Part shown: piece by piece, positions 1-64,000 of the stretch
Position numbering within the stretch: the first letter of the stretch is position 1
Layout of the letters: every line of letters starts with the position of its first letter
Assembly (NCBI GenBank): GCA_910586625.1
Contig: CAJUIZ010000003.1
Span: 55,254-119,253, forward strand
Direction: 5' to 3'
DNA length: 64,000 nucleotides
Source: an uncultured Christensenellaceae bacterium
Lineage (GTDB): Bacteria; Bacillota; Clostridia; Christensenellales; CAG-314
Position numbers and translations under genes: made by a program
The notes under the pieces: generated by a model
Database searches by the model: none
What the model saw: only the letters and a program-made list of their open reading frames with translations
What the model was told of the DNA's origin: nothing

Positions 1-97
1 CGTGAACCCCCGGGTACAGCAGAAATATTTCCAATGCGCTGCGAGCGGACGGATCGCGCTGCTTGACGGAAGCGAAAAAACCGACCCTTTTGCTCAT
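1..97 (-). CDS. cysE: serine O-acetyltransferase, N-terminal fragment (gene runs off the window start)
   Basis: The reverse complement of 1-97 translates to MSKRVGFFASVKQRDPSARSALEIFLLYPGVH. The DPxARSxLExxLxYPGxH block is the N-terminal signature of short-form serine acetyltransferases. The ATG at 97-95 overlaps the upstream stop by 1 nt (TGATG). The ORF is absent from the ORF track because it is open-ended. Confidence 0.65.
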   Translation of the reverse strand, partial: MSKRVGFFASVKQRDPSARSALEIFLLYPGVH

Positions 98-849
98 CAG
101 AAGGACAGATCGTTGACAATACCCGATATCTCGGCGAGCTTGTCGGCTACAACGGCAAATTCCTTGACGGCATTTTTATACGCCAACCAGGATATGCGCA
201 GAATTTTGGGATTTTTGAGATAAAACGCGTTGACCAAATACTCGCTTGCGCAAGCTACTTCGTCCGCGGAGCCTGCGGGCAGGTCTTGGTCGATGAGAAT
301 AAGACGTATTTCTTCCATCAAGGTAAACACAGCCGCCATCACGCCTGTTTCGACGTAAATTTTTTCCGCGGCGAAATACTCCTGCGCTTGGCGCAGGTAC
401 TCGGCATTGAGACTGTCGGGGTCGATGGAACGCAAAATATTCTCGCCTGCCGCCTTGTAGGGTTTTAGCACTTCGCTAACAAAGCGCGCGTAGGACGCAT
501 CGGCGTTTTCCGCGTTGTAGTATTCGCGCAGGAAATCAAGTATATTGCGTCTGCCGCTGTCTACTTCCGTAAGCAGACAGGTTACGAACGCGAACATACG
601 GTTGCGGTCCGTGGGTAATTTGAGCCTGTTTTCCGTTACGCCGTCCACGCTCGTCCAAGTGACGCGCGCGCGTGAAAACTCCGTGGAATAGGACATAACC
701 TTGACCGTTTCCGACAGAGTACGGCATAACGTCGGCGACGTAGCCACGCTTTTTAGAACCGTGGCTATATGCTTGTCGATGAGAATGAGCTTCCCTTCGA
801 TAAGCCTGTTGACGCTGCTTGTAAAAAACGCAAGTTCGTTAGTGTTCAT
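97..849 (-). CDS. hypothetical protein (250 aa), no family recognised
   Basis: Long ORF with protein-like composition, coupled to the downstream cysE fragment. The plus-strand ORFs overlapping it look like antisense artefacts. Confidence 0.6.
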   Translation of the reverse strand: MNTNELAFFTSSVNRLIEGKLILIDKHIATVLKSVATSPTLCRTLSETVKVMSYSTEFSRARVTWTSVDGVTENRLKLPTDRNRMFAFVTCLLTEVDSGRRNILDFLREYYNAENADASYARFVSEVLKPYKAAGENILRSIDPDSLNAEYLRQAQEYFAAEKIYVETGVMAAVFTLMEEIRLILIDQDLPAGSADEVACASEYLVNAFYLKNPKILRISWLAYKNAVKEFAVVADKLAEISGIVNDLSF

Positions 850-1161
850 ACCGCTCCTTTCGTCTGTTTTCCCCGTCGATTATCGCCCGTCGGTACTGTA
901 TGCGGACAACCGCCGCAAACGGCGCGTAATTACTTATATAAGATAGAGTATAGCATACGTCGAAAAGTTTTGGAAGTATTTTTGTCAAAAAACATTCAAA
1001 ACTGTTGTTTTAACCGCGGTTTTGTTGTATAATATTGTTCGCGGTTATCAAGCCGATATTTGCTTTTGCCATTAAGCGTATAATTACGATTGCGCGCCGT
1101 AATTATTGTATGTAGGCGAATTGCGCTGTATAACGGCGACATTACGAAAGGGGGTATTTCT

Positions 1162-1698
1162 ATGCAAGCGGGAATTACGCAAGACGGCACGATGAATAAG
1201 CTTATACTGCTGTTCGTGTTCGACAAAATGGAAACCGCGCTTACCGAAGCTACCATTTTGGACTTGTGTAGTTACAAAAACAATTGGATAGATTATACCA
1301 ACTGCAAGCAAGCGTTATTCGACGTTGTGGACAACGGATTTATTTACAAAAGCGCGCCTATGGGCGGCGGAGAAGAACTATACGACTTGACCGCCGAAGG
1401 CAGATGGTGTCTCAAAAACTTTTATACCCGTATTCCGTCCAGCGTACGTCAGCTTATTGCCGACGACATAAAGAAAAAGCGCATAGATTACCGCAGACGT
1501 CAGGATTACGTGGCGACCTACGCCAAATGCCCCGACGGCAGCTACGACGTGATACTGAAAATTGTAGAGCCGACCAAAACCACATTGGAAGTGAAACTGA
1601 ACGTAATGACGCGCAACATAGCCAAATATTTGGAACGCAGCTGGCAGGAAAAAGCCCCTACCGTTTACAGCAAGATTTCCGAAACGTTGATAGACTGA
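1162..1698 (+). CDS. DUF4364 family protein (PadR-like fold, uncharacterised)
   Basis: ATG at 1162 is preceded by AAAGGGGG at 1147-1154. Layout NKLILLFVFDKM...LTAEGRWCLKNFYTRIP...DYRRRQDY...LEVKLNV...W.EKAPTVY matches my recollection of clostridial DUF4364 proteins. I trimmed the track ORF start (1090). Confidence 0.6.
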   Translation: MQAGITQDGTMNKLILLFVFDKMETALTEATILDLCSYKNNWIDYTNCKQALFDVVDNGFIYKSAPMGGGEELYDLTAEGRWCLKNFYTRIPSSVRQLIADDIKKKRIDYRRRQDYVATYAKCPDGSYDVILKIVEPTKTTLEVKLNVMTRNIAKYLERSWQEKAPTVYSKISETLID

Positions 1699-1983
1699 AA
1701 GACCGCGCCCGAAAAGAATAAGACGGCGACGGAATATCTTGGACAGGCAGTCGCTCTATTGTTTTAGAGCGGCTTTAATTATATCGTAAAACAACTATGT
1801 TAAACCAAATAAATTATTGTTAAGCTTTTACGATGTAATTAAAACCTATTAGCTTCAATTAAACTCAGTTAATTGCTTAATAATAGGTTATCGCCGGACG
1901 ACGAATACTTGAAATTTGCGTGTATAAAAGTATATTGAAATTTAGCTCTGTAATGTTTTGGCTGTCGAAATAAAATTGCAAAC

Positions 1984-2021
1984 AAAAAACGCTTGACAAC
2001 GTTACGTTGTCGGGCGTTTTT
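1984..2021. terminator. bidirectional rho-independent terminator
   Basis: Hairpin ACGCTTGACAACG-tta-CGTTGTCGGGCGT (1989-2017), with an A-run on the left and a T-run on the right. It lies between the convergent genes 1162-1698(+) and 2057-2830(-). Confidence 0.6.
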
Positions 2022-2056
2022 GCGTTAATATAACCGTTCAAGAATACAGTACCGCT

Positions 2057-2830
2057 CTATTTCGGCAAATATGTTACCAGCAAAATTGCCGCGCCCAATA
2101 CGAGCAGCAACGCGCCGACTACGCGATTGAGAACGGTAGGCTTAGCCTTGTTGGCTATTTTGGAAGCGACAAACGCGAATACGAGCGTAGACAACACGCA
2201 AGTAAGCAGCATAACCCAATCGGGAAAACCGCCTATTACAAAGTGGCTTACCGCACCCGTAAGAGCGGTAAAGGTCATTATAAACACGCTTGTGCCTACG
2301 GCGGTTTTAAGCTCGTACCCCATTACGGTAATAAGCAGCAACAGCATCATCATACCGCCGCCCGCGCCCACGAAGCCGCAAATAAAACCCACTGCGCTGC
2401 CGCAAATAACCGACTTGATAATCTTGCTTGCGCGGCTTGCCTGCGACAGGCTTACTTTGGGTTCCGTTACGGGCTTTACGATAAACTTGATACCGAGAAG
2501 CAACGTTACTACGGTGCTTACGCCGCCCATAATGTGCATAGGTACAATACTTGCAACCCAGCTGCCGACTACGGTAAAAGCCAATACGCACGCCATCATA
2601 ATGAGTCCGTTGCGAATATCCAAATGCTTGTTTTTGGCATAGGTTACGGAGCTTACCGCGCTCGCCAAAACGTCGCTTGCAAGCGCTATGCCCACCGCTG
2701 CGTACGGGTCGACGTTCAAAAAAGCGATAAGCATAGGCGCGATAACCGCTGCGGCACTCATTCCGGCGAAGCCTGTGCCGAGACCCGCGCCCAAACCCGC
2801 GGCTATACAGACGATAATTTTTACAAGCAT
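2057..2830 (-). CDS. sulfite exporter TauE/SafE family membrane protein
   Basis: 257 aa, about 8 hydrophobic segments and a glycine-rich N-terminus (AAGLGAGLGTGFAGMSAAAV) typical of TauE/SafE. RBS GGGAGA lies upstream of the ATG. Confidence 0.8.
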   Translation of the reverse strand: MLVKIIVCIAAGLGAGLGTGFAGMSAAAVIAPMLIAFLNVDPYAAVGIALASDVLASAVSSVTYAKNKHLDIRNGLIMMACVLAFTVVGSWVASIVPMHIMGGVSTVVTLLLGIKFIVKPVTEPKVSLSQASRASKIIKSVICGSAVGFICGFVGAGGGMMMLLLLITVMGYELKTAVGTSVFIMTFTALTGAVSHFVIGGFPDWVMLLTCVLSTLVFAFVASKIANKAKPTVLNRVVGALLLVLGAAILLVTYLPK

Positions 2831-3038
2831 TGCATTCTCCCGTAGGCAAATTTTGACATACGATTGTTACAACTTATCATAACAACTTTAACCCAACCTG
2901 AAAGTAAACAGCGTTCACAAATAAACGCAGCATAAATAACGAATTTATAAAACACGATAAAATTCGATAAATATTACGACGGTAAAAAAATAATTTTAAT
3001 AATTCCGTACCGAAAACAGCTTAAACAAAGCCTGAAAA

Positions 3039-3078
3039 CAAAAAAAAGGTAAATAACGCTTGAAATCCGTTATTTACC
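3039..3078 (-). terminator. rho-independent terminator downstream of tRNA-Leu(AAG)
   Basis: On the minus strand: GGTAAATAACG-loop-CGTTATTTACC followed by T9. Confidence 0.6.
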
Positions 3079-3083
3079 CATAT

Positions 3084-3166
3084 TGGTGCGAGATGTGAGA
3101 CTTGAACTCACACGGTCTCCCACACGCCCCTTAAACGTGCGCGTCTGCCCATTCCGCCAATCTCGC
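3084..3166 (-). tRNA. tRNA-Leu, anticodon AAG (class II, long variable arm), CCA encoded
   Basis: Manual fold: GCGAGAT TG GCGGAATGGGCAGACGC G CACGT TTAAGGG GCGTG TGGGAGACCGT GTGAG TTCAAGT CTCAC ATCTCGC A CCA. It aligns arm by arm with the Leu-CAA gene at 28268-28353. Confidence 0.8.
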
Positions 3167-3456
3167 ATAGCTTTTGCCTAACTATAATAAGCGAAACGGA
3201 CGGATTTGTCAATCGATTTTACTTGGTTTTATACAAAAATATTGGCGACCCAAAGCTTTGCAACGTAACAAATCAGAAAAACAGCGGCGCGCTTTTTGTT
3301 AAAATAAACTAAAAATATCCGTATCGGCAAAATAACGAAAAAATTTGCGTATGACGGCTCTTGAAGCGGCGGAAATAAATTAGCAAATACTATTGATATT
3401 TCAAGGTGAATGTGATAAAATATAAATTATTCCACAAAATTGGAGAACAACCAACT

Positions 3457-4938
3457 ATGAACTGTAAACATTGCAACACGGAAAATCCCGAAAATTCCGT
3501 TTACTGCAATCTATGCGGAAAACGGTTAGACGGAAACAAGCTTTGCCGCAAATGCGAAAAGCTAATTCCCGAAAACGCAGTATTCTGCAACTACTGCGGT
3601 ACCCGTACGGATACGGCCGAGCAAACGGAGACTGCCGTTAAACGCGGCACATCAAAACCCAACGCAAGAGTGTTCGAACGCGAAGCGCCGACAACGACGG
3701 ACGGCACAGTAAACGAAGCTTCGGGCGAGATAACCGCTACGAGCATAAGCTGGCGCAGGATTGTGGGAACAATCGGAACGAGCTTTGCTTTGCTTACTTC
3801 GGTAATTACCCTTGTATTCGTGTTCCTGATAGGCTTCGGCGTAAACGGCACAGACGAATTCAACTATATTTGGCGGCAGTTGGGACTGGCGGGCGTCGGA
3901 GATATAAGCATATACGATTTCTTCGGCAAGAACTACGAAAGCATACAAGTAATATTGGACAACAACCGTTTTGACGACACAAACGTTGTTATGTATGTCA
4001 ACCACTTGAAGGCGTCTCTGTACATTAACGCCGTTCTCGGTACTGTAATATCGGCGTTGACGCTGTTGTCCGTAACCGCGCTTGCCATTGCAGCCATCGT
4101 CAAAAACGCGCAAAAGCTTTCGGGCAAGGACGTAAAGCACGCGGAAGCACTATCCGTTGCAGTGTTTATTGCGTACGTAATAGGCGCAGGCGGATTGTAT
4201 GCGCTGAATGCCGTATCCGCTTCCGCCACGGCTGTCGACAGCTACGTTGGCGCGAGAATAACCGTCAAAGGCTCGTTAACCTTTAACGGAGCAACCGTTG
4301 CGGGAATTGTTATCGGAGCGGTGTTCAACTTTTTCTCGATAGCTTGTCATACTGCTGCGAATTACCGCGCGACGTCCGTTGCAAAATACGTTGTTAATAT
4401 GTCGTTGACCGCCGTAGGTATCGCCTTTGTCGCCATTGCGATGAATTACGCATATAACCCGACGTTCACGGTGAAAATTTCGGAAAATGCCAATACGGTA
4501 ATTATGGGAATACCCGTATCCGCTTGGGCGCAGAGATACGGAATGTCGCTCGGGGCGACTTTGGATACGTTAGACGGGACATACGCGTTACTTATCGTAA
4601 CGGAGTTCCTGCAAATAGCCTTGACGGTTGTAAGCGGAATAACGATTATGATCTTTATCAAAAATCTGTCTGCAAACAAGAGTTCGTCCAACTTGGCAAT
4701 GACGATAGCTACGCTTGCGCTTGCGACGGCTTATCTTGTGATAGGACAGATTGCGGCGAATAAAACGATAGACTCCGATTCGAGCGCAGGAGCCAAAGTA
4801 ACTGTAACTTACGCGATTGTGTCGGCAGTGTTCGGCGCGCTGACGTTGGTGCTTACCATAGTTAAAATGACGCTGTTCAAAACGCCCAAGCCCGTAACGG
4901 CTAAGCCGACCGCGGCAATCGAGACGACTGCCGAATAG
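3457..4938 (+). CDS. double zinc-ribbon domain membrane protein
   Basis: ATG at 3457 follows GGAGA at 3442-3446. The N-terminus has two CxxC...CxxC pairs (CKHCNT..CNLCG, CRKCEK..CNYCG), followed by many transmembrane segments. I prefer this start over the GTG at 3406. Confidence 0.75.
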   Translation: MNCKHCNTENPENSVYCNLCGKRLDGNKLCRKCEKLIPENAVFCNYCGTRTDTAEQTETAVKRGTSKPNARVFEREAPTTTDGTVNEASGEITATSISWRRIVGTIGTSFALLTSVITLVFVFLIGFGVNGTDEFNYIWRQLGLAGVGDISIYDFFGKNYESIQVILDNNRFDDTNVVMYVNHLKASLYINAVLGTVISALTLLSVTALAIAAIVKNAQKLSGKDVKHAEALSVAVFIAYVIGAGGLYALNAVSASATAVDSYVGARITVKGSLTFNGATVAGIVIGAVFNFFSIACHTAANYRATSVAKYVVNMSLTAVGIAFVAIAMNYAYNPTFTVKISENANTVIMGIPVSAWAQRYGMSLGATLDTLDGTYALLIVTEFLQIALTVVSGITIMIFIKNLSANKSSSNLAMTIATLALATAYLVIGQIAANKTIDSDSSAGAKVTVTYAIVSAVFGALTLVLTIVKMTLFKTPKPVTAKPTAAIETTAE

Positions 4939-4980
4939 GCGCTTGCACCGTTGAGACGGTAGACTTCGAATATTAAAACA

Positions 4981-5008
4981 AAAACCCTTTCGAATTCGAA
5001 AGGGTTTT
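4981..5008. terminator. bidirectional terminator (perfect 28-nt palindrome)
   Basis: AAAACCCTTTCGAATTCGAAAGGGTTTT lies between convergent genes, with A/T runs on both sides. Confidence 0.65.
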
Positions 5009-5037
5009 TACTTTACTCGATTACGCGTTTGTAAATT

Positions 5038-5688
5038 CTACCGTTTGCAGATTTCCACGCCGCAGCTTGCGCCTATGCGGTCGGCGCCGTTTTCCACCAT
5101 CGCAACGGCTTCGTCGTAATTGTGTATTCCGCCGCTTGCCTTGACTTTGAGTTCATACGGATGAACCATATCCGACATAAGGCTCACCGCAGCCGTCGTA
5201 GCCCCGCCGGAGCCGAAGCCCGTGCTCGTCTTGACGTATTGCGCGCCGGCAGTTATGCACGACTTGCAGGCGGCTATAAGCTGCTTGTCGTTGAGATTGC
5301 AGGTTTCGAGAATAACCTTTAACAAAATGTCGCCGCACGCCTTTTTTACGGCGGCAATTTCCTTTTCCACCTTCTTCCAAGCGTTGACTTTTGCCCACGA
5401 CTGATTGATTACCATATCGATTTCCGTAGCGCCGTTTTTTATTGCGTTCTTCGTTTCGAACACCTTGGTTTGCGTGGTGTTTTCGCCCAAAGGAAAACCG
5501 ATTACGGTGCAAACCTTGACGTCGCTGCCTGCAAGCTCCTTGGCGGCGAGTTTTACATGGCAAGGATTGACGCATACGGACGCGAAGCCGTATTGCTTAG
5601 CTTCCTTACAAAGCGATACAATCTGACTTTCCTTAGCGGGCTTGAGCAAGGTGTGGTCTATAATTTTAGCAATTTCCTGTTTCGTCAT
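5038..5688 (-). CDS. deoC: deoxyribose-phosphate aldolase
   Basis: IDHTLLKP, VCVNP and YVKTSTGFG (Schiff-base Lys) motifs; 216 aa; AGGAGA RBS. Confidence 0.9.
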   Translation of the reverse strand: MTKQEIAKIIDHTLLKPAKESQIVSLCKEAKQYGFASVCVNPCHVKLAAKELAGSDVKVCTVIGFPLGENTTQTKVFETKNAIKNGATEIDMVINQSWAKVNAWKKVEKEIAAVKKACGDILLKVILETCNLNDKQLIAACKSCITAGAQYVKTSTGFGSGGATTAAVSLMSDMVHPYELKVKASGGIHNYDEAVAMVENGADRIGASCGVEICKR

Positions 5689-5827
5689 AATAAATATCTC
5701 CTAAAAATTCGGCATAGCGACGTTTGCGCAATCCGTCCTGCCGCCGTAGGCAATTGAACTGCAAACGAATCGAGCCGTTGTTACGTACGTTATTATACCA
5801 TACATTCGGTGATATTTCAACAGATAA

Positions 5828-6007
5828 TTACTTTTTCTTTTTTCCGAGTTTTATAATCAGCGTGTCGTCTTCTATTTCGAATTCGTTACGCTTTCTTTCG
5901 CGCGGCATTCGTCTGCGAAAAGACATTACGCACAGGTACACTATATAACCCAAACACAACGCGATGCCGACGGCGCAAATAATTATTACAGGTAAAACTT
6001 TATTCAT
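5828..6007 (-). CDS. small membrane protein (59 aa), hypothetical
   Basis: Internal ATG at 6007 is preceded by GGGGGA. One transmembrane helix is followed by a basic tail. The longer track ORF (to 6118) lacks an RBS. Confidence 0.4.
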   Translation of the reverse strand: MNKVLPVIIICAVGIALCLGYIVYLCVMSFRRRMPRERKRNEFEIEDDTLIIKLGKKKK

Positions 6008-6330
6008 ACATCCCCCGATGCGGCAGATTTGCCGCTGCAACGTAAGCATTGTAGCACACCGCCGCTGCGGTAAAAAGTAAAATACAAGGCTAATTTGTCT
6101 ATTTTGATAACAACGCACAGTTCCGTACGCGACGTGTCAAGCCGCAGCATACGAAGTGTAATCGGCGGCAACTAAAGATTAACGCTTGCGACAGAGTAAG
6201 AGAATTAGCGACCGACCGCCGTTACCGCAAGATACATAAAAATTTACAAAACGCAGAAACTAACGGTAATCGCTGCACATACGGAAAGTTCGAAGCGGCG
6301 TTAATGCTTAGAAAATAAACGGGAGAAAAT

Positions 6331-6756
6331 ATGAAAAAAATTATTTTAGCTATTATGATAATTGCAACGCTTTGCACGGCGTTTACCGCAACCTGCGCCG
6401 TAGGTCAAACGGCTGAAGAAAAAATATGCGAAATTGCAAAAAGCAACGACAAAATATTAGACGCGAAGTGCATAGTATACCAACGCACCTGTCTTGTTGC
6501 GATTAAAACTGAAAAATTCGTTACTCGCAGCGAATACGATCTGTATCTTGCAAACGTACGTCAACAGATTACTTCGGAATGCGAAATAGATAACGTTTAC
6601 GTTACGCGCAGTCCCAAGGTTATGAAAAAACTTAGCGAATTAGAAAAATTAAACGATAAGCAACGTCAACAGGCCATACAGGAAATAATAGAAAAAGAAC
6701 TGAACAAAGGTCTGCCGCCTATTAAGGACATTATGCCGAGATGTTTTAGTTGGTAA
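6331..6756 (+). CDS. secreted/lipoprotein, YhcN/YlaJ-like sporulation lipoprotein (tentative)
   Basis: Signal peptide MKKIILAIMIIATLCTAFTATC. Core pattern CIVYQRTCLVAIKTE...IDNVYVTRSPKVMKKL resembles YhcN/YlaJ family blocks as I recall them. RBS GGGAGA. Confidence 0.5.
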   Translation: MKKIILAIMIIATLCTAFTATCAVGQTAEEKICEIAKSNDKILDAKCIVYQRTCLVAIKTEKFVTRSEYDLYLANVRQQITSECEIDNVYVTRSPKVMKKLSELEKLNDKQRQQAIQEIIEKELNKGLPPIKDIMPRCFSW

Positions 6757-6763
6757 TAAATTT

Positions 6764-7052
6764 AATGCGCAACGCGCAATGCGTAATGCGTAATGAAGAA
6801 AGCCCGTTGGAACAACGGGCTTTCGTTTTTTATATAAGGTTACGCTTCGCTATATTTCTCGCTCGTTTGAAAACCTTCGCCGTCTTTTGGCGAAACTGCG
6901 CTACGCTCCGCTCGAAATGACGTTCCTTAGATTTCTCCACTCGCTTCGCTCGGTCGAAATGACGTTCATCTTCACTTCGTTCGATAAACGTTTCGGTAAA
7001 GGACACCGAATGTTGCGGCGTTCGCAAGTCTTCGACTTTCTCGGCTAAGGAC
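6764..7052 (+). repeat. composite modular repeat element, copy A
   Basis: Order of parts: five heptads (AATGCGC AACGCGC AATGCGT AATGCGT AATGAAG), a hairpin, AAGGTTACGCTTCGC, M1 (6931-6965), TCATCTTCACTTCGTTCGATAAACG, M2 (6991-7010), M3 (7017-7052). The order is colinear with copy D at 24332-24520. Confidence 0.8.
6798..6831 (+). terminator. rho-independent terminator embedded in repeat copy A
   Basis: GAAAGCCCGTTGG-aa-CAACGGGCTTTC followed by GTTTTTT, 40 nt after the stop of 6331-6756. Confidence 0.7.
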
Positions 7053-7215
7053 TTTTCTACAACTAACACCAAAAGCGAGCGTATTCCGCTTTTGCACCTT
7101 TGAGCGTAGCGAAACACGAGCCGCGTCAAACCAATCGCCGCAATGCGGCGTTGGCAGCAAGGCGAGAGCAAGGGCTGTGCCCGCAGCTTATAAAAGCGGA
7201 ATGCACGAGTGAATT

Positions 7216-8892
7216 CTATAAGTCGAGAATTTTTTCCACCGAAGCCACTACCAAGCGGAAGCTTTCTTCTTCGAAGGGGGACAGCAAGCCGCAGGCTTCC
7301 AACAGCTCGGTAAAGGTTTTGGTGCCGCCGTAATCGAGAAATTTGATATACTTTGCAAACGTCGCGTCGTAGTCCGTTTGGGAGAGCGCAAGAAATTGCA
7401 GCGCAGTAAACTGCGCGAAGCAGTAGTCTATGTAGTAGAACGGACTTTCGAAAATGTGCGCCTGACGCTGCCAACGGCGGCCGTCGCAAATTGCGGGTAT
7501 GCCTTCCGTAGTCATGGACGGGATAAACTGCTTTTCTATCTTGTTGTAAAACGCGTTACGCTCGGCAGGGGTCATATCGGGGTTGTCGTAGCAGGTTTGC
7601 TGGAAGTAGTCCACTATCGTGCCGTAGGGAATAAAAGTTACCGCTTCGCCGATGTGGTACAGCTCGTACTCCTTGGTTTTGTCGCCGAAAAACAGACCGA
7701 GCCACGGGTAAGCCAAAAATTCCATAGACATACTGTGAACTTCCGCCGTTTCCATAGAAACGCTGGACAAAAATTCGCTTTCGATGAAGAAGGACTTGTA
7801 GAACTCCAACGCATGACCGAATTCGTGAGTTAATACGTCCACGTCGCCCGCGGAGCCGTTCCAGTTGGACAGAATGAAGGGAAGCTTGTATTGCGGCAGA
7901 CCTTCGCAGTAGCCGCCGCCCCACTTGCCTTCGCGGCTCATTACGTCGAAGCACTCGCTCTCTACCATTGTGTCGAACAGCTTGCCCGTTTCTTCGGACA
8001 TTTCGTTGTACATTTTGGAAGCGTTGGCAAACAAATCGTCGGGAGTGCCGACGGGGCGGGGTTCTTCCTTGGTGTACACCTTCATATCGTAGGCGTATTC
8101 ATGCTCGATTCCGAGAGTTTTGTCCGCCTTGGCGCGTATCTTGCTTGCCAAAGGCACAAGATACTTCAATACGTTGGCGCGGAACTTGGCAATATCTTCC
8201 TTGCCGTAGCAGTTGCGCTGCATTTGCTTGTACCCGAGCGGCGAAAATCCGTCGTAACCCAGCTTGCGCCCCATAGCGGTGCGCACCTTAACGAGCTTGT
8301 CGTAAATTTCGTCCAGTTGGTTTTTGTTATCTTCGATAGCCTGACCGAACTTCATATAAGCGGCGCGGCGAACACTGCGGTCGGCGTGCGTAAAGTACTT
8401 GCTTATGCCGCTTAGCGGAAGCTTTTCGCCGTTGAAGTCGATAACAATCGAGCTCATAAGCTTGGTGTAGGCTGTGGTAAGCTTGTTTTGCTCTACCTTT
8501 TCGTTTACAATGCGCGGGTCGTTAGCGTCCACCGCCATTTGCAAATTAGTAAACATAACGCGCGGAAAACGCTGCTCCAACTGCTTGCGGAAGGGCGTAT
8601 CCAAATAGCACCTTGCAATCTCCGCCGAAGCGACGGAAATTTCCGGACCTACTTCGTCAAGATAATCCTGCTCCGTAGCGTAAAACTCGTTGCGCGTATC
8701 CTGCGTAAAGCGTATAAACGCAATGCGTACGTTGGTGCCGAGCTTTTCGTCGTAGTCCTTGTATTCGTCGTGAACGGCGTAGAACTCGTCCACCGTTTCG
8801 GCGGACATAAAACGCTTTTTGAAATCGGCAAGTTTTGCCAGTACTTCGTCCTTGTTGGGACGGACGTATTTTATTTGAGAAATTTTCACCAT
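7216..8892 (-). CDS. pepF: M3 family oligoendopeptidase F
   Basis: HEFGHA zinc motif and overall M3B-like sequence. I chose the start at ATG 8892 (AAGGAGAG RBS) rather than the track start 8967. Confidence 0.85.
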   Translation of the reverse strand: MVKISQIKYVRPNKDEVLAKLADFKKRFMSAETVDEFYAVHDEYKDYDEKLGTNVRIAFIRFTQDTRNEFYATEQDYLDEVGPEISVASAEIARCYLDTPFRKQLEQRFPRVMFTNLQMAVDANDPRIVNEKVEQNKLTTAYTKLMSSIVIDFNGEKLPLSGISKYFTHADRSVRRAAYMKFGQAIEDNKNQLDEIYDKLVKVRTAMGRKLGYDGFSPLGYKQMQRNCYGKEDIAKFRANVLKYLVPLASKIRAKADKTLGIEHEYAYDMKVYTKEEPRPVGTPDDLFANASKMYNEMSEETGKLFDTMVESECFDVMSREGKWGGGYCEGLPQYKLPFILSNWNGSAGDVDVLTHEFGHALEFYKSFFIESEFLSSVSMETAEVHSMSMEFLAYPWLGLFFGDKTKEYELYHIGEAVTFIPYGTIVDYFQQTCYDNPDMTPAERNAFYNKIEKQFIPSMTTEGIPAICDGRRWQRQAHIFESPFYYIDYCFAQFTALQFLALSQTDYDATFAKYIKFLDYGGTKTFTELLEACGLLSPFEEESFRLVVASVEKILDL

Positions 8893-9002
8893 AATAATAC
8901 TCTCCTTTACTGCATTAAGTATATAACATTTGTTTTCGTTTTGCAACCTTTTGAACGAATGCAACAATGCAAAAGAAATAACAATGTGTCGCTGTGCTTT
9001 TT

Positions 9003-9200
9003 AATGCGTAATGCGTAATTAGAAAAGCCCGTTTGACAACGGGCTTGCGTTTTTATAAGGTGTCGCTGCGCCGAACTTCTCCGTACGCTTCGCTTTTTTA
9101 ATGCGTAACGCGCAATGCGCAATGCGTAATTAGGGTTACGCTTCGATAGACTTCTCGGCTACTTGTCATGTCGAGCGCAGTTTCGGCAAAGGTCGCCGAA
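9003..9200 (+). repeat. modular repeat region, copy B (two heptad arrays)
   Basis: Heptads at 9003-9023 plus hairpin AAGCCCGTTTGACAACGGGCTT (9025-9046). A partial M1 lies at 9075-9095. A second five-heptad array is at 9100-9134, and M2 (TTTCGGCAAAGGTCGCCGAA) is at 9181-9200. Confidence 0.75.
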
Positions 9201-9240
9201 CGTTGCGAGACGTCTATGCGAGCGGAGCGAGTAGCATTTT

Positions 9241-10266
9241 TTACATAGTATCGCGTGTGGCGGTAGACTGAACGTCGGCAGCGACGCGTTCGACTTTGTC
9301 AAGAAAGCCCGTTACCGTGCGCGTATACAGCGCCTTGTCCGTCAAATGGCTGCGGGCGTGTCCCGCGCCGTCGAACAAATGCAGCTCGGACAGGGAATTG
9401 CGGCATACGGCGTACATATCTTCGGAGTGATGCGGAAAAATGAAGTCGTCCGCCCTGCCGTGAATGAAGCAAATGGGAACGTCGCTGCCCTTTACGTCTT
9501 CGATAGGACGGCACTTACTGAAATCGTAGCCGTAGAATGTTTTAGCCATGCTTGCGCAATAGTCCACTATCGGACGGGACGGCAGGTGAAACAGATGCTC
9601 GAACAGCTCGCGGTAGTAGCCTTCCGTATCGGAAAAGGGGCAGTCGGCAACCACCAAATCCACGTCGGAACGCAAGCCCAACACCGACAATACCGTAGCC
9701 GCGCCCATACTCTCGCCGTGGAGAGCTATAAAACAATCGTTACCGAATTCGCCGCGCGCGTAATCTATCACAATAGACAAATCGGCGCGTTCGTAGTACC
9801 CGAGAGTACAAAACTTACCCTCCGATTCGCCGAAATACGCGTGGTCGTAAATTATTACGTTGTAGCCCGAGTTATAAAATATCTCGGCGTATTTGAGCGA
9901 ATTGAGCCTGTTCATTGTGTGTCCGTGGCAGATAATCGCTGCCTTTTGCCTGCCGTTAACTTGCGCAGCCTTGCTATTGTATATCACTTCTCCGCGCAGT
10001 TTGCCGTGTAGTCCGTTGATATCGAACGTTTTTTTGTTCCAGTTGTTGTCGTAATCGGTATAATCGACGTGTTCTACGGACGTTTGACGTTGACGCACTT
10101 CTTCGAACGTGTGACGCACTGGCGTACATGCAGTACACAAAACGAAACGCGCCATAATAAGACACGCTATCTGCCAAAGTATAATAAGCCCTGCCACCAC
10201 GCCCAAGCAGACCAAGAATATCTGATATGGCGCAAGCGGCGTTAAGGTCAGAATCAAATTTAACAT
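9241..10266 (-). CDS. alpha/beta hydrolase with N-terminal membrane anchor
   Basis: HGESMGA nucleophile elbow, with D and H further downstream. Start ATG 10266 has a GGAGAA RBS. The track's 115-aa N-terminal extension overlaps the upstream SDR gene and I rejected it. Confidence 0.8.
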   Translation of the reverse strand: MLNLILTLTPLAPYQIFLVCLGVVAGLIILWQIACLIMARFVLCTACTPVRHTFEEVRQRQTSVEHVDYTDYDNNWNKKTFDINGLHGKLRGEVIYNSKAAQVNGRQKAAIICHGHTMNRLNSLKYAEIFYNSGYNVIIYDHAYFGESEGKFCTLGYYERADLSIVIDYARGEFGNDCFIALHGESMGAATVLSVLGLRSDVDLVVADCPFSDTEGYYRELFEHLFHLPSRPIVDYCASMAKTFYGYDFSKCRPIEDVKGSDVPICFIHGRADDFIFPHHSEDMYAVCRNSLSELHLFDGAGHARSHLTDKALYTRTVTGFLDKVERVAADVQSTATRDTM

Positions 10267-10325
10267 ACGTTTTCTCCGATAGTATATTGTATAAACCGAT
10301 CCGCGCGCAATGAGCGGACACAGAA

Positions 10326-11027
10326 TTACAGCTTGATTATTTTTCCGTTGGAAGGACTTGACGCCGCTTGGTAAATTGCTTCCGCAACTTCGGCAGGAGT
10401 ATACGCCTTGGTTGACGTTTCGCGGCAAAACCCGTCTATTTCCGCCTGCGAATAATTCGACGACATATCCGTAAGCACCATAGGCGGACATACGGCAAGG
10501 ACGGATACCGACGTTTGGGCAAGCTCGTCCGCCAAGCTGCGCGTAACGCCCAAAACTGCGTGCTTGGATGCGGAATACACGCTCTCGCAGCTTGCGCCTT
10601 GCAGTCCCCATATCGACGAAAGGTTGATTATGCTTGCGTTTTCACCCTTTAACAGCAGCGGCAAAGCGCGCTGACAGCAGAAAAACGTTCCCTTGACGTT
10701 TACGTCCATTACGCGGTCGAACTCCCGCTCGGTAACGTCCTGCACTTGCTTGGAGAGCGAAACGCCGGCGTTGTTGACAAGCGCGTCTAAACGCTTGAAG
10801 TACTGCGATACCCAATCGAACATTGCGGACACCTGAGCAAAATCGGAAACGTCCGCTTTGAACAAATGCACGTCGCAGTTTTCCGAAATAAGCCGCTGAC
10901 GTAGTTCCTGCGCCTGACGTTCGCTTGCGTTGTAGTTAAGTATTACGGTATAACCGTTTTTTGCAAATTGCTCGACGGTTGCCGCGCCTATTCCGCGCGA
11001 ACCGCCTGTTATAAGAGCCGTCTTCAT
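10326..11027 (-). CDS. SDR family oxidoreductase (FabG-like)
   Basis: TGGSRGIG cofactor motif, NNAG, YSASK catalytic motif. Start at MKTALITGG. Confidence 0.85.
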   Translation of the reverse strand: MKTALITGGSRGIGAATVEQFAKNGYTVILNYNASERQAQELRQRLISENCDVHLFKADVSDFAQVSAMFDWVSQYFKRLDALVNNAGVSLSKQVQDVTEREFDRVMDVNVKGTFFCCQRALPLLLKGENASIINLSSIWGLQGASCESVYSASKHAVLGVTRSLADELAQTSVSVLAVCPPMVLTDMSSNYSQAEIDGFCRETSTKAYTPAEVAEAIYQAASSPSNGKIIKL

Positions 11028-11119
11028 AATCAATATTATATAACACCGAATTGCGTTATGCAAGCGTAAAAACGGAAAATATAAAAACCCTTCGCATATA
11101 CGAAGGGTTAAAATAACAA

Positions 11120-11398
11120 TTACTTATTGGATAAATCATTTACTAACGCATTTATATGCGCTATTTGTTCGTCGGAAAGATTGCTGACGTCGATTACTCG
11201 GTCGAAACTTAAACCCAACAAATAATCGCACGATACGTGAAAAAATTGAGCTATCTTGACAAGCATATCAATAGACGGCTGAATGTTGTCGTTTTCCCAA
11301 TTGGACACGCACTGTTTGCTAACGCCCAATTCTTCGCCTAATTTTACTTGGCTGATATTCATCGCAATACGCAATTCTTTTATTCTTTCGTTCAACAT
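11120..11398 (-). CDS. XRE family HTH transcriptional regulator
   Basis: ISQVKLGEELGVSKQCVSNWEN helix-turn-helix. ATG 11398 follows a GGAG RBS. Confidence 0.8.
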   Translation of the reverse strand: MLNERIKELRIAMNISQVKLGEELGVSKQCVSNWENDNIQPSIDMLVKIAQFFHVSCDYLLGLSFDRVIDVSNLSDEQIAHINALVNDLSNK

Positions 11399-11485
11399 AC
11401 CAACTCCATTATGTACCAATTTTCAATACAATTATACAAATTTAGTTGACTAAATAAAAATACTATGGTATTTTAATAATTGACT

Positions 11486-11755
11486 ATGAGTATACCGAGA
11501 GATGTGAACAACGTACTAAAAAAGATGTACGGGGAAAACTACAACATATGCGAAGTTTTGGAAAAATTGCTTGGACCGATAGGAAACGAAGAACGCGAAA
11601 CGTACGACAAGCTGTTGTCCAATATGTCTGACGAGCAAAAAGAACTGTTATGCCGATACCTGCGTCTGTATGGCGAAAGAGTATTCAGAATGCAATGCAG
11701 AAGGTTCGAATTGGGCTTCAAAGCGGGACTGTCAGCAGAGAAAAGCAAAGATTAA
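11486..11755 (+). CDS. small hypothetical protein divergent from the XRE gene
   Basis: About 90 aa, helical, ending in FELGFKAG. It resembles small proteins seen beside XRE genes in Clostridia (recollection only). The start could instead be TTG at 11480. Confidence 0.45.
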   Translation: MSIPRDVNNVLKKMYGENYNICEVLEKLLGPIGNEERETYDKLLSNMSDEQKELLCRYLRLYGERVFRMQCRRFELGFKAGLSAEKSKD

Positions 11756-11887
11756 GAATAATTAAACACACAAGGAACCGTCAAAATTCTGACTTTCATA
11801 AATAATTTTACCTGCAACAAAAACTAATAGCCCGCTAACTTCGTAAGCGAAGTATAGCGGGCTACATTTTATTCGGTGTTTACTTTT

Positions 11888-12280
11888 CGTCATTGCGAGG
11901 CATTTATGCCGAAGCAATTTAGACATTTAAGCTACTGTATGAGTTTATAATACAAATCTTCCCAATTGGGATTCATCGTTTCTATCAAATTTAACTTTGC
12001 TTTGCGAGAACCGCCTTTTATTTGCTTTTCACGTTGGATTGCATCGGTAATATCCGCAAATATTTCGTAATATCCGAGTTTATCGACGTTGTACTTTTTA
12101 GTAAAGCCATCGACGGTTTTGCTTTTATGTTCCCAAACTCGACGAATTAAATTATTCGTTACACCGGTATACAATGTGCCGTTTCGAAAATTAAACATTA
12201 TATACACATAAGAAACGCGATTGTTCATATTTTACTTGTTTATTCTGGATTGCTTTGTCGCTTCGCTCCGCGCAATGACG
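11888..12280 (-). mobile_element. candidate minimal GIY-YIG unit: nuclease ORF bracketed by inverted hairpin motifs
   Basis: Left end is CGTCATTGCGAGG (11888-11900). Right end is CCGCGCAATGACG (12268-12280), whose reverse complement CGTCATTGCGCGG matches 12 of 13 positions. Each end sits in an ATTGC...GCAAT hairpin. I saw no target-site duplication. Confidence 0.4.
11932..12228 (-). CDS. GIY-YIG nuclease family protein (UPF0213/COG2827 type, 98 aa)
   Basis: YVYIMFNFRNGTLYTGVTNNLIRRVWEHK...REKQIKGGSRKAK is the classical GIY...YTG...R..EH...E core. Confidence 0.85.
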   Translation of the reverse strand: MNNRVSYVYIMFNFRNGTLYTGVTNNLIRRVWEHKSKTVDGFTKKYNVDKLGYYEIFADITDAIQREKQIKGGSRKAKLNLIETMNPNWEDLYYKLIQ

Positions 12281-12354
12281 GCGGGGATAATGCTTGTTGC
12301 GGTAGTATAGAGTTGGGACTGAATAATAAAGAACGGAATATTTGCGGCGGCGCG

Positions 12355-14226
12355 CTATTCCGTTTGCAGGGTTTCCCATTCCGTCATTACCTGTTCCAAT
12401 TCGGCGTCGGCTTGGGACAGACGCTGTAATACGGGCGCGAGCTTAGAATAGTCCGCGGCATACTCGGGTTCGGCGGATTTAGCGTTTAAGTCTGCAATTT
12501 CCGTTTCCAATTCCGTAATACGGTTTTCCAACTCCTTTAGCTTCTTGGCGCGGTTGGTTTCTTCCGCGCGCTGACGCGCGCTGCGATAGGTTGACTGCGC
12601 CGCCTTGACAGGCTTGGGCGAATTTGCTTCGGCGGACTTCTTGGCGGACGAGTACGCTTCGTAATTGCCTTCGGAGACGGTAAGAGAGTTATTTTCCAAC
12701 ACGGCTATCTTGGTGGACAGGGCGTTTACGAAATACCTGTCGTGCGAAACGAACAGCAGCGTTCCCGAATACTCAGTCAACGCTTCTTCCAACGCTTCGC
12801 GGGAAGGAAGGTCAAGGTGGTTGGTTGGCTCGTCGAGCAGCAACAGGTTGCAGTCCTTAGCCATAATCATTGCAAGCCCCAACTTTGCGCGTTCGCCGCC
12901 CGAAAGGTCGGACACGCGCTTGTATACGTCGTCTGCGCCGAGAGTTACCGCGGCAAGCAGACTGCGCACTTCCGTCTGGCTCATACGGGTGTTATCGAAC
13001 CACAGCTGATCCAACACGCGCAGGTTTCCTTGAAGATTAAGGTTTTCCTGATCGTAGTAGCCCACGCGGACGTTTTTGCCGAAAACTATCTTGCCCAAGT
13101 CCTGCGGTTTGGGCGAAGCTATGCGCTTGATAAGCGTGGACTTGCCGCTTCCGTTCAGTCCCAAAAGAGCGACCTTGTCGCCGCGCTTGACGGTTAAAGA
13201 CGCATTGGACAAAAGCGGCTTGTCGTAGCCTAAGGTCATATCGGACAACGTAAGCGGAAATTCCGACGGTTCGGACGAATAGCCGAACTTGAAACGCGGC
13301 GGCTGCTCGTCCCGTTTGGGGGCTTCTATCAACGTCATTTTGTCCAAAGTTTTTTCGCGTGATTTAGCCATATCCGCCGTGGAAGCCCTAACCTTGTTGC
13401 GGGCTATGTAGTCGGTAAGCTTGGCTATTTCCTTTTGCTGCTTGTCGTATTCGCGGCGTAAACTCTCGCGGCGTTCCGCCTTTAACGCCTTGTACTTGGT
13501 GTAGTTGCCCTTGTACGTTTCGACACGCTTGTGCTGTACGTCCCAAACGGAAGTACACAGCTTGTCCAAGAAATATCTGTCGTGCGACACTACCAACAAG
13601 GTAGACTTCTTGTCGGAAAGAAACGCTTCCAGCCAGTCTAAAGTTTTGTAATCCAAATGGTTGGTAGGCTCGTCCAATATAAGCAGCTCGGGGCGTTGCA
13701 GCAGCAGCTTGCACAATGCCGCCTTGGTCTTTTCACCGCCGGACAAGGTGGAAACCGTTCTGTCGGAGAACTCCGCCATTCCCATACCGTTAAGCACCGT
13801 CTTCACCTTGACTTCGCAGTCGTACGCTTCCGAAACGTCCGCTTCGACGGTCAAACGGTGATACTTGTCCGCAAGCCGACGGTATTCGTCGCCGTCTGCC
13901 GCTGCCATAAGACGCGCGGTTTCGTTTAACTGACCGATCAAACGCGTTTGCTCGGAGAACACGGTCATCAATTCGTCGAAAAGCGTAAGCGACGAATTGA
14001 AATCGCTGTTCTGCCGAAGAAATCCCATAGTTAAGCCGTTTTTTTTGTAAATGGAACCGGAAAACAATTCCAAATCGCCGTATATACAGGAAAGCAACGT
14101 GCTTTTGCCAGCGCCGTTCGCGCCGACAACGCCGACGTTGTCCCCTTCGTTAAGCTCCAAATTTACGTCTTGGAAAACGGTAACGTCGCCGAAACGGAAC
14201 TGAGCCTGTTTTAATTGCAGTAACAT
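12355..14226 (-). CDS. ABC-F family ATPase (Uup/YdiF-like, C-terminal coiled coil)
   Basis: Two Walker A motifs (GANGAGKST, GLNGSGKST), two signatures (LSGGEK, LSGGER), no transmembrane domain and a charged linker. The C-terminal heptad-like tail is KKLKELENRITELETEIADL. Confidence 0.9.
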   Translation of the reverse strand: MLLQLKQAQFRFGDVTVFQDVNLELNEGDNVGVVGANGAGKSTLLSCIYGDLELFSGSIYKKNGLTMGFLRQNSDFNSSLTLFDELMTVFSEQTRLIGQLNETARLMAAADGDEYRRLADKYHRLTVEADVSEAYDCEVKVKTVLNGMGMAEFSDRTVSTLSGGEKTKAALCKLLLQRPELLILDEPTNHLDYKTLDWLEAFLSDKKSTLLVVSHDRYFLDKLCTSVWDVQHKRVETYKGNYTKYKALKAERRESLRREYDKQQKEIAKLTDYIARNKVRASTADMAKSREKTLDKMTLIEAPKRDEQPPRFKFGYSSEPSEFPLTLSDMTLGYDKPLLSNASLTVKRGDKVALLGLNGSGKSTLIKRIASPKPQDLGKIVFGKNVRVGYYDQENLNLQGNLRVLDQLWFDNTRMSQTEVRSLLAAVTLGADDVYKRVSDLSGGERAKLGLAMIMAKDCNLLLLDEPTNHLDLPSREALEEALTEYSGTLLFVSHDRYFVNALSTKIAVLENNSLTVSEGNYEAYSSAKKSAEANSPKPVKAAQSTYRSARQRAEETNRAKKLKELENRITELETEIADLNAKSAEPEYAADYSKLAPVLQRLSQADAELEQVMTEWETLQTE

Positions 14227-14274
14227 AGTAACTCCGTAAAAAACGGCGCAAGAAGCTCCCGCGCCGTTACAATG

Positions 14275-16758
14275 CTATTTCTTCAAACGAAGCCTTTGTT
14301 TGGGCTTGCTGAGATTGAACGCCTTGGTGCAGGCGAACAGTATAAAGGGAGTAGCCAGTATTTCCACGAGAAGCAACAGCAGCTGTTCTCTGCCGAGCTC
14401 AACATAGTCGAAGAAATTTCTCGTCCAAGGTATACATACGCTTGCGACGACGATTGCGAAAATGCCCAAGTACATTGCTACCTTCCAATTTTTGAAAGGC
14501 TGGCACGCATAATACAGAGCGAACAGTCCGCCGAAGGTATAGGTGATTGTAACAAGCGTTCCCAACTGCTCCTGCGGCACAAGGTTGTCGGCAAATCTGT
14601 GCAAAACGTACAGTACCGCGGTGGTTATAATAAAGGTTATGGACGCGGGCAAGCACCGCTTTAACACGTTGCCGAAGAAATTGCCCTTGATACGCCGTTC
14701 GTTGGGCTGCAAAGCGAGCAGCATTGTGGGTAGCGCAACTATTACCCAGTCCATAAGCATTACGCTCTTATTGCTTACAAGCGGACTTTGCATTGTCTGT
14801 CCGAAGGCGAAATGCAGCAAAACGAGCATCAGGTTGACCACTATGACGTAGATAGTCTTCATAAAGTACATAGAGCTTGCGCTTTGAATGTTGTTGACTA
14901 CCCGTCTGCCTTCCGCAACAACCTTGGGCAAATTGGCAAAGCTGTCGTCCATAAGCACTAAGTGGGAAACCTGCCTTGCCGCAGAGCTTCCGCCGGCAAG
15001 GGATACGGAGCAGTCCGACTCCTTCATTGCGAGAATATCGTTTACGCCGTCGCCCGTCATAGCTACCGTATGGTTGGCTTCGCGCAGAGCCTTGACCAAT
15101 ATCGCCTTTTGGTCGGGAGAAACACGTCCGAACACTGTGTACTGAGTTGCCGATTCGCGCACCTGTTCTTCCGTCATGCCTTCGAGACTTACGTAATTTT
15201 CCGCGTCTCTGACGCCGACGCGCAAAGCTATGTTAGATACAGCCTGCGGATTGTCGCCGGAAATAACCTTGATATCCACGTCGTTGGAAGCAAACCACTC
15301 GATTGTGTCGAACGCGTCGGGACGGATATGGTCTTCGATTACTATTACCGCAACAGGTCTGCGCACCTGCGGCAGAGCCTTATTGTCGTATATGGTTGTG
15401 GTAGAATGCGCCAACAGCAAAACGCGAAGCCCCTGCTCGGCGTATTTTTTTACCAGCTCGTTAACGCGCTCGTTGGGTACTTTGAGCACATATTCCGGCG
15501 CGCCCAAAACATATGTTCCGCTGCCCTTGAAGGAAACCGCCGAAAACTTACGCTCCGACGAAAACGGTATTGTAGCCACAGCTTCGAGCGACGGCTTCTT
15601 GGGACAGCCGAAATATTTTTTTAACGCCTTGCTCGTCATATTGTCCGATTGAAGGGCGTAATTGACGGAAGACATAATCTCGCGGACGGTGTACGTTTGC
15701 CCGCTTTGCCGAAGATCGATGCTTTCGATAACCTGCATAGTGCCGTCGGTAATCGTCCCCGTTTTGTCTAAACACAGCGTGTCCACGCGCGCGAGCATTT
15801 CGATACAATACAGCTCCTGCACCATCGTTTTGTTTTTTGCCAGCCGCAAAAAAGACGTTGCGAGCGCAATACTTGTTAGCAGGAAGGGACCTGCTGGAAT
15901 CATAGAAATTATCGATGCGGTTGTGGGATTGAGCGCTACCCTGTCCAAATTTGCCAACGAGAAGCTTTCCCACGAATTATTGGGATTGGACTCGAAATTG
16001 ACGATATACAAACACACCGTCATAGGCACTATTATCGTAGCGATAAAAATAAGTATTTTACGGAAAGCGCCCAACATTTGCGAGCGCGGTTTTTGATACT
16101 GTTTGGCGCGTCCGGTAAGTCCTGCTATATAGTTATATTTGCCCACCGACGAAACCTGCGCCGTACAGCTGCCGGACACGATAAAACTGCCGGCGTACAA
16201 AGTGTCGCCCGCGCGCTTGGTTACGGCATCCGACTCGCCCGTAAGAATGGACTCGTTGACTTCCACAAAGCCGTCGAGAACAATACTGTCGGCGGAAATC
16301 TGTTCGCCGCCCGAAAGGTAAGTTATGTCGTCCAACACCAAGTCGCTGATGGAAATTTCTCTGTTTTCGCCGTCGCGCATAACCTTTATTTGCGGTTCGG
16401 TGATAAGATTGAGCTTGTCGAGCGTCAGTTTGGACTTGATTTCCTGAATGATTGCGATAGCGGTATTTGCCACTACCACCGGCAAGAACGTGCACTGCGA
16501 AGCCAACCCGTACACGCACAGAATTACCGATATTACAATATAAATAACGTTGAAAAAAGTAAACAGATTGGTCAAAATTATGCCCAATATGCTCTTGCCG
16601 CGTTTGGTCGCGTCCTTGTTGATAAGACCGTTTTCCTGCCGCGCAGTAACTTGCTCGGACGTTAAGCCGAAATCCTTGTTAGGCGCGAAACGTTCTACGC
16701 CGCTTAGATTATCCGGCAGCTTGACGCGTTTATTACGTTTTGTTTTACCGTCTGTCAT
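14275..16758 (-). CDS. cation-translocating P-type ATPase (HAD superfamily)
   Basis: TGES, DKTGTIT (phosphorylated Asp) and MTGDGVNDILAMKESD motifs, with transmembrane segments at both ends. Confidence 0.9.
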   Translation of the reverse strand: MTDGKTKRNKRVKLPDNLSGVERFAPNKDFGLTSEQVTARQENGLINKDATKRGKSILGIILTNLFTFFNVIYIVISVILCVYGLASQCTFLPVVVANTAIAIIQEIKSKLTLDKLNLITEPQIKVMRDGENREISISDLVLDDITYLSGGEQISADSIVLDGFVEVNESILTGESDAVTKRAGDTLYAGSFIVSGSCTAQVSSVGKYNYIAGLTGRAKQYQKPRSQMLGAFRKILIFIATIIVPMTVCLYIVNFESNPNNSWESFSLANLDRVALNPTTASIISMIPAGPFLLTSIALATSFLRLAKNKTMVQELYCIEMLARVDTLCLDKTGTITDGTMQVIESIDLRQSGQTYTVREIMSSVNYALQSDNMTSKALKKYFGCPKKPSLEAVATIPFSSERKFSAVSFKGSGTYVLGAPEYVLKVPNERVNELVKKYAEQGLRVLLLAHSTTTIYDNKALPQVRRPVAVIVIEDHIRPDAFDTIEWFASNDVDIKVISGDNPQAVSNIALRVGVRDAENYVSLEGMTEEQVRESATQYTVFGRVSPDQKAILVKALREANHTVAMTGDGVNDILAMKESDCSVSLAGGSSAARQVSHLVLMDDSFANLPKVVAEGRRVVNNIQSASSMYFMKTIYVIVVNLMLVLLHFAFGQTMQSPLVSNKSVMLMDWVIVALPTMLLALQPNERRIKGNFFGNVLKRCLPASITFIITTAVLYVLHRFADNLVPQEQLGTLVTITYTFGGLFALYYACQPFKNWKVAMYLGIFAIVVASVCIPWTRNFFDYVELGREQLLLLLVEILATPFILFACTKAFNLSKPKQRLRLKK

Positions 16759-17999
16759 AAGTCTAATTTACTTAAAACTCCGTTTCTGTATTCGTAAATT
16801 GCTTCGAAACCTTGCTCTTTGAGCTGTTTTAGCTGATAGGAGAAGTTTTTTATTTTGTACAATACGGACACAGCGCCCTTTTTGCGGAGCTTGTTTACTC
16901 CGTTTGTCAGAGCTACGCGTTCTTCCTTGCACAGGTTTTTGTCCGCAAGTACAGCCGCGCCGCGGTTTTTGTCCGCTCGCGCGCCGCGTTCAGAAAGCAA
17001 CAGGGCTATGCGCTCGAACCCGATAGAGAAACCGCACGCGGGAACGTCCTGCCCCGTAATGCGCCCGATCATCCTGTCGTATCTGCCGCCGCCGGCTATC
17101 GCGCTGTTTAGCCCGTCCACCGTCACTTCGTAGATAGTTCCCGTGTAGTAACCCATTCCGCGAACGAGCGTCACGTCGAACACCACTTTGGCGGTTTTGA
17201 GCGTCTTGTTGGCGACGAACAGTATTTCTTCGATATTTTGACGGACGGAATCAGGGAGAAAGTCGCCTAACTCCTTTACGCAGGCGGCAAAGGGATTTGC
17301 CGACGACGTTATGCGGTTGATCATATCTATAAAGCCTATGGCTTTGTTCGGAGCAATTTCGCTGAGCTCCGCGATTACGCCGGTTACGCCGATTTTGTCC
17401 AGCTTATCCAAAGAAATGAATACGGAGCCCTTCTGTTCGTCGGAGAAGCCGCACTTCTCCGCAAGAGCGTTCAGCAGCCTTCTATCCGACAAACGGACGG
17501 TAACGTCGTTGAAGCCCAACGCGTCCAGCGTTTGACAGGTAGCGGTAATCAGTTCCGTTTCCGCAAGGTTTGTAGGCTCGCCTATTACGTCGATATCGCA
17601 CTGCACAAACTGACGGAAGCGTCCCCTTTGCGGACGGTCGGCGCGCCATACGTTATCCATTTGTATAGATTTGAAAACGGACGGAAGCTGTCCCGAGTTG
17701 TTGGCGTAGAAACGCGCAAGCGGAACGGTAAGGTCGTAACGAAGTCCCAAATCGGCAAGCTCGTTTTCCTTGGCGTTTTCCAATTTTTCTCCGCGCTTCA
17801 ATATCTTGAAAATAAGTTTTTCGTTGTCGCCGCCCTGCTTGGACGTGAGCAAATCGATATTTTCCACGGCGGGAGTTTCTATGCGGGTAAAGCCGAAGCT
17901 TTCGTACGTCTTTTGTATTATTGCCAATATTTGCTGTCTCAAAGCAAATTCGTTAGGCAAAAAATCTCTCATTCCCTTGGCGGGAGTTTTAGATAGCAT
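16755..17999 (-). CDS. hisS: histidine--tRNA ligase
   Basis: GMRDFLP, class II motifs and GGRYD. The stop overlaps the ATPase start by 4 nt. Confidence 0.95.
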   Translation of the reverse strand: MLSKTPAKGMRDFLPNEFALRQQILAIIQKTYESFGFTRIETPAVENIDLLTSKQGGDNEKLIFKILKRGEKLENAKENELADLGLRYDLTVPLARFYANNSGQLPSVFKSIQMDNVWRADRPQRGRFRQFVQCDIDVIGEPTNLAETELITATCQTLDALGFNDVTVRLSDRRLLNALAEKCGFSDEQKGSVFISLDKLDKIGVTGVIAELSEIAPNKAIGFIDMINRITSSANPFAACVKELGDFLPDSVRQNIEEILFVANKTLKTAKVVFDVTLVRGMGYYTGTIYEVTVDGLNSAIAGGGRYDRMIGRITGQDVPACGFSIGFERIALLLSERGARADKNRGAAVLADKNLCKEERVALTNGVNKLRKKGAVSVLYKIKNFSYQLKQLKEQGFEAIYEYRNGVLSKLDL

Positions 18000-18029
18000 A
18001 CAAGGCTTTCTCCTTTATGTTATTAAATA

Positions 18030-18201
18030 AATGCGGGTGCGCTGCGCTTTTTTAATGCGTAATTAAAGGTTTCGCTGCGATAGACTTCTCCGCGCGCAAC
18101 ACTGACGTGTTGCTTGGTCGAAGTGACATTTGCAAGGTGTCGCTTCTCTTCTTAATGCGTAATGTCGGAAGCCCGTTGGAACAACGGTCTTACATTTTTT
18201 T
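18030..18201 (+). repeat. modular repeat region, copy C
   Basis: Heptads at 18054-18067. M1 at 18084-18129 carries an internal GCAACAC-tgac-GTGTTGC stem. Further heptads are at 18154-18167, followed by a degenerate hairpin (18169-18191) and T7. Confidence 0.75.
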
Positions 18202-18216
18202 ATAAGGTTTCGCTTG

Positions 18217-19611
18217 TCAGACGATAAATTCCGCGCTGTCTTGGGGGGCGTTGTTCATTTCTTCCGCTTTGCTCTCGTAGCCGTTACGTCCGAACAGAGC
18301 GTAGGTCGCGTCCTTGCCGCCTTCTACGCCCGGCTGATTGTACGCGTTGACATTTAACAGCGCGCCTTCGTACGCGGTGCACAGCTGCAACAGATAAATA
18401 AGCGAGCCCAAATGGTATTCGTCCAACGAATCCAGCGACAAAGTGAAATTGACGCGTCCGCGCTTGGTAAGATTGTAGCGCGTGGCGTACAATTCCTTAT
18501 TGGTAAGCTCCGCAAGCGTATGTCCGCACAAAAAGTTAACGTCGGCAAAACCGTCGCAGCCCTGCGGAATTACGATATCGCTGCGGAAGCTGTTTACTTC
18601 CAAAAACGTTATTACCTTGTCGAACGGGCCTTCGTTGTACAACTGAACCTGACTGTGCTGGTCGGTAACTCCGAGCGCTTTGACCGGAGTTTGCCCTGCG
18701 TTTACCACGTCGCCGTCAAGGTCGCGCTCCTTTCCCAAACTTTCCGCCCACAGCTGCGCGTACCAATCGGCGACGTATTTGAGACTGTCGGCATAGGGCA
18801 TCATAACGTTTATGTTGCAGCCTTTGTTTATCAGCAGATACTGTATAACCGCCATAGTAAGCGCCGGATTGACGTTTAAGTCGTCCGATTTGCACAATTC
18901 GTCCGTTTCTCTCGCTCCACGCAGAAGCTCGGAAATATCTATTCCCAAAACGGCCGCGGGCAGAAGCCCAACGGGAGAAAGCACTGAAAAACGTCCGCCC
19001 ACGCCATCGGGAATATAGAACGTTTCGAAACCGTTTTCCTTGGCGAGTTTGACGAGATTGCCCTTATTAGAGCTGGTTGTGGCAATGATATGCCGACTTG
19101 CCTTATCGCCGAGCTTGCGTTTTAACAGGTCGGTAATTATAAGATACTGACTCATCGTTTCGCTTGTAGCGCCCGACTTGGTTATGACGTTGAACACCGT
19201 CTTGCTTACGTCGATTATATCGAACAAGGCGTTCATACGTTCGGGATCTACGTTGTCTATTACGTAAAAACGCGGACCCTTGCGCATTTCGCGGGGCAGC
19301 TCGTTGTAATACAGATGCTTTAACGCGTTGAATACGGCTATTGCGCCGAGAGCCGAACCGCCTATGCCCAAAACAACGAAGTTTTCGCATTCGTTACGTA
19401 TTTTCGCGGCGGTTTCGACGATACGTCCCACTGCTTCCGCCTGATTGTACGGACTGTCCATCCAACCCTGCATATCCGCGCCGCGGCTTGCTTCCACCTT
19501 GGCGCGCGCCTGCTTGGCAAGCTGCCGCATTTGTTCCAATTCTTCCCTTTTTATTCCGTGTTTGCCGACCTTTGCGAACATTACGTTGTTGTAATTAAGT
19601 TTTACGCTCAT
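18217..19611 (-). CDS. pgi: glucose-6-phosphate isomerase
   Basis: Firmicute-type PGI of about 450 aa (VVLGIGGSALG, GGRFSVLS). Start ATG 19611 (MSVKLNYNN) has an AGAAGGG RBS. I rejected the track's N-terminal extension. Confidence 0.9.
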   Translation of the reverse strand: MSVKLNYNNVMFAKVGKHGIKREELEQMRQLAKQARAKVEASRGADMQGWMDSPYNQAEAVGRIVETAAKIRNECENFVVLGIGGSALGAIAVFNALKHLYYNELPREMRKGPRFYVIDNVDPERMNALFDIIDVSKTVFNVITKSGATSETMSQYLIITDLLKRKLGDKASRHIIATTSSNKGNLVKLAKENGFETFYIPDGVGGRFSVLSPVGLLPAAVLGIDISELLRGARETDELCKSDDLNVNPALTMAVIQYLLINKGCNINVMMPYADSLKYVADWYAQLWAESLGKERDLDGDVVNAGQTPVKALGVTDQHSQVQLYNEGPFDKVITFLEVNSFRSDIVIPQGCDGFADVNFLCGHTLAELTNKELYATRYNLTKRGRVNFTLSLDSLDEYHLGSLIYLLQLCTAYEGALLNVNAYNQPGVEGGKDATYALFGRNGYESKAEEMNNAPQDSAEFIV

Positions 19612-19636
19612 AGTTTTTAACCCTTCTTTATCTCTA

Positions 19637-22012
19637 TTATTCCACGTCGTATTTGCCAAACAGCGCACGCACTGCCTTGCCGAAACGTTTGTTGGCGTGA
19701 TAGTAAATAAACATAACCCACTTGGCGTCCAGACCACCTACGCTCATCAACGATACGAGCGGAGTGGACAACGCCCCTTGGTAAATCATCTGCGCGACTG
19801 GGTCGCTCATTGATTTGCTCGGAGAACTGCGCTTTGCCATTCGTCGGACAAACCGCAAAACCGTACGAACAAGAGCCACCTGACCTTGCATATCCGCAAG
19901 AGTATCCAGCAAAGTAAAATCTCCGCGGCGCGGGATATAGTATACTTCCTTGTCCTGACCAGCAAGCTTGTAAAACTGCGTTTCCGCCACGTTGAAGCTG
20001 CCCACAATCGGCTCGTAATAGCACGGATACAGCTCTCGGTCGCCGCCCTTGACAATCTGACCGCCGACGGTAACGCTTTGCGACAATATTACCTGCTCGA
20101 CGTTGCGGCAAACGGATACGGCGTACTCGCCGGCGACGGTAACGTAACGCCCGTCGAGAAATATGCTAAACGCCCGTTCGTCCAAACGCAGCTTGACGTT
20201 TATGCTTTGTCCCGACTTGACGTATACCTTGTCGAAAGCTCTGAGCTCTCTGCTTGCGCGCAGATAGCCGCAGTCGCAGTTGTCCACATACACCTGCACA
20301 ACTTCGCTTGCGTCCGTCGTTCCCGTATTTGTAACGGTGACGGACACTTCGAAGCCGTCCTTGTCGGAAGCTACGGCAAGGTCAGAATACTCGAACGAAG
20401 TGTAAGACAGTCCGTAACCGAATGGGAACAATACCGGCACGCCGAAAGTATTGTAATAGCGATAGCCCACAAAAACGCTCTCGCGGTGCTCGTCGACGAA
20501 GTAGTCGTTATTGAAATAGTTAAAGCAGGGCGTATCCGTAATACGTACGGGGTAGCTTTCCGCAAGCCGTCCGCTCGGCGACGTTACGCCGAAAAGCAAA
20601 TCGTACGCCGCTTCCATTACCGCCTGACCGCCGAGATACATATTGAGCAGCGCCTTGGTTTTGTTAAGCCACGGCATAGTAAACGGCGAACCGCCGAAAG
20701 CGACGAACACAATATTATCGTTAACTTGGCTGATTTGCTCCAACAGCTTAACCTGACAGTTGGGTATGTTCAAATCCGTTCGGTCGTAGCCTTCCCCTTC
20801 GAAATCGTCGGTAAGTCCGCCGAAAAACAGTACGCAGTCGGCGTTCTTGGCAAGCGTTACCGCTTCCTTCTGCGCCTTGCCGTCTGCTTTGTCGCCCTTT
20901 ATGTTGTAGCCCTTGGCGTAAGTAAAGTTTGCGCCCTTTGCCGTTAGCACCTGCAAAAAGTCGACGCAGTCGGCGTTGACGTGGCTGCTTCCCGCGCCTT
21001 GATAACGCGGCTTTGCGGCAAGCTCGCCCACGACGAGAATTTTTTGCCCTGCGTCAAGAGGAAGAACGCCGTCGTTTTTGAGTAAAACTGCGGAATCGAC
21101 TTCCACCTGCTTGGCTATATCGTTATGCGCAGCGTAATCCACCGAAACGGTTCTTCCGCCGCACTTACCAACCAAATTTATTACGTTAGCCGCAGCCCTG
21201 TCGAGAGACTTCTGCCGCAAACTGCCGTCGGCGAGAGCCTTCATGATTTTGCGCTCGTGATAGCCCGATTTGTCTTCGGGCATTTCGAGATCCGTTCCCG
21301 CGTCGATTGCCTTGGCTTGGTCGTAGCACGCGCCCCAGTCGCTCATAACCAGCCCGTCGAAGCCCCACTCGTCACGCAAAATATCCGTTAGCAGCCGCTT
21401 GTTGTGACAGGCGCTTTCGCCGTTTATTTTGTTATACGAAGCCATAACCGCATACGGACGAGCCTGCTTTACCACGCGCTCGAATGCCGACAGATAAATC
21501 TCGCGCAAAGCGCGTTCGTCCACTACGGCGTTAACCGACATACGGCGGTTTTCTCGGCTGTTGACGGCATAATGCTTTAACGAACAGCCGACCCCGTTGC
21601 TTTGCATAGCCGAAACGTAGCCGCTTGCAAGCTCTCCCGCGAGATACGGGTCTTCGGAGTAGTACTCGAAATTACGCCCGCACAGCGGACTGCGCTTGAT
21701 ATTTACGCCGGGACCCAACACCACCGATACGCCCTGCGCAAGAGCTTCGCAGCCTATACTCTTGCCTACGAGCACCGCGCTGCGCCTGTTCCAAGACGAC
21801 GCAACTGCCGAAGCGGCGGGAAAGCACGTGGCTTTGGAACTGTCGTTGATACCGCGGTTGCCGTCGCATTGCCTGCGCAGCCCGTGCGGACCGTCCGTCA
21901 TCATAATACTCGGCACGCCGTCCGCTTCCTGCGTATGCCACGCGCCCTTGCCGTGAATTAACCGCGCCTTGTCGGCGTTGGATAAATTGTTGATATATTT
22001 CAATACGTCCAT
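19637..22012 (-). CDS. glycoside hydrolase family 3 (beta-glucosidase-like)
   Basis: DGPHGLR and GLVMSDW (nucleophile Asp) motifs, with a Fn3-like domain after the catalytic domains. Only 25 nt separate it from pgi. Confidence 0.9.
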   Translation of the reverse strand: MDVLKYINNLSNADKARLIHGKGAWHTQEADGVPSIMMTDGPHGLRRQCDGNRGINDSSKATCFPAASAVASSWNRRSAVLVGKSIGCEALAQGVSVVLGPGVNIKRSPLCGRNFEYYSEDPYLAGELASGYVSAMQSNGVGCSLKHYAVNSRENRRMSVNAVVDERALREIYLSAFERVVKQARPYAVMASYNKINGESACHNKRLLTDILRDEWGFDGLVMSDWGACYDQAKAIDAGTDLEMPEDKSGYHERKIMKALADGSLRQKSLDRAAANVINLVGKCGGRTVSVDYAAHNDIAKQVEVDSAVLLKNDGVLPLDAGQKILVVGELAAKPRYQGAGSSHVNADCVDFLQVLTAKGANFTYAKGYNIKGDKADGKAQKEAVTLAKNADCVLFFGGLTDDFEGEGYDRTDLNIPNCQVKLLEQISQVNDNIVFVAFGGSPFTMPWLNKTKALLNMYLGGQAVMEAAYDLLFGVTSPSGRLAESYPVRITDTPCFNYFNNDYFVDEHRESVFVGYRYYNTFGVPVLFPFGYGLSYTSFEYSDLAVASDKDGFEVSVTVTNTGTTDASEVVQVYVDNCDCGYLRASRELRAFDKVYVKSGQSINVKLRLDERAFSIFLDGRYVTVAGEYAVSVCRNVEQVILSQSVTVGGQIVKGGDRELYPCYYEPIVGSFNVAETQFYKLAGQDKEVYYIPRRGDFTLLDTLADMQGQVALVRTVLRFVRRMAKRSSPSKSMSDPVAQMIYQGALSTPLVSLMSVGGLDAKWVMFIYYHANKRFGKAVRALFGKYDVE

Positions 22013-22230
22013 TTTGACCGTACCCTTGGGTTATTACGTAAGCAACGCGAATACTCTGTAAACAAAACGCGCGTTACCGATATTTTCCTACTGTATATTT
22101 TAGCATACTTATAATAGCTTGTGTACTGTTCAAAGACAAAAAACCCCATATATTTTTTTAATATTAAAATATCTATTGAAAAGCGCTGCTAATTATATTA
22201 TACTGAATTTATTACACGCAGGACTTCGAT

Positions 22231-22629
22231 ATGATTAGATACGCGACAAGAAACGATTACGCAGAGCTTAGAGCCGACAAGCACATATCCGCAGAAGAAT
22301 TGACGCGCGCAATAGACTGTAACAGAATATTGGTTTTCGACGACGGCGGAATAACAGCGTGGCTTAGATACAATTTGTTTTGGGACAATACGCCCTTTTG
22401 CAATATGCTGTTCGTACAGGCTAATCGCCGCAATGAAAAAATTGCAACCGCGCTTGTCGCCCGTTGGGAGCAAGATATGCTGAACGCGGGATACGCCGCC
22501 GTTATGACTTCGGCTCAGGCAAACGAAAGCGGACTGATATTTTGGCGAAAAACAGGCTACGCCGACTGCGGACAGTTTAGACCTGTCGGCGAAGATACGG
22601 AAATAATCCTGTGCAAAAAACTGTCTTAA
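22231..22629 (+). CDS. GNAT family N-acetyltransferase (tentative)
   Basis: 132 aa with the pattern LFVQANRRNEKIATALVARWE...FWRKTGY, typical of an acetyl-CoA binding core. Confidence 0.65.
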   Translation: MIRYATRNDYAELRADKHISAEELTRAIDCNRILVFDDGGITAWLRYNLFWDNTPFCNMLFVQANRRNEKIATALVARWEQDMLNAGYAAVMTSAQANESGLIFWRKTGYADCGQFRPVGEDTEIILCKKLS

Positions 22630-22657
22630 AACGACACGGGAGCGAAAGGAAAACACT

Positions 22658-24340
22658 ATGAAAAACAAGTGGTACAAGGAAGCTGTATTTTACCAAATTT
22701 ATCCGCGAAGCTTTAAGGACTCCGACGGCGACGGCGTGGGCGACATACGCGGAATAATATCCAAAATAGACTATTTGGCGGATTTGGGCGTAGACGCTAT
22801 TTGGTTTTCGCCCCTATACGCAAGCCCCAACGCCGACTACGGCTATGATATATCCGACTACAAGGCGATAAACCCCGAATACGGTACGATGGACGACTTC
22901 GACGAGATGGTACGCCTGCTGCACGGCAAAGGCATACGGGTAATAATGGACCTTGTAATAAACCACACCAGCGACAAACACGAGTGGTTTGTCAATGCCC
23001 GTTCTTCACGCGATGACCCTTACCGCGACTACTACTACTTCCGCGACGGACGGGGCAAAAACGGCAAAAAACCGCCCAATAACTGGACGAGCTTTTTTGT
23101 GGGAAGCGCGTGGAAATACGAAGAAAACACAAAGCAATGGTATCTGCACCTGTTCGACGAAAACCAACCCGACCTTAACTACTTTAACCCGCGCGTTATG
23201 GAAGAAATAAAGGGTATTCTGCGCTTTTGGCTGGATAAGGGCGTGGACGGCTTCCGCTGCGACGTGATTACGCTGCTTTCCAAAACGGCGGGACTGCCCA
23301 GCGGCAAAAAGCGAATTGCGCTGACAGGCAGCGAATACTACATTGACGGCGACAGAATGGAAGAATATCTAGGCGAGCTTCAAGAAGTTCTGCGCGAATA
23401 CGACGCCTTTACCGTGGGCGAAAGCGTGTTTATTACGGTAGATAAAGCGTTACGCTACACAAGCGAAGACAACGAATATCTGACCACCGTGTTTTCCTTC
23501 GACCACGTTTCGGCGGACAATCGTTTCGGGATAAAGCAACTGCCGAAAAAATTTAATCTGCTTGACTTGAAGCGGGCGTTGACCCGTTGGCAGAACGGCT
23601 TGTACGGCAAAAGCTGGAATACGCTGTTTTGGGAAAACCACGACAGCGCGCGCATTGTGGGCAGGTACGTTAGCGACAGGGTAAACCGCGAAGAAGGGGC
23701 GAAGATGCTTGCGACCGTGCTGCTTACCCTTTCCGGAACGCCGTTTATCTATCAAGGGCAGGAGTTCGGCACGATTTCCGCAAGAATGACGGATATAAAG
23801 GACTACAAGGACGTGGACGCGCTACGCAGCTACGCTTTGCTTAAAAAGCTGTTCGGGAAGAAAAAAGCCATGAAAAAATTAGCGTACTGCTCGCGGGATA
23901 ACGCGCGTACCCCCGTGCAATGGGACGACACGCAAAACGCAGGCTTTACGACAGGCGAGCCTTGGCTTAAAGTTGCGCCGAGCTATCGAGATATTAACGC
24001 GAAGCAAGCGGAAAAGGACGGAAATTCCGTACTGCACTACTACAAAAAACTTATAAAGCTTCGCAAAGGCGACAAGGCGTTTGTGTACGGCAAGTATCAA
24101 GACCTGTTGCCCAAAAGTAAAAAGCTGCTTGCGTATCTCCGTGAAAGCGAATACGGAAAACTGATTGTGATAAACAATTTTTCGCTGAAAACCGCGAAAT
24201 TTACACTGCCGAAGGGTATAGACGGCGGCGCGTATACGCTGATTACAAGCAACTACGCCGATTCGCCGAAAAAACTTGGAACTACGGCTTTACGCCCATA
24301 TGAAAGTATTGTGTATAAAGCCGACGGCAAAAATGCGTAA
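22658..24340 (+). CDS. GH13 alpha-glucosidase / oligo-1,6-glucosidase
   Basis: FYQIYPRSF, DLVINHTS, DGFRCDVI, GESV and WENHDSAR conserved regions. Confidence 0.9.
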   Translation: MKNKWYKEAVFYQIYPRSFKDSDGDGVGDIRGIISKIDYLADLGVDAIWFSPLYASPNADYGYDISDYKAINPEYGTMDDFDEMVRLLHGKGIRVIMDLVINHTSDKHEWFVNARSSRDDPYRDYYYFRDGRGKNGKKPPNNWTSFFVGSAWKYEENTKQWYLHLFDENQPDLNYFNPRVMEEIKGILRFWLDKGVDGFRCDVITLLSKTAGLPSGKKRIALTGSEYYIDGDRMEEYLGELQEVLREYDAFTVGESVFITVDKALRYTSEDNEYLTTVFSFDHVSADNRFGIKQLPKKFNLLDLKRALTRWQNGLYGKSWNTLFWENHDSARIVGRYVSDRVNREEGAKMLATVLLTLSGTPFIYQGQEFGTISARMTDIKDYKDVDALRSYALLKKLFGKKKAMKKLAYCSRDNARTPVQWDDTQNAGFTTGEPWLKVAPSYRDINAKQAEKDGNSVLHYYKKLIKLRKGDKAFVYGKYQDLLPKSKKLLAYLRESEYGKLIVINNFSLKTAKFTLPKGIDGGAYTLITSNYADSPKKLGTTALRPYESIVYKADGKNA

Positions 24341-24520
24341 TGCGTAACGCTCAATGCGTAATGAAGGAAGCCCGTTTGACAACGGGCTTACATTTTCAGA
24401 AGGTTACGCTTCGCCGAATTTCTCCACGCGTTCGCCACGCTCGCTTGGTCGAAATGACTTTATCTTCACTTCGTTCGATAAACGTCGGCGTTTGCGACTG
24501 ACGTCGCTCGGCTAAGGACA
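24332..24520 (+). repeat. composite modular repeat element, copy D (colinear with copy A)
   Basis: Order of parts: five heptads at 24332-24366, hairpin at 24368-24389, AAGGTTACGCTTCGC, M1 at 24418-24458, TTATCTTCACTTCGTTCGATAAACG, M3 at 24487-24519. The first heptads overlap the last codons and the stop of the alpha-glucosidase gene. Confidence 0.8.
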
Positions 24521-24572
24521 TAGTTAAACGCTCGGTCAAAGTAACGTAGTAAGGCTGTGCGGCTGTCGCCTG

Positions 24573-24807
24573 GACTTCTCCACGCGGGGCTTCGCCCCTT
24601 GGTCGAAGTGACATAATAAATAGTTAATCGAACTGATGTAATAAATATTGGTCGAAATACTCCGCATTATTGCTTATTCATATATTAAGCAATTGTTTTG
24701 ATAGCATTTTTAGTATTATTACCGATAGTGATGCTCCGTTTCGCCAAAGGGCGGCGAAGGCATAGATGCACGGGCGTTCGCATTGCAAGCAACGCTTGGC
24801 TAAGGAC
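24573..24807 (+). repeat. additional hairpin modules (M1, M2, M3)
   Basis: M1 at 24573-24613 has stem GGGGC-ttc-GCCCC. M2 (TTTCGCCAAAGGGCGGCGAA) is at 24739-24758. An M3 variant is at 24773-24807. Confidence 0.7.
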
Positions 24808-24900
24808 ATAAACTAATAAAAACAACGCCTGACAAATTGTCGGGCGTTTATGATTGCCGTTTATTTTTTATGTGGGGGGGGATAAAAACATCACTTCTTC

Positions 24901-24998
24901 GTCAAAAGCATTTTCGCATATTCACTTTTCAATGCGACGTAACTTCTCAGTCAAAAGCATTTTAACATAATAACTTTTCAATGTAACGAATTTGCTTG
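24901..24998 (+). repeat. 49-bp tandem direct repeat, two units at about 70% identity
   Basis: Unit 1 starts GTCAAAAGCATTTTCGCATATTCACTTTTCAATGCGACG. Unit 2 starts GTCAAAAGCATTTTAACATAATAACTTTTCAATGTAACG. A G8 tract lies at 24874-24881. Confidence 0.7.
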
Positions 24999-25036
24999 TC
25001 GATGCAACACATTTGCTTTTAGTGTTGATTAAAACG

Positions 25037-25498
25037 TTATTCCGTCGGCAGCAGAGTTTTAACATAGTCGTCGGGCGGACTTTCCACGTAGGTTACATAT
25101 GAGAGTTCGCTCTCGTCGGCGCGGTAAATTTTTACCGTAAGCTTGCGCGTTTGCGCGGAATAACACACGCAGTTGAATACGATTGCAGGGACAAAGCCGT
25201 CCTTGGTAACCGTTACGGTTGCCGTACCCCATTCCGAAACGGACGCGTCGTAGCAGTTGGTTAAAGCATCCAGTTCGATTACGGGGGATACGCCCTTGTT
25301 ATCCGTATAGAAGGTTTTGCCCGCAACCGTAACGCGCGCGTTATGCACGGGAAGATTGTCCAAGCCCACCACCGTAACCCTTATATTTGTAGATTTTGCC
25401 GAAGCGGATATTGCCGACCTGTCTAACACGGTTAGCACGGACAATACCAACGCCAGTACCGTCAAAGCCGCGGCTACGCTTTTTAACGTTGCTTTCAT
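25037..25498 (-). CDS. secreted or membrane-anchored hypothetical protein (153 aa)
   Basis: N-terminal signal/anchor, then beta-rich sequence (IRVTVVGLDN..ARVTVAGKTFYTDNKG), carboxypeptidase-regulatory-like. Confidence 0.6.
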   Translation of the reverse strand: MKATLKSVAAALTVLALVLSVLTVLDRSAISASAKSTNIRVTVVGLDNLPVHNARVTVAGKTFYTDNKGVSPVIELDALTNCYDASVSEWGTATVTVTKDGFVPAIVFNCVCYSAQTRKLTVKIYRADESELSYVTYVESPPDDYVKTLLPTE

Positions 25499-25664
25499 AC
25501 GGATATTATATTGCAGAAAACTCCGCTATATGACGGTGAGTACTCAATTACAAAATACTTATAACGCAAGTATTATCGCATATTCCCCAAAGAAAACAAC
25601 TTGGAAAAGTTAGGTTACATTCGTGTTATATTTGCCGAACTCGCTATCACCTACAATCAGTCCG

Positions 25665-26567
25665 CTACTGCTCCACGCAAATCAAAATATATTCGCCGCC
25701 GCCCGTTATTTGCGCGCGTTCGCCTGCGGACATAAACGCCGTTTCGCCCTTACAAAGCGCAACGCCGTTAAGTTCAATCGAGCCGTCCGTAACAGTTACC
25801 GCAACAAAGCTGTCGTCGCGCCCTACTTCGCGTTCGCCCGCGAACCTGTACGCCGAAAAGTAACGGCACTTGGCAAGCAGGTCGCCACGCTCGGGATTGG
25901 GAACGTCGTACGCGTTGAGATTGGCAACCGCCTTGGCTTTGTCAACGTGCAGGGGACGTTTGTTGCCGTTTGCGTCCGCGCGGTCGAAGTCGTACACGCG
26001 GTAGGTAAGAGAGCTGTTTTGCTGAACTTCATACAACGTAACGCCCGATCCGATAGCGTGAATTGTGCCGCTTGGTATAAAATACGTTTCACCCTTTTTT
26101 ACGGGGACGCGGTTTAACAGCTGACACACGGTGTTACTGTCGATTGCCGCGGCAAATTCTTCCGCGGAAACGGTACGGTTAAGCCCCAAATACAGGAACG
26201 CGCCGTCGTCCGCTTCCAATATGTACCACATCTCCGTTTTGCCGAATTGCCCTTCGTGTTCGAGCGCGTATTCGTCGGACGGATGCACCTGAATAGACAG
26301 GGCTTGCGCGGAGTCGATTATTTTGCTTAGTACAGGGAAAAAAGGAAATTCGCGGCAATTAACGCCCCAATCGACGCGCGTTGCCGCTTCCGCAAGCGGT
26401 TTGCCGTCGTATTTGCCGCCGATAACGGTTGCAAGCCCGTCGGGGTGGAAAGATAATTCCCACGCTTCCGACAGCGTTGCTTCGTCCGTTTGCTTGTTCC
26501 AATCCGTTTTGAGTTTTGTGCCGCCCCACAGATAGCTTTTGAGCGCGGGGTTGAGTTTTACTATCAT
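25665..26567 (-). CDS. manA: class I mannose-6-phosphate isomerase (Bacillus type)
   Basis: YLWGG, SIQVHPSD and GKTEMWYIL motifs; 300 aa. Confidence 0.85.
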   Translation of the reverse strand: MIVKLNPALKSYLWGGTKLKTDWNKQTDEATLSEAWELSFHPDGLATVIGGKYDGKPLAEAATRVDWGVNCREFPFFPVLSKIIDSAQALSIQVHPSDEYALEHEGQFGKTEMWYILEADDGAFLYLGLNRTVSAEEFAAAIDSNTVCQLLNRVPVKKGETYFIPSGTIHAIGSGVTLYEVQQNSSLTYRVYDFDRADANGNKRPLHVDKAKAVANLNAYDVPNPERGDLLAKCRYFSAYRFAGEREVGRDDSFVAVTVTDGSIELNGVALCKGETAFMSAGERAQITGGGEYILICVEQ

Positions 26568-26685
26568 AATATTATACCGTTCGCTTTCGGGTTATTTACG
26601 CGCATACGGCGCTGATTTTGTCCGTTAAAAGGGTGATATTTTGAGATACTGCGTCTACCGCGCCATTGCTCTTTTTCTGCCGACT

Positions 26686-27117
26686 TCAACAGCGACAGCG
26701 CCCTGTTGTACTCACAAGCGCTTCGTTCTTACGTCCGAAGCCGAGATACACGTACGATTTACGTTTGTTGCCGCAGTAGTATACTGCAAAGTTCTTGACG
26801 TTGCGTACGCGGCGTTTTACAAGGTTGCGGAAAGCCTTGATTTCTTCGCACAGATGCCCCGCTCCGCCGTCCGTTTTGCGCTCGTCTATGTGCCCGTTTT
26901 GCTGCGGGCAGAAGTCGTTGACGACCAGTATAAACAGCTGCGAATAGGGAATGACGTTGGTCATATGCTGTTCGAAGGTTTTTTCGTCGCTGGACGGTCC
27001 GCAATAGGGTGCGTTTGGCGAATCGATACGCGCAATAGTTTGACAAACGGACTGAGCTATACGCTCGGTGCCCTTTTCCGATACGGTGCCGTGATAGGAT
27101 ACGAATGCTGAGTACAT
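26686..27117 (-). CDS. hypothetical protein, possibly a TIR-like domain
   Basis: Starts MYSAFVSYHG, followed by LFILVVNDF and HLCEEIKAF. This spacing loosely resembles the TIR blocks FISY / hydrophobic strand / WCxxE. RBS AAAGGAA. The family call is weak. Confidence 0.35.
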   Translation of the reverse strand: MYSAFVSYHGTVSEKGTERIAQSVCQTIARIDSPNAPYCGPSSDEKTFEQHMTNVIPYSQLFILVVNDFCPQQNGHIDERKTDGGAGHLCEEIKAFRNLVKRRVRNVKNFAVYYCGNKRKSYVYLGFGRKNEALVSTTGRCRC

Positions 27118-27237
27118 AGTGATTTTTTCCTTTGTTTTTATGCGTAACGTTGTTAACGCAAAAGTTCTTCGTTAAACGGCTCGTCGTTGCGCTCAAAGTT
27201 GATTTTTTGTCTTAGTCTTTCATTGGTTAAATAATCT

Positions 27238-27980
27238 TCAATCAACTTCTGCCGTTATAGTTTGTTTCCATTTGAGAACGCGTCCGCGAAAATAGTTATG
27301 ATTGCAGGTAATTTTCGTAACGTCGCAAACGGCATCGTCTACGAAATACACATATCCGTTATCGAAGATTATCGACGCCTGCATTATATCAGCGCAGCAA
27401 CTTGCGTCGTAAGAATAATGCATACCCGTGTTGAACTCGAATACAAGGGATATAATCGACCCCCAACAACCGTCAACCGTTACTTCTATTCTGTCGGAAA
27501 AATTTTCCGCGCTAACGTCATAGCTGCAATGATGTCGGTTATAATTCCGTCGTGGAAGTCCCAAGCGGCTTCCATCAGGTCTTTGACGTCTTTATCGTCT
27601 TTAACCAAAGTCCATTCGTTAATGCAGTTTTTACCGTTTAGTTGCCTTGCCTTTTCCAAATACTCGTCGTCAACCGTCCGCCCCTTTACAATAGCTGCAA
27701 ATAATTCGCGGTTATTTACCAGCCAATCATATCCGTGTACGTTATGAAAAGCACCGATAACACCGTAATGTAATTTGGCTTCTACAAAGTTTTCTTCGTT
27801 TGTATCAAAGATAAAAACGCGCCTGGTTAAATTGCCGCTGGTTTTGTACATATTTACGAATTGATACTTATCGTGTTCGCTATCGAAAACTATCGCGTCG
27901 GAAAAGAAACCGTCGTACGATACTGCAAAAACATAAGAGTAATATTCCCTGCCGTCTTTATCTACAACTTTTGCTATCAT
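27238..27980 (-). pseudogene. frameshifted gene of unknown function (two overlapping ORFs)
   Basis: ORFs 27486-27980 and 27238-27564 overlap by 79 nt, one nucleotide out of frame. The second ORF has no RBS of its own. The sequence reads through plausibly (..WDFHDGIITDI / SYDVSAENFSDRIEVTVDG..). An A4T5 run (minus strand) at about 27497-27510 is a likely indel site. Confidence 0.5.
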
Positions 27981-28108
27981 TTGAACAAGTTTCCTTATCT
28001 CATTATAAATAAAATATATAACAAATATTGTCCATTGTCAACAGTAACAATATTTTAAGTATAAAATACAATCGAAAAAAATTTAATTGACAAATTAGCT
28101 AAAAATTG

Positions 28109-28137
28109 TTGATAAAAAGCGCGCTTTGTGCTATATT
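28109..28137 (+). promoter_or_regulatory. sigma-70 type promoter upstream of the tRNA-Leu pair
   Basis: TTGATA (28109-28114), 17-nt spacer, TATATT (28132-28137), about 14 nt before the disrupted tRNA copy. Confidence 0.5.
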
Positions 28138-28150
28138 ATATAGGCACAAT

Positions 28151-28267
28151 GCAGGTGTGGTGGAATACTCGACTTCGTCTCGTGGCGTTCGCGACTGTCG
28201 TCGCTCGGCTAAGGGCAGACGCGTTGGACGCGTGAGATTGTAGGTATTAACCTAACTGTACTGTAAC
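28151..28267 (+). pseudogene. disrupted, truncated tRNA-Leu copy with a 47-nt repeat module in the D-loop
   Basis: GCAGGTGTGGTGGAAT (28151-28166) and GGCAGACGCGTTGGAC (28214-28229) are identical to positions 1-16 and 17-32 of the intact gene. They are separated by ACTCGACTTCGTCTCGTGGCGTTCGCGACTGTCGTCGCTCGGCTAAG, an M3 module. Similarity decays after the anticodon stem. Confidence 0.7.
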
Positions 28268-28353
28268 GCAGGTGTGGTGGAATGGCAGACGCGTTGGACT
28301 CAAAATCCAATGTAGGTGACTACGTGTGGGTTCAAGTCCCACCACCTGCACCA
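28268..28353 (+). tRNA. tRNA-Leu, anticodon CAA, CCA encoded
   Basis: GCAGGTG TG GTGGAATGGCAGACGC G TTGGA CTCAAAA TCCAA TGTAGGTGACTACGT GTGGG TTCAAGT CCCAC CACCTGC A CCA. Confidence 0.9.
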
Positions 28354-28383
28354 TTAACGGAGCGATTTGCTTCGAAGTTAAAA

Positions 28384-28410
28384 AGGAACACATTGCCGTG
28401 TTCCTTTTTG
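28384..28410. terminator. rho-independent terminator after tRNA-Leu
   Basis: AGGAACAC-attgcc-GTGTTCCT followed by TTTT, with an A-run upstream. It could also terminate the convergent XRE gene. Confidence 0.6.
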
Positions 28411-28447
28411 TCTATCATTGTGCTATTAATTTACAACTTATTGTACT

Positions 28448-28885
28448 CTATTCTCTACCCAGCAAGAAATCTATCGAACAGTTGAAATAGTTTTTAAGTA
28501 TAATCAGATTATCAACCGTCGGTAACCGCTTGCCGTTATACCAATCGTCAACTCTTGAAGGAGCAAGCTTCGTTTCTTGACACAGCTTGTAACGGGTAAC
28601 GTTATTTAGAACTAAAATGTTTCTAAAAACTTCGCAAAAGTTTTTATCCGAACGGTAGTTGGCGTTTTCGTTATACGGCGCAAAACCCAGTAACGCATCA
28701 ATAGAACAATTGCACACGTTTGCAATTTTTATCAAATTTGACGTTGAAGGCAAACGCTCTTTGCGTTTGTAACGATAAATTTCGGAAACGTTTATTCCGA
28801 CCTTATCGGCAAATTGTTCAAGCGTAAGTTTTTGGTCAAAAATCAGGTCTGAAATACTTTCGGCAAAGTTCGACAAAATATCCAT
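28448..28885 (-). CDS. tandem-HTH XRE family regulator
   Basis: Two HTH_XRE-like halves (LTLEQFADKVGINVSEIYRYKR... and VTRYKLCQETKLAPSRVDDWYNG...), each ending in CSID.LLG. Confidence 0.8.
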   Translation of the reverse strand: MDILSNFAESISDLIFDQKLTLEQFADKVGINVSEIYRYKRKERLPSTSNLIKIANVCNCSIDALLGFAPYNENANYRSDKNFCEVFRNILVLNNVTRYKLCQETKLAPSRVDDWYNGKRLPTVDNLIILKNYFNCSIDFLLGRE

Positions 28886-29018
28886 AAATTATTCCCTTCT
28901 TTTTTTATATTATCCCCCATCGATACCAAAAATAATTGCTTTTGGAAGTTGTGGGTGGTATAATTTATATGTTGTTGAAAGCGCGCTCAACAAACATAAT
29001 TAAAAGGAGAAGCAAACA

Positions 29019-29246
29019 ATGAAACAAAACGGACAAACGACTGCGCACACTATGATAACGGAAATGGAAATTTCTGACGCTGACTTTGTTTTCAAAGTAA
29101 ACACGGAAGATATTTTATTGGATTTGAAATTTTTGATTAAAGAGTATTACTGCGGAACGTTTACCAACGACGGGAAAAGCCTGATAATGCAATTCAATAA
29201 CGGGCAGAAGTTTATTTTAGACTTAAAAGAAATAACAAAAGAATAA
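29019..29246 (+). CDS. small hypothetical protein (75 aa)
   Basis: Strong RBS AAAGGAGA, divergent from the XRE gene. No family recognised. Confidence 0.5.
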   Translation: MKQNGQTTAHTMITEMEISDADFVFKVNTEDILLDLKFLIKEYYCGTFTNDGKSLIMQFNNGQKFILDLKEITKE

Positions 29247-29348
29247 TCAGCAAAAAAATACAATTATATAATAAAAGTAAGTCGCTGTAAGTGGCTTACT
29301 TTTTATTGCGAAAAGTTTATTTCTGTGCTATACTGAAACAGCCAATAT

Positions 29349-29424
29349 CTACCCGTAGTCTAATTGGATAAAATTACGCCCTCCGACGGCGTTGTTTCGG
29401 GTTCGAGTCCCGACGGGTAGACCA
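29349..29424 (+). tRNA. tRNA-Arg, anticodon CCG, CCA encoded
   Basis: CTACCCG TA GTCT AATTGGATA AAAT T ACGCC CTCCGAC GGCGT TGTT TCGGG TTCGAGT CCCGA CGGGTAG A CCA. There is one D-stem mismatch and a 4-nt variable region. Confidence 0.8.
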
Positions 29425-29433
29425 GTTTCGCAG
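29404..29433 (+). repeat. 30-bp direct repeat, copy 1 (tRNA-Arg 3' end plus 9 nt of flank)
   Basis: CGAGTCCCGACGGGTAGACCAGTTTCGCAG, identical to 29627-29656. Confidence 0.9.
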
Positions 29434-29537
29434 GCATCGGTAAGCTGCATAAAAAAGGACGCATTTATTTGCGTTCTTTTTTATATTGCCTTGTGTTTCA
29501 TCGCCTTGCCGTAAACCCTTAGGTACGGTCCGAAATA

Positions 29538-29627
29538 CTTCGCTGCGCTTCGTGGCGTTCGCAATCTTCGATTGCTCGGCTAAGAACGTAGCGTTCCGCT
29601 TTGCTCCACGTACCGACTTCGTCGGAC
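29538..29627 (+). repeat. hairpin modules (M3 plus an M1-like module) between the direct repeats
   Basis: CTTCGTGGCGTTCGCAATCTTCGATTGCTCGGCTAAG is followed by TTGCTCCACGTACCGACTTCGTCGGAC, which runs directly into the duplicated tRNA 3' fragment. Confidence 0.7.
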
Positions 29628-29656
29628 GAGTCCCGACGGGTAGACCAGTTTCGCAG
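29627..29656 (+). repeat. 30-bp direct repeat, copy 2
   Basis: Exact copy of 29404-29433. Confidence 0.9.
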
Positions 29657-29756
29657 ATTCGGTTGGAATCGCAACGCAAAAAGGGAACGGTTTAACTTCC
29701 GCTCCCTTTTATTACGTTTCTCGCATATGCGCGCTATCGGCGAGTTTCCAAATGTA

Positions 29757-30245
29757 TTACAAAACTTCGGCTAATTTCTTGACGCTGCAACCCTTGCTCG
29801 CATAATACTGCAGCATTCCTTCAATTTTACTCTTATCATAGCTTGTAATGCAATCCGACAAAACGTTAACAGCATAGCCTTCTTTAACCATATTATAGCA
29901 CGTTGATTTTACGCAAGCTATAGCGTCGGCACCGGTTACGTAGAACTCGCCGATTCCGTTTTTATTTATAAACTCAGCAAATTCTTCGCTGGTAAGCGCG
30001 TTGCCCTTCGTCTTTGTAAATATACTGTCGGATACGATTTTCAATTCGGGAACCAATTGTTCGCCGCGAGTATTAGGCTTGAAAGTTCTTGTGGCGACAG
30101 TTATATTATTGTGCTTGATATAAACCACATAGATATTGTTTGCAACAGCCCAATCGATTGCCGAGTTAATATTGCCGATAATTTCCTTATAATTCTTGGT
30201 AATATCGTTTTGAATGTCAATAACCACAAGCGCCTTATTCCGCAT
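29757..30245 (-). CDS. isochorismatase family cysteine hydrolase
   Basis: ALVVIDIQND and VTGADAIACV (nucleophile Cys) motifs; 162 aa; GGAGA RBS. Confidence 0.85.
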   Translation of the reverse strand: MRNKALVVIDIQNDITKNYKEIIGNINSAIDWAVANNIYVVYIKHNNITVATRTFKPNTRGEQLVPELKIVSDSIFTKTKGNALTSEEFAEFINKNGIGEFYVTGADAIACVKSTCYNMVKEGYAVNVLSDCITSYDKSKIEGMLQYYASKGCSVKKLAEVL

Positions 30246-30560
30246 AATTTGTCTCCGTTTGTTTTAATTGAATTAACCGTTTCAGTCTTAAACTATTTAT
30301 ATCCTACACGAACAAAATATATCGCAATATTTTATTATCAACGTGATACGATGTAATAGCGGGTAATTTATAGCAGTTTGTTGTAGATAATCGCAGTTAA
30401 TAGTTGTCCGTATGCTATTGTAGCATATATGCCGCAATTATTCAAGCGCGCGCACCGCTTCAAAAAAATATAATTAACAGCCGCAAAACTCCCAACGTTA
30501 TTACCGCGGCGCGATTTTTAATGTGTTTTTTAGTTGAATGGAAACAAATGAAAATCAAGA

Positions 30561-30596
30561 ACGGACCGATTGCAAAAGTTTTCGCAATGGGTCCGT
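30561..30596 (-). terminator. terminator at the end of the GH30/ABC operon
   Basis: On the minus strand: ACGGACCCATTGC-loop-GCAATCGGTCCGT followed by a T-rich tract, about 90 nt after the GH30 stop. Confidence 0.5.
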
Positions 30597-30683
30597 TGCC
30601 GTTTGTATTATTTGGAGCAGCATCCGACTATACCCGTCGTTCAAACAGGTAAGCCCGACTTGAATTTTAACCGTATATGCGAG

Positions 30684-32027
30684 TTAATCCAAAATCGTCA
30701 TAATGGAGTGCGGACGCATAGTAAACTTAACTCCCTTGCCGTCCACCGTCAAAGTCACTGCGCGACGGCGGCTGGACGTGTTTTCTATTACCGTAACCTT
30801 GTGCCCGTCGGGATTTTCAAAGGCGACGGAATACAGCTGTTCGGCGTCGTTTCCGCAATACAGCCTTGTAGCGCCCGCGTCGATAAACTTGGAAAAGTGC
30901 GCTATATAGTAGTAGCTGGACATAAAATTGAGCTGTCCGTTTTCTACGTCCACCATAATGGGCGCTTCGCAATAATTTCCGACGTATGTAGGTCCGCCCT
31001 TAGTGTCCAAGCACAGGTTCCAATCGATCCAACCTTCGGAATAGTTATTGAAGTCGTTTATTATATGCCTACCGTAGCGTTCGCCGTGCTCCCATCTGCC
31101 CATGTAGGACTGTTTGCCGGTAGTCGAATCGTGAGCGATTTCGGCGCAGCATTCCGTTAAAAACAACGCTTTGTCGGGTGCTAACGCGTGCACTACGGAT
31201 AAATTTTCGCTTTGCGTTCCGCAATACCAATGATAGCCAATGCCCCACACAAGCTCGCGTACGCCCTTTAACGCGAAGGACGACATAACGCGGCGAACTA
31301 TTACGTCGCGGTTGTGATCCCACAGGATAATTTTGACATTTTCCATTCCGTTACGGACGAGCGCGGGATGAAGATAGTCGCGTATAAATTCCGCTTCTTC
31401 TTCCGCAGTGTAGATGCACGACTCCCAACGCTGAACGGCTTCGGGCTCGTTTTGAACGGACAGGCAATCGACGGTAATACCGCGCTTGGCAAGCTCGCCT
31501 ATAAACTTACAGTAATACTCCGCCCAGCTGACTTTATACTCGTCCAACAGTTTGCCGCCGTGCTGCAATTCGTTGTTGCTTTTCATCCAAGCCGGCGGAC
31601 TCCACGTGGACACCATCGTAAATAAACCGCCCGCCGTTTGGGCGCATTCGCGGTAGAAATCGAAACGCTTGTCGTCCCACGACACGTCGAAGCTGTCCAA
31701 CTTATCGTCGTAATCGCGTACGTATGTTTTGGGCTCTACCGAAAAGTCCGTAGTGTGCATCGGTATGCGCGCCATACCGTAGCGCAAGCCGTCCTTGGAA
31801 AAGTATGCGTCAATCAAACGTTTCCGTACGTCGGCAGGCAAAGCGTCGGCGTTGCGCCAAGCCGCTTCCGTAAACGCGCCGCCGAAGCCGCGCAGACGTT
31901 GAAAACGCTGAGAAGAATCCACTACTACGTTGCAATCGCTGCCGCCCACGTTGCTTTCCAATGGGCGTAGCTTGATTTTTTTCAAATAATATTTACTGCT
32001 TTTTTGCGTTATATATGCGGTTAACAT
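30684..32027 (-). CDS. glycoside hydrolase family 30 (glucosylceramidase-like), cytoplasmic form
   Basis: GFGGAFTEA, WSPPAWMK and LSVQNEPE (acid/base Glu) motifs. Start ATG 32027 has a GGAGAAG RBS 7 nt after the upstream stop. I trimmed the track start 32159. Confidence 0.85.
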   Translation of the reverse strand: MLTAYITQKSSKYYLKKIKLRPLESNVGGSDCNVVVDSSQRFQRLRGFGGAFTEAAWRNADALPADVRKRLIDAYFSKDGLRYGMARIPMHTTDFSVEPKTYVRDYDDKLDSFDVSWDDKRFDFYRECAQTAGGLFTMVSTWSPPAWMKSNNELQHGGKLLDEYKVSWAEYYCKFIGELAKRGITVDCLSVQNEPEAVQRWESCIYTAEEEAEFIRDYLHPALVRNGMENVKIILWDHNRDVIVRRVMSSFALKGVRELVWGIGYHWYCGTQSENLSVVHALAPDKALFLTECCAEIAHDSTTGKQSYMGRWEHGERYGRHIINDFNNYSEGWIDWNLCLDTKGGPTYVGNYCEAPIMVDVENGQLNFMSSYYYIAHFSKFIDAGATRLYCGNDAEQLYSVAFENPDGHKVTVIENTSSRRRAVTLTVDGKGVKFTMRPHSIMTILD

Positions 32028-32034
32028 TGACTTA

Positions 32035-33477
32035 TCACTTCTCCGTAAACATAATTTTGAGCAAGCCGTCCCATTCTTGGAATGAATACGTTCTGCTGCC
32101 GACTGTAAATTCTGTTCCGAACTGCTCGGTAGCGTCCTTGCCGACTTCGGCGCAAACACTGCCGAAAAACAGTCTTATATCATACCAAACGCCTGCTTCG
32201 CCCTTGCCCTTTAAGCCGATAGTATACACGTACTTTCCGTCGACGATACGGTACTGCGCTTCCATAATCTTTTCCGTACTGCCTGCCGTCACGGCAAGCG
32301 TCGGTATCGGGTTGTCGCCGAAAATTTTGCTTACCGTAACGGTAAGAGCTTCGTTTTGCGCGTCGAAAGCAACCGTGTAATTGCAATAATCGTATGCCGA
32401 AACGGGCGGATAATCGTAGTATACCTTTAACTGCCCTTCGAAATCGGCAAAAGAATATTTAATGCCGTTTGTTCCCGTGACGCCGTTTTTAGTCCCCACG
32501 TCCGAGCCGTTCCATTCGCACGGAACGTCGCCTATCATTGCGCCGCGATAGGCAAAGCACACGTCGTACCACTTGCCGGCTGTGATAAGATTAGAACAAT
32601 CGAATCGCATAACCGCCGTGCCGTCCTTCCAAACGGTGTCGCAGCCGTAAATTTCGTCGCCGAAATCGTTTTTTACAAACATCTGCAAATGCTCGGCGTT
32701 GCTTTGCGCCAATTGACTGTCGGCAACGGGGGTTACCGAAACGCTCATCGTGGGTACGCCGTCGACTTCCGCCAAATTTACGGATATGCCGTCAATTTGC
32801 GAAAATACGCTATCCGAAAGGGAAACGGGCGCGGAAATAATAGTAAGCAAACCGTTCTTGGCTGTGGTTACCGAATAATAATACTTGTCGGCATCGAATT
32901 CCGTTTCCGGAATGATATATTCCTGTTCGGTAATTTTAAGTCCTGTTCTTACCGCGGTTGCATTTGCGTCAAATACTGCTGCATCGGAAGAATACACCGC
33001 TCTTCCCGTAGGGTCGCAAAACGAACTCCACGAAACGTCGAAAGAAAAACCGAAATCGAAGGTTACCACGTCGTTGACGTCCTTTTTCATAGACGGAAAC
33101 ATACTGGGCGCGGTTATGGGAAGGACCGCTTCCTTGCTGCCTACCACCCACAAAAAGTATTCTTCGCTAAGCGACAACGGCAGCGTAAACGTTATGTGCG
33201 CGTTATCGCCGTTTACAGTCTTGGTTACATTGACGGGAACGTCGTCGCTTTTTAACCTGTCGCGCTCGACGAAATACACCTTGACGGCTTCGTCGCCGCA
33301 ATCCACGTCAAATTCGAAGCGGTAAGTATTTACGCCCTGCTGCGTCATTACCACGTCGGATAACGTATACGTTACGTAATCGCCGTCGCTGTCGCGAACG
33401 GGCACGCACGCAGAAAGCGCGACAGCCGCAGTTATTACCGCAATAATCAAGAAAGACAATATCTTAAATCTTCTCAT
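32035..33477 (-). CDS. lipoprotein of unknown function with WY-x-[IV]-[RC] beta-sandwich-like modules
   Basis: Lipobox ALSAC. Contains KWYDVCFAY and VWYDIRLFF blocks that resemble the repeat modules of the 1893-aa protein. Confidence 0.7.
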   Translation of the reverse strand: MRRFKILSFLIIAVITAAVALSACVPVRDSDGDYVTYTLSDVVMTQQGVNTYRFEFDVDCGDEAVKVYFVERDRLKSDDVPVNVTKTVNGDNAHITFTLPLSLSEEYFLWVVGSKEAVLPITAPSMFPSMKKDVNDVVTFDFGFSFDVSWSSFCDPTGRAVYSSDAAVFDANATAVRTGLKITEQEYIIPETEFDADKYYYSVTTAKNGLLTIISAPVSLSDSVFSQIDGISVNLAEVDGVPTMSVSVTPVADSQLAQSNAEHLQMFVKNDFGDEIYGCDTVWKDGTAVMRFDCSNLITAGKWYDVCFAYRGAMIGDVPCEWNGSDVGTKNGVTGTNGIKYSFADFEGQLKVYYDYPPVSAYDYCNYTVAFDAQNEALTVTVSKIFGDNPIPTLAVTAGSTEKIMEAQYRIVDGKYVYTIGLKGKGEAGVWYDIRLFFGSVCAEVGKDATEQFGTEFTVGSRTYSFQEWDGLLKIMFTEK

Positions 33478-33486
33478 AATTACTCC

Positions 33487-35037
33487 TTAACAAACGAAGG
33501 TCGCCATACTTTGCGGAACCATATCGTAGCTTATAAATTTTCCGCCGATTACAATATCTATCGGCGCGGAGTTGGTTTCGCTTGTATTGCATACGACTAC
33601 TACTATCGCTCCGTCCGCGCGATAGTACGCAGCAACGCACAGGTCGCTGTAATCGGTAGTAGCCAACAGCCCCTTGCAGGGCGTTCCGTCTACTTCGTAT
33701 AAAAACTTGGACATATGCGCCATAGCGTAATAAGCGGACGACTTTTTGTATTTGTAAATTTTTACACCCTGACGGTTGACTTCGTCGAGAGATATGACTC
33801 CGTAGCATTCGTTGCCGTGCTGCGCGGGGGTAGGCTGTCCGTCGCTTGTCAAGACGAAGTTCCAATACATCGATCCCGAACAGCCGTTCCACGACTCGTC
33901 GTCGTAGTTATACTGAACAGAGCAAGGGTTAATAACGATATTTTTGCAAGCGTAGGTTAGATTTGCGGCAAAGTCGTTGCTTCCCGAGCTTTCGGTAATC
34001 TCGGTAATAATGGAACCTTTACCGTATTGGCGGCTTAACAGTTCTATTCCGACTTTCAGTCCGTTTTGACTGGCGGAATCGAAATAGCCGTCTCCGCTGT
34101 AACCGTGCAAGCCCGCCATAGCGGAATACTTGGAAGCTCCGCTTCCTTCGCCGTAAATTTCTTCGAAATAAATATCCGCAGCCGAGCCCGTGCCGTAGTT
34201 GAAGTCCCAAGCGACGATATCTACGTCCAAATCGGCGGCTTTGAGTTTTTCTCCCGTAAGACGGGTGATTTCCGCCGCTTCCACAGGGTTCATATCCATT
34301 GTAGGATAACTCAACGCGCCCACGCTCGGCTCGTTCAAAATAGTAAGAGAGCTGATGGTTATACCCTGTTTAGCGTATTCTGTGACGAATTTTACCAAAT
34401 AATCGGCGTATACTTCATACATACCGTCCAACAGCGAGCCGCCGCCGACAAGAGAACTGCCCTTCATCCAAGCGGGAGCCGACCAAGGGCTTGCCATAAA
34501 TTTGACGTTCGGATTGATTGTCAACACTTCCTTTAATACCGCGATAATATCTTGGTCGCGGTCGAGATTGAAGCGTTCCAAGTTCATATCCGTTTCGCCG
34601 CTCGGCACGTCGTCGCAGGTAAAATAGCTCGTACCCGAGATATAATCGCTTGCTCCTATCGGTATACGAATCATTGTAAAGTTAGCTCCGTCTTTGCCGA
34701 ACAAATCGTTCAAAACGTCCCTGCGCGTCTCGGCGTCGCAGCCGTGCATAAGCAGATACGCGCTGGAATGAGTCATCGAAGCCCCGTTGCCCATATACTC
34801 CTGATAGGTTTTGTCGGTGCTTACGAATATAGTTTGCCGAGAATAGTCTTCTTCCGTATAATTCTTAAATTCCAACGACGACTTACGTCCGAGCAAGCTC
34901 GCCTTGGTACCCGTAGTTTCGTAGACGGACGCTTTGTTCGGATGAGCGTAACGCACTTCGCTGCAAGACGCTAAAACCGATACAGACAAAAGCAGTAAAA
35001 CCGCCGTTAGTAACGCGAACAACCGTTTTATTTTCAT
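33487..35037 (-). CDS. glycoside hydrolase family 30, lipoprotein form
   Basis: Lipobox LASC. GNGASMT, WSAPAWMK and LTILNEPS motifs. Confidence 0.85.
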   Translation of the reverse strand: MKIKRLFALLTAVLLLLSVSVLASCSEVRYAHPNKASVYETTGTKASLLGRKSSLEFKNYTEEDYSRQTIFVSTDKTYQEYMGNGASMTHSSAYLLMHGCDAETRRDVLNDLFGKDGANFTMIRIPIGASDYISGTSYFTCDDVPSGETDMNLERFNLDRDQDIIAVLKEVLTINPNVKFMASPWSAPAWMKGSSLVGGGSLLDGMYEVYADYLVKFVTEYAKQGITISSLTILNEPSVGALSYPTMDMNPVEAAEITRLTGEKLKAADLDVDIVAWDFNYGTGSAADIYFEEIYGEGSGASKYSAMAGLHGYSGDGYFDSASQNGLKVGIELLSRQYGKGSIITEITESSGSNDFAANLTYACKNIVINPCSVQYNYDDESWNGCSGSMYWNFVLTSDGQPTPAQHGNECYGVISLDEVNRQGVKIYKYKKSSAYYAMAHMSKFLYEVDGTPCKGLLATTDYSDLCVAAYYRADGAIVVVVCNTSETNSAPIDIVIGGKFISYDMVPQSMATFVC

Positions 35038-35052
35038 AAAGTCTCCTTAACG

Positions 35053-36906
35053 CTAAAATAACCGAATATCCAAATCGGTATCGTATACGGCCAATTTGTC
35101 AAAATCCAAACCGATATGTACTTCGTCGGGCAAATCCTTTGCTTCTACGCAGAAGGTAACTCCGTTTGACAAGCGCAGCTGCGCAAACGTATGAGAACCG
35201 TAATCGAGAACGCGTTCCACCGTTGCGGGTATATCGCCGTCTAAGTGAATTGCCGACGAGTCGGTTACGAAAGAAAGGCGTTTTTTCAAAATAGATCTGC
35301 CGCGGTCGTACATTTTACGATTAAACTCGTAGGGCGTTTCCGCTTCTACTCCGCAGCAGACAATAAAGTGTTTCAGTTCCTTTTCCACCTTTCTGCGGAC
35401 GTATCCGCCCGACAGCTTAAGCTCCGTTTGTACAGGCTCTGCCGCGACGCTGCCGTCAATATCGGTAAAAGTCGCTTTGTGCAGCGCAATGCTTATTTTT
35501 ACCGCGTCGCCCACGCTGCGAGCTTCGTTGCTTAAACAGAAAACGCGCGAATTGCCGCAACTAATACGGTACACGCGAGAGCCGTAAACAGTTTCCGCTT
35601 CTTCCACTATGCCGTCGCGACCGTTATCGTCGAAATAAACGGACTCGGCAGGAATGCCGACGGAGTACTCGCCGTCAGTCAAACAGTCCAAAGCCTTAGG
35701 CAACTGCATATCCGCAGACAAAATGTGTAATTTGCCCTTTTTAACCTTCGCGGAAAGGTTGACCGTCGGAACACGCGTCTTGATTGTGCGTTCGGTTTCG
35801 GCGTCGAACAAATGAATTTTTGCGGTATCGACGGTAAAAGCGACCTGCGAATTTATTTCAACATCCGCGTTGCCAACGTCGGAAACGCAAAATGCGGTTT
35901 TGCTGCTTTCCGTCAAAAGCTCGTCCGGGTCGGTATTAGCGTAAATAAGAGTTTGACTGCCCAACTGTTCTACCAATGCTACCGTAGCGGTAACGGACGA
36001 CGCGCCCGCGTTAGCGCAGGACTTCATATCTTCGGGTCGCACGCCCATAATTACAGGTTTTACACCGTCGATATATCTCTCGTCTATATGATAAGTATGT
36101 TCGGCAGGGATACGCAGCTTGAAATGCTTATGGTTTACGACGACGCTTGCGCCTTCGCCGCGAGTAAGCGTCACTTCGAAGAAATTCATCTGCGGAGTGC
36201 CTATAAAGCCCGCCACGAATTTGTTTTCCGGATACATATACAGATTTTGCGGAGTGTCCGTCTGCTGAACGAAGCCGTCCTTCATAACCACTATTCTGTC
36301 GCCCATAGTCATAGCTTCCACCTGATCGTGGGTTACGTAAATGAATGTAGTTTGAAGACGCTTGTGAAGCTTGGTTATTTCCGTACGCATTCGGGCGCGC
36401 AGCTTCGCATCCAAGTTAGACAACGGCTCGTCGAACAGGAATACGTTTGGCTCGCGCACTATCGCGCGTCCGAGAGCCACTCGTTGACGCTGTCCGCCCG
36501 ATAACGCCTTGGGCTTGCGGTCCAAATACTCGCTTATACCGAGAGTCGCCGCGGCTTCGCGCACCTTGCGGTCTATCTCGTCCTTGGGAACCTTGTGCAT
36601 ACGCAAGCCGAAAGATATATTGTCGTACACGGTCATATTGGGAAACAAAGCGTAGTTTTGAAAAACCATCGAAATATTGCGGTTTTTAGGCTCTATCTGA
36701 TTGAACAGCTTGTCGCCAATCCACAGTTCTCCCGCGGTTATTTCTTCCAACCCCGCAACCATACGAAGCGTTGTGGATTTACCGCATCCCGAAGGTCCTA
36801 CAAATACGATAAACTCCTTGTCGGCAATTTCCAAATTAAAATCGGATACCGCTTTAACCTTGCCGTCGTATACTTTGTAAATATGTCTTAAAGATAATTT
36901 TGCCAT
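35053..36906 (-). CDS. sugar ABC transporter ATP-binding protein (MsmK/MalK-like) with a C-terminal extension of about 250 aa
   Basis: GPSGCGKST, LSGGQRQR and FDEPLSNLD motifs. The protein is 617 aa, whereas this family is usually about 370 aa. Confidence 0.9.
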   Translation of the reverse strand: MAKLSLRHIYKVYDGKVKAVSDFNLEIADKEFIVFVGPSGCGKSTTLRMVAGLEEITAGELWIGDKLFNQIEPKNRNISMVFQNYALFPNMTVYDNISFGLRMHKVPKDEIDRKVREAAATLGISEYLDRKPKALSGGQRQRVALGRAIVREPNVFLFDEPLSNLDAKLRARMRTEITKLHKRLQTTFIYVTHDQVEAMTMGDRIVVMKDGFVQQTDTPQNLYMYPENKFVAGFIGTPQMNFFEVTLTRGEGASVVVNHKHFKLRIPAEHTYHIDERYIDGVKPVIMGVRPEDMKSCANAGASSVTATVALVEQLGSQTLIYANTDPDELLTESSKTAFCVSDVGNADVEINSQVAFTVDTAKIHLFDAETERTIKTRVPTVNLSAKVKKGKLHILSADMQLPKALDCLTDGEYSVGIPAESVYFDDNGRDGIVEEAETVYGSRVYRISCGNSRVFCLSNEARSVGDAVKISIALHKATFTDIDGSVAAEPVQTELKLSGGYVRRKVEKELKHFIVCCGVEAETPYEFNRKMYDRGRSILKKRLSFVTDSSAIHLDGDIPATVERVLDYGSHTFAQLRLSNGVTFCVEAKDLPDEVHIGLDFDKLAVYDTDLDIRLF

Positions 36907-36909
36907 TTT

Positions 36910-37794
36910 TTACCCCTTTACCGCTCCCGCCATTGTTCCGCCGATAATATACTTTTGCAATACGAAAAATACGATTATCATCGGGAAGGACACTATAACT
37001 GCGCCCGCAAGCTGAACGGTAATATCGTAATTGGTACCCATCAATTCCGCAAGCGAAGTGGATAACGTCCTTAGCGACGGGTCGGAATTGACTACGTACG
37101 GCCACAAATAGTTGCTGTAATTCCACATAAACGTGGTAATACACAGCACTATCAGCATCGGCTTGACAAGGGGCAGAACTATCCTGAAATAGATATAGAA
37201 CGGTCCCGCGCCTTCTATTTTGGCGGCTTCTTCTATCTCCTTGTCTACGCCCAAAAACTGTTGGCGCAACAGGAAAATATTGTACACGCTCATAACAAAA
37301 GGCATTATCAAAGCGAATAAGCTGTCCGTTATGCCCAAATAGTCGCAGATTAGGTAATTGGGCACAAGCATAATAGTACCGGGTACCATCATGGAAAACA
37401 GTATTACCTTGAATATATTGTCCCTACCGAAAAACCGCAGACGGGCGAAAGCGTAAGCCGCGATGGAATTGAGAAACAAGTTGGCTACGGTGTTGACAAC
37501 GCACACTATCATAGTGTTAAGAAACACCGCTCCCAAGTTCAGCGCTTCGAACGCTTGCTTGTAGTTGTCGAAATTGAAAATCAGTTTGCCGTTTTCGTCG
37601 ACGGGCAGCAAAGTAAATTCGTTGCCCAAATACGCGCTTTCGGTACGCAGGGACGAAGCTATCATCCAAACGTACGGGACGATAAACGTAAGACACAAAG
37701 CGATAAGTATAACGTATACCAACGTTTTACGCGTTACCGCGAAGGCGTTTACCCGCGACGGAAAACGCAGTTTATTTTTATTAGACGCCTTCAT
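36910..37794 (-). CDS. carbohydrate ABC transporter permease (MalG-like)
   Basis: Six transmembrane segments and the EAA loop IEEAAKIEGAGPFYIYFRIVLP. Confidence 0.9.
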   Translation of the reverse strand: MKASNKNKLRFPSRVNAFAVTRKTLVYVILIALCLTFIVPYVWMIASSLRTESAYLGNEFTLLPVDENGKLIFNFDNYKQAFEALNLGAVFLNTMIVCVVNTVANLFLNSIAAYAFARLRFFGRDNIFKVILFSMMVPGTIMLVPNYLICDYLGITDSLFALIMPFVMSVYNIFLLRQQFLGVDKEIEEAAKIEGAGPFYIYFRIVLPLVKPMLIVLCITTFMWNYSNYLWPYVVNSDPSLRTLSTSLAELMGTNYDITVQLAGAVIVSFPMIIVFFVLQKYIIGGTMAGAVKG

Positions 37795-38719
37795 TAGCAG
37801 TAATCTCCTTGTTTTTTACGCGGCGTTTGCGATCCGACCTACCGTTTTGCAAACGGAATTGTATCAAAGTAAACACAAGTATTATAAGGAACAGCAAATA
37901 CGACATCGCCGACGCCATACCGTAATCGCTGTCGCCGCGCATTATCGAATACAACTGGTACACATACGTGTGCATACTGTCTACATAAACGTCGTTAACA
38001 CCGTAAATGATGAGCATCTGTTCGCCTACCTGAAAACCGCCTATTAGACCCATAACAAGGAAAAAGAACACGGTAGGCATTACGCCCGGAACGGTAACGT
38101 ACCAAAAACGCTTGAAAGCGCCCGCGCCGTCCATTTCCGCGGCTTCGTACAGAGACTGGTCGATATTCTTCATTGCGCTTAGCATTATCAAAACGTTATA
38201 TCCCAACCCGCCCCAAACACTCATAAGAGCTATTACCAAAAGCGCGGTATTGTTGTTGTACAAAAAGTCGATATTGGTGCCGAACAGCTTGTTGATAACG
38301 CCGTCGCTTGACAAAAGCTGCTTCCACATAACCATTATCGCTACGCCTACCGTAACGGACGGTATGTAAAAAACCGTTTTGAAAAATTTTTCGCCCTTTA
38401 TCTTGGAATTGAGCAACGACGATACCGCCAACGTAAGAATTATGTTGGCGGGAACCGTAATCAGTATGTACAGGAATGTCGTTTTGAGAGACGACCAAAA
38501 CCAACTGTAATTGCCTTGCGCGCCGAGTAACGTCCAATAGTTATGAAAGCCGACAAATTCGTAATCGAATAAATGCTCCCACGAATAATTGGTAAAACTG
38601 ATGATTAGCGCGATGAGCATCGGCGCAAGCTGAAATATAACAAAATATATCAACAGCGGAGCGATGAAGCCGTAGCCTATCGCGTTGCGCTTTAGAATAC
38701 TCTTGGTCTTTTGTTTCAT
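37781..38719 (-). CDS. sugar ABC transporter permease (MalF-like)
   Basis: EAA loop YEAAEMDGAGAFKRFWYVTVP. Overlaps the downstream permease gene by 14 nt. Confidence 0.9.
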   Translation of the reverse strand: MKQKTKSILKRNAIGYGFIAPLLIYFVIFQLAPMLIALIISFTNYSWEHLFDYEFVGFHNYWTLLGAQGNYSWFWSSLKTTFLYILITVPANIILTLAVSSLLNSKIKGEKFFKTVFYIPSVTVGVAIMVMWKQLLSSDGVINKLFGTNIDFLYNNNTALLVIALMSVWGGLGYNVLIMLSAMKNIDQSLYEAAEMDGAGAFKRFWYVTVPGVMPTVFFFLVMGLIGGFQVGEQMLIIYGVNDVYVDSMHTYVYQLYSIMRGDSDYGMASAMSYLLFLIILVFTLIQFRLQNGRSDRKRRVKNKEITANEGV

Positions 38720-38731
38720 TTCGATCTCCGA

Positions 38732-40117
38732 TTATTTTAGATATCCCGCGGCGGATTGACGTATTTCCGCTAAAACCGCGTCCACGCTGCCAAGCGATTC
38801 TTTGTCGGGATCGACGTACTTGACAAGCGCGGTGGGAATACTCTTGTCGTTTACGTTCATCCAACCTGCGACGACGGGACGTACCTGCGCCGAAGCAAGC
38901 TGCTGCTGCACCACCGTATACAAATGCGTAACGGTTGCTTTCACCGTTTGGTTATCTTCCAAATCGGCAAATTCCTTAACCGTCGCATACTTGTCTACCG
39001 CGGCGAAATTGTTGGTGCATTTTTCAAACAAAGGCATACATTCGCCCGACACCAAAAACTTAACGAGTTGAAGAGCCTTGTCCTTATTGCCCGAGCGCGC
39101 GGGTATTACGAGATTTTCGCCGCCGATATTGGATACGGAGCCGATTGTCTCATTCTCGCTGGGAATGGGAATTGCGCGCATAGTCGTATACGTACGTGTT
39201 TTGAGATCGTTAATGGAAGAACTGTCCGCAAGACTGAACAGTATTTTGCCTGCGGGCGAAGCATTGCTTCCCGTAAAGCCAGTGCTTTCGTTGCGGATAG
39301 CTTTGGGCGACTTGTCGAACATATACTTGATCATATCGAAAGCCTTGGTAACTGTTCCGTCGTCGTTGGGCAATACAGTCTTGGTTGCTTCGTCGTACAT
39401 TGTACCGCCGGCAGCGGCAACGAATACCTGCGAATACCAACCGAGATAACCGCCGTTGCCCATACCGCCGAACAATGCGTAATCCGTTCCTATACCGCTT
39501 ATACTTTCGGCGAACGCCTTGAGATCGTTCCAAGTCTTTATGCTTTCAACACGCTCGATAGCTTGTTCGTCGCTCGTCAAACCGGTAGCTTTCTTGATTG
39601 TTTCCACATTGTAATACAATACCGAAGTATTGAGAGTAAGCGGAATTGCGTAAGTAGAACCGTTATAAACCGCCGTTTGCCACGCGCTCTTGTTAAACGC
39701 GCTTTTGTTAAAAGCAAACCCTGCGGCGTTATCCGATTCCACCGTTCCTTCGCGGGAATCGCTTTCCGTAATGTAATCGTCTAACTTCGTTATGTAACCG
39801 GGAGCTGCGTACTGCGCAAGGTTGGGTTGATCCAAATACATTACGTCGATGTCGATTTCCTTCTTGGTGCTTGTAAGCTTGCTGGAAACGGACGAATTGT
39901 AATTGTCCTTGCTTATCGACACGGGCTTGACCTTGATACCCGTTTCTTCGGTAAACTTGCCAAGCTTAGCTTTAAGCTCGTTATTCAAATCGTTCGTCAT
40001 AGCGTAATAGTAAAAAGATATCTCGTTGTCGCCTCCCTTATTGCACGCCGCAAGTACTGCAACCGCCGACGCGACAAGCAAGCATATTGTAAGAATTAAC
40101 GCTAATTTTCTTTTCAT
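38732..40117 (-). CDS. ABC transporter extracellular solute-binding lipoprotein (family 1)
   Basis: Lipobox LAAC, 461 aa, first gene of the transporter operon. Confidence 0.85.
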   Translation of the reverse strand: MKRKLALILTICLLVASAVAVLAACNKGGDNEISFYYYAMTNDLNNELKAKLGKFTEETGIKVKPVSISKDNYNSSVSSKLTSTKKEIDIDVMYLDQPNLAQYAAPGYITKLDDYITESDSREGTVESDNAAGFAFNKSAFNKSAWQTAVYNGSTYAIPLTLNTSVLYYNVETIKKATGLTSDEQAIERVESIKTWNDLKAFAESISGIGTDYALFGGMGNGGYLGWYSQVFVAAAGGTMYDEATKTVLPNDDGTVTKAFDMIKYMFDKSPKAIRNESTGFTGSNASPAGKILFSLADSSSINDLKTRTYTTMRAIPIPSENETIGSVSNIGGENLVIPARSGNKDKALQLVKFLVSGECMPLFEKCTNNFAAVDKYATVKEFADLEDNQTVKATVTHLYTVVQQQLASAQVRPVVAGWMNVNDKSIPTALVKYVDPDKESLGSVDAVLAEIRQSAAGYLK

Positions 40118-40157
40118 TTTGCCCTCCGAAATAGATTTATTGTAAGAATAATTAAAA

Positions 40158-40171
40158 TGTTAACGTTATCA
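40158..40171. promoter_or_regulatory. LacI/CcpA-type operator (TGTTAACGTTATCA)
   Basis: Near-palindrome 8 nt downstream of the -10 of the operon promoter. Identical 14-mer to 47150-47163. Confidence 0.55.
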
Positions 40172-40179
40172 ATGGCTAA

Positions 40180-40208
40180 ATTATATCACGGCGTCAAGCG
40201 CGTGTCAA
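40180..40208 (-). promoter_or_regulatory. consensus sigma-70 promoter of the ABC/GH30 operon
   Basis: On the minus strand: TTGACA, 17 nt, TATAAT. Confidence 0.65.
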
Positions 40209-40307
40209 TACCCAATTTTTGCAAAAAACCTAAAAAATTATAAAAAAATATAAAAATCGGAACATAAAAAACGCGCCGATAATTTCGGCGCGCATAAATA
40301 GCGTTAA

Positions 40308-41258
40308 TTATATTGTTTCTCCGACGTCTATCGTCGGCTCGATATAAATTCCCTTGCTAAGCCGAACGCCTTTTATAATGTCTACTACCGTATCGGCGAT
40401 TTTTACCCCCACTTCGTACAACGGCTGACGAACGGTGGCAAGCTTAGGGAAAACCGTGTTCTCGACTCCGAAGCCGTCGAAGCCGCTTACGGCTATATCG
40501 GACGGAATGGAAATACGTTTACGTTTGAGTAAATGTACAACGCCTACCGCCAACAAATCCGTAGCGCACACTATGGCGGATGGCTTACCGCGCTGCAACA
40601 GCTGCTCGCACGCTTCGAAGCCGTCGCTTTCGGAATTTTTAGCGCTTAACACGAAGTCGGGATTGACTTGCAGACCGCTGTCGCGTACAGCGTCCAAAAA
40701 ACCGTTTTTACGTTGAAGAACGAAATGCGAATTGTGGTCCAAACCTATATAAGCAAGGTTCTTATGCCCGCGCTCGATGATAAGCTTAGTCATATTGTAT
40801 ATCCCGCGGTAGTTGTCCACGTCCACCCAATTGCAAAAATGCTCGCTGTTGCCGTACAAGACGGTAGGCTTGACCTTGGCAATCTCGGCAAAGCTTGCTT
40901 CTTCGTCTATATGCAGACCTGCGGCGATAATACCGTCGAAGTTGTCGTCCAAGGACAAATTGCGCCGAAAGGTAAGGCTGTAACCAAGCGCGCCCAAGCG
41001 TTCGCCTATTGCGCTTACCGTTTGCGCGACGAAAGAGTCGCGTGCGTTAAGCGTGGACGGTATGTAAAGACAAATGTTATAAGCGAAGCCCGTAACAAGC
41101 GAACGGGCGACGCGGTTTTGCACGTATCCCGACGACTGCACCGCTTCCATAATTGTTCGCAACGTTTCGGGCTTGACAAGCTGCGGTTGATTGAGCGCGC
41201 GGGAAACCGTCATAATAGAAAAACCCGTCATTCGCGCTATATCTTTGATATTTACCAT
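40308..41258 (-). CDS. LacI family transcriptional regulator
   Basis: N-terminal HTH IKDIARMTGFSIMTVSRALN followed by a periplasmic-binding-protein-like effector domain. Confidence 0.9.
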   Translation of the reverse strand: MVNIKDIARMTGFSIMTVSRALNQPQLVKPETLRTIMEAVQSSGYVQNRVARSLVTGFAYNICLYIPSTLNARDSFVAQTVSAIGERLGALGYSLTFRRNLSLDDNFDGIIAAGLHIDEEASFAEIAKVKPTVLYGNSEHFCNWVDVDNYRGIYNMTKLIIERGHKNLAYIGLDHNSHFVLQRKNGFLDAVRDSGLQVNPDFVLSAKNSESDGFEACEQLLQRGKPSAIVCATDLLAVGVVHLLKRKRISIPSDIAVSGFDGFGVENTVFPKLATVRQPLYEVGVKIADTVVDIIKGVRLSKGIYIEPTIDVGETI

Positions 41259-41322
41259 TGTCTTTCACCTATTAGTGTAATTATCTCATTTTAGACATTA
41301 TTTGTCAAGATATAATACAATA

Positions 41323-41336
41323 TGTAATCGTTAACA
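41323..41336. promoter_or_regulatory. LacI/CcpA-type operator variant (TGTAATCGTTAACA)
   Basis: Lies upstream of a putative lacI promoter (minus strand: TTGACA at 41303-41308, 17 nt, GATAAT at 41280-41285). Confidence 0.4.
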
Positions 41337-41399
41337 TTTACAATTTTGTCAAAAAAAGGAGCTTCAGAAAGGAAGCTCCCGTTAGTTGTTATTTTCGAA

Positions 41400-44300
41400 T
41401 TACAAAGCCTTGACAGCGTCGCCGATTACCTTTGCGGTAAACTGCGCGCCTTCAACGGACAAATGCACGCCGTCGCCGCGGAAGAAACCGTTATATCCGC
41501 CTTCGGCAGCCGTCATTTCCGCATTAAGGTCTACAAGCGTAAGACCCAAATCCTGCGCTACCGAGCGCTGAATGGCGTTTACGTTATTTTTGATTACGTC
41601 GTTGGGAATGCCGAACTGGTTATTATCCAACGTGGGCGCGGACGTAACCAACAAAATCTTGGCATTCGGGCAAGCCGCTTGATACGCGGCAATAAGCGCG
41701 CGCAACTCGGTTTCGTAAGTTACGGAAGCGTTAGCCCAGCCGTTGGCGTCGTTTGCGCCGAGCATTATTACAATTACGTCCGGAGCGAAATTGACGCTGT
41801 CGGTGTACTGCTGCTGATTGGCGTACTTCAACGACGAACCGCCGAAGCCCGTAACGGACGCGCCGTTAAGACCGAAATTACCAACGTTGTAGCCGCCGCC
41901 AAGCTGCTCGGCAAGGTAGACGGGGTAGGATTCGTTATGCCAGCTGTGACCGTAGGTTATGCTGTCGCCCACCGCCGCAATCTTGATTGCGTTGGGGTCG
42001 GCAAGCTCCGCCGCGGGGCGTATGGCTATTTGCGGAGCCCAAGACTTCAAAGCAAAATACTTACCCGCTTCGGAATCGATAGGCGCATTGTCTTCGATAG
42101 TGCCGTTGATAACGGAATTGCCGCTGAGCGCAACCTTTTGTCCGTTGATATAAACGTTAATTAACGTTTTTACAACGTTATCGCCTTCGTAAACGTCCAA
42201 CATTACTATATCGAAGCGCGTAAACGCACCGGCGGTAAATCTCGGAAGCGAAGCAAGCGCAGTGCCGTCTTCGCGGGAGATAGTCATAGGATCGCTGTAA
42301 CCGTTAAGGACATATTTACTGCCTGTTACAGACTTATCGTTCGTTGTAGAGCGGAACCATATTTCGAAGCCGAAATCTCCGCTCGCGTTGACCCACAGTT
42401 CGAAGGAAATATGCGAAGTCTTACCGATTTCCTGATATACGTTGCCCCATTGAAGAATCATCGAATTGGTGGAACCGTCAAGCCAAGGTCTGTCGTTTCC
42501 GTCGCCTACTATATCCAACCAGCTCGCCGCGTCCAAAAAGGAAGCGTAATTGTTGGTTTTGGTTGTCGCAGAGTCTTCAAGCGCAACTTCGAATTGCAAT
42601 TCGAACGCGCGGACACCGTCGGACAATACTTCTACCGTAACGGCAGTCGTCCCCGTAAAACCGCAGGCTGTAACGGTCAAAATACCGTCGGAAACCGCAG
42701 CAGCCGCAATCGATTGGTTTGCAACCGTTACGTTGTAGGTAACCGTTGTGCCGTTGGCGTTTACGTATTGGGATAAATCTACCGTCTTGCTGTCGTCAGC
42801 GCAATAGTTGAGCGTGATATCGTCGATATCGCCGAGCTTGATAGCCGTGGGAACGTCCTTGCCTACACGGACGATACCCAAGGTATTGTAGGTGGTATTC
42901 GTAGTATTGCGGATAAAGTAGTAGTCGCTGCTGTCGCCTGCTACGTTGATTGCCTTGAACAATCTATCCGCAAGCCAACGGGAGTTGATATCCGCATATT
43001 TAGTTCCTGTATTTGTCGGAGTTAAATCCGTACCATTATGCAAGCGGATATAGTAATGTCTGCTTGCCGCGCCGTTTGCAGCACCGGCTTCTTCGGAGGA
43101 TTCCAGCTCGGAAATATCTACTTCGAATCTGAAAGCTCCTTCCGTTGCGGATTTATTGGCAACAATTAGTTTTTGCTTGCCTGTGCCGTCAGCCGTTTCG
43201 TCAAGTAACAAATAGAGCGTTCCGTCGTAGGCGGCGGTTGTAGTACCCGCTATAACCAAAGTCGCCTTACCGTCTATTACCGTGATATTTACTTCGTTGA
43301 GAACATATTTATCCTGTCTGTAATACACGGCGACACAATTGTTGTTAGTTCCGAGATAGAAACAGCTTGCATCCGTCCAGTAAACCTGAGTCATATCCAT
43401 TTCCGCAGGAGCAACGTTAACGGTGCTTGCGGTTACGTCGTTGACCTTGTATCTCAAATTAAACGGCGTATTTGTTTTGTTATATCCTTGAAGCGTTGCA
43501 AGCGGAAGTCTTGCGGTAAAGCTGCTACCGTCTATCACTGCTTCGACGTAATTGTCCGCGCTTGCCGCTACGTTGGTATTTATTAGATATACATACAGGT
43601 TACGTACGTTACGCACAGTTCCGCTTAGTACGAAATAGCCGTTGTCGAACGCTATCGAAGTTGCGGTGACGGTATAAGAACTGTCGTATTCCTTGACTTC
43701 TATACTGAACGTTTTAACCAAGCCGCCCTTATCGTTCCAAGACTTTACCGTAACGGACTTGTCCGTTGCGTAAAATACGTCGTCCGTCTTGATTGCAACG
43801 CCGCTTGCGTTAACCGCTTCTTCGTAGGATACGGCGTAGTATTCGCCGTCCGTAAAGTACATGCGGATATTGTACCAACCGCCTATGGGGCAGGTTGCAA
43901 GGTCGAAAGTAACGGTAAATTCGCCGTTAGCGCCCACTGTAATATTTTCGTAATGGTTGTATTTGCTGTCGTCTTTCGGATCGGCGCCTACGTAAAAACG
44001 TATGCCGTTATCGTTAGTAGTGCCTTCGATTGTAAGGTTGATTTTGCCGTCCTGCTCTGCTACCGTAACGGAATTAAGCGTCGCGGTGTTTTCCGAAACC
44101 GTCTGCGTGGTATACACTATCGCTACGTTTCCGCCCCAACCCGTAAACTTATAGACACGGTCTTCGAATTGATGAACAATGCTCTCGTCGTGATTGTACT
44201 TGACGTTTTGTTTGTCGCCGCCGTTTATAGACGACCACAGGTAGTACCATTCGTTATCGGCAAGCGTAAGCTGTTCAAGCCCTATTTGCGCCGTAAACGT

Positions 44301-47081
44301 TCCGTCGGTAAGTGTTACGTCTGCAAAGTATGCGTCGATATTTTCCTTGGTATTGTACAAATATAAGCGTAACGTTTCCACCGCGTCGTTTGCCGTACCG
44401 GTTATTACAAGATAGCCTTCGTTAAACTCCAAACGAGTAACTTCTATCAACGGAGCAAGCGGATTATATTCCGCAACGGTAAAGCTCAACGTTCCCGTGC
44501 CGCTGTCCGTCCAGGAAACGATAGTTATGGTTTTGTCTGCCGTATTGAAGCTTGCGCCGGCTGTCGCGGGCTGTCCGTCGACAGTAGTAGCCGCAAGCGG
44601 TACTACGAAGTAGGAAGTTGTAGTTCCGAAATACAAACGTACGTTTACGTAGTCAGTAGCTATATCCGCGCCTGCAAACAATTTGTCAAGGTCGTAGGTC
44701 ACTGTAAACGCGCCGTCCGTTATTACTACGTCTACGTATTCTCTCCAAACGTCGCCTGCGGGATTAACCCCCAAATACAGCCTGAGAGCGTCGGCGTTAG
44801 TAGTGCCCGTTAACGTAAGCTTCACTCCGTCCGTGGTGGTAATTGCGCTGCTCGTCAAGTTAACGTAGTTGTTATCTTCTATTTTGAGATTAAAACGGTT
44901 GCTCCACGACACCACCGTCGCTTTGCGCGTAGCTGTTGCAACAACGTCGCCCTGCGCGTGATCCGTATCGTCGAGAGTAACGACGTACGCAAAGCTCTCG
45001 GTCAAATAAATACGTATAATGTACCACTCGTTAGAAGTTAAGTCGTCTATTCGCATAGATACGCTGAACGTTCCGTCGGGGTTTAGCGTTATTGCTTGGT
45101 AACGTTCGTGTTCGTCGCTTATTTCCGCAACCAGACGGATATAGGACGTATCTTCGAATTCGATTTTGCCCGTAACGGTTAATATAAGCTGTCCTTCGTT
45201 TACCGAAAGCGCGGCTTTGATATTTTCGATATTGTATACGGGGTCGTTATATTCTGCGTCGATAGCGTCCAAAAATTCCTTGGTTAAGGCTTCGTCGCCT
45301 TCCGCAATTACCTTGGACAGTACTTCTACAAACATTGCGTAGCCGCGCGTTCCCGGGTGTACTCCGTCGCCGAACAGCAGGGACTTGTTTTGCGTGATTT
45401 CGTACAAGTCCACAAGCTCCATATCGCGTTCCGCGGCAATTTCTCTTTGAACGGGCGCTACGATATCGCGAATGTTGTCGTTGCTTATATCGTAAATGCT
45501 CGAATACGCGTACGGAACGGTACAAATAATTATACGCATATCCGAATTAACCGCAAGAAGTTCATCAAGCAGGTGGTTATACGCCGCCGCAAAGTTCTCC
45601 TTAGTGGTAGCCGGATCGTTGGACGACTTAGAGTCGTTTGTACCCATATTGATAATAGCAATATCGGGCACTATTGCCTGTACCCCCCCCCATTGCTTGT
45701 TCTGCAACCAAGGCACGGGTTCGCCGTTAGCGTCGACGCCTGTATCCGTGCGTACCGTCCGTCCGCTCTTGCCGAAGTTGACAACGTTGTACGCGCCGCC
45801 GAGCTTGTTTTGAAGCTGCGCGGGATAGCTTTCCGTATAAAAGTTGCTTGCGCCTGCGCCTTCGGTTATGGAAGCACCTATCGCCGCAATAATGGGCACG
45901 TCTTTTACGTCGGCATTTGCAACCGGCTTAATTTGGAAGAAATCGCAAGCGTCCCACACCTTTGCCACAAGCCAAGTACCCGTCTTGAAGCTGCCCACTT
46001 GGGTATGCTTGAGAACGTTGTCGGCAACTGTTATTTGCGTTGTATTCTCGCCTGCGGCAAGCGTCGCGCGCTCGCCGTTGACGTACAGCTTGATAGAGCA
46101 AACCGTACGCTCTGTCGCCGCGTCGACGGCTTCTTCGAATTCGATATCTATGCGATTCCACTTGCCCAATTCAAACGTGGACGTTACGCGCGCGGCAGAC
46201 TTGTCGCCCGCGGTAGACACCGAAATACGCAGCTCGCCGTATTCGTACGACAAGCGGTAACTGTTGTTATTGGCGTTGTCCTTTCCGTTAGAATTGAACC
46301 ACAGCTTGAAATCGTGCGTAGACTTGATCATAAAGGAAGCATTGGTAAGCTTCTCGCCGATGTTGACGGCTTGGTTTGCGCGGTGGAACTTGACGGAACC
46401 GTCGTTCAAAGCATAAACTATATCGCCGCCGTCGTTAGACGCGCCGTTGTTGTTGGTCATATACTCCCAATTGGAAGCGTCGTATACCTTGGCGTTCAAT
46501 TCCGCAAGAGTAGGTTTGTCGTCGGGCTGTCCGCCAGTCCATTGCGCGGTTAACGTTACGTCTCTGGCGGGCATAGAGAAAGTATCGCCCTGACGGTAAG
46601 TTTTAGACCCGTCGCTCCAACCTGCAAATTCGTGATTCGCCAAAGTAAACGTATTGGCGGCTACCGTCACGTTATCGCCCGTCTTGTAGCTCTTTGTTTC
46701 GGGAGCCGTTCCCGTTGCGGAAGAGTTGCCCTTTTCGTAGCGTACCGAATAAGTATCGGCGGCAGACGTACTTCTCCACTGCGCGGTTAGCGTTACGTCG
46801 TGATCAGGCATAACAAAAGTATCTCCCTTTTTGTAAATATTGGAGCCGTCGCTCCAGCCCGTAAATTCGTGACCGTCGAGTTGGAACGTTACGTCCGCAA
46901 CCGTGACCGTATCTCCGACCTTATATTCCTGCGCTTGGGGAGCTTCTCCCGTAGCCGAGCCGTTGCCCTTGTCGTAATATACCGAGTAAGTCTGCTGCTT
47001 GCACGCGGTTAAAATAAGCGTTGAGCTTATAGCCAAACAAACAGCCAGACACAGCAAAACAATTCGTCTGTTCCGTGACAT
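41400..47081 (-). CDS. 1893-aa multidomain surface lipoprotein with two Listeria-Bacteroides repeats, two LamG-like+SGNH/GDSL esterase units and about six uncharacterised repeat modules
   Basis: Lipobox LILTAC. Two repeats of ~75 aa, each starting YSV(Y/R)Y.KGN.SATG and ending DVTLTAQW. SGNH blocks are IAAIGASITEG..GTNDS..DGVHPG and IAAVGDSITYG..GANDA..DGVHLS. The tandem modules of about 110-130 aa carry a WYxIRxY(F/L) signature. Confidence 0.9.
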   Translation of the reverse strand: MSRNRRIVLLCLAVCLAISSTLILTACKQQTYSVYYDKGNGSATGEAPQAQEYKVGDTVTVADVTFQLDGHEFTGWSDGSNIYKKGDTFVMPDHDVTLTAQWRSTSAADTYSVRYEKGNSSATGTAPETKSYKTGDNVTVAANTFTLANHEFAGWSDGSKTYRQGDTFSMPARDVTLTAQWTGGQPDDKPTLAELNAKVYDASNWEYMTNNNGASNDGGDIVYALNDGSVKFHRANQAVNIGEKLTNASFMIKSTHDFKLWFNSNGKDNANNNSYRLSYEYGELRISVSTAGDKSAARVTSTFELGKWNRIDIEFEEAVDAATERTVCSIKLYVNGERATLAAGENTTQITVADNVLKHTQVGSFKTGTWLVAKVWDACDFFQIKPVANADVKDVPIIAAIGASITEGAGASNFYTESYPAQLQNKLGGAYNVVNFGKSGRTVRTDTGVDANGEPVPWLQNKQWGGVQAIVPDIAIINMGTNDSKSSNDPATTKENFAAAYNHLLDELLAVNSDMRIIICTVPYAYSSIYDISNDNIRDIVAPVQREIAAERDMELVDLYEITQNKSLLFGDGVHPGTRGYAMFVEVLSKVIAEGDEALTKEFLDAIDAEYNDPVYNIENIKAALSVNEGQLILTVTGKIEFEDTSYIRLVAEISDEHERYQAITLNPDGTFSVSMRIDDLTSNEWYIIRIYLTESFAYVVTLDDTDHAQGDVVATATRKATVVSWSNRFNLKIEDNNYVNLTSSAITTTDGVKLTLTGTTNADALRLYLGVNPAGDVWREYVDVVITDGAFTVTYDLDKLFAGADIATDYVNVRLYFGTTTSYFVVPLAATTVDGQPATAGASFNTADKTITIVSWTDSGTGTLSFTVAEYNPLAPLIEVTRLEFNEGYLVITGTANDAVETLRLYLYNTKENIDAYFADVTLTDGTFTAQIGLEQLTLADNEWYYLWSSINGGDKQNVKYNHDESIVHQFEDRVYKFTGWGGNVAIVYTTQTVSENTATLNSVTVAEQDGKINLTIEGTTNDNGIRFYVGADPKDDSKYNHYENITVGANGEFTVTFDLATCPIGGWYNIRMYFTDGEYYAVSYEEAVNASGVAIKTDDVFYATDKSVTVKSWNDKGGLVKTFSIEVKEYDSSYTVTATSIAFDNGYFVLSGTVRNVRNLYVYLINTNVAASADNYVEAVIDGSSFTARLPLATLQGYNKTNTPFNLRYKVNDVTASTVNVAPAEMDMTQVYWTDASCFYLGTNNNCVAVYYRQDKYVLNEVNITVIDGKATLVIAGTTTAAYDGTLYLLLDETADGTGKQKLIVANKSATEGAFRFEVDISELESSEEAGAANGAASRHYYIRLHNGTDLTPTNTGTKYADINSRWLADRLFKAINVAGDSSDYYFIRNTTNTTYNTLGIVRVGKDVPTAIKLGDIDDITLNYCADDSKTVDLSQYVNANGTTVTYNVTVANQSIAAAAVSDGILTVTACGFTGTTAVTVEVLSDGVRAFELQFEVALEDSATTKTNNYASFLDAASWLDIVGDGNDRPWLDGSTNSMILQWGNVYQEIGKTSHISFELWVNASGDFGFEIWFRSTTNDKSVTGSKYVLNGYSDPMTISREDGTALASLPRFTAGAFTRFDIVMLDVYEGDNVVKTLINVYINGQKVALSGNSVINGTIEDNAPIDSEAGKYFALKSWAPQIAIRPAAELADPNAIKIAAVGDSITYGHSWHNESYPVYLAEQLGGGYNVGNFGLNGASVTGFGGSSLKYANQQQYTDSVNFAPDVIVIMLGANDANGWANASVTYETELRALIAAYQAACPNAKILLVTSAPTLDNNQFGIPNDVIKNNVNAIQRSVAQDLGLTLVDLNAEMTAAEGGYNGFFRGDGVHLSVEGAQFTAKVIGDAVKAL
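45683..45691 (-). repeat. G9 homopolymer (coding strand) inside the 1893-aa ORF
   Basis: The plus strand has C9. The coding strand reads CAA TGG GGG GGG GTA (QWGGV) within the first SGNH domain. Confidence 0.95.
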
Positions 47082-47120
47082 TTTGCTTTGTTTCCCCCTT
47101 TATAATGGTAATCAAATTAG

Positions 47121-47134
47121 TGTTAACGCTAACA
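47121..47134. promoter_or_regulatory. LacI/CcpA-type operator (TGTTAACGCTAACA)
   Basis: Near-palindrome in the 5' leader of the giant lipoprotein gene. Confidence 0.5.
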
Positions 47135-47149
47135 TTTTTGTGTACTTCT

Positions 47150-47163
47150 TGTTAACGTTATCA
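47150..47163. promoter_or_regulatory. LacI/CcpA-type operator (TGTTAACGTTATCA)
   Basis: Lies immediately downstream of the -10 of the predicted promoter. Identical to the site at 40158-40171. Confidence 0.55.
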
Positions 47164-47165
47164 TA

Positions 47166-47194
47166 ATTCTAACACGGCAAATACCGCTTGTCAA
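47166..47194 (-). promoter_or_regulatory. sigma-70 promoter of the giant lipoprotein gene
   Basis: On the minus strand: TTGACA (47194-47189), 17 nt, TAGAAT (47171-47166). Confidence 0.55.
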
Positions 47195-47330
47195 TAGGGA
47201 CTTTGAATATTTTTTACAGATATTTACCTATATAAGTCAATTCTATCGCTAAAAAGCTGCTTTTTACGCACTGTAACATTCGCCGACGGTTGCCGACACG
47301 TCGGCGATAAATTTAATTGCAATCAAGTAA

Positions 47331-48137
47331 TTATTCGACTCGATTTCCGAAAAAATCCTGCAAGACGGAATTGAATCTGTCGGGATTATCCATATTGGCG
47401 CAATGCCCCGCGCCCTGTATTACGGCAAGACTGCACTGCTCCTTGTTTGCCCATTTGCGTGCGATTGTCAACGCCATAGGGATATCGTGTTCGCCGCAGC
47501 CTACAAGCAACGGATATTTCCGCGGCTTGGACGGGAACTTGTTGATTAGCTTGTTAAGACCTGCCAAGTACCTGAAAGAGCGTTTGGGGAAACGTGCGTT
47601 CATATCGTAAAACTCCTGCTGCGCCTGCGGCGTATATGCGGAAATTTTTTTGTTGGATTGGGCAAACCATTTGACGGAAACAAGCGCCTTGAACATCATA
47701 CCCATTTGCCCCTTAGAATTGGCGCGCTGCGCTTTCGTATCGAAATTGTTAATATCGTATCCGCCGAAGCACGCAAGCGACAATACCTTGTCTTCATAGC
47801 GGTTGGCAAAATCCTGTATTAAAACCGCGCCAAGCGAAACTCCGACAAGGAGGGCGGCGGCAATACCGTGCTTTTGAAAAATACCGTTTAGCCAATATGC
47901 CGTCTTTTCAATACCGTCGCCCTTACGCGCGGCAAGCGAACCGCCGTGTCCGATAACGTCCATTGCAATGATATTGTACTTTCCCGCAAAATACTCGAAT
48001 TGCCTCTTGTACATACCGCTATCGGCAAAAGCGGCGTGCACAAAAACTATCCAATCGCTGCCGCCGCCTGCGGTCGTATCGGTATAATAGGTTATAGGCG
48101 AATTATCCAAATACAGTTTATTCATTACTATTGCCAA
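47331..48137 (-). CDS. alpha/beta hydrolase
   Basis: GVSLGA nucleophile elbow and HG..GH blocks. Overlaps the upstream PadR gene by 20 nt. Confidence 0.8.
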   Translation of the reverse strand: MAIVMNKLYLDNSPITYYTDTTAGGGSDWIVFVHAAFADSGMYKRQFEYFAGKYNIIAMDVIGHGGSLAARKGDGIEKTAYWLNGIFQKHGIAAALLVGVSLGAVLIQDFANRYEDKVLSLACFGGYDINNFDTKAQRANSKGQMGMMFKALVSVKWFAQSNKKISAYTPQAQQEFYDMNARFPKRSFRYLAGLNKLINKFPSKPRKYPLLVGCGEHDIPMALTIARKWANKEQCSLAVIQGAGHCANMDNPDRFNSVLQDFFGNRVE

Positions 48138-48654
48138 GCTCCTTTAACAGTTTAGTATACCAGTCTATATTGAATCTTACGAAATCGCGCCCGTACTTGG
48201 CGGATTGCAGCTGAAAAAACAGCAATTCGCCGTCTTTGTCCCGACGTATAAGATCATCGCCTTCTCGGCAGATTATATCTAATTTATTATACGTATTTTC
48301 CAATTCTTCAATGTAGCCTTGAATAACGGATGCTCTGTTGCACGGTTCTGCAAAGCTCATAAAGTATACCTTGGCAAGCTCGGGATTCTTGACGGAACAG
48401 TTAATAGGACTGTTAATCCAGCTGTCGAAATGCGCCCTGCCCTGCTCCGTAACGGCATAAAGCTTGGTTGCGCGACCTTGTTCGCTTGCGGATTCCACGA
48501 CGATATAGCGTTGCTCTAACAGTTTTTTTATTGCAAACTGTATGCTGCCCGTGCTGCAGCTGTACATAAGATTTAAGCCCTGCTCTATACGCTTGCGTAA
48601 TTGGTAAATAGAACGCGGTTTAAGCAACAGCAAACCCAATATTATGTTTTCCAT
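48118..48654 (-). CDS. PadR family transcriptional regulator
   Basis: Winged-helix core ILGLLLLKPRSIYQLRKRIE...KLYAVTEQGR. Confidence 0.85.
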   Translation of the reverse strand: MENIILGLLLLKPRSIYQLRKRIEQGLNLMYSCSTGSIQFAIKKLLEQRYIVVESASEQGRATKLYAVTEQGRAHFDSWINSPINCSVKNPELAKVYFMSFAEPCNRASVIQGYIEELENTYNKLDIICREGDDLIRRDKDGELLFFQLQSAKYGRDFVRFNIDWYTKLLKELGNSNE

Positions 48655-48870
48655 TAAACTGCTCCCCTTACGTCGATATTACTAATAGTAATATTGCTTT
48701 GTAAAAAAGTCAAGCATTCTATATTAAAAAGCGTACGCAATAAAATGCGTACGCTTTGTGAAATTCGTTTATAAAGCAAGTGCATAACAGGTTACCGGAA
48801 AGCCGAACAAAACACGTTTCTTACTCTGATTGCAGGTTAAGACGCGTATACCGACATTCGGGTAAAAACG

Positions 48871-49455
48871 TTACCTGCCGCGCTTGTCCAAATCCAACAA
48901 CAGTTTAAGTCCCATAACGATGAAGGGCACTGCCGCCGCTTGCAACACGACTCCTACAAGTCCGATTTGAATCTGCGACCAAACGGTTGCAGGCGTAAAC
49001 GGCGTAACGGATTGGAATACGACCGCAAGCAGCATAAACACCGCGCGCCCCGCAACCTGCGCAAGCAATACCGCGGGGAAAGCCGTCCAAACGTTTGCGG
49101 CAATCTTTTGGGAAAACAATCCCGAAACAACGGCGAATACGGCAAGCTCGGCTATCATAAAGGGCAGACGCGCGGCTATAGGCATAGGATTGCCGAAAGC
49201 AAGCGTTATAAGGAAGCTGACAACGGGCGACAGTACGCCTATACCAAGCCCCCACCACGTTCCGAGAATACAGCCGCCGATTAAAACAGGCAAATACATT
49301 GGCAGCAATTGCATTCCGCCTTGTTGACCGAGCGCAGCGTGAATCAGCTGCGGCAACGCAACTGCCAAAGCGATAAGTCCCGCCGAAATAAGACTTTTGA
49401 CCGTAATTTTTATTTTCAGCGAATAATTTTTTCTTGTCAATACGCTTTCGACCAT
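48871..49455 (-). CDS. ECF transporter S component-like membrane protein (substrate unknown)
   Basis: 194 aa with about 6 transmembrane segments. The pattern PQLIHA..G....LPMYLPVLIGG resembles the ECF_trnsprt family as I recall it. AAGGAG RBS. Confidence 0.55.
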   Translation of the reverse strand: MVESVLTRKNYSLKIKITVKSLISAGLIALAVALPQLIHAALGQQGGMQLLPMYLPVLIGGCILGTWWGLGIGVLSPVVSFLITLAFGNPMPIAARLPFMIAELAVFAVVSGLFSQKIAANVWTAFPAVLLAQVAGRAVFMLLAVVFQSVTPFTPATVWSQIQIGLVGVVLQAAAVPFIVMGLKLLLDLDKRGR

Positions 49456-49707
49456 AGCGAACTCCTTACGCGGACGACAAACGCCGTTATTAACGCCTAT
49501 TAGAAGCGTAATTCAGCAGTAAAACCGCCGCAAAAATAATTATTTTATATTTTACAACAATCGATAAAAATTTTCAACTGATTTTTATCGTGATTTTTAA
49601 GCGGCAGCTATTGCAAATCCCCGACGGCGCAGACTCGGCTTGCTGCTAACAAGCGATTGCTTTGTTTGCATTTTTGCAGAAAACACCGCGCTATTTACAA
49701 ATAGTAA

Positions 49708-49736
49708 TTGATTTAACACACTTATTTTGATATAAT
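49708..49736 (+). promoter_or_regulatory. sigma-70 promoter upstream of the GT4 gene
   Basis: TTGATT, 17 nt, TATAAT. Confidence 0.5.
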
Positions 49737-49837
49737 GATTTAGTAGCTGTCTAAACAACAGACACGCGGTTTTACGCTATAACACGGCGCGATTGCCGAG
49801 AATACAGCATCAACCTAACCGCACAAGGAGTATAATT

Positions 49838-51010
49838 ATGAAAATTGCGTTATTTACCGATAGTTTTCTTCCGGGAGTAGGCGGTACGGAAAGAGCCGTA
49901 TTGGGACTGGCTAACGCTTACTTAAAGTTGGGCGAAGAAGTCGCGGTATTCTGCCCCGATTTCAACCGTCACGACGATTCGGAATTCGCATTTCCCGTAT
50001 TCCGCTGCAAAAGCATTAAACTGTCGCCTAACGACGTTTGCGCGTTCCCGTCGCTGTCGGGCAAATTCAAAAAGAAATTAAAGGATTTTAACCCCGATAT
50101 AATTCATTGTCATACGGTGTCGCCGATGGCGGCATATGCGTTAAAGTACGCAAACAACAGTAAAAACAAACATCTGCCATCTCCCCGACGCGTAATAATG
50201 ACGGTGCATACTAAGTTCAAAACCGCATGGGAATGCAGCGTGCCGTCGAAAGCGATTGTGCGCGCTATGGTAAAAGACTTGCGCAAAAAACTGTATAAGG
50301 CGGACAAAGTATGCGTCGTATCTCGCGATATGATTGCGGAATTGAACAGCTACGGATACGACGGAGAAGCCGCCGTTATTCGTAACGGCGCAATGTTTGA
50401 CAAGGTTGACGACATTGAAAAAGCAAAGCGGCTTGCAACCGAAAAATACGATTTGCAAAACGCAGAAAACGTATTGCTGTTTGTAGGAAGAATATTTAGG
50501 TACAAAAATCTGCAATTTATTTTTGACGCGTTGAAGTTAGTCAAGGAAAAAGTCCCGAACTTCAAAATATTGTTAACGGGTAAAGGCGACGACGAAGAAT
50601 ACTTCAAAAGCTATGCCGAAAAACTGGGATTATCCGCCAATACGGTATTTACGGGCGAGATTACGGACAAGGCGATGCTTTCGTCAATTTACAGCGTAGG
50701 AGAGCTATTTGTATTTCCGTCTTTATTCGATAACGATCCTTTAACCGTCGTAGAAGCCGCATCGCGCAGAGTGCCCGCTATAACCATAAAGAACACGGGC
50801 AGCAGCGAAAGAATAACCGACGGCGTAAACGGATTTATTTCGGATAATAACGTCGAAGCGTTTGCAGACAAAATTGTATATTTGCTTAACCACAAAGACG
50901 AATTGAAACAAGCCGGCATAAACGCCGAAAAAAGCATACCCAAGGACTGGACGCAAACGGCGCAGGAGTATTTGGAAATTTACAAACAAGTATTGCAAAA
51001 TAAAAAATAA
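49838..51010 (+). CDS. glycosyltransferase family 4
   Basis: Starts MKIALFTDSFLPGVGGTERAV. The C-terminal block PSLFDNDPLTVVEAASRRVPAI is characteristic of GT-B/GT4. AAGGAG RBS. I trimmed the track start 49793. Confidence 0.85.
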   Translation: MKIALFTDSFLPGVGGTERAVLGLANAYLKLGEEVAVFCPDFNRHDDSEFAFPVFRCKSIKLSPNDVCAFPSLSGKFKKKLKDFNPDIIHCHTVSPMAAYALKYANNSKNKHLPSPRRVIMTVHTKFKTAWECSVPSKAIVRAMVKDLRKKLYKADKVCVVSRDMIAELNSYGYDGEAAVIRNGAMFDKVDDIEKAKRLATEKYDLQNAENVLLFVGRIFRYKNLQFIFDALKLVKEKVPNFKILLTGKGDDEEYFKSYAEKLGLSANTVFTGEITDKAMLSSIYSVGELFVFPSLFDNDPLTVVEAASRRVPAITIKNTGSSERITDGVNGFISDNNVEAFADKIVYLLNHKDELKQAGINAEKSIPKDWTQTAQEYLEIYKQVLQNKK

Positions 51011-51026
51011 AAACGGGAGAACTCTT

Positions 51027-52220
51027 ATGAATATAAAACTGTCCACGTTTAAGTCCAGATTGAAGCATTCGGCGGAATTCGAAGCGGAAACGGCGGGATT
51101 TTTGCAAAATATCGAGCGAGAACTGGGTTACCCCATAGCTTACGCCGAATTGGACGACTACGACTGCGACTTGAAGCTGATTTTCGTTCAAACGGGCGGT
51201 TCGGAAGGGCTGTTTTTGGACAGCTTCGGCAAACTGCAAGCGCCGTACTATCTGCTGACGAACGGCGGCAACAACAGCCTTGCGGCATCGTTAGAAATAC
51301 TGACGTATCTTAATTCTTGCGGTAAAACTGGCGAAATTCTGCACGGAAGCGCAAGTTACGTTGCCGAAAGGATACGTTCGCTTGCAGCGGTTAACTCCGC
51401 GAAGAAAAGATTGGCAAACGCGCGGTTGGGCGTTATAGGCGCGCCGTCCGACTGGCTGATAGCTTCCGTACCCGATTACGCCGAAGTAAAGCGGCGGCTT
51501 GGCGTAACGCTTGTGGACGTACCCATTGCCGAAGCGGAAACGGCGGTAAAAAACGGTGAAACAACAACAGCCGAACACGCCGAGTATACCGACTTCGACA
51601 AGCAAGAAATTGCAAAAGCCTTGAAGATATACGACGCGTTGGACGGGATAAAAGATAAATACGCGCTTGACGGACTGACGATACGATGCTTCGATTTGTT
51701 ATCGTCGTTAAAGTCCACCGGTTGCCTTGCTTTAGCGGAACTGAACGCAAGGGGAATAATAGGAACGTGCGAAGGGGACGTTGCGACTATGCTGAGTATG
51801 CTTATTGCAAACTCCGTTACGGTGCAATCGTCATTTCAAGCCAATCCGTCGAGAATAGATACGGAAAGCAACCGCGTAACCTTTGCGCACTGCACCGCTC
51901 CGTTGGATATGCTTGACGGGTACCGTTTGGATACGCACTTCGAAAGCGGCATAGGCGTAGCCGTAAAAGGCGAGCTGCGCACAGGCAGAGTTACGGTGTT
52001 CCGTCTGTCCGCAGACCTTAAACGTTACTTCGTATCCGCAGGTACGTTAGAACGAAACCTTGACGAAGCCAACCTTTGCCGTACGCAGGCGGTTATACGG
52101 CTCGACAAGCCCGTGACGGAGCTGTTGAAAACGCCCTGCGGCAACCACCACGTCATTCTTTACGGAGATTACGCCGAAGCTATAACGCAGCTTATGGACG
52201 AATTGAATATACGTAACTGA
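51027..52220 (+). CDS. L-fucose/L-arabinose isomerase-like family protein (tentative)
   Basis: 397 aa. The block CFDLLSSLKSTGCLALAELNARGIIGTCEGDVATML resembles the isomerase-family central domain (recollection only). GGGAGA RBS. Confidence 0.4.
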   Translation: MNIKLSTFKSRLKHSAEFEAETAGFLQNIERELGYPIAYAELDDYDCDLKLIFVQTGGSEGLFLDSFGKLQAPYYLLTNGGNNSLAASLEILTYLNSCGKTGEILHGSASYVAERIRSLAAVNSAKKRLANARLGVIGAPSDWLIASVPDYAEVKRRLGVTLVDVPIAEAETAVKNGETTTAEHAEYTDFDKQEIAKALKIYDALDGIKDKYALDGLTIRCFDLLSSLKSTGCLALAELNARGIIGTCEGDVATMLSMLIANSVTVQSSFQANPSRIDTESNRVTFAHCTAPLDMLDGYRLDTHFESGIGVAVKGELRTGRVTVFRLSADLKRYFVSAGTLERNLDEANLCRTQAVIRLDKPVTELLKTPCGNHHVILYGDYAEAITQLMDELNIRN

Positions 52221-52382
52221 CCGACAACAAAGAAAGCTTCGCCGATAGCTACCGAATGTATTGGATATTATGGCAAAACGCAGACTGTTAACCGATGAAA
52301 TATTGCAGGAATGTTTGTACGACAGCAATTACAAAACCCGCCTTTTTGCAGAAAAACACTTAAAAACAAAGTAAAAAGAAAA

Positions 52383-52407
52383 AGTACGGAATGGATAATT
52401 CCGTACT
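52383..52407. terminator. bidirectional terminator
   Basis: AGTACGGAAT-ggata-ATTCCGTACT, with an A-run on the left and a T-rich tract on the right. It lies just downstream of the lysS stop. Confidence 0.65.
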
Positions 52408-52419
52408 TTATTTATTCTG

Positions 52420-53937
52420 TTATTTGGATAACGGCTTCATTGTGGGGAAAAGCAGCACGTCGCGAATGGATTGACAATCGGTGTACAGCATTACCATACG
52501 GTCGATACCTATGCCCAAGCCGCCCGTGGGGGGCATTCCGTATTCCAAAGCCGTTACGAAGTCGTCGTCCAACATCTGCGCTTCGTCGTCGCCCTGCGCC
52601 TTGGCGCGCGCCTGCGCCATAAAGCGTTCGTATTGGTCAATGGGGTCGTTAAGCTCCGAAAAAGCGTTGCCCATTTCGCTGGCGTTGATGAAGAACTCGA
52701 AACGTTCCGTAAGTCGGTTATCCGTAGGCTTCTTCTTGGCTAACGGACTTACTTCTACGGGGTAGTCGTAAATAAACGTAGGTTGGATAAGCTCCTTTTC
52801 CACAAGCTCGTCAAAGCACTCGTACAAGGCGTGTCCCCAAGTGCGTTTGCCCGCGGCAAGCTCTATACCCTTGCGTTCCGCCGCCGCAACCGCTTGCTCG
52901 TCCGTCATATTCGTAAAATCGACTCCTACGTACTTGTTGACGGCTTGAATCATCGTAAGTTTTTCCCACTTATCAAGGTCGATGGTCACGTCGCCGTAGG
53001 GAAGTTTACGCATGCCTAATACGGTATCCGCGCAGTACTTGAACATACCTTCCACTATTTCCATCATTCCGTTAAAGTCGGTATACGCTTCGTACAGCTC
53101 GATTGTGGTAAACTCGGGGTTATGCTTCAAGTCCATACCTTCGTTGCGGAATTGACGTCCGATTTCGTAAACCTTTTCAAAGCCGCCCACTATTAACCGC
53201 TTTAAGTGAAGCTCCGTTGCGATACGCATATACATATCTATATCCAACGTGTTGTGGTGAGTGATGAACGGACGGGCGTTGGCTCCGCCGGCTATCGTGT
53301 TCAAAATGGGTGTTTCCACTTCCAAATATCCGCGGTTATCCAAATATTCGCGGATAGATTTCATTAGCTTGGAACGTATAATAAACGTGCGTTTTACTTC
53401 GGGGTTGGCAATAAGGTCTACGTAACGCTGACGGTAACGCGTTTCGATATCTTTAAGCCCGTGAAACTTCTCCGGCAGGGGCAACAGCGACTTGGAAAGC
53501 AGCTTGATTTCGCGCAGCTTTACGGAAATCTCGCCCATATGCGTGCGGAACACTTCGCCGGTGCCGCCGATAATGTCGCCTATATCCCACGTCTTAAATT
53601 CCGAATACGCTTCTTCCCCCACTTCGTCGCGTTTAACGTATAGCTGGACAGTGCCTTCGCCGTCCAAAATATGACAAAAGCTTGCCTTACCCATTATTCG
53701 ACGCGACGTCATACGTCCCGCAACCGATACGATTTGCGGCTCGTACTGTTCGTCTTCGGCATGGTCGACGTAGCCGTCTATAATCTGCGCCGAAGAATGC
53801 GTTTTGTCAAACTTGGTAACTTCGAAAGGATTCTTACCTTCTTCGATAAGCTTGGACAGCTTATCGCGGCGGATACGCAGTATTTCGTTTAAGTCCTGTT
53901 CGACGACTTCCGTCGTCGGGGCTTGTTTATCGTTCAT
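52420..53937 (-). CDS. lysS: lysine--tRNA ligase (class II)
   Basis: OB-fold N-domain; FRNEG and GIGIDR motifs. Confidence 0.95.
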
Positions 53938-53968
53938 AATTTCACCTACAAATGCGTTTCAAGCAGTA

Positions 53969-54418
53969 CTACTTTACAACTCTCAATACTTTAAGCTTCT
54001 TTACTCTGCCGTTGGGCAGCAAAACGTCCACCGTTTCGCCCTGTTTGGCCTTTATAAGCGCGAAACCAACGGGGGATTCGTCGCTTATACGTCCGTGAGC
54101 GAGATCCGCTTCCGCAGTACCTACAATGGTATACGTTTTGCAAAGCTGTTCCTTGCCGTCGATAATCTCGGCGCAGGTAACGGTTGTTTCGTGTATAATT
54201 TTAGCCATCCTAAGCTGCGCTTCGATTTCCGCAATTTCGCCTTCCATTTCCGCCTGAGCCTTACGGGCGGCATCGTATTCGGCGTTTTCGGACAAGTCGC
54301 CGAAGCCGCGAGCGGTCTTGATTTCTTCGGCGATTTCGGCGCGGCGTACCGATTTGAGATAGTCTAAGCGTTCTTCCAATTCTCTGCGACCGGCTTCGGT
54401 CAATTGAACTTCGGGCAT
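53969..54418 (-). CDS. greA: transcription elongation factor GreA
   Basis: GDLSENAEYDAAR motif and coiled-coil N-domain; 149 aa. Confidence 0.9.
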   Translation of the reverse strand: MPEVQLTEAGRRELEERLDYLKSVRRAEIAEEIKTARGFGDLSENAEYDAARKAQAEMEGEIAEIEAQLRMAKIIHETTVTCAEIIDGKEQLCKTYTIVGTAEADLAHGRISDESPVGFALIKAKQGETVDVLLPNGRVKKLKVLRVVK

Positions 54419-54587
54419 ATTATTCTCCTTATTATAGCAAATACGACAGAAAACAACTTAAAAGCACTGTCGCTTTTAAGTTGTTCCTTCATATTGCAAT
54501 GTTATAAAGCTATTTTACTACTTAGACGTATTTCTGTCAAGTAATTAACAAAATGTAAAAAAAGTCAACCTTCGCAAAGCAGCTTAC

Positions 54588-55265
54588 CTAATCCAATCCG
54601 TCGGCAATGCGAGCAGCCAATGCAAAAAAGTTGTTTGCCGCCTTTATGCAGTTTTGCTCGTACTCGTTTGCTCCGCCGATTAGGCTGTCGGAAACGCACT
54701 TGACCATAAGACACGGAACGCCGTTGAACTTGCAGGTAAACAGTACGCCTGCCGACTCCATATCGCATATTTCCGCACCGAAATTTTGATTGAGAGCGGA
54801 TTTCTGCTTGGGGTCAGCCACGAACTTATCGGCAGAAGCGCAACGCGCCAACGGTAAATCGACAATTTGAAGCGCCCGTTCTATAAGGTTAGTATCACAT
54901 TCGACGGCGATGCCGTCAAAACATTCGTACTTACCTACCGGTACGTGATCTATCTCGCTTGTGTCCATACCGTAATGAACAACGTCCTTAACCAAAACGG
55001 AAGAAAAAAGCGAAGTACGTTCGGTAAGCGCGCCCACCACGCCGAAGTTGAATATTACGTCCGCCTTGTATTCGGTTATAAGCAACTGACACGCCGCGGA
55101 CGCGGCTATTTCGCCCACAGACGGCGGACAGCACAGCACAGCGTCGTGCCTGCCGAGCTTGAAAGTATAAAATGCAAACGACCCCTTGAAGGTTTTTTCT
55201 GCCGCGCAGGACGATATAAAGCTCGAAGCTTCGGTATCCACTGCGGTAAAAATTCCTATCGTCAT
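54588..55265 (-). CDS. MTA/SAH nucleosidase-like phosphorylase family protein
   Basis: PNP_UDP_1-like sequence: FNFGVVGAL and CDMESAG blocks. Confidence 0.7.
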   Translation of the reverse strand: MTIGIFTAVDTEASSFISSCAAEKTFKGSFAFYTFKLGRHDAVLCCPPSVGEIAASAACQLLITEYKADVIFNFGVVGALTERTSLFSSVLVKDVVHYGMDTSEIDHVPVGKYECFDGIAVECDTNLIERALQIVDLPLARCASADKFVADPKQKSALNQNFGAEICDMESAGVLFTCKFNGVPCLMVKCVSDSLIGGANEYEQNCIKAANNFFALAARIADGLD

Positions 55266-55461
55266 AATTCTTCTCCTGCGTAACTAATTGCAACCGAACA
55301 CTGCATAACGCGCGCAAAAGCAACCGCGCGTTTAACCGATTACTATTGTAGCATACTAATTGAGAATAGTAAACCTTAGACTTAAGTATTTTTTTGCTTA
55401 ACAATACCCAAAACACTTTGCATATCGCAAAAAATTTGCTACAATATTAAAAGGAGTTACA

Positions 55462-55737
55462 ATGAAAATCTGGGCGAAAACGGTTGTTGAAGAAAAAATC
55501 ACGCGAGACCTGCTGTACGAATACGAAGCGATTACCGATTCGGACGAGTTTGTTGCGGTATTGCAGGAAATATGCGGACAAATGGACATTCCGACGCCCG
55601 TTGCCACATACGTTAACTTTAACCACTTTGTAATGTTCAACAACACGCGCTTTAAGCCGAGAGACTTTGTGGAAAGCGTAGACTTCGACGTATTAGACAT
55701 AGAAGCCGTGCCCGAAAAGGATAAAAAACGGAAATAG
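55462..55737 (+). CDS. small conserved hypothetical protein (91 aa)
   Basis: AAAGGAG RBS and protein-like composition. No family name recalled. Confidence 0.6.
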   Translation: MKIWAKTVVEEKITRDLLYEYEAITDSDEFVAVLQEICGQMDIPTPVATYVNFNHFVMFNNTRFKPRDFVESVDFDVLDIEAVPEKDKKRK

Positions 55738-55893
55738 GCTCGAAAAGTCAACGCGATCGGCAATTCGAGATAAAGTGCAAACAATATTTTCGCTCGCGTA
55801 CCGAGCGCAACCTTGAAATTTGACTTCTACTCATAAAAGCTACGCAAAGCGCAGCAACTGCGTACAACTGCGTCGAACGTTTACTGCAAATAT

Positions 55894-55967
55894 GCGGGTA
55901 TAGTTTAGTGGTAAAACGACTGCTTCCCAAGCAGTAGTTACGGGTCCGATTCCCGTTACCCGCTCCA
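55894..55967 (+). tRNA. tRNA-Gly, anticodon CCC, CCA encoded, atypical T-loop
   Basis: GCGGGTA TA GTTT AGTGGTA AAAC G ACTGC TTCCCAA GCAGT AGTT ACGGG TCCGATT CCCGT TACCCGC T CCA. Position 55 is C rather than the near-universal U. Confidence 0.8.
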
Positions 55968-55970
55968 TTG

Positions 55971-55999
55971 CCTTGACAAATTATTGTCAAGGTATTTTT
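55971..55999 (+). terminator. rho-independent terminator after tRNA-Gly
   Basis: CCTTGACAA-atta-TTGTCAAGG followed by TATTTTT. Confidence 0.65.
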
Positions 56000-56030
56000 A
56001 CATAAAAAGGAACTAACAATAACCCGTCGG

Positions 56031-56068
56031 GTTCGCTCGGCAGAGCAATCCAAATGATTGCGAACACC
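56031..56068 (-). repeat. M3-type hairpin module in inverted orientation
   Basis: The reverse complement GGTGTTCGCAATCATTTGGATTGCTCTGCCGAGCGAAC parallels the 29554-29584 copy (GGCGTTCGCAATCTTCGATTGCTCGGCTAAG). The adjacent ACCCGTCGGGT is the inverse of the CCCGACGGGT found at the tRNA-Arg 3' end. Confidence 0.45.
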
Positions 56069-56560
56069 GCGGCGCTGTAGCGCCTCCCCACGACTAAGCA
56101 GCCCACTTCAACTTAGCGTTGTCCTTGTTGCTGCGGTTTATTACGATTCGAAGTATTCGCATTGCCGGCGCCGCAAACAATGCCGTATTTTTTCCAAAGA
56201 TAAAATACGGCATTTTATTTATATAAAATTACCGTCCGCAAAACAGCAGACGGCTAATTGTTATACATTTGCGAACTTACAATTTCATTCCCTTTTGCAT
56301 ATAGATTTTAAGCTTGAACGGTACAAAACTGCGCCGCGGGCGGATTTTTGCGTAAGTTATCCTGTCAATATAACGCGTGCCGCGACGAGATTCGTGTTCC
56401 TTTTTCTTATCTTTTACCGATTTTCGAGTTAGACACTGCAAAAAGAATTATTGCCGCTCATTGAACGAAAAACAGCATACTCAAACATGAAAAGACAGTC
56501 CCGAAAATCAATGTATTTGCAGAAATAAAAAGCAAAAAATCATACCGCGTCCGCTTTTTA

Positions 56561-57052
56561 TTATCTGTTATCGATTTTTTCGGGATACATATCGTGGCGC
56601 GCAAGCCTATCCCATGCCACCTGTTCCCACTTGGTCCCCTTTTTTCCGTAGTTACAATACGGGTCTATGGAAATTCCGCCGCGTGGAAGAAATTTGCCCC
56701 ATACTTCGATATATGCGGGGTCCATCAAATCAACAAGGTCGTTCATAATTATATTTACGCAGTCTTCGTGAAAATCGCCGCGGTTTCTGAACCCGAAAAG
56801 ATAAAGCTTCAAGGACTTGCTTTCAACCATCTTTTCGCGCGGAACGTACGAAATGTAAACCGTGGCAAAATCGGGCTGCCCCGTAATGGGGCAAAGACTT
56901 GTGAATTCGGGACAGTTGAACTTTACAAAATAGTCCCTTCCAGGATGTTTGTTTGCAAAAGTTTCCAAAACCGACGGGTCGTAAGTCTGCGGATATTTCG
57001 TGTTATTATTTCCGAGCAGGGTAATACCTTCGTTCTGCTTTTCTCTCGGCAT
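56561..57052 (-). CDS. queF: NADPH-dependent 7-cyano-7-deazaguanine reductase
   Basis: Contains the [14 protein letters not shown] motif; 163 aa. Confidence 0.9.
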
Positions 57053-57053
57053 A

Positions 57054-57740
57054 TTATTCTCCTTTTATTGAGGGGTCTTGTATTCCGTTAGCTTCGAATG
57101 CCGCGGCGCGGTCGCGGCAGGTAGCGCATACGCCGCAAGGTTTTACTCCGCCAGAATAGCAGCTCCATGTATATTTGTACGGCACACCGAGCTCAAGCCC
57201 CTTTTTTACAACCTGCGATTTGTTTGAATTTACAAAAGGCGCGAGAATTCTAAGCTGTTCGCCGCTGCCCGTATAAATAGCTTCACCCATCGCAAAATTA
57301 AACTTTTCACTGCAATCGGGATAGGCGTTGCCCGTAGCATCGTCGCCGTGCGCGCCGTAATAAATAATCTCGCACCCGTGCGACAGCGCCACGCTTGCCG
57401 CCGCCGAAAGAAACAGCCCGTTGCGGAAAGGTACGTAGGTTGAAACGGGTTTGCCGTCCGTTACGGATAACTGTTCGGCATAACTTTGCAAGGGTATATC
57501 ATTGTGCGACTTCGCCAAGAGCGAACAGTCCGAGCCTTCGAATATAACCGAAAGGTCAATCCGCTTCAAAACAACACCGTAATAGTCGGCAACTTTTTGC
57601 GCGGCGTCGAGTTCTTTACTGTGAGTTTGACCGTAGTAAACGGAAAGGGCAAAAACTTCCGCCGCGCCGTATTTTTGAACCGCCAGTCCGAGACAGGTAG
57701 CGCTGTCTACACCGCCGCTTAATAAAACGAGTGCTTTCAT
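57054..57740 (-). CDS. queC: 7-cyano-7-deazaguanine synthase
   Basis: [10 protein letters not shown]-loop and a C-terminal CGVCATC zinc cluster. Start ATG 57740 overlaps the folE stop. I rejected the track's 109-aa N-terminal extension. Confidence 0.9.
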
Positions 57741-58309
57741 ACCCTGTCCCCCAAAAGATTTTGCAGAGAAACGTTGTCTTTGAATGCGCCGAAGTAAGTT
57801 TTGGTAACCGTTTTTGACGACGTGTTTTTTATTCCGCGCGAAGTCATACAGCTGTGGCAGCCTTCTATCCTTACGCCTACGTCGGGCGATAAAGCCGCAA
57901 GCGAAATTATTTCGGCAATGTCCCGTCCCAAACGCTCCTGCAATTGAAGCCGCTTTGCCGCCATATCGCAGATGCGCGCGATTTTGCTCAATCCAAGAAC
58001 TTTTCCGCGCGGAACGTAAGCCACATCTACCTTCATATCGTACATAAGCGCCATATGATGCTCGCAATAGCTGAACACGCTTACGTCCTTTATGACCACT
58101 GCTCCGCCGGAATTCGGGTCGGACGGAACTTCGAACGTTTTTCCGAACATTTCCGCAATCTCGCGGTTGGTGTATTTTATTCCTTCAAACGCCTCTTCGT
58201 ACATTCGCGCAACTCGGGCGGGCGTTTCGCGCAGACCTTCCCTGTCGGGGTCTTCGCCTATGGCGACCAATAATCCGCGGATATGTTTTTCTATTTCTTT
58301 AATATCCAT
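57737..58309 (-). CDS. folE: GTP cyclohydrolase I
   Basis: REGLRETPARV and CEHHM motifs. Confidence 0.9.
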   Translation of the reverse strand: MDIKEIEKHIRGLLVAIGEDPDREGLRETPARVARMYEEAFEGIKYTNREIAEMFGKTFEVPSDPNSGGAVVIKDVSVFSYCEHHMALMYDMKVDVAYVPRGKVLGLSKIARICDMAAKRLQLQERLGRDIAEIISLAALSPDVGVRIEGCHSCMTSRGIKNTSSKTVTKTYFGAFKDNVSLQNLLGDRV

Positions 58310-58316
58310 ACTTCTC

Positions 58317-58988
58317 CTATACCCCGCGCTTATCGGGTTTCCAGATGATTTTATGCAACTGTAATTGCAGGCGTACGCCGTTAAGCTTACGCTCTTTCAT
58401 AAACTCCGCTATTTCTTCGGGATTGATTTTTCCAAACACCGGGCTAAAATAAACGCGGCACCTGTCTGTGAGTCCGTACACCTTTATAATCTCTTCCGCA
58501 CGCGCCAAATCGCGCATATCTCCAACCACGAACTTGACCGCATCTCGCAACGTAAGGTAAGAAAAGTTTTCGGTCAGCATATACTTTTCCATTCCGCTTG
58601 ACGGAAGTTTATAATCGGCGGTAACGGCGGGACGGGGCGAAATGGAAAGGATATCTTTCAACGGCACGCTTCCATTGGTCTCTATTTCGACTTCTGCGCC
58701 CGACGCGCCCAGTAATTCTATTAGACACGCTATATCCGCCTGCAAAAGCGGTTCGCCGCCTGTTAAGGTAACGTTTTTTACTCCCGTAGATTTCACGTAT
58801 TCAACAAGATCTTCCACAGAAGCAAGCTCATATTTTACATCGTCGGTATTCGCCCAACGCGTATCGCAGTAGCCGCAATTTAGATTGCAGCCGCAAAAAC
58901 GCAGGAACACGGCAAGTTCACCGGCGCGCGGACCTTCGCCGTTTATACTTATAAACTTTTCGGCAACTTTACAATACATATTATTCAC
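58317..58988 (-). CDS. queE: 7-carboxy-7-deazaguanine synthase (radical SAM)
   Basis: FLRFCGCNLNCGYCDT cluster motif. Confidence 0.9.
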   Translation of the reverse strand: MNNMYCKVAEKFISINGEGPRAGELAVFLRFCGCNLNCGYCDTRWANTDDVKYELASVEDLVEYVKSTGVKNVTLTGGEPLLQADIACLIELLGASGAEVEIETNGSVPLKDILSISPRPAVTADYKLPSSGMEKYMLTENFSYLTLRDAVKFVVGDMRDLARAEEIIKVYGLTDRCRVYFSPVFGKINPEEIAEFMKERKLNGVRLQLQLHKIIWKPDKRGV

Positions 58989-59400
58989 CGTACACTGCGC
59001 AGTTTTCGGGCGACTCGTAAACTTTTACGCAGGAAACGGGCAAGCCCTTGCTGCATAGATCGGCATATATGCGCGCGGCGAAGTTTTCGGCAGTGGGTCT
59101 GAAATCCGTTTCAACCAATAAAAACCCTTCTTCTTTAAGCGCGGCAATAGTCGTAGGTTTAAGGGTGTGTTTTTCATAAATAAGCTTATGGTCAAAGCCT
59201 TCTGCGAGCTCTTTTACTGCACGCTTAAAATCGCCGAAGTCCAAAAGCATACCGCGCTTTTCGCCGCTTCCCTGCAATTCACCGCCGCTTATCTTCACCT
59301 CCACAACCCAGTGGTGACCGTGGATATTTGCGCACTTACCGTTATATCCGTAAAGAAAGTGCGCGCTGTCAAAACAAGCCGAAGTTTCTAAATAATACAT
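58981..59400 (-). CDS. queD: 6-carboxy-5,6,7,8-tetrahydropterin synthase
   Basis: Contains CANIHGHHW. Start ATG 59400 has an AGGGAGAG RBS. Confidence 0.9.
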   Translation of the reverse strand: MYYLETSACFDSAHFLYGYNGKCANIHGHHWVVEVKISGGELQGSGEKRGMLLDFGDFKRAVKELAEGFDHKLIYEKHTLKPTTIAALKEEGFLLVETDFRPTAENFAARIYADLCSKGLPVSCVKVYESPENCAVYGE

Positions 59401-59414
59401 ATCTCTCCCTTTGC

Positions 59415-59445
59415 AAAAAAAATACAGTCGCGACAAAACGACTGC
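59415..59445 (-). terminator. leader terminator (putative riboswitch expression platform)
   Basis: On the minus strand: CAGTCG-ttttgtcg-CGACTG followed by TATTTTTTTT, 15 nt upstream of the queD RBS. Confidence 0.6.
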
Positions 59446-59474
59446 ACCTTAGAAGATTATTTTCCATTCTAATG

Positions 59475-59517
59475 CCCTGGTTTTGTTTAACGACAGGATG
59501 GTGCAAACGAACTGTCC
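59475..59517 (-). ncRNA. putative preQ1-I riboswitch aptamer
   Basis: On the minus strand: GACAG-TTCGTTTGCACCATC-CTGTC-GTTAAACAAAACCAGGG. This gives a 5-bp P1 plus an A-rich tail, similar to known preQ1-I tails such as UUAACAAAACAAGG. The loop is longer than in the textbook examples. It sits upstream of the que operon. Confidence 0.5.
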
Positions 59518-59531
59518 GTTTAATTAGATAT

Positions 59532-59560
59532 ATAATACCACGCCTCAATGCTTATGTCAA
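59532..59560 (-). promoter_or_regulatory. sigma-70 promoter of the que operon
   Basis: On the minus strand: TTGACA, 17 nt, TATTAT, preceded by TGG (extended -10-like). Confidence 0.6.
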
Positions 59561-59725
59561 CTTAATCGAAATGCTTACGAGCCGCATATTTTCAAAATGG
59601 CAACAAAAAATCCCTCGCTTATATGCCACGGGAAAATTTAGACGGTTTAGTAGGCTGCTTTTTATTCACCGCTAACTTTGCCTTAAAAAGAATTGTCAAT
59701 GTATTTTTTTACGACAAAGCCGTTC

Positions 59726-60154
59726 TTAACCAATCAATACGCATTTCCACGCGCCGAAATCCGGAATACGGCGCTCGGACACGAAATTTTCGAAAATACG
59801 GCGAACTTCCGCCATATCTTGCGTTTCGTAAAAATACAAACGCGATTTGCCGTCGGTATCGTAATGCGCGGCGCACAATGAAAAGCATTGCTTCTTGACG
59901 CTGCGCGAAAACAGCCCGAACTTGATTTCGTGATATACCGAAAGCTCCGCAACGCCGTCGATTTCGGGCAAAGCGTTTACTATTATATCGGCGCGCAGCT
60001 TTATTCTGTCGTTGTACGCCGATTCCAACGACGAAAAAGGTTTTTCCAGCGCGTCAAAGGACATTAGCGGCTCGTTAAACCGTTTTACTTCGTATTCGTC
60101 CAAAACGTCTATACCTATAGCTTTCAATCTGTAATACAGCTCCGCTTCTTTCAT
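59726..60154 (-). CDS. hypothetical protein (142 aa)
   Basis: GGGGG RBS and protein-like composition. No family recognised. Confidence 0.55.
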   Translation of the reverse strand: MKEAELYYRLKAIGIDVLDEYEVKRFNEPLMSFDALEKPFSSLESAYNDRIKLRADIIVNALPEIDGVAELSVYHEIKFGLFSRSVKKQCFSLCAAHYDTDGKSRLYFYETQDMAEVRRIFENFVSERRIPDFGAWKCVLIG

Positions 60155-60371
60155 AATGCCCCCGTAAACGTTTTATAAATTATACAACCGTACACCTTCA
60201 TTGTCAAGAAACCGCGCGCTTTTACTTTACTGACGTATAATTTTATAATTATTATTTCATTTTTTATAATATCGGGTGTAAAACGGTTGAATATACGGTG
60301 AAAAAGGGTTATAATAATTAGCGATTATATAAAAAAATCAAATTATTATAATATATCACGGGGAACATATT

Positions 60372-62507
60372 ATGCAGGAAATCGTAAAAAGACTAAACGA
60401 CGTAAAAAAGCGGCGCGGATACACGCTTAGAATGCTTGCGGAAAAAAGCGGGCTTACGCTCGGCACGGTAAACAAAATAATGAGCGGCGAGCTGCAAAGA
60501 ATCAAACCCGAAAAGCTTTCCAAGCTTGCCGAAGCCCTTAACGTTACGATAGACTACCTTGTAAACGGCGAAGCGGACGGCGTTAGCGCACAGGCATACA
60601 GCTACGGGTTAGTGAAAATTGCCTGTATTTCCCCAAACGTCCGCGTAGCAGACGTCGGCTACAACGTGCGGCAGATTATCAAACATGCAAAGCGCGCCGC
60701 GGCAAACGGCGTAAAAATAGCGTTATTCCCCGAGCTGTGCATAACTGCGTACACCTGCGGCGACTTGTTTTTTAACGAAACGCTCAGACGCGCGGCATTA
60801 GACGGACTTAGAACACTGCGCGGCGAGCTTAAAGCGTTGGATATCGTCTGCATTGTGGGCTTGCCGATTTGCGACGACTCCGGACGGCTGTACAACGCCG
60901 CGGCGGTACTGTTCCGCGGAGAAGTACTGGGCATAGTACCAAAGGTAAATCTGCCCAACTACAACGAATTTATGGAAAAACGGCTGTTCGCGCCCTTCGA
61001 CGGAGTATCGCGCACCATCACATTGTTCGGCAAGCAAACGCCGTTTGCCAGCAAGCTGATATTTACGGATACTCTCTGCCCGGAGCTGCGGTTTGCCGTG
61101 GAAATATGCGAAGACGTGTGGGTTGCCGATTCGCCGTCCGTTTCGCACTCCTTTGCGGGGGCTAACGCCGTATTCAACCTGTCGGCAAGCAACGAAACGA
61201 TTGTCAAAAGCGACTACCGCAAAAAAATGATAGAAATACAGTCCGCCACTTGCGGAGTCGTGTACGCGTACTGCTCGGCGGGACCGTCGGAATCCACTTC
61301 GCAAACGGTGTTTTCCGCACACAATATAATATGCGAAAACGGCGAAGTATTAGCGGAAGCCGCGCCCTTTACTACGGGCTACGCCGAAGCGGAAGCGGAC
61401 TTGGGCTACATTGCCAACGAACGCGCGCGGTTAGACCGCTCCGAAAACGGGCAGGGCTACGCGTACGTTAACTTCGAGCTGCCCCTAAACGGAATCGTGC
61501 GGCGAGTATACTCTCCGCGCCCCTTTGTGCCTGCTAATAAAGCTCGGCGCAATACCGTGTGCGAGCGCGCCCTTACGATACTTGCCTACGGGCTGAAAAA
61601 GCGCATAGAGCATACCCGCGCGGACAAGCTTGTAATAGGCGTATCGGGCGGGTCGGACAGCACGCTTGCACTGCTTGTGTGCAAACGGGCGTTGGATCTA
61701 TTAAAACGCCCGATATCGGACATAACAGCCGTTACAATGCCCTGCTTCGGCACAAGCGAACGCACCCTTGCCAATTCCGTCGCGCTTGCCCAAGCAATCG
61801 GCGCGACGGTTAAAAAAATAGATATCTCCGCAACCGTAACGCGGCACTTGAAGGATATTAACCACGACATAACGGACACAAACGTCACCTACGAAAACGC
61901 CCAAGCGCGCGAACGCACGCAAGTATTGATGGACTTGGCAAACGACGTGAACGGGCTTGTTATCGGCACGGGGGACGCTTCGGAAGCGGCGCTCGGATGG
62001 GCTACCTACAACGGCGACCATATGTCTATGTACGCCGTAAACGCGTCCGTTCCCAAAACGTTGGTGTTGGCAATCATCGCTTACCAAGCGGAGCTGAGCC
62101 AAGGCGAATTGAAGCGCGTGTTACAGGACGTGCTGGATACGCCCATAAGCCCCGAGCTGCTGCCGCCGACTTCCGACGGGCAAATACTGCAAAAAAGCGA
62201 AAACGCGATAGGTCCGTACGAGCTGCACGACTACTTTCTGTTTATGCTGATACGCAAGGGCTTTACGCCGAGCAAAGTATACGCGTTGGCAAAGATTTCC
62301 TTTGCCGATAAATACGACGACGAAACAATCTACAAATGGCTGCAAACGTTTATACGGCGGTTCTTCTCGCAGCAGTTCAAGCGCGGCTGTTCGCCGGACG
62401 GAGTGCGGCTCGGCTCGGTAGATTTGAGCAAATACGGGCTTCGTATGCCTTCGGACGCGTGCGCGGACGCGTGGCTTGCCGACCTTGAAATGGTAAAGCC
62501 GCAATAA
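60372..62507 (+). CDS. nadE: glutamine-dependent NAD(+) synthetase with an N-terminal XRE-type HTH domain
   Basis: aa 1-65 read YTLRMLAEKSGLTLGTVNKIMSGE...LSKLAEALNVTIDYLV, a Cro/C1 HTH. From about aa 76 there is a CN-hydrolase domain (LFPELCITAYTCGD). The ATP-PPase motif is GVSGGSDS. One uninterrupted frame of 711 aa. Confidence 0.85.
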   Translation: MQEIVKRLNDVKKRRGYTLRMLAEKSGLTLGTVNKIMSGELQRIKPEKLSKLAEALNVTIDYLVNGEADGVSAQAYSYGLVKIACISPNVRVADVGYNVRQIIKHAKRAAANGVKIALFPELCITAYTCGDLFFNETLRRAALDGLRTLRGELKALDIVCIVGLPICDDSGRLYNAAAVLFRGEVLGIVPKVNLPNYNEFMEKRLFAPFDGVSRTITLFGKQTPFASKLIFTDTLCPELRFAVEICEDVWVADSPSVSHSFAGANAVFNLSASNETIVKSDYRKKMIEIQSATCGVVYAYCSAGPSESTSQTVFSAHNIICENGEVLAEAAPFTTGYAEAEADLGYIANERARLDRSENGQGYAYVNFELPLNGIVRRVYSPRPFVPANKARRNTVCERALTILAYGLKKRIEHTRADKLVIGVSGGSDSTLALLVCKRALDLLKRPISDITAVTMPCFGTSERTLANSVALAQAIGATVKKIDISATVTRHLKDINHDITDTNVTYENAQARERTQVLMDLANDVNGLVIGTGDASEAALGWATYNGDHMSMYAVNASVPKTLVLAIIAYQAELSQGELKRVLQDVLDTPISPELLPPTSDGQILQKSENAIGPYELHDYFLFMLIRKGFTPSKVYALAKISFADKYDDETIYKWLQTFIRRFFSQQFKRGCSPDGVRLGSVDLSKYGLRMPSDACADAWLADLEMVKPQ

Positions 62508-62525
62508 AACAAGGGTGAACGACTT

Positions 62526-63197
62526 ATGCGAATGAGATTGAAAAAGCATCTTGACGAGCGTATTCTGCACGTCAACGACATATTGCTTGCGCGCGAAGGG
62601 GACGACTTCTACAAGCTGACGGACGAAGAAAAAAACTTTGTAAAAACCGTTAGCGAAATATTCGGAAACGGCAACGATTTGTACTTGGAGTTAGGCTGCG
62701 GCAAGGGGGCTTTCGCCATTGCGTCCGCTACGCAACACCCCGAGCGCAATTATATAGCCGTGGAAAAGCTTAGCAACGTGATAGTCGTCGCCTGCGAAAA
62801 CGCAGTTAAAGCCAACCTGCCCAATTTGCGCTTTATCAACTGCCGAGCGGAAAATATGCTGTGCTACCTGCCCGAGCACAGCGTAAAGCAGATTATACTG
62901 AACTTCTCCTGCCCATTCCCCAAGAAAACCTACGCCAACCGCCGCCTTACCAGCAAAAACTACTTGGAACTGTACAAGCGGCTGCTTGTGAAAGACGGCA
63001 TAATATCGCAGAAAACGGACAACTTGGACTTCTTCGAGTGGTCGATTGAAAGCTTTGCGCAAAACGGCTTCGAAACGTTTGACGTAACGTACGACCTACC
63101 CGCCGACGCGCCCGACAACGTTGTTACGGAATACGAAGCCAAGTTCCGAATGCAGTATCAGAAAATTTACGCTCTTAGAGCGCGCGTAGCAAGGTAG
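62526..63197 (+). CDS. trmB: tRNA (guanine46-N7)-methyltransferase
   Basis: LELGCGKG SAM motif; NFSCPFPKK and YEAKF blocks. Confidence 0.85.
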   Translation: MRMRLKKHLDERILHVNDILLAREGDDFYKLTDEEKNFVKTVSEIFGNGNDLYLELGCGKGAFAIASATQHPERNYIAVEKLSNVIVVACENAVKANLPNLRFINCRAENMLCYLPEHSVKQIILNFSCPFPKKTYANRRLTSKNYLELYKRLLVKDGIISQKTDNLDFFEWSIESFAQNGFETFDVTYDLPADAPDNVVTEYEAKFRMQYQKIYALRARVAR

Positions 63198-63221
63198 TAT
63201 TGCCGTGAAGCGGCAAACGCG

Positions 63222-63482
63222 TTACGATTCGAGCTCGTACACCACGTATTCGCCCACAATATCGCCCGCGTCCGTCGGCAAACCGATTTTGCCGTAGACG
63301 TAATTGCGTAAATCGTGAAACCTGCGGAAAAACTCTTCGTCGTTTACCGCGCTGACAAACTCAATCAAATCAAGATAATACGCTACAAAATGCCACATTG
63401 CGCTGACTTTTACGGTGGTTACAGACTGGTTCGATTTATCTTTGTTTTTGTTTGCTGACGGTGTTTTATCATAGTTTTTCAT
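63222..63482 (-). CDS. hypothetical protein (86 aa)
   Basis: AAAGGAA RBS. No family recognised. Confidence 0.45.
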   Translation of the reverse strand: MKNYDKTPSANKNKDKSNQSVTTVKVSAMWHFVAYYLDLIEFVSAVNDEEFFRRFHDLRNYVYGKIGLPTDAGDIVGEYVVYELES

Positions 63483-63631
63483 AAAAATTAATTCCTTTAC
63501 CTGTCGGGTTTATGTTGTATTTTAGTATAGCGGACAGAAAAAAACTTAATATTTGCCCGATAGGCAACGAAAAAGTTTTATATTAGGTACTTCGGGAGAA
63601 ATATATGAATTATAGTGCGACTATCGTCTGG

Positions 63632-63666
63632 ATTTCTCCGTTCGCTTCGCTCAGTCGAAATGACAT
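63632..63666 (+). repeat. solo M1 hairpin module
   Basis: ATTTCTCCGTTCGCTTCGCTCAGTCGAAATGACAT matches the M1 consensus TTCTCC...GTCGAAATGAC. Confidence 0.7.
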
Positions 63667-63794
63667 AATAAAATCGAGTCAAAACAAAATATATAAAATT
63701 AAGTATCGCTTTGAATAAAAAATTATCACGCCTGCGGGGCGTAAATTGAGTTTTATTTTTTCTTTTGGTGTAAAATAGTTACACAAGTTTAACT

Positions 63795-64000
63795 ATGATA
63801 ACACAGAAAAAAATTCAGCAAAAACTAATAGACTACTTAAAACACAGCGGAATGACACAAACCGAATTGGCGCACCGTTTAGGCGTAAGTTCGGGAACGG
63901 TTTCACACTATGTAATCGGTGACAAAATGCCTGAATTAGATACGCTTGCAAACCTGTGCGCGATAATAGACGCCGACGCTAACGACATACTGTGCGTAGA
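63795..64000 (+). CDS. XRE family HTH regulator, N-terminal part (runs off the window end)
   Basis: From ATG 63795 the frame reads MITQKKIQQKLIDYLKHSGMTQTELAHRLGVSSGTVSHYVIGDKMPELDTLANLCAIIDADANDIL. Absent from the ORF track because it is open-ended. Confidence 0.7.
   Translation, partial: MITQKKIQQKLIDYLKHSGMTQTELAHRLGVSSGTVSHYVIGDKMPELDTLANLCAIIDADANDILCV

Follow-up and report, generated by a model that had tools for sequence, protein, structure and literature searches.

Along a 64-kb stretch of DNA (referred to as the window), a seven-nucleotide unit, AAYGCGY, recurs head to tail in spacers between ordinary housekeeping genes of a spore-forming Firmicute, raising the question of whether these arrays are parts of gene terminators, binding sites for a protein or RNA, or modules of a repeat element. 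Six such arrays, each in + orientation, were located within four spacers at the positions given in the original prediction (Table 1). The two-unit pattern AATGCGYAAYGCGY, allowing at most one mismatch, matched the window 10 times as compared to 0.96 expected matches, in every case on the + strand, and none of 100 shuffles reached this number; one of the 10 matches, at 39474, is a lone intragenic site outside the repeat family. Tandem Repeats Finder reported period-7 arrays at 6763, 9002, 9100 and 24332, and beyond the AAYGCGY arrays, which comprise 2–5 units, a period-7 scan of the window yielded no further period-7 arrays. Independent ENA, Logan and NCBI assemblies gave identical arrays, showing that these are not assembly artefacts. 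With contiguous 7-nt copies recurring at dispersed non-coding sites, the arrays display the properties of intergenic heptanucleotide simple sequence repeats of the STRR/LSSR type, one of the six overlapping a stop codon by 9 nt. Two candidate assignments were rejected: a CRISPR array, because the units are 7 nt long and contiguous vs repeats of 23–50 nt with unique spacers, and a KOPS- or Chi-like polar motif, because single AAYGCGY heptamers outside the arrays lack strand skew (about 44 on + and about 45 on −).

Taken together with the comparative data presented below, we consider it probable that the arrays represent the 5′ module of a young, lineage-specific, mosaic family of non-coding intergenic repeats. 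Three modules would make up this family: a heptanucleotide simple sequence repeat, (AAYGCGY)n, closing with an AATNNNN unit; an optional conserved hairpin with a T-run, similar in sequence to an intrinsic terminator; and the motif GGTKWCGCTKCG (module C), usually followed by a stem-loop. Blocks may have spread by duplicative insertion or by recombination at the GGTKWCGCTKCG motif, whereas array length would change by replication slippage. The feature is thus best read as a local combination of two known bacterial repeat kinds, without constituting a system of a new kind. Its distinctive trait lies in a fixed coupling between a heptamer array, a terminator-like hairpin and a covarying, REP-like stem-loop.

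Table 1. Repeat modules identified in the window (A, heptad array; H, hairpin; C and E-D, downstream modules).
Feature	Position	Strand	Composition
A1	6764..6798	+	AATGCGC AACGCGC AATGCGT AATGCGT AATGAAG
H1	6798..6831	+	12-bp stem GAAAGCCCGTTG/CAACGGGCTTTC, loop GAA, then T6
Module C and two E-D stem-loops	6838..6966	+	C = GGTTACGCTTCGC (6838-6850); repeat families D2, D8
C-like	8990..9002	+	CGCTGTGC plus T5; left border of A2
A2	9003..9023	+	AATGCGT AATGCGT AATTAGA
H2	9025..9054	+	9-bp stem, loop TGAC, plus GCGTTTTT
Module C and truncated E	9059..9099	+	C GGTGTCGCTGCGC, E CGAACTTCTCCGTA, CGCTTCGC, T6
A3	9100..9133	+	AATGCGT AACGCGC AATGCGC AATGCGT AATTAG; without hairpin
Module C and E start	9134..9157	+	C GGTTACGCTTCGA, E TAGACTTCTCG
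C-like	18035..18053	+	GGGTGCGCTGCGC plus T6; left border of A4
A4	18054..18067	+	AATGCGT AATTAAA; minimal, without hairpin
Complete C-E-D unit	18068..18130	+	GGTTTCGCTGCGA TAGACTTCTCC ... GGTCGAAGTGAC; outer stem ACTTC/GAAGT, −17.0 kcal/mol
C-like	18136..18153	+	GGTGTCGCTTCTC plus TTCTT; left border of A5
A5	18154..18168	+	AATGCGT AATGTCGG
H3	18169..18201	+	Degenerate copy with AACGGTCTT arm, then ACA and T7; antisense relative to PGI and HisRS
C-like	18206..18216	+	GGTTTCGCTTG; abuts PGI stop codon
A6	24332..24366	+	AATGCGT AATGCGT AACGCTC AATGCGT AATGAAG
H4	24368..24395	+	9-bp stem, loop TGAC, weak T-run (ACATTTT); −15.6 kcal/mol
Module C, E-D and D2-type units	24402..24615	+	E-D 24402-24461; GGCTAAGGACAT at 24510; E-D 24571-24615
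Isolated E-D stem-loop	63629..63667	+	TGGATTTCTCC...AGTCGAAATGACATA; repeat family D8; without heptads

The arrays had been noted to place stop codons in successive frames, with the array at 9003 described as the one site where all three are closed. Complete three-frame closure was confirmed at 9003, but the site is not the sole case, as the arrays at 9100 and 18054 have the same property once their terminal AATTAG and AATTAAA are counted. On the − strand of the arrays at least one reading frame stays open, and in most arrays two do. Because any heptamer containing a stop triplet automatically yields stops in three forward frames, the pattern provides no evidence of design, and the combination of forward three-frame stops with an open reverse strand has already been described for TAACTGA repeats (PMC4679880). 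The stop codons are probably a by-product of the heptamer sequence.

The hairpin module follows four of the arrays, with arms AAGCCCGTT/AACGGGCTT at 6800–6822, 9025–9046, 18169–18191 and 24368–24389, and the four heptad-hairpin composites share 67–88% identity over 48 nt (repeat family D1). The expectation that one and the same hairpin with a T-run follows these arrays held for all four sites, but not with equal quality: the 18.1 kb copy is mismatched and weak, and the T-run of the 24.4 kb copy is poor (ACATTTTCAG). H1, with a predicted fold of −21.2 kcal/mol (z −6.5), was the best + strand terminator-like site in the scanned region, and H2 received a terminator-like score on the − strand as well. 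H3 carries a G>T mismatch and is predicted at −10.7 kcal/mol, vs −14.6 to −21.2 kcal/mol for the other three hairpins; in L037 and L038 it has acquired a second mismatch. A GC-rich hairpin followed by a U-run is thus evident in H1 and H2 and marginal in H4, H3 being degenerate. With a stem of 9–12 bp, a loop of 3–4 nt and a T-run, and with stabilities in the intrinsic-terminator range in all copies but one, the module resembles an intrinsic terminator and would terminate + strand transcripts. It differs from ordinary terminators in that the same hairpin recurs as part of a repeat and that two copies lack a co-oriented gene: upstream of H1 and H4 lie the co-oriented YhcN-like and amylase genes, respectively, whereas H2 and H3 are located between − strand genes. 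Judged from sequence, heptads and hairpin may function as a portable stop-plus-terminator cassette, as originally proposed. A pair of DNA-uptake sequences was ruled out as source of the hairpin, since beyond the four hairpins the 9-mer arm shows no over-representation. Of note, the T-run varies in length and shifts the frame of the spurious open reading frames across the composite, such that only about 12 residues would be conserved between paralogous copies, a stretch too short for a significant protein match.

Downstream of heptads and hairpin, the spacers follow a common plan. All six arrays lie immediately 5′ of module C, the contact being direct at 9100 and 18054 and mediated by the hairpin, its T-run and ATAA at the other four, which supports the earlier suggestion that the arrays make up the 5′-terminal part of a larger modular element. 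As a rule, module C is followed by the stem-loop GA-NN-TCTCC ... GGTCGA-NN-TGAC (E-D), which ends with GGTCGARRTGAC and whose outer 5-bp stem covaries in this genome and its relatives (ACTTC/GAAGT, ATTTC/GAAAT, ATCTC/GAGAT, ACCTC/GAGGT). The two stem-loops downstream of A1, at about 6853–6921 and at 6930–6963, each end with (G)CTCGAAATGAC or GGTCGAAATGAC. A2 to A5 are in addition preceded by the C-like sequence CGCTKCGM and five or six T residues, such that the spacers read as chains of modules. As candidate target-site duplications, these direct repeats with CGCTKCGM flank four of the six arrays, A1 and A6 being without them, and the similarity within pairs (9–11 of 13) is marginally higher than that across pairs (7–11 of 13). 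Terminal inverted repeats of the MITE type were not consistently found around the units. The combination of E-D palindromes with module C, heptads and hairpin conforms to the mosaic organization of BIME, REP and REPIN sequences.

Heptads and module C are also related in sequence, as the GCGTAAC register of the heptad, read in reverse complement, exactly matches the seven bases with which module C begins, GTTACGC. The complementary pairs comprise 9103–9109 with 9135–9141 and 6788–6794 with 6839–6845 (GCGTAAC or GCGTAAT vs GTTACGC), and minimum-free-energy folds pair the heptads with module C in A1 and A3, the A1 pairing enclosing the hairpin. The perfect GTTACGC complement is present in only three of the six C modules. 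We regard this complementarity as a lead toward an inverted-duplication origin or a guide/target role, and not as a finding.

The age of the blocks can be read from related genomes. The HisRS relatives are 'Clostridiales bacterium' MAGs and 'Corallococcus sp. CAG:1435', and the conserved gene order of the relatives made it possible to compare spacer by spacer. The spacer between PGI and HisRS, which holds 217 nt of modules in the window, measures 9 nt in L020 (HisRS 85% identical) and 16 nt in L021 (77%). In strain L027 it comprises 45 nt and holds only a lone GGTTTCGCTTGC, the GGTTTCGCTTG next to the PGI stop codon being the only part of the window's spacer that is common to this strain. L023–L026 and L029–L031 carry 128 nt of unrelated sequence at this junction, marking it as a repeated insertion target. 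Likewise, the hydrolase-M3 spacer has a length of 12 nt in L021 and of 348 nt in the window. Blocks that are missing from tight orthologous junctions of relatives point to recent insertions, and the presence/absence polymorphism extends to strains as well as sister species. These data support the view, put forward in the original prediction, that we are dealing with a repeat element and not merely with gene terminators. A T-box leader upstream of HisRS was ruled out, given that the region lacks an Rfam match and the relatives' spacers are only 9–16 nt long.

The same comparison bears on the simplest alternative, in which ordinary terminators evolved independently and simple sequence repeats came to lie beside them by coincidence. 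Although two of the hairpins are located directly 3′ of + strand genes, the 9-nt arms and their flanks (AATGAAGRAAGCCCGTT ... TTTTATAAGGT) are identical across copies, two copies are antisense to both neighbours, and the blocks are inserted where relatives have spacers of 9–16 nt. Independent origin is therefore extremely improbable and appears effectively refuted by the comparative data. We likewise asked whether array and hairpin could be the 3′ part of a + strand small RNA gene that is antisense to the − strand operons and uses the hairpin and U-run as its own terminator. That hairpin and T-run have + orientation even between two − strand neighbours is in keeping with such a gene. However, two arrays lack the hairpin, an upstream promoter-like site is not consistent, the sequence upstream of the arrays differs between copies, and copies are missing in sister strains. 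Moreover, Rfam searches at the gathering threshold and at E ≤ 5 returned no relevant family, only tRNAs passing and the sub-threshold matches being driven by the terminator hairpin, leaving a small RNA gene very improbable.

Two cases illustrate the effects on neighbouring genes. The YhcN-like gene, encoding a spore-lipoprotein-like protein (YhcN/YlaJ-like, 6331–6756), ends 8 nt before the start of A1. In L027 the gene is followed by a terminator of its own and then by C-E-D, and in L023–L026 both this terminator and the hairpin of the element are present. In the window, the gene is followed by heptads and the latter hairpin, and no other terminator-like hairpin was found after it. From this series, the element's hairpin seems to have replaced the ancestral terminator. 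The second case concerns the amylase gene, the stop codon of which is the TAA at 24338–24340, provided by the first heptad of A6; the encoded C-terminus reads ...ADGKNA here vs ...ADSRTKQ and ...ADGKAMNS in other strains. As a side observation, in some strains the amylase ORF is annotated together with the acetyltransferase ORF upstream of it as a single 702-residue fusion (P0156; variant of 22231–24340). H1 and H4 are the first hairpins after the two + strand genes, whereas at 9.0 and 18.1 kb the T-run points away from the − strand genes, and the hairpin in the PGI-HisRS spacer (H3) is decaying. Filled and empty sites in close relatives thus show small non-coding repeats remodelling gene ends in an uncultured gut bacterium, turning operon junctions of 9–16 nt into spacers of 200–350 nt, giving an enzyme a new stop codon and C-terminus and, as the arrangement of hairpins suggests, replacing a native terminator.

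The arrays also differ between close relatives in the number of units. A1 has four units here, six in L030 and one degenerate unit before the same hairpin in L023–L026, and A3 has four units here and three in L029 and L031. Because L029 and L031 derive from the same run through two assemblers and agree in their arrays, the differences in unit number are not assembly noise. This in-register polymorphism is typical of STRR/LSSR repeats. Whole units are gained and lost in the heptad module, in line with replication slippage as the most likely mechanism. Among the intergenic repeats of many bacteria heptamers are over-represented, and slippage has been put forward to explain this (PMC4692102, PMC4679880). 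Slippage alone does not explain A2 in L029 and L031, which reads AATTCGT AACACGC AAGGCAT AATTAGA and thus carries five substitutions and one extra unit between identical flanks; conversion from another array may be involved. A6 is absent in L023, L024 and L027. At this site, L027 contains a different heptad directly before module C (AATAGTT AAAAGTG AATAGTG AATAGGT), suggesting that the boundary 5′ of module C is prone to the growth of heptamers of any sequence.

Variable unit number is also what would be expected if the heptads were binding sites or phase-variable switches, with a protein or RNA binding AATGCGY and the number of units tuning adjacent genes. Against such a role, the arrays are located at gene 3′ ends or in operon spacers, at no fixed distance from a promoter or start codon, close strains can lack whole arrays despite unchanged flanking genes, and the A6 site of L027 is occupied by another heptad; neither do the scattered heptamers outside the arrays favour one strand. 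Our analysis of these loci turned up no evidence supporting a protein- or RNA-binding array, and we consider this function quite unlikely.

A further property to be explained is the uniform orientation of the copies. As originally claimed, all copies are on the + strand, even at 9.0 and 18.1 kb where both flanking genes are on the − strand. Yet these represent just four independent loci (p about 0.125), and the bias at the level of arrays is inseparable from chance. Modules of the wider family are also in + orientation in the 9 kb to the right of the window, including the gyrB-gyrA spacer, and the 10 kb to its left contain no family modules. Over the sampled region of about 84 kb, seven of seven family loci thus have the same orientation (p about 0.016), which is suggestive for a region representing one replichore and one dominant gene direction. 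The GC skew of the + strand is negative throughout and most genes, among them gyrB-gyrA, are on the − strand, which is therefore most likely the leading strand. The uniform orientation could result from strand-specific spread tied to replication, or from selection against sense-strand terminators in − strand operons. Given that modules devoid of terminators, such as the one in the gyrB-gyrA spacer, share the orientation, strand-specific spread is slightly favoured.

Strand-specific spread tied to replication is found in the IS200/IS605 and RAYT systems, and the blocks could be a non-autonomous, single-stranded DNA transposable element, REPIN- or PATE-like and moved in trans by a Y1 transposase of the IS200/IS605 or RAYT type. 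According to this model, the transposase would recognise the covarying stem-loop as its hairpin, GCGTAAC/GTTACGC would be a guide/target pair, given their exact reverse complementarity and their pairing in the A1 and A3 folds, and insertion into one replication strand would account for the single orientation of all seven loci under a uniform skew. Indeed, REP arrays flip orientation between replichores (PMC3116915), and the stem-loops are structured and covarying. Nesting fits as well: an element of about 160 nt (ACTCCGCATTATTGCTTATTCATATAYTAAGCAATTG ... GGCTAAGGACAT) is inserted in a D-type unit at 24650–24812, and in L027 it resides elsewhere, in the hydrolase-M3 spacer; its occurrence at different loci in different strains marks it as a second small mobile repeat. 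On the other hand, the annotated stretches revealed neither a transposase nor any other gene for mobilisation, and no Y1 transposase or RAYT was among the genes called in L001, L032 and L035. Sampling one replichore gave an orientation flip no opportunity to appear, half of the C modules deviate from the perfect GTTACGC, and REPINs are inverted doublets vs the all-direct units here. We therefore regard mobilisation of this kind as unlikely, albeit the strongest competitor of the mosaic-repeat reading. A more radical version, in which the whole block is a miniature element of a novel type that propagates itself in a strand-specific manner and the heptads are both made and used by the mobility mechanism, seems rather remote. 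The GCGTAAY copies, complementary to the GTTACGC with which the element's module C begins, could then, for example, act as a register-shifting guide/target pair or represent footprints of repeated insertion. If this were true, a three-frame stop and a one-way terminator would be delivered to each new site, and only copies whose orientation spares the operons of the host would persist.

Within the preferred reading, both halves of the mosaic have known counterparts. The BIME architecture, described by Gilson and Bachellier, is an extragenic mosaic of short modules around imperfect palindromes. A hallmark of BIME, REP and REPIN sequences is their presence in hundreds of copies genome-wide. Like those of Enterobacteriaceae (BIME/REP) and Pseudomonas (REPIN), the modules described here are arranged as extragenic mosaics around imperfect palindromes, cluster and nest in spacers within operons or between convergent genes, and are present in a strain-variable manner, with an orientation that may be linked to the replichore (PMC3116915). 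They differ in lacking sequence similarity, in including a heptamer and a canonical terminator hairpin as modules, in consisting of direct (+) units throughout instead of alternating units or inverted doublets and, compared to REPIN systems, in the absence of a RAYT gene from the called genes noted above. A putative likeness to IS200/IS605-derived PATEs comprises a hairpin-based structure, the lack of terminal inverted repeats and possibly a one-strand bias; unlike PATEs, no transposase and no defined cleavage or target sites were identified here.

The named heptamer systems comprise the STRRs of Calothrix and Nostoc, GGGAATC of Xanthomonas, GGGGAYT of Nostoc, and TAACTGA of Beggiatoaceae, Cyanobacteria and Bacteroidetes. 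With these systems our arrays share tandem 7-nt units, typically in 2–6 copies at many intergenic sites, variation in length and sequence among close relatives, a patchy occurrence across phyla, and forward stops in all frames with a largely open reverse strand (PMC4692102, PMC4679880). They differ from these repeats in having AAYGCGY as unit and a gut member of the Clostridia as host, and in that each array is linked to GGTKWCGCTKCG and in many cases to a conserved hairpin of terminator-like sequence. In Maribeggiatoa the repeats directly precede start codons, an arrangement not shared by the arrays described here. The mosaic brings together two repeat classes usually studied apart, REP-like mosaics of hairpins and heptameric simple sequence repeats, and this link may bear on why heptamer arrays arise where they do. 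For MAG annotation, it implies that such arrays yield spurious ORFs and strain-variable spacer lengths. The locus is of value mainly because the comparison cleanly documents insertion, changes in array length, putative terminator replacement and stop-codon capture.

How widely the composite is distributed was assessed in genomes and metagenomes. The heptad-hairpin composite had no true match in 185,579 GTDB species genomes, JGI metagenomes and IMG/VR: the GTDB scan returned 13 chance matches and two Selenomonadaceae glyQ-glyS linkers, the JGI scan 3 chance matches, and the module C+E pattern had no match in IMG/VR. Accordingly, across the genomes and metagenomes scanned, the composite was found only in this species cluster. 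A literature search for the exact sequences gave unrelated primer matches only. Bare (AATGCGY)3–6 arrays occur in 14 unrelated IMG/VR viral contigs (L041–L054; GC 32–62%), indicating that the AATGCGY unit is recurrent but that its link to the hairpin is local. In two of these contigs, L041 and L052, an inverted ACGCATT array is located beside the forward array. The two Selenomonadaceae MAGs (L008, 866–960; L010, 4318–4230, − strand) carry AATGCGY heptads followed by AAAGCTY heptads between glyQ and glyS, in frame and free of stops, which suggests a fused GlyQS protein with a linker derived from a simple sequence repeat.

Several smaller features of the window vary between strains or are repetitive in their own right. 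A mini-ORF of 98 residues with a GIY-YIG domain (11932–12228, − strand) is strain-variable, being absent in L025, L038 and L039. At 24888–24985, a 49-nt unit is tandemly duplicated with 80% identity (repeat family D18), 3′ of the stop codon at 25037 that ends the − strand gene 25037–25498; no domain was recognised in this gene. Finally, the G homopolymer at 24874–24881 is one base shorter in L001 and one base longer in L029 and L030, all near-identical strains.

Follow-up and report, generated by a model that had tools for sequence, protein, structure and literature searches.

The closest described relatives of the repeats considered here are the CGTC REPs, which carry an unpaired CGTC or TGTC tag (CCTC is also accepted), a stem opening with an A-T and then a T-A pair, and a short tail, and which frequently form inverted dimers with no known transposase (Di Nocera, De Gregorio, Rocco 2013, PMC3733652). 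Their four families have uninterrupted stems of 8-9 bp and loops of 4-5 nt, were reported from five phyla, the Firmicutes not among them, and have been equated with the Neisseria dRS3 (PMC3733652). The dRS3-containing NTS is bound by the nuclease SsnA as single-stranded DNA (ssDNA) only, on one strand only and not as RNA, and the cut falls a few nt upstream (Chenal et al. 2025, PMC11893778). Three bases 5' of the palindrome and a C 3' of it are critical for SsnA, the loop can be replaced or extended, and hairpins of this type, described by the SRM pattern HGTCWYN(0-2)YYVSBRHN(0-5)WNVSBRGN(0-2)RNCYNB, lie close to 71% of ssn homologues (PMC11893778).

The 64-kb window, that is, the whole stretch of 64,000 nucleotides analysed, contains a hairpin of this general kind, M1, in five copies. 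The pattern TTCTCS-N(8-38)-TCGAARTGAC matches at 6933-6963, 18086-18127, 24420-24458, 24576-24612 and 63634-63664, all on the + strand, with 0 matches expected over 100 shuffles. Read on the minus strand, M1 becomes (C/T)GTC-A(T/C)TTC-GA-variable hairpin-GAA(A/G)T-C, in which an internal loop separates the 5-bp basal stem from a variable inner hairpin of 8-30 nt. The full elements, tagged on the minus strand, are a short form at 6928-6966 (CGTC-ATTTC-GA-CC-GA-GCGAAGC-GAGT-GG-A-GAAAT-C), 18081-18130 (outer stem ACTTC/GAAGT, inner GCAACAC/GTGTTGC), 24415-24461 (outer stem ATTTC/GAAAT, belonging to mosaic unit D), 24570-24615 (outer ACTTC/GAAGT, tagged-strand inner GGGGC-GAA-GCCCC) and a solitary short form at 63629-63667. 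The tag is CGTC (6931) or TGTC (18084, 24573, 63632) in four of the five copies and AGTC in the fifth (24418), GTC itself being present in all, and a C directly follows the palindrome in 4/6 window copies when the M1-like type B hairpin described below is counted with them. A truncated copy, a half without the tag, lies on the minus strand at 9075-9095, where the next heptad array cuts off the remainder.

Pairing in M1 is clearly supported by covariation within the window: 93% of cells are paired and there are six two-sided pair changes, matched by 0-1 of 500 shuffles. The stems open with A-T or A-C. Three M1 copies, like type B, begin with A-T then T-A (ATTTC/GAAAT), as do two hairpins beside an ssn gene described below (ATTGC/GCAAT), and in the other two M1 copies (ACTTC/GAAGT) the second pair is swapped and compensated, so that the outer stem also covaries. 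The same holds between species. At the orthologue of 18081-18130 in a related species (L209), the window stems ACTTC/GAAGT and GCAACAC/GTGTTGC are replaced by ATCTC/GAGAT and GCAACGC/GCGTTGC, and in another (L211) the orthologous outer stem is ACCTC/GAGGT. Selection on the stem pairing is indicated by the covariation in the window and by the compensatory swaps in orthologues, and in comparisons of related species the modules behave as indels. In DNA folding the tagged strand does slightly better than the other strand in 7/7 hairpins; the short M1 forms are no more stable than shuffled sequence with standard DNA parameters, which counts against the hairpin-family reading.

With the CGTC REPs, M1 shares the CGTC or TGTC tag, the A-T then T-A stem, a short tail beginning with C, an intergenic position after genes, occurrence in distant phyla, inverted hetero-dimers in many genomes and the lack of a known transposase. 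It differs in that its basal stem is of 5 bp and is followed by an internal loop and an 8-30 nt insert, which places it outside the 8-9 bp stem definition; its copies in the window are mostly co-oriented, whereas CGTC REPs form inverted dimers. With the SRM/NTS-SsnA system the locus has in common the GTC tag, the A-T or A-Y stem start, a C following the palindrome, strand asymmetry, a loop that can vary or be extended, dispersed intergenic copies in the hundreds and a GIY-YIG gene of ~95 aa and a single domain between two inverted hairpins. However, that family was described mainly from Pseudomonadati and the host here is a Clostridia-type Gram-positive; in place of a perfect TCCCGC stem there is ATTGC (ssn flanks) or AYYTC (M1), followed by a GA internal loop and another, variable hairpin; and SRM/NTS hairpins flank ssn and M1 does not. 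The published SRM pattern has 0 matches in the window on either strand, missing the ssn-flanking hairpins too. Literal repeat strings sought in 8 million papers returned unrelated primer matches only. M1 and type B are likely to represent a Clostridia-lineage branch of the CGTC-tagged REP/SRM superfamily, acting as strand-specific DNA hairpins; in keeping with this, the tagged strand of all five M1 copies and of type B is the G-rich, gene-rich minus strand. The proposal of an undescribed family is not supported, as M1 has the features that define CGTC-tagged REPs (PMC3733652) and Ssn-related motifs (PMC11893778) and matches a described repeat. The main module is already a known kind, and the novelty is that of a lineage-specific example, not of an element type.

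A candidate partner enzyme is encoded in the window. The gene at 11932-12228 (minus strand) specifies a 98-aa protein whose residues 6-80 match the Pfam GIY-YIG domain (PF01541, E = 3.4e-15), making it a predicted single-domain nuclease. A tblastn alignment with the ssnA locus of N. gonorrhoeae, which canonical NTS flank (CGTCATTCCCGC..GCGGGAATCC), covers 92% of the query at 45.6% identity (E = 2e-20). Y9, Y20 and E67 of the window protein correspond, with the same spacing, to Y6, Y17 and E64 of SsnA and are invariant in the alignment (A1), as are R30, H34 and N86; the only match among PDB sequences, to UPF0213 protein BH0048, is weak (E = 0.0018). The protein is thus a homologue of SsnA and a putative Ssn-family (cd10448) GIY-YIG nuclease, with a length inside that family's range of about 94-100 aa. 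Two inverted CGTCATTGCG...GCAATC hairpins stand on either side of the gene, their tags, both CGTC, pointing outward: a downstream one at 11886-11921 on the + strand (CGTC-ATTGC-GA-GGCATTTATGCC-GAA-GCAAT-T) and an upstream one at 12246-12282 on the minus strand (CGTC-ATTGC-GCG-GA-GCGAAGC-GACAAA-GCAAT-CCAG). The nearest M1 copies are 2.7 kb and 5.8 kb away. A like arrangement recurs at 80 metagenomic loci of ssn relatives, with 196 tagged hairpins within 150 nt of the gene, of which one has an M1-type stem. A search for genes bracketed by inverted M1-type pairs was too noisy to be informative beyond the ssn cassette. In a sister lineage (L212-L214), M1 is absent at three orthologous sites and the ssn cassette is identical, which speaks against the ssn-M1 reading. 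Neither this gene with its flanking hairpins nor the covariation of the outer M1 stem had figured in the sequence-only reading of the same DNA.

Type B is an M1-like hairpin, GTC-ATTTC-GA-GC...GC-GA-GAAAT, at 6854-6921 on the minus strand; a degenerate form in the opposite orientation (GTCATGTCGAGC...GCGAGACGTC) occupies 9165-9215 on the + strand. In its first 11 tagged-strand bases, type B shows one difference from the ssn-flanking hairpin (GTCATTTCGAG vs GTCATTGCGAG). The loops of both forms contain an M2 hairpin, at 6876-6896 (minus strand, 1 mismatch) and 9180-9200 (+ strand, exact). The M2 pattern GTTTCGNNAAAGGNNNNCGAA, with up to two mismatches allowed, has five matches in the window against 0.38 expected. 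Four are true copies, the other two, both exact and on the + strand, lying at 6990-7010 (TTCGGT/ACCGAA, inside a 24-nt indel relative to unit D) and 24738-24758 (TTCGCC/GGCGAA). Their stems are GGT/ACC, GGC/GCC and GCC/GGC (twice), with every change compensated, and M2 is an inner hairpin nested inside larger M1-like hairpins. Orphan half-sites also occur: a degenerate tag and tag-side arm without the partner arm at 24528-24548 (minus strand), and a second one at 24640-24655.

M1 and type B, M2 and a third hairpin, M3, make up BIME-like intergenic mosaics, whose other parts are heptad arrays, a terminator and a leader that is conserved. The head of unit A (6764-6853, + strand) comprises an AATGCGY heptad array, an intrinsic terminator (6798-6824) and the leader X (GGTTACGCTTCGC), and it recurs at 9003-9075, 9100-9150, 18154-18216 and 24332-24417. 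Units A (6764-7052) and D (24332-24520) are colinear and differ by a hairpin of ~85 nt and the 24-nt M2. On these points the sequence-only reading was borne out: the three modules lie where it had placed them, with compensated stems and pattern counts far above shuffles; the stems it had given for M2 all pair; the partial M1 copies it had listed are real, 6898-6925 being the 3' half of the type B hairpin and 9075-9095 the truncated half; units A and D do differ by whole-module indels; and the likeness of the assembly to REP/BIME or BOX mosaics stands. Its suggestion that the repeats give rise to spurious ORFs is plausible, and in some metagenome annotations (L123, L124) a 'gene' of 53 aa is called on top of the repeats, directly behind the amylase gene. 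M1, M2 and M3 are confined to intergenic DNA in the window, in numbers far above chance. Pneumococcal BOX elements are likewise modular (A-B-C) intergenic mosaics with a variable number of modules and hairpin potential, but no sequence relationship was found and they lack the signature of tag, basal stem and tail. We know of no nuclease associated with BOX elements. Hammerhead or other ribozyme cores, integron attC sites, solo CRISPR repeats and MITEs with terminal inverted repeats and target duplications were dropped on reading of the sequence.

How might such a branch of the superfamily work? The tagged (minus) strand would fold with an unpaired (C/T)GTC, an A/T-rich basal stem of 5 bp (A-Y-Y-T-C/G-A-R-R-T), a GA-containing internal loop, a free apical hairpin often capped by GCGAAGC, and a C after the palindrome. 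When single-stranded, during replication, transformation or repair, the hairpin would, by analogy with SsnA, be bound by a small GIY-YIG Ssn nuclease, which may nick a few nt 5' of the tag, as the literature on cleavage suggests. The putative Ssn at 11932-12228, between two closely related hairpins, is the candidate nuclease of this type. Cutting could affect ssDNA survival, recombination and local rearrangement and, indirectly, the spread or loss of the repeats. M2 would be carried in the loop of M1-like elements and M3 would accompany them, all within BIME-like mosaics.

M1 extends well beyond this lineage. A scan of GTDB genomes with the M1 motif found at least 120 loci in at least a dozen phyla, and most of the matches are not due to chance, because 113 of the 138 listed share a GAT 5' extension that the search had not requested. 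Among 448 unique GTC-tagged hairpins from 200 loci, 92% have the C after the palindrome, and GCGNAGC occurs 136 times on the tagged strand and five times on the other. Of 99 adjacent hairpin pairs at the M1 loci (at least 120), 77 have inverted orientation, and in 59 of these the tags point outward. Across phyla the apical part varies freely, in contrast to the conserved tag, basal stem and tail. No GIY-YIG motif was found within 400 nt of the 138 M1 matches listed, tblastn and HMM searches found ssn at one (L078) of the at least 120 loci, and all-against-all clustering of 4556 ORFs from these loci gave no recurrent protein beside M1. A plasmid collection yielded one weak partial match to M1 and a phage collection none. 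Since the motif is nearly base-for-base the same in at least a dozen phyla, lies outside the SRM pattern and is almost never beside ssn, M1-type hairpins (GTC-AYYTC-GA...GARRT-C) may instead be a pan-bacterial SRM class of their own, served by another enzyme or spread by Ssn-triggered events on ssDNA that insert hairpins into the loops of other hairpins and into tRNA genes; this is possible but doubtful. Hints of insertion include the nesting of M2 in type B, an M3 copy in a tRNA-Leu D-loop fragment, the orphan half-sites, direct CTNN repeats bordering inner hairpins and a 58-nt indel a few bases from the CGTC tag at 12283. If true, Ssn-initiated hairpin insertion would be a GIY-YIG-based counterpart of the RAYT/REPIN system.

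Alternatively, the modules could be structured RNA, serving as 3'-UTR stabilisers, processing sites or small RNAs, co-transcribed with upstream genes or tRNAs and selected for their folding. They do lie downstream of genes and adjoin terminators, the M3 at 28184 stands between promoter-like sequence and tRNA-Leu and would be co-transcribed, and several copies fold better as RNA than shuffled sequence. A G-U pair (G-T in DNA) is also kept on the + strand in 5/5 M3 copies, favouring the strand opposite to the tagged one, which for M3 also counts against the ssDNA reading. M1 orientation does not, however, track transcription, the 18084 copy lying between two minus-strand genes and those at 6931 and 24418 following plus-strand genes, behind strong terminators. 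Rfam returned three tRNAs at the gathering score and no match for the modules; for the two main repeat regions, cut-offs of E <= 10 and E <= 1 gave no credible match either. The strand bias of the GCGNAGC cap (136:5), the GTC tag and the C tail agree with what is recognised by an ssDNA nuclease with no binding to RNA (PMC11893778), and a local RNA function would hardly account for one 30-nt motif shared by at least a dozen phyla. An RNA role is accordingly unlikely; of the earlier suggestion of a structured RNA or ssDNA element it is the ssDNA half that holds, the GTC-tagged strand bearing the signature of a family whose enzyme binds ssDNA only (PMC11893778).

For M3 taken by itself, a further reading is that the hairpins are att debris, left behind when tRNA genes served as targets of site-specific integration or recombination, and have nothing to do with M1. 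The M3 pattern CTCGGCTAAGGAC has six matches with up to two mismatches (1.0 expected), five of which are the copies claimed earlier, all on the + strand: 7017-7052 (GGCGTTCGC-GCAAGTC/GACTTTC-TCGGCTAAGGAC), 24487-24519 (inner GCGAC/GTCGC, with an orthologous copy in L209), 24773-24807, 28167-28216 and 29540-29587. The inner stem GCAATC/GATTGC, said to occur twice, is found once in canonical M3, the 24773 copy having a stem of its own, and the supposed inverted copy at 56031-56068 (minus strand) is M3-like, sharing the 5' box and inner GCAATC/GATTGC but not the 3' box. Of the five M3 copies and the M3-like one, three are beside tRNA genes. The M3-like copy is downstream of tRNA-Gly; that at 28167-28216, with a 17-nt 5' extension, lies where the D-loop would be in a partial second copy of tRNA-Leu(CAA), a duplicated 5' fragment (28151-28229; the real gene is at 28268-28353); and that at 29540-29587, also with a 5' extension, is inside a segment of 193 nt that has on either side an exact 30-nt copy of the tRNA-Arg 3' end, in direct orientation (29404-29433, 29627-29656). 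The other three are away from tRNAs, and both here and in L209 a conserved linker joins them to M1; the surroundings of the tRNA-linked copies show no integrase gene, and conserved boxes around a variable inner hairpin are a design common to M3 and M1. We regard the att origin as quite unlikely. The gene neighbourhood at the tRNA loci is the same in 24/24 contigs read. M3 is a companion hairpin specific to the lineage, and its fold is less certain than that of M1: its covariation is weaker (two two-sided pair changes, a level that 31-92 of 500 shuffles attain, according to the measure) and lends the outer helix poor support. M2, M3 and the heptads are absent from the at least 120 M1 loci of other phyla, except for one isolated match to the heptad pattern, and are therefore taken to be lineage-specific.

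It is very unlikely that a Y1 (HUH) transposase (RAYT) with its gene elsewhere in the genome moves the repeats as classical REP/REPIN or IS200/IS605-derived miniature elements. The resemblance is considerable: E. coli REP/BIME and REPIN-RAYT systems also have tagged hairpins in mosaics with conserved linkers and, by analogy, ssDNA recognition by a single-copy, hairpin-flanked enzyme gene. Outward inverted doublets occur in other genomes (the 59 of 99 above), and in the window the tagged strand is the G-rich, gene-rich minus strand for all five M1 copies and type B, a co-orientation on one replication strand typical of ssDNA transposition. But those systems have a GTAG tag rather than GTC, a Y1 HUH transposase and species-specific sequences rather than cross-phylum ones, and CGTC REPs have no reported association with a transposase (PMC3733652). 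Moreover, none of the Pfam families listed (25 of 69) for 56 window ORFs is transposase-like, M1 has no recurrent protein family beside it at the at least 120 loci, and the sole enzyme gene bracketed by such hairpins in the window encodes the predicted GIY-YIG nuclease.

Finally, that the repeats are functionless, decaying remnants of an old burst, compensated by gene conversion or templated palindrome repair, is highly improbable: four same-species contigs at the unit D locus show no insertion polymorphism (the sole change is poly-G length), which also weighs against the main reading, truncated or half copies are many and the short forms fold weakly, but tag, basal stem and tail are kept across phyla while the apical part is free, orthologous copies carry double compensatory changes, and ssn is intact, its cassette identical in the sister-lineage contigs examined.

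Taken as a branch of the CGTC-tagged REP/SRM superfamily, the locus offers a Gram-positive, gut-abundant example with an intact ssn cassette. To our knowledge, Ssn nucleases are the only site-specific ssDNA endonucleases. A second hairpin class, far more widespread, accompanies it in the M1 type, which the published search pattern misses. Sister lineages that share the nuclease cassette and differ in the presence of repeats at three orthologous sites provide natural variation, and through this locus enzyme-hairpin recognition, the spread of repeats by ssDNA cleavage and tRNA-proximal rearrangements become testable. Recognition of the motif also averts spurious ORF calls and false reports of 'novel ncRNA' in metagenomes.

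All of the M1, M2 and M3 hairpin modules claimed for the window are present, in intergenic DNA only. The M1 pattern TTCTCS-N8-38-TCGAARTGAC matches five times, always on the + strand (near 6931, 18084, 24418, 24573 and 63632), and never in shuffles; the M2 pattern, with up to two mismatches, gives five matches against 0.38 expected, four being true copies, and the M3 3' box six against 1.0, five being claimed copies. The modules are parts of a larger co-oriented mosaic, which runs from an AATGCGY heptad array through an intrinsic terminator (AAGCCCGTT..AACGGGCTT plus a T run) and a leader 'X' (GGTTACGCTTCGC) to M1, a conserved linker, an optional M2 and M3. Heptads (16 pattern matches against 4.4 expected) form arrays of two to five at 6764-6797, 9003-9024, 9100-9133 and 24332-24365, immediately before the shared terminator hairpin or leader X. 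Mosaic units A (6764-7052) and D (24332-24520) are colinear, as the sequence-only reading held, and differ by a ~85-nt hairpin and the 24-nt M2. The type B hairpin at 6854-6921 carries M2 in its loop, and orphan half-sites lie at 24528-24548 and 24640-24655. At locus D, four same-species contigs are identical save for a change in poly-G length; this tract (8-10 G, 24866-24874), the sole length polymorphism in 7.7 kb, may be a slippage or phase-variable tract upstream of a 153-aa ORF (25037-25498). Two tandem 49-nt units of 80% identity (ACATCACTTCTTCGTCAAAAGCATTTTCGCATATTCACTTTTCAATGCG, 24888-24985) also lie upstream of this minus-strand ORF.

The M1 fold starts from a 5-bp outer stem and continues through a small internal loop and a CC(R)/(Y)GG step to an inner hairpin that is variable. 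Across its five copies 93% of cells are paired and both sides have changed in six of 13 pairs, values equalled by 0-1 of 500 shuffles; slid controls are only 34-44% paired. The outer stem, missed earlier, also covaries (ATTTC/GAAAT three times, ACTTC/GAAGT twice). The compensated changes claimed for all three modules stand for M1 and for M2, where both variable pairs show compensation in each of the four copies. They are weaker for M3, where just four inner pairs are in register, two with double changes, a level that 31-92 of 500 shuffles equal, according to the measure chosen. The proposed outer helix of M3 (TGGC/GCTA) is invariant and includes a G-T pair that favours the + strand, in conflict with the GAA loops of two copies, which favour the minus strand.

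M3 units also occur at tRNA genes. Just upstream of tRNA-Leu(CAA), a decayed tandem duplicate of its 5' two-thirds (28151-28353 together with the real gene), preceded by a promoter-like TTGACA..TATATT, holds a 47-nt M3 unit exactly at the D-loop position (GGAAT^GGCAGAC). At 29404-29656, exact 30-nt direct repeats, consisting of the tRNA-Arg(CCG) 3' end and 9 downstream bases, enclose a 193-nt segment with a terminator and an M3 copy, which looks like an att-type duplication or miniature insertion.

On the minus strand, M1 reads (C/T)GTC-A(T/C)TTC-GA-CC-insert-GG-A-GAA(A/G)T-C. The CGTC-tagged REP superfamily, to which Neisseria dRS3 belongs, is defined by an unpaired tag (CGTC, often TGTC), a stem with an almost invariable complementary start of A-T then T-A, and a short tail; inverted (hetero)dimers are frequent, and five phyla are represented with no transposase association (Di Nocera et al., 2013, PMC3733652). 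SsnA, a 94-aa single-domain GIY-YIG nuclease, binds the dRS3-containing NTS hairpin and cuts upstream of it by a few nucleotides, on ssDNA only and on the tagged strand only (Chenal et al., 2025, PMC11893778). Cutting depends most on the three bases preceding the palindrome and binding most on the C following it, the loop tolerates removal or extension, and Ssn-related motifs (SRMs) lie near 71% of ssn homologues, on both sides in 42% (PMC11893778). M1 carries the marks of this system, so the earlier idea of an undescribed element family falls: M1 is part of the already described, recently characterised CGTC-REP / Ssn-related-motif system. However, its stem and loop do not match the lengths of the four described CGTC families, and the literal published SRM pattern has no match in the window.

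An ssn ORF is found at 11932-12228 on the minus strand (Pfam E = 3.4e-15). Its 98-aa GIY-YIG protein is 45.6% identical to the N. gonorrhoeae ssnA locus (E = 2e-20); in the ssn alignment none of the catalytic residues (Tyr, Tyr, Arg, His, Glu and Asn) varies, and their spacing is that of SsnA Y6, Y17 and E64. Two hairpins flank the gene with their tags outward, CGTCATTGCGAGGCATTTATGCCGAAGCAATT (11886-11921, + strand) and CGTCATTGCGCGGAGCGAAGCGACAAAGCAATCCAG (12246-12282, minus strand); canonical CGTCATTCCCGC..GCGGGAATCC hairpins, verified in the sequence, flank the gonococcal locus. Over the first 11 bases of the tagged strand, type B has a single mismatch to the window Ssn's own hairpin. The 80 metagenomic loci with ssn relatives (52-69% identity) have 196 tagged hairpins no more than 150 nt from the gene, typically forward upstream and reverse downstream, with stems ATTGC (116), ATTCC (26), ATTCT (16), ATCCC (9) and others; only one of the 196 has an M1-type stem. 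Conversely, the M1-bearing loci listed (at least 120) yielded one ssn only. In a Saccharibacteria MAG (L078, 4357-4873), two co-oriented TGTCATCCCA..TGGGATCCAG hairpins flank an ssn homologue, and after them come an inverted ATTCC-type and an M1-type hairpin, so that several stem classes coexist beside one nuclease gene. Five metagenomic ssn loci (L148, L151, L155, L166, L168) show half-site 'stuttering', two to three tandem copies of tag and left arm (for example GTCATTCCCGC...GTCATTCCCGC...) ahead of one complete hairpin.

A scan of one genome per GTDB species (596 Gb) gave at least 120 M1 loci with 138 matches, for an 18-base pattern with several hundred estimated chance matches in that much DNA. 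The loci fall in Clostridia, Bacteroidota (Bacteroidales, Pedobacter), Planctomycetota, Acidobacteriota, Alpha- and Gammaproteobacteria, Verrucomicrobiota, several Patescibacteria lineages, Chloroflexota, Actinomycetota (Bifidobacterium, Coriobacteriales), Cloacimonadota and others. Because 113 of the 138 listed matches carry a GAT extension outside the pattern and a common consensus (aGATTTCTCCRCT..CGGTCGAAATGACa), and several MAGs among them supply more than one contig or copy, M1 is a genuine cross-phylum element. Sibling hairpins around the motif differ in the basal stem alone (ATTCC, ATCCT, ATCTC, ATTGC, ATTCT and others, each followed by GA), and in type B (GTCATTTCGAGC...GTCGAGAAATC) a C-G of M1 is swapped for G-C. 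Among the loci from other phyla (at least 120), M2 and M3 were not found outside the clade of the window species, and the heptads gave a single isolated pattern match.

A C follows the palindrome in 92% of 448 unique tagged hairpins, and GCGNAGC is found 136 times on their tagged strand but 5 times on its complement. The oligonucleotide d(GCGAAGC) is the classical extra-stable DNA mini-hairpin, which may offer a lead here. Long M1 inserts hold a perfect stem of at least 5 bp in 24 of 56 cases (4.3 in shuffles), those without one have direct repeats (CGCTCGCT..CGCTCGCT), and the insert-bordering bases tend to direct repetition (CTNN...CTNN). With DNA parameters, the tagged strand is slightly stabler than its complement in all seven window hairpins, and the short M1 forms are not stabler than shuffled sequence. 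The window derives from a gut bacterium of Clostridia type, uncultured and spore-forming: it encodes a YhcN/YlaJ spore lipoprotein (6331-6756), its genes have their nearest named relatives in Clostridia or Clostridiales MAGs, and its exact alpha-amylase protein is present in 209 blocks of the metagenome collection. Because + strand GC skew is negative throughout and the majority of long genes are on the minus strand, the latter is the G-rich 'leading-strand' sequence. The tagged strand is the minus strand in all five M1 copies and type B, a small sample in which M1 orientation is confounded with that of the whole mosaic; we infer that this strand is the lagging-strand template, transiently single-stranded.

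Comparison with relatives shows how the repeats evolve. In the sister lineage (L212-L214; PGI 98% identical), M1 is missing from all three orthologous intergenic sites compared, and the amylase site retains just leader X and the M3 3' box. In a related species, L209 (PGI 85% identical), the M1 orthologue between pgi and hisS has the stems ATCTC/GAGAT and GCAACGC/GCGTTGC against ACTTC/GAAGT and GCAACAC/GTGTTGC in the window, and the same M1-linker-M3 composite follows the amylase gene. In L211 (80%), pgi and hisS are 9 nt apart and a type B hairpin with ACCTC/GAGGT follows the amylase gene. Gain and loss thus distinguish species in their repeats, whose stems evolve in compensated steps. The shared PMI-amylase block is preceded in L212 by a SMODS-domain (CBASS-like) and a DUF6602 gene (668-1510), and in L213 by AAA_14/DUF4143 genes at the same position. 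The ssn protein has one genomic context among those found, and from tag to tag its cassette differs from that of the sister lineage by one base. Upstream, a 58-nt indel (12283-12354, against L207 and L212) makes the two diverge no more than a few bases from the CGTC tag, on the tag side, the reported cut side of Ssn enzymes. Overall, the repeats are real and are best classed as a member or variant, from a Gram-positive host, of the CGTC-REP / Ssn-related-motif system, with lineage-specific companion modules.

Follow-up and report, generated by a model that had tools for sequence, protein, structure and literature searches.

Why does a short, solitary GIY-YIG gene lie between two inverted hairpin repeats? 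The gene is the single GIY-YIG copy in the window, by which we mean the whole 64-kb stretch of DNA that was analysed, and its repeats could be targets of its protein, ends of a mobile unit or unrelated neighbours. A preliminary description of this DNA had reported a GIY-YIG open reading frame (ORF), inverted repeats on either side of it that match at 12 of 13 positions, a compact unit of about 390 bp and a position about 75 nt past the stop codon of an ABC-F gene, and all four observations are borne out. From its ATG, the ORF encodes 98 amino acids (Table 1). The repeats begin with 13-nt heads, CGTCATTGCGAGG at 11888 to 11900 on the plus strand and CCGCGCAATGACG at 12268 to 12280, which are complementary at 12 of 13 positions, and the unit bounded by the two CGTC heads measures about 393 bp. 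The gene is found 126 nt downstream of the co-oriented ABC-F gene (12355 to 14226), with 74 nt between the stop codon (12355 to 12357) and the head at 12280.

Table 1. Coordinates of the GIY-YIG locus features and of the M1-type units in the 64-kb window
Feature	Position	Strand	Details	Basis
Probable ssn-type gene	11932-12228	-	Single-domain GIY-YIG nuclease, 98 aa	ORF list, Pfam, alignment, BLASTP
Upstream SRM-like unit ("right" repeat)	12245-12280	-	Minus strand: CGTC 12280-12277, ATTGC 12276-12272, 18-nt loop GCGGAGCGAAGCGACAAA, GCAAT 12253-12249, tail CCAG 12248-12245	Sequence, inverted repeat I5
Downstream SRM-like unit, in inverse orientation to the gene	11888-11922	+	Plus strand: CGTC 11888-11891, ATTGC 11892-11896, 17-nt loop GAGGCATTTATGCCGAA, GCAAT 11914-11918, tail TTAG	Sequence, DNA fold
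Strong two-way terminator-like hairpin, outside the unit	11826-11866	.	-30.4 kcal/mol as RNA (z -5.3); a U-rich stretch comes after it	RNA fold, inverted repeat I12
Weak terminator-like hairpin across the ABC-F stop codon (context)	12332-12364	-	AACGGAATA..TATTCCGTT, then a T-rich run	Inverted repeat I20, alignments
M1-type unit	6931-6963	-	CGTCATTTCGACCGAGCGAAGCGAGTGGAGAAATCT; degenerate second copy, head 6911-6921	
M1-type unit	18084-18127	-	TGTCACTTCGACC...GGAGAAGTCT; strain L002 lacks it in this intergenic region	
M1-type unit	24418-24458	-	AGTCATTTCGACC...GGAGAAATT	
M1-type unit	24574-24612	-	TGTCACTTCGACCAAGGGGCGAAGCCCCGCGTGGAGAAGTCCAG	
M1-type unit	63632-63664	-	TGTCATTTCGACTGAGCGAAGCGAACGGAGAAATCCAG	

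The Pfam GIY-YIG domain (Pfam ID PF01541) covers residues 6 to 80 of the protein (E=3.4e-15), and the Pfam and NCBIfam profile searches found no further domain. NCBIfam offers no family name; its group I intron endonuclease model TIGR01453 reaches 16.6 bits against a cut-off of 56. The invariant residues Y9, Y20, R30, H34, and E67 are all intact, and Y9, Y20, and E67 are unchanged in 24 aligned homologs. A PDB sequence search returned weak matches to two UPF0213 structures (PDB ID 1ZG2, E=0.002, and PDB ID 1YWL, E=0.018) and no solved Ssn structure. Since the similarity to the UPF0213 structures is marginal, it argues against membership in the neighbouring family cd10456 (UPF0213).

A better-fitting relative is SsnA of Neisseria meningitidis, a 94-residue single-domain GIY-YIG protein described by Chenal et al. 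2025 (Nat Commun; PMC11893778). SsnA binds the repeat CGTCATTCCCGCGMAVGCGGGAATCYRG only as single-stranded DNA and cuts a few nucleotides 5' of this motif, which is named SRM, or NTS in Neisseria; cutting depends most on the GTC before the palindrome and binding on the C that follows it, and mutations of Y6, Y17, and E64 abolish cleavage (PMC11893778). [quoted passage not shown] The unit in the window shares this NTS-ssnA-NTS type of architecture, which was already published in 2025 (PMC11893778).

The spacing of Y9, Y20, and E67 in the window protein (11 and 47 residues) equals that of Y6, Y17, and E64 in SsnA (PMC11893778). BLASTP matches with E=4e-39 to 5e-38 and 58 to 63% identity were obtained to the homologs of three loci (L048, L068, and L082) whose flanks are Neisseria NTS repeats with at most one mismatch. 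The upstream unit of the window carries the mapped features of the SsnA target, namely, the GTC 5' of the palindrome, the palindromic core, and the C directly 3' of it (C-GTC-ATTGC...GCAAT-CCAG). Taken at the sequence level, the gene is very probably a member of the Ssn family, and its flanking repeats would be a heads-out pair of SRM-type motifs of an ATTGC class. Several observations count against this assignment: the published SRM pattern has no match in the window (see below), Ssn homologs are found mostly in Gram-negative bacteria (PMC11893778), the downstream unit has the GTC and the palindrome but no C tail, and the predicted stem is only 5 bp long, with the upstream unit folding no better than its shuffles.

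Both heads open a CGTC-ATTGC-loop-GCAAT unit, in which the left loop on the plus strand (GAGGCATTTATGCCGAA) differs from the right loop on the minus strand (GCGGAGCGAAGCGACAAA). The upstream unit stops 16 nt short of the ATG. Among homologous loci, 46 upstream units share the consensus N-GTCATTGC-GAG..CGAA-GCAAT-C, and the base after GCAAT is a C in 43 of 46 upstream and 35 of 43 downstream units and a T in none. The downstream unit of the window has a T (11919) at this place, and the missing C may indicate a copy that is decaying at a fixed site.

The preliminary description took both repeats for hairpins with differing centres. The ATTGC/GCAAT arms and the difference between the loops are confirmed, whereas folding better than shuffles is restricted to the downstream (left) unit, with a DNA fold of -6.1 kcal/mol (z -2.2, range -2.2 to -2.4) and a GGCAT/ATGCC mini-stem inside its 17-nt loop. 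For the upstream unit and for the canonical sequence, folding is no better than that of shuffled versions (z about 0) with either DNA or RNA nearest-neighbour parameters. Because predicted stability fails for the upstream unit, the pairing of the arms draws its support mainly from the comparison across loci, where the arms co-vary as ATTGC/GCAAT, ATTCCC/GGGAAT, ATCCCGG/CCGGGAT, ATTTC/GAAAT, ATCCCAGAC/GTCTGGGAT, ATTCT/AGAAT, and ACTGC/GCAGT. As DNA, GCGAAGC forms an unusually stable mini-hairpin; among the loops of homologous loci, this heptamer occurs exactly in 13 of 99 and as GCGNAGC in 24 of 99. A permissive Rfam scan of positions 11600 to 12500 gave sub-threshold chance matches alone, leaving the hairpins unexplained by any described RNA family. 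The small ORFs that run through the repeats and give translations such as ..APRNDG.. can be set aside as non-coding.

Are the repeats linked to the gene at all? It could be that they are chance sequences, terminators or generic REP elements, next to a housekeeping repair nuclease of the UPF0213 or Slx1 type. The thermodynamically undistinctive upstream unit would fit such a coincidence, as would the UPF0213 proteins being the nearest solved structures and the tendency of REP-type elements to accumulate at the 3' ends of genes (PMC3733652). The distribution of the motif speaks otherwise. Within the 64-kb window, the 13-mer head occurs with at most one mismatch solely at the two flanking sites; with at most two mismatches, six matches are found against 1.66 expected. 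We scanned one genome per species for homologs and took the 80 nearest loci, which are 53 to 73% identical to the window protein and come from more than 15 phyla, including Heliobacteriaceae, Campylobacteraceae, Muribaculaceae, Cyanobacteria, Rickettsiales, Legionellales, Chloroflexota, candidate-phyla-radiation groups, and others. Units were detected as a GTC directly before a stem of at least 5 bp, and 573 windows of 200 nt from the same loci served as controls. A GTC-tagged hairpin is present upstream in the forward orientation in 59 of the 80 loci, downstream in the inverted orientation in 64, and in both places in 50; the control windows contain one in 70 of 573 cases on the forward strand and 61 of 573 on the reverse strand (about 12% per strand), making the flanking frequency about six times the control rate. 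Heads on both sides were found in 66 loci, and the 5-nt arm is identical on the two sides in 44 of them. The same motif class thus recurs in the same orientation in most of the 80 loci, and it accompanies the gene into new contexts (see below). Together with the marginal UPF0213 similarity, these results make an unrelated origin of the repeats highly improbable.

The survey also bears on the published definition of the motif. The SRM pattern HGTCWYN(0-2)YYVSBRHN(0-5)WNVSBRGN(0-2)RNCYNB has no match in the 64-kb window, although it finds the Neisseria NTS used as a control, and three and four substitutions are needed to fit it to the two flanking units. Of the 80 nearest homologs, 6 have a match to it in the upstream flank and 9 in the downstream flank. 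Units of the ATTGCGA class precede the gene in 45 of these loci, follow it in 47, and enclose it in 38, and because this class prevails we attribute the failure to the pattern and not to the locus. An ATTGC-type motif is thus dominant among the nearest homologs and largely missed by the published pattern, for which reason the published association of 71% and 42% is probably an underestimate.

For the window protein, the Ssn assignment suggests the following mechanism. A unit would fold once its strand turns single, be it during replication or in DNA that enters by transformation or conjugation. By homology to SsnA, the protein would recognise the palindrome together with the GTC directly on its 5' side and the C directly on its 3' side, and the GIY-YIG site (Y9, Y20, R30, H34, and E67) would cut just outside the CGTC head, a position likewise suggested by homology. 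The predicted single-stranded target carries CCGCCGTCATTGCGCGGAGCGAAGCGACAAAGCAATCCAG. Because the two units are inverted, each strand would have a single place to cut, where the unit has its 5' outer edge. That this protein binds the units, is specific for single strands, and cuts at this position is what we infer. Its likely role would be to control, in the vicinity of the repeats, either recombination or single-stranded DNA that enters the cell, as proposed for Neisseria, where SsnA limits the recombination of incoming single-stranded DNA near the repeats (PMC11893778).

The neighbours of the gene are chromosomal housekeeping genes. The strong hairpin beyond the downstream unit probably terminates transcription in both directions, that of ABC-F and ssn on the minus strand and that of DUF6809 on the plus strand. 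The upstream neighbour is co-oriented with the gene in 58 of 69 loci, by a rough ORF-based count, which fits read-through expression of a gene whose unit leaves no space for a separate promoter. The 3' arm of the weak hairpin at the ABC-F stop codon falls within 57 nt that strain L002 has lost by deletion. A BLAST break at 12281 had made a strain recombination tract starting exactly at the CGTC head a candidate, which was rejected, the break being this 57-nt deletion. The SNP profile per 250 nt shows a low-divergence tract from about 12544, inside the ABC-F gene, to about 9500.

The gene and its two ends form a compact, discrete unit. The three closest homologs on long contigs, which come from related Clostridia, lie in unrelated neighbourhoods: one (P0008, 86% identical) between the genes for DAP epimerase and CTP synthase, one (P0002, 88% identical) after a RelA/SpoT gene, and one (P0020, 83% identical) before an acyl-ACP thioesterase gene. 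All three resemble the window from CGTCATTGCGAGG...GCAATCCAGAAGAAAA-ATG through stop-CTTnAnnGTCTGGATTGC...CGCAATGACGG, and the similarity ends at the CGTC heads. In the nearest sister species (L087, ABC-F 85% identical), 218 nt separate the ABC-F gene from the same DUF6809 and HTH genes, with no GIY-YIG gene in between, against a spacer of 599 nt between ABC-F and DUF6809 in the window, and the GIY-YIG gene is likewise absent from two further species loci (L088 and L089, ABC-F 77% and 76% identical). None of the three loci has a CGTC-type head. The intergenic DNA of L087 is too diverged for the alignment to define an exact empty site, and absence is read from gene order.

Within the species, the locus is fixed. 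The unit occupies the same site in 23 of 23 contigs read that carry the identical protein and in 24 of 24 that carry the identical ABC-F protein, and a lookup of the exact ABC-F protein and a 98%-identical variant returned filled sites alone. The preliminary description had looked to empty sites as support for an insertion and to a fixed position without polymorphism as evidence against one. Sites without the gene are seen between species, by gene order, and not within the species; the fixed position, conversely, holds within the species and fails between species.

The homing-endonuclease framing of the preliminary description does not survive this comparison. A free-standing GIY-YIG homing endonuclease would cut gene-less alleles as double-stranded DNA and be copied into them by repair, which would agree with the GIY-YIG domain, the weak sub-threshold TIGR01453 match, and the presence or absence of the gene between species. 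The protein is, however, a bare catalytic domain of 98 residues that lacks the linker and the DNA-binding domain of I-TevI-type enzymes, and no intron, intein or phage surrounds it. Furthermore, the insertion sites are unrelated intergenic regions instead of a single conserved target, and the Ssn members tested left double-stranded DNA uncut (PMC11893778). We therefore consider homing scarcely credible and suggest annotating the gene as a probable Ssn-family single-strand nuclease instead of a "GIY-YIG nuclease family protein" or homing endonuclease.

A different extension of the Ssn reading is that the unit is, or recently was, an autonomous element resembling an insertion sequence (IS), in which the GIY-YIG protein cuts at the heads and drives the copying of the unit and of gene-less CGTC-type repeats such as M1 and its relatives, in the manner of RAYT and REPIN. 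The ends are inverted at 12 of 13 positions and point heads-out, as in terminal inverted repeats. The 83 to 88% identical homologs in unrelated contexts, with similarity ending at the CGTC heads, and the syntenic loci of the nearest species, which have neither gene nor head, are in keeping with such an element; clean presence and absence between species and boundaries at the CGTC heads are the type of evidence that the idea of a mobile unit needs. In addition, an identity of 55 to 73% among homologs from more than 15 phyla implies that horizontal transfer is frequent, and the authors of the Ssn study themselves likened NTS-ssnA-NTS to an insertion sequence in their discussion (PMC11893778).

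Against an IS-like element stand the one copy in 64 kb and the position that is fixed in all contigs read. No target-site duplication or shared target outside the heads is visible in five contexts, and no conserved sequence outside the heads was found in 46 upstream and 43 downstream aligned units. GIY-YIG enzymes hydrolyse DNA without a covalent intermediate, and rejoining would need host functions. A single cleavable site per strand also leaves simple excision unexplained, and the activity demonstrated for Ssn proteins is the cutting of single-stranded DNA beside the motif, not transposition (PMC11893778). Overall, we regard an autonomous IS-like element as possible but doubtful, and the preliminary description's idea of the unit as a source or mobiliser of the repeat family stays at the level of a hypothesis.

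The dispersed repeats of the window bear on both the Ssn assignment and mobility. The preliminary description had noted that the terminus of the flanking repeat resembles the end of a repeat named M1, which is confirmed on the minus strand, where M1 has the form YGTC-AYTTC-...-GAARTC-C. Its units read YGTC-AYTTC-GACC...GGAG-AARTC-CAG on this strand, in the arrangement of the flanking units, whose GAGCGAAGCGA core they often share. In the 64-kb window, the head GTCAYTTCGAC has five exact and three one-mismatch occurrences against 2.0 expected, and none of 100 shuffles reached eight; the heads lie mostly on the minus strand in intergenic repeat clusters. The ATTGC type is limited in the same 64 kb to the two flanking copies. 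A metagenome search for two inverted M1-type heads 340 to 370 nt apart yielded 128 segments, 52 of which have proper units at both ends. Of these, 27 enclose a GIY-YIG gene that is 39 to 59% identical to that of the window, and the other 25 are dense repeat arrays. Judged by these sequences, a more distant putative Ssn clade has M1 as its motif class. The link between gene and M1, which had been offered as speculation, is thus supported in kind: the layout is shared, and ATTTC-type units flank more distant GIY-YIG homologs.

The repeat-bearing intergenic regions (about 18000 to 18250, 8950 to 9290, and 6740 to 7230) are the most variable ones in comparison with a strain of about 94% identity, from which several M1 copies are missing. 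This hypervariability between two strains would suit an IS-like element. On the other hand, the dispersed M1 units belong to the ATTTC arm class, and the gene's own flanks belong to the ATTGC arm class.

An older literature describes repeats of this kind. Di Nocera et al. 2013 (BMC Genomics; PMC3733652) grouped palindromic repeats that share an unpaired CGTC tag, a stem opening with A-T pairs, and a CCA tail into a superfamily and concluded that they "lack a dedicated transposase" (PMC3733652). The Ssn paper (PMC11893778) does not cite this work (PMC3733652), and the two literatures appear unconnected. With Ssn, the CGTC-tagged superfamily, enzyme-less in its 2013 description, gains an obvious candidate partner. 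We tentatively raise the wider proposal, which we think is rather unlikely to hold in full, that the gene with its two heads-out motifs is a self-contained mobile unit and that Ssn nucleases are the missing agent behind the whole class of CGTC-tagged repeats, including the ATTGC and the ATTTC (M1) types. If true, this would be a hydrolase-based counterpart of RAYT/REPIN, in which every Ssn clade would co-evolve with an arm sequence particular to it.

Compared with known systems, the window protein has the catalytic domain in common with I-TevI-type homing endonucleases, which differ by their long linker, DNA-binding domain, double-stranded cutting, and intron or phage location. The UPF0213/COG2827 proteins (Escherichia coli YhbQ; Bacillus halodurans BH0048, PDB ID 1ZG2; Enterococcus faecalis EF2693, PDB ID 1YWL) are also stand-alone GIY-YIG proteins of about 100 residues and include the nearest solved structures, but their similarity to the window protein is marginal, and we know of no flanking-repeat association described for them.

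The RAYT/REPIN systems and the TnpA transposases of IS200/IS605 resemble the locus in having a single-copy small nuclease gene flanked by hairpin repeats, gene-less intergenic copies, and recognition of a single-stranded hairpin, the last of which is predicted for the window protein. RAYT and TnpA are HUH tyrosine transposases with a covalent DNA link, whereas the window protein is a predicted GIY-YIG hydrolase without any other domain. Transposition has been shown for IS608 and is inferred for RAYTs. With the CGTC-tagged REP superfamily, the flanking and M1 units share the unpaired CGTC (or TGTC) tag and the stem starting with A-T, as well as the CCA-type tail (seen in the upstream unit and in part of the M1 units), the position downstream of genes, and the frequent inverted pairs. 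The CGTC-tagged REPs have stems of 8 to 9 bp and loops of 4 to 5 nt, in contrast to the 5-bp stem and 17- to 18-nt loops of the two units that flank the gene.

SsnA and its locus differ from the window in the arms, which are ATTCCC...GGGAAT with an 8-nt centre in Neisseria and ATTGC/GCAAT with a 17- to 18-nt loop here, in the host, here an uncultured Gram-positive-type gut Clostridia lineage, and in the C tail, which the downstream unit of the window lacks. Both have a single-domain GIY-YIG protein of about 94 to 98 residues with the same Tyr/Tyr/Glu spacing, a gene with an oriented motif on either side composed of a CGTC tag, a palindrome starting with AT, and a C tail, related repeats dispersed in the genome, and a wide but patchy distribution across phyla.

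Among the loci of close homologs of the GIY-YIG gene (L004-L083), the published degenerate pattern for the SRM, the hairpin repeat recognised by Ssn nucleases (PMC11893778), matches the upstream flank in 6 of 80 cases and the downstream flank in 9 of 80, whereas units of the ATTGCGA type are found upstream in 45/80 and downstream in 47/80. Because the pattern captures so few of these flanks compared with the ATTGCGA-type units, the published association figures are probably too low for the branch of the Ssn family to which this gene belongs.

The preliminary description had mentioned a ..PRNDG.. peptide signature in translations of short palindromic repeats next to such genes, and this is indeed present: a 59-aa ORF on the forward strand (12250-12429) runs through the upstream unit and reads '..CRFAPRNDGG..'. 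The ORF is spurious, an artefact of translating the repeat rather than a gene.

Directly beside the GIY-YIG unit lies a divergent pair of HTH and DUF6809 genes, which is kept in the sister species even without the GIY-YIG gene. There, the spacer between ABC-F and DUF6809 (L087, 2740-2900) holds a near-consensus promoter, TTGACA and TATAAT separated by 17 nt, followed by about 130 nt with zero called genes and a T-run at the end; a small RNA may be encoded here.

The comparison with the closely related strain L002 shows a 57-nt deletion in that strain, corresponding to window positions 12282-12338, while the segment is retained in the further locus L211. The 3' arm and T-run of a terminator-like hairpin at the ABC-F stop are lost with it. 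Between the end of the deletion and the CGTC head of the GIY-YIG unit there are about 6 nt, which places the deletion end near the predicted Ssn cut position; in this single case that may be a coincidence. The GIY-YIG unit itself lies in a tract of about 3 kb (about 9500-12544) that is nearly identical in the two strains, with 0 to 3 differences per 250 nt, and spans the ABC-F 3' end, DUF6809, the HTH gene, a short-chain dehydrogenase, and a hydrolase. Both sides of the tract show about 94% identity, and a recent inter-strain recombination event probably accounts for the near-identity. Both tract ends fall within genes and do not coincide with repeats.

The strains diverge by about 6% outside the hypervariable spots, which are the repeat-bearing intergenic regions 18000-18250, 8950-9290, 6740-7230, and 6000-6250. 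These show 120 to 390 differences per region, compared with 10 to 25 per 250 nt elsewhere; the L002 versions are much shorter, with several units of the dispersed repeat M1 missing.

Further repeat modules and genes in the window
Feature	Position	Strand	Remark
TAATGCG-heptamer module	6761-6831; 9000-9056; 9097-9130; 18153-18200; 24329-24399		Recurrent in window
CGTC/TGTC-tagged units with other arm types, TGTCATGTCGAGCGCAGTTTCGGCAAAGGTCGCCGAAC and CGTCTATGCGAGCGGAGCGAGTAGCAT	9166-9240	+	Cluster after hydrolase gene
HTH gene (Xre/cI-like)	11120-11419	-	Partner of DUF6809
DUF6809 gene	11480-11755	+	Partner of HTH gene

A second recurrent module begins with runs of the heptamer TAATGCG (variants TAACGCG and CAATGCG). 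After these comes AAGCCCGTTGnnCAACGGGCTT, a GC-rich hairpin, and then a T-run, an arrangement resembling a terminator. Of the two further tagged units, TGTCATGTCGAGCGCAGTTTCGGCAAAGGTCGCCGAAC is similar to a degenerate unit at 6880-6921. Close to an M1 cluster, a 49-nt unit (repeat family D12) occurs in two tandem copies that are 80% identical (24888-24985). The heptamer module adjoins an AAGGTTACGCTTCGC module as well as M1 units, and the intergenic clusters they make up are mosaics that recall BIME/NIME arrays.
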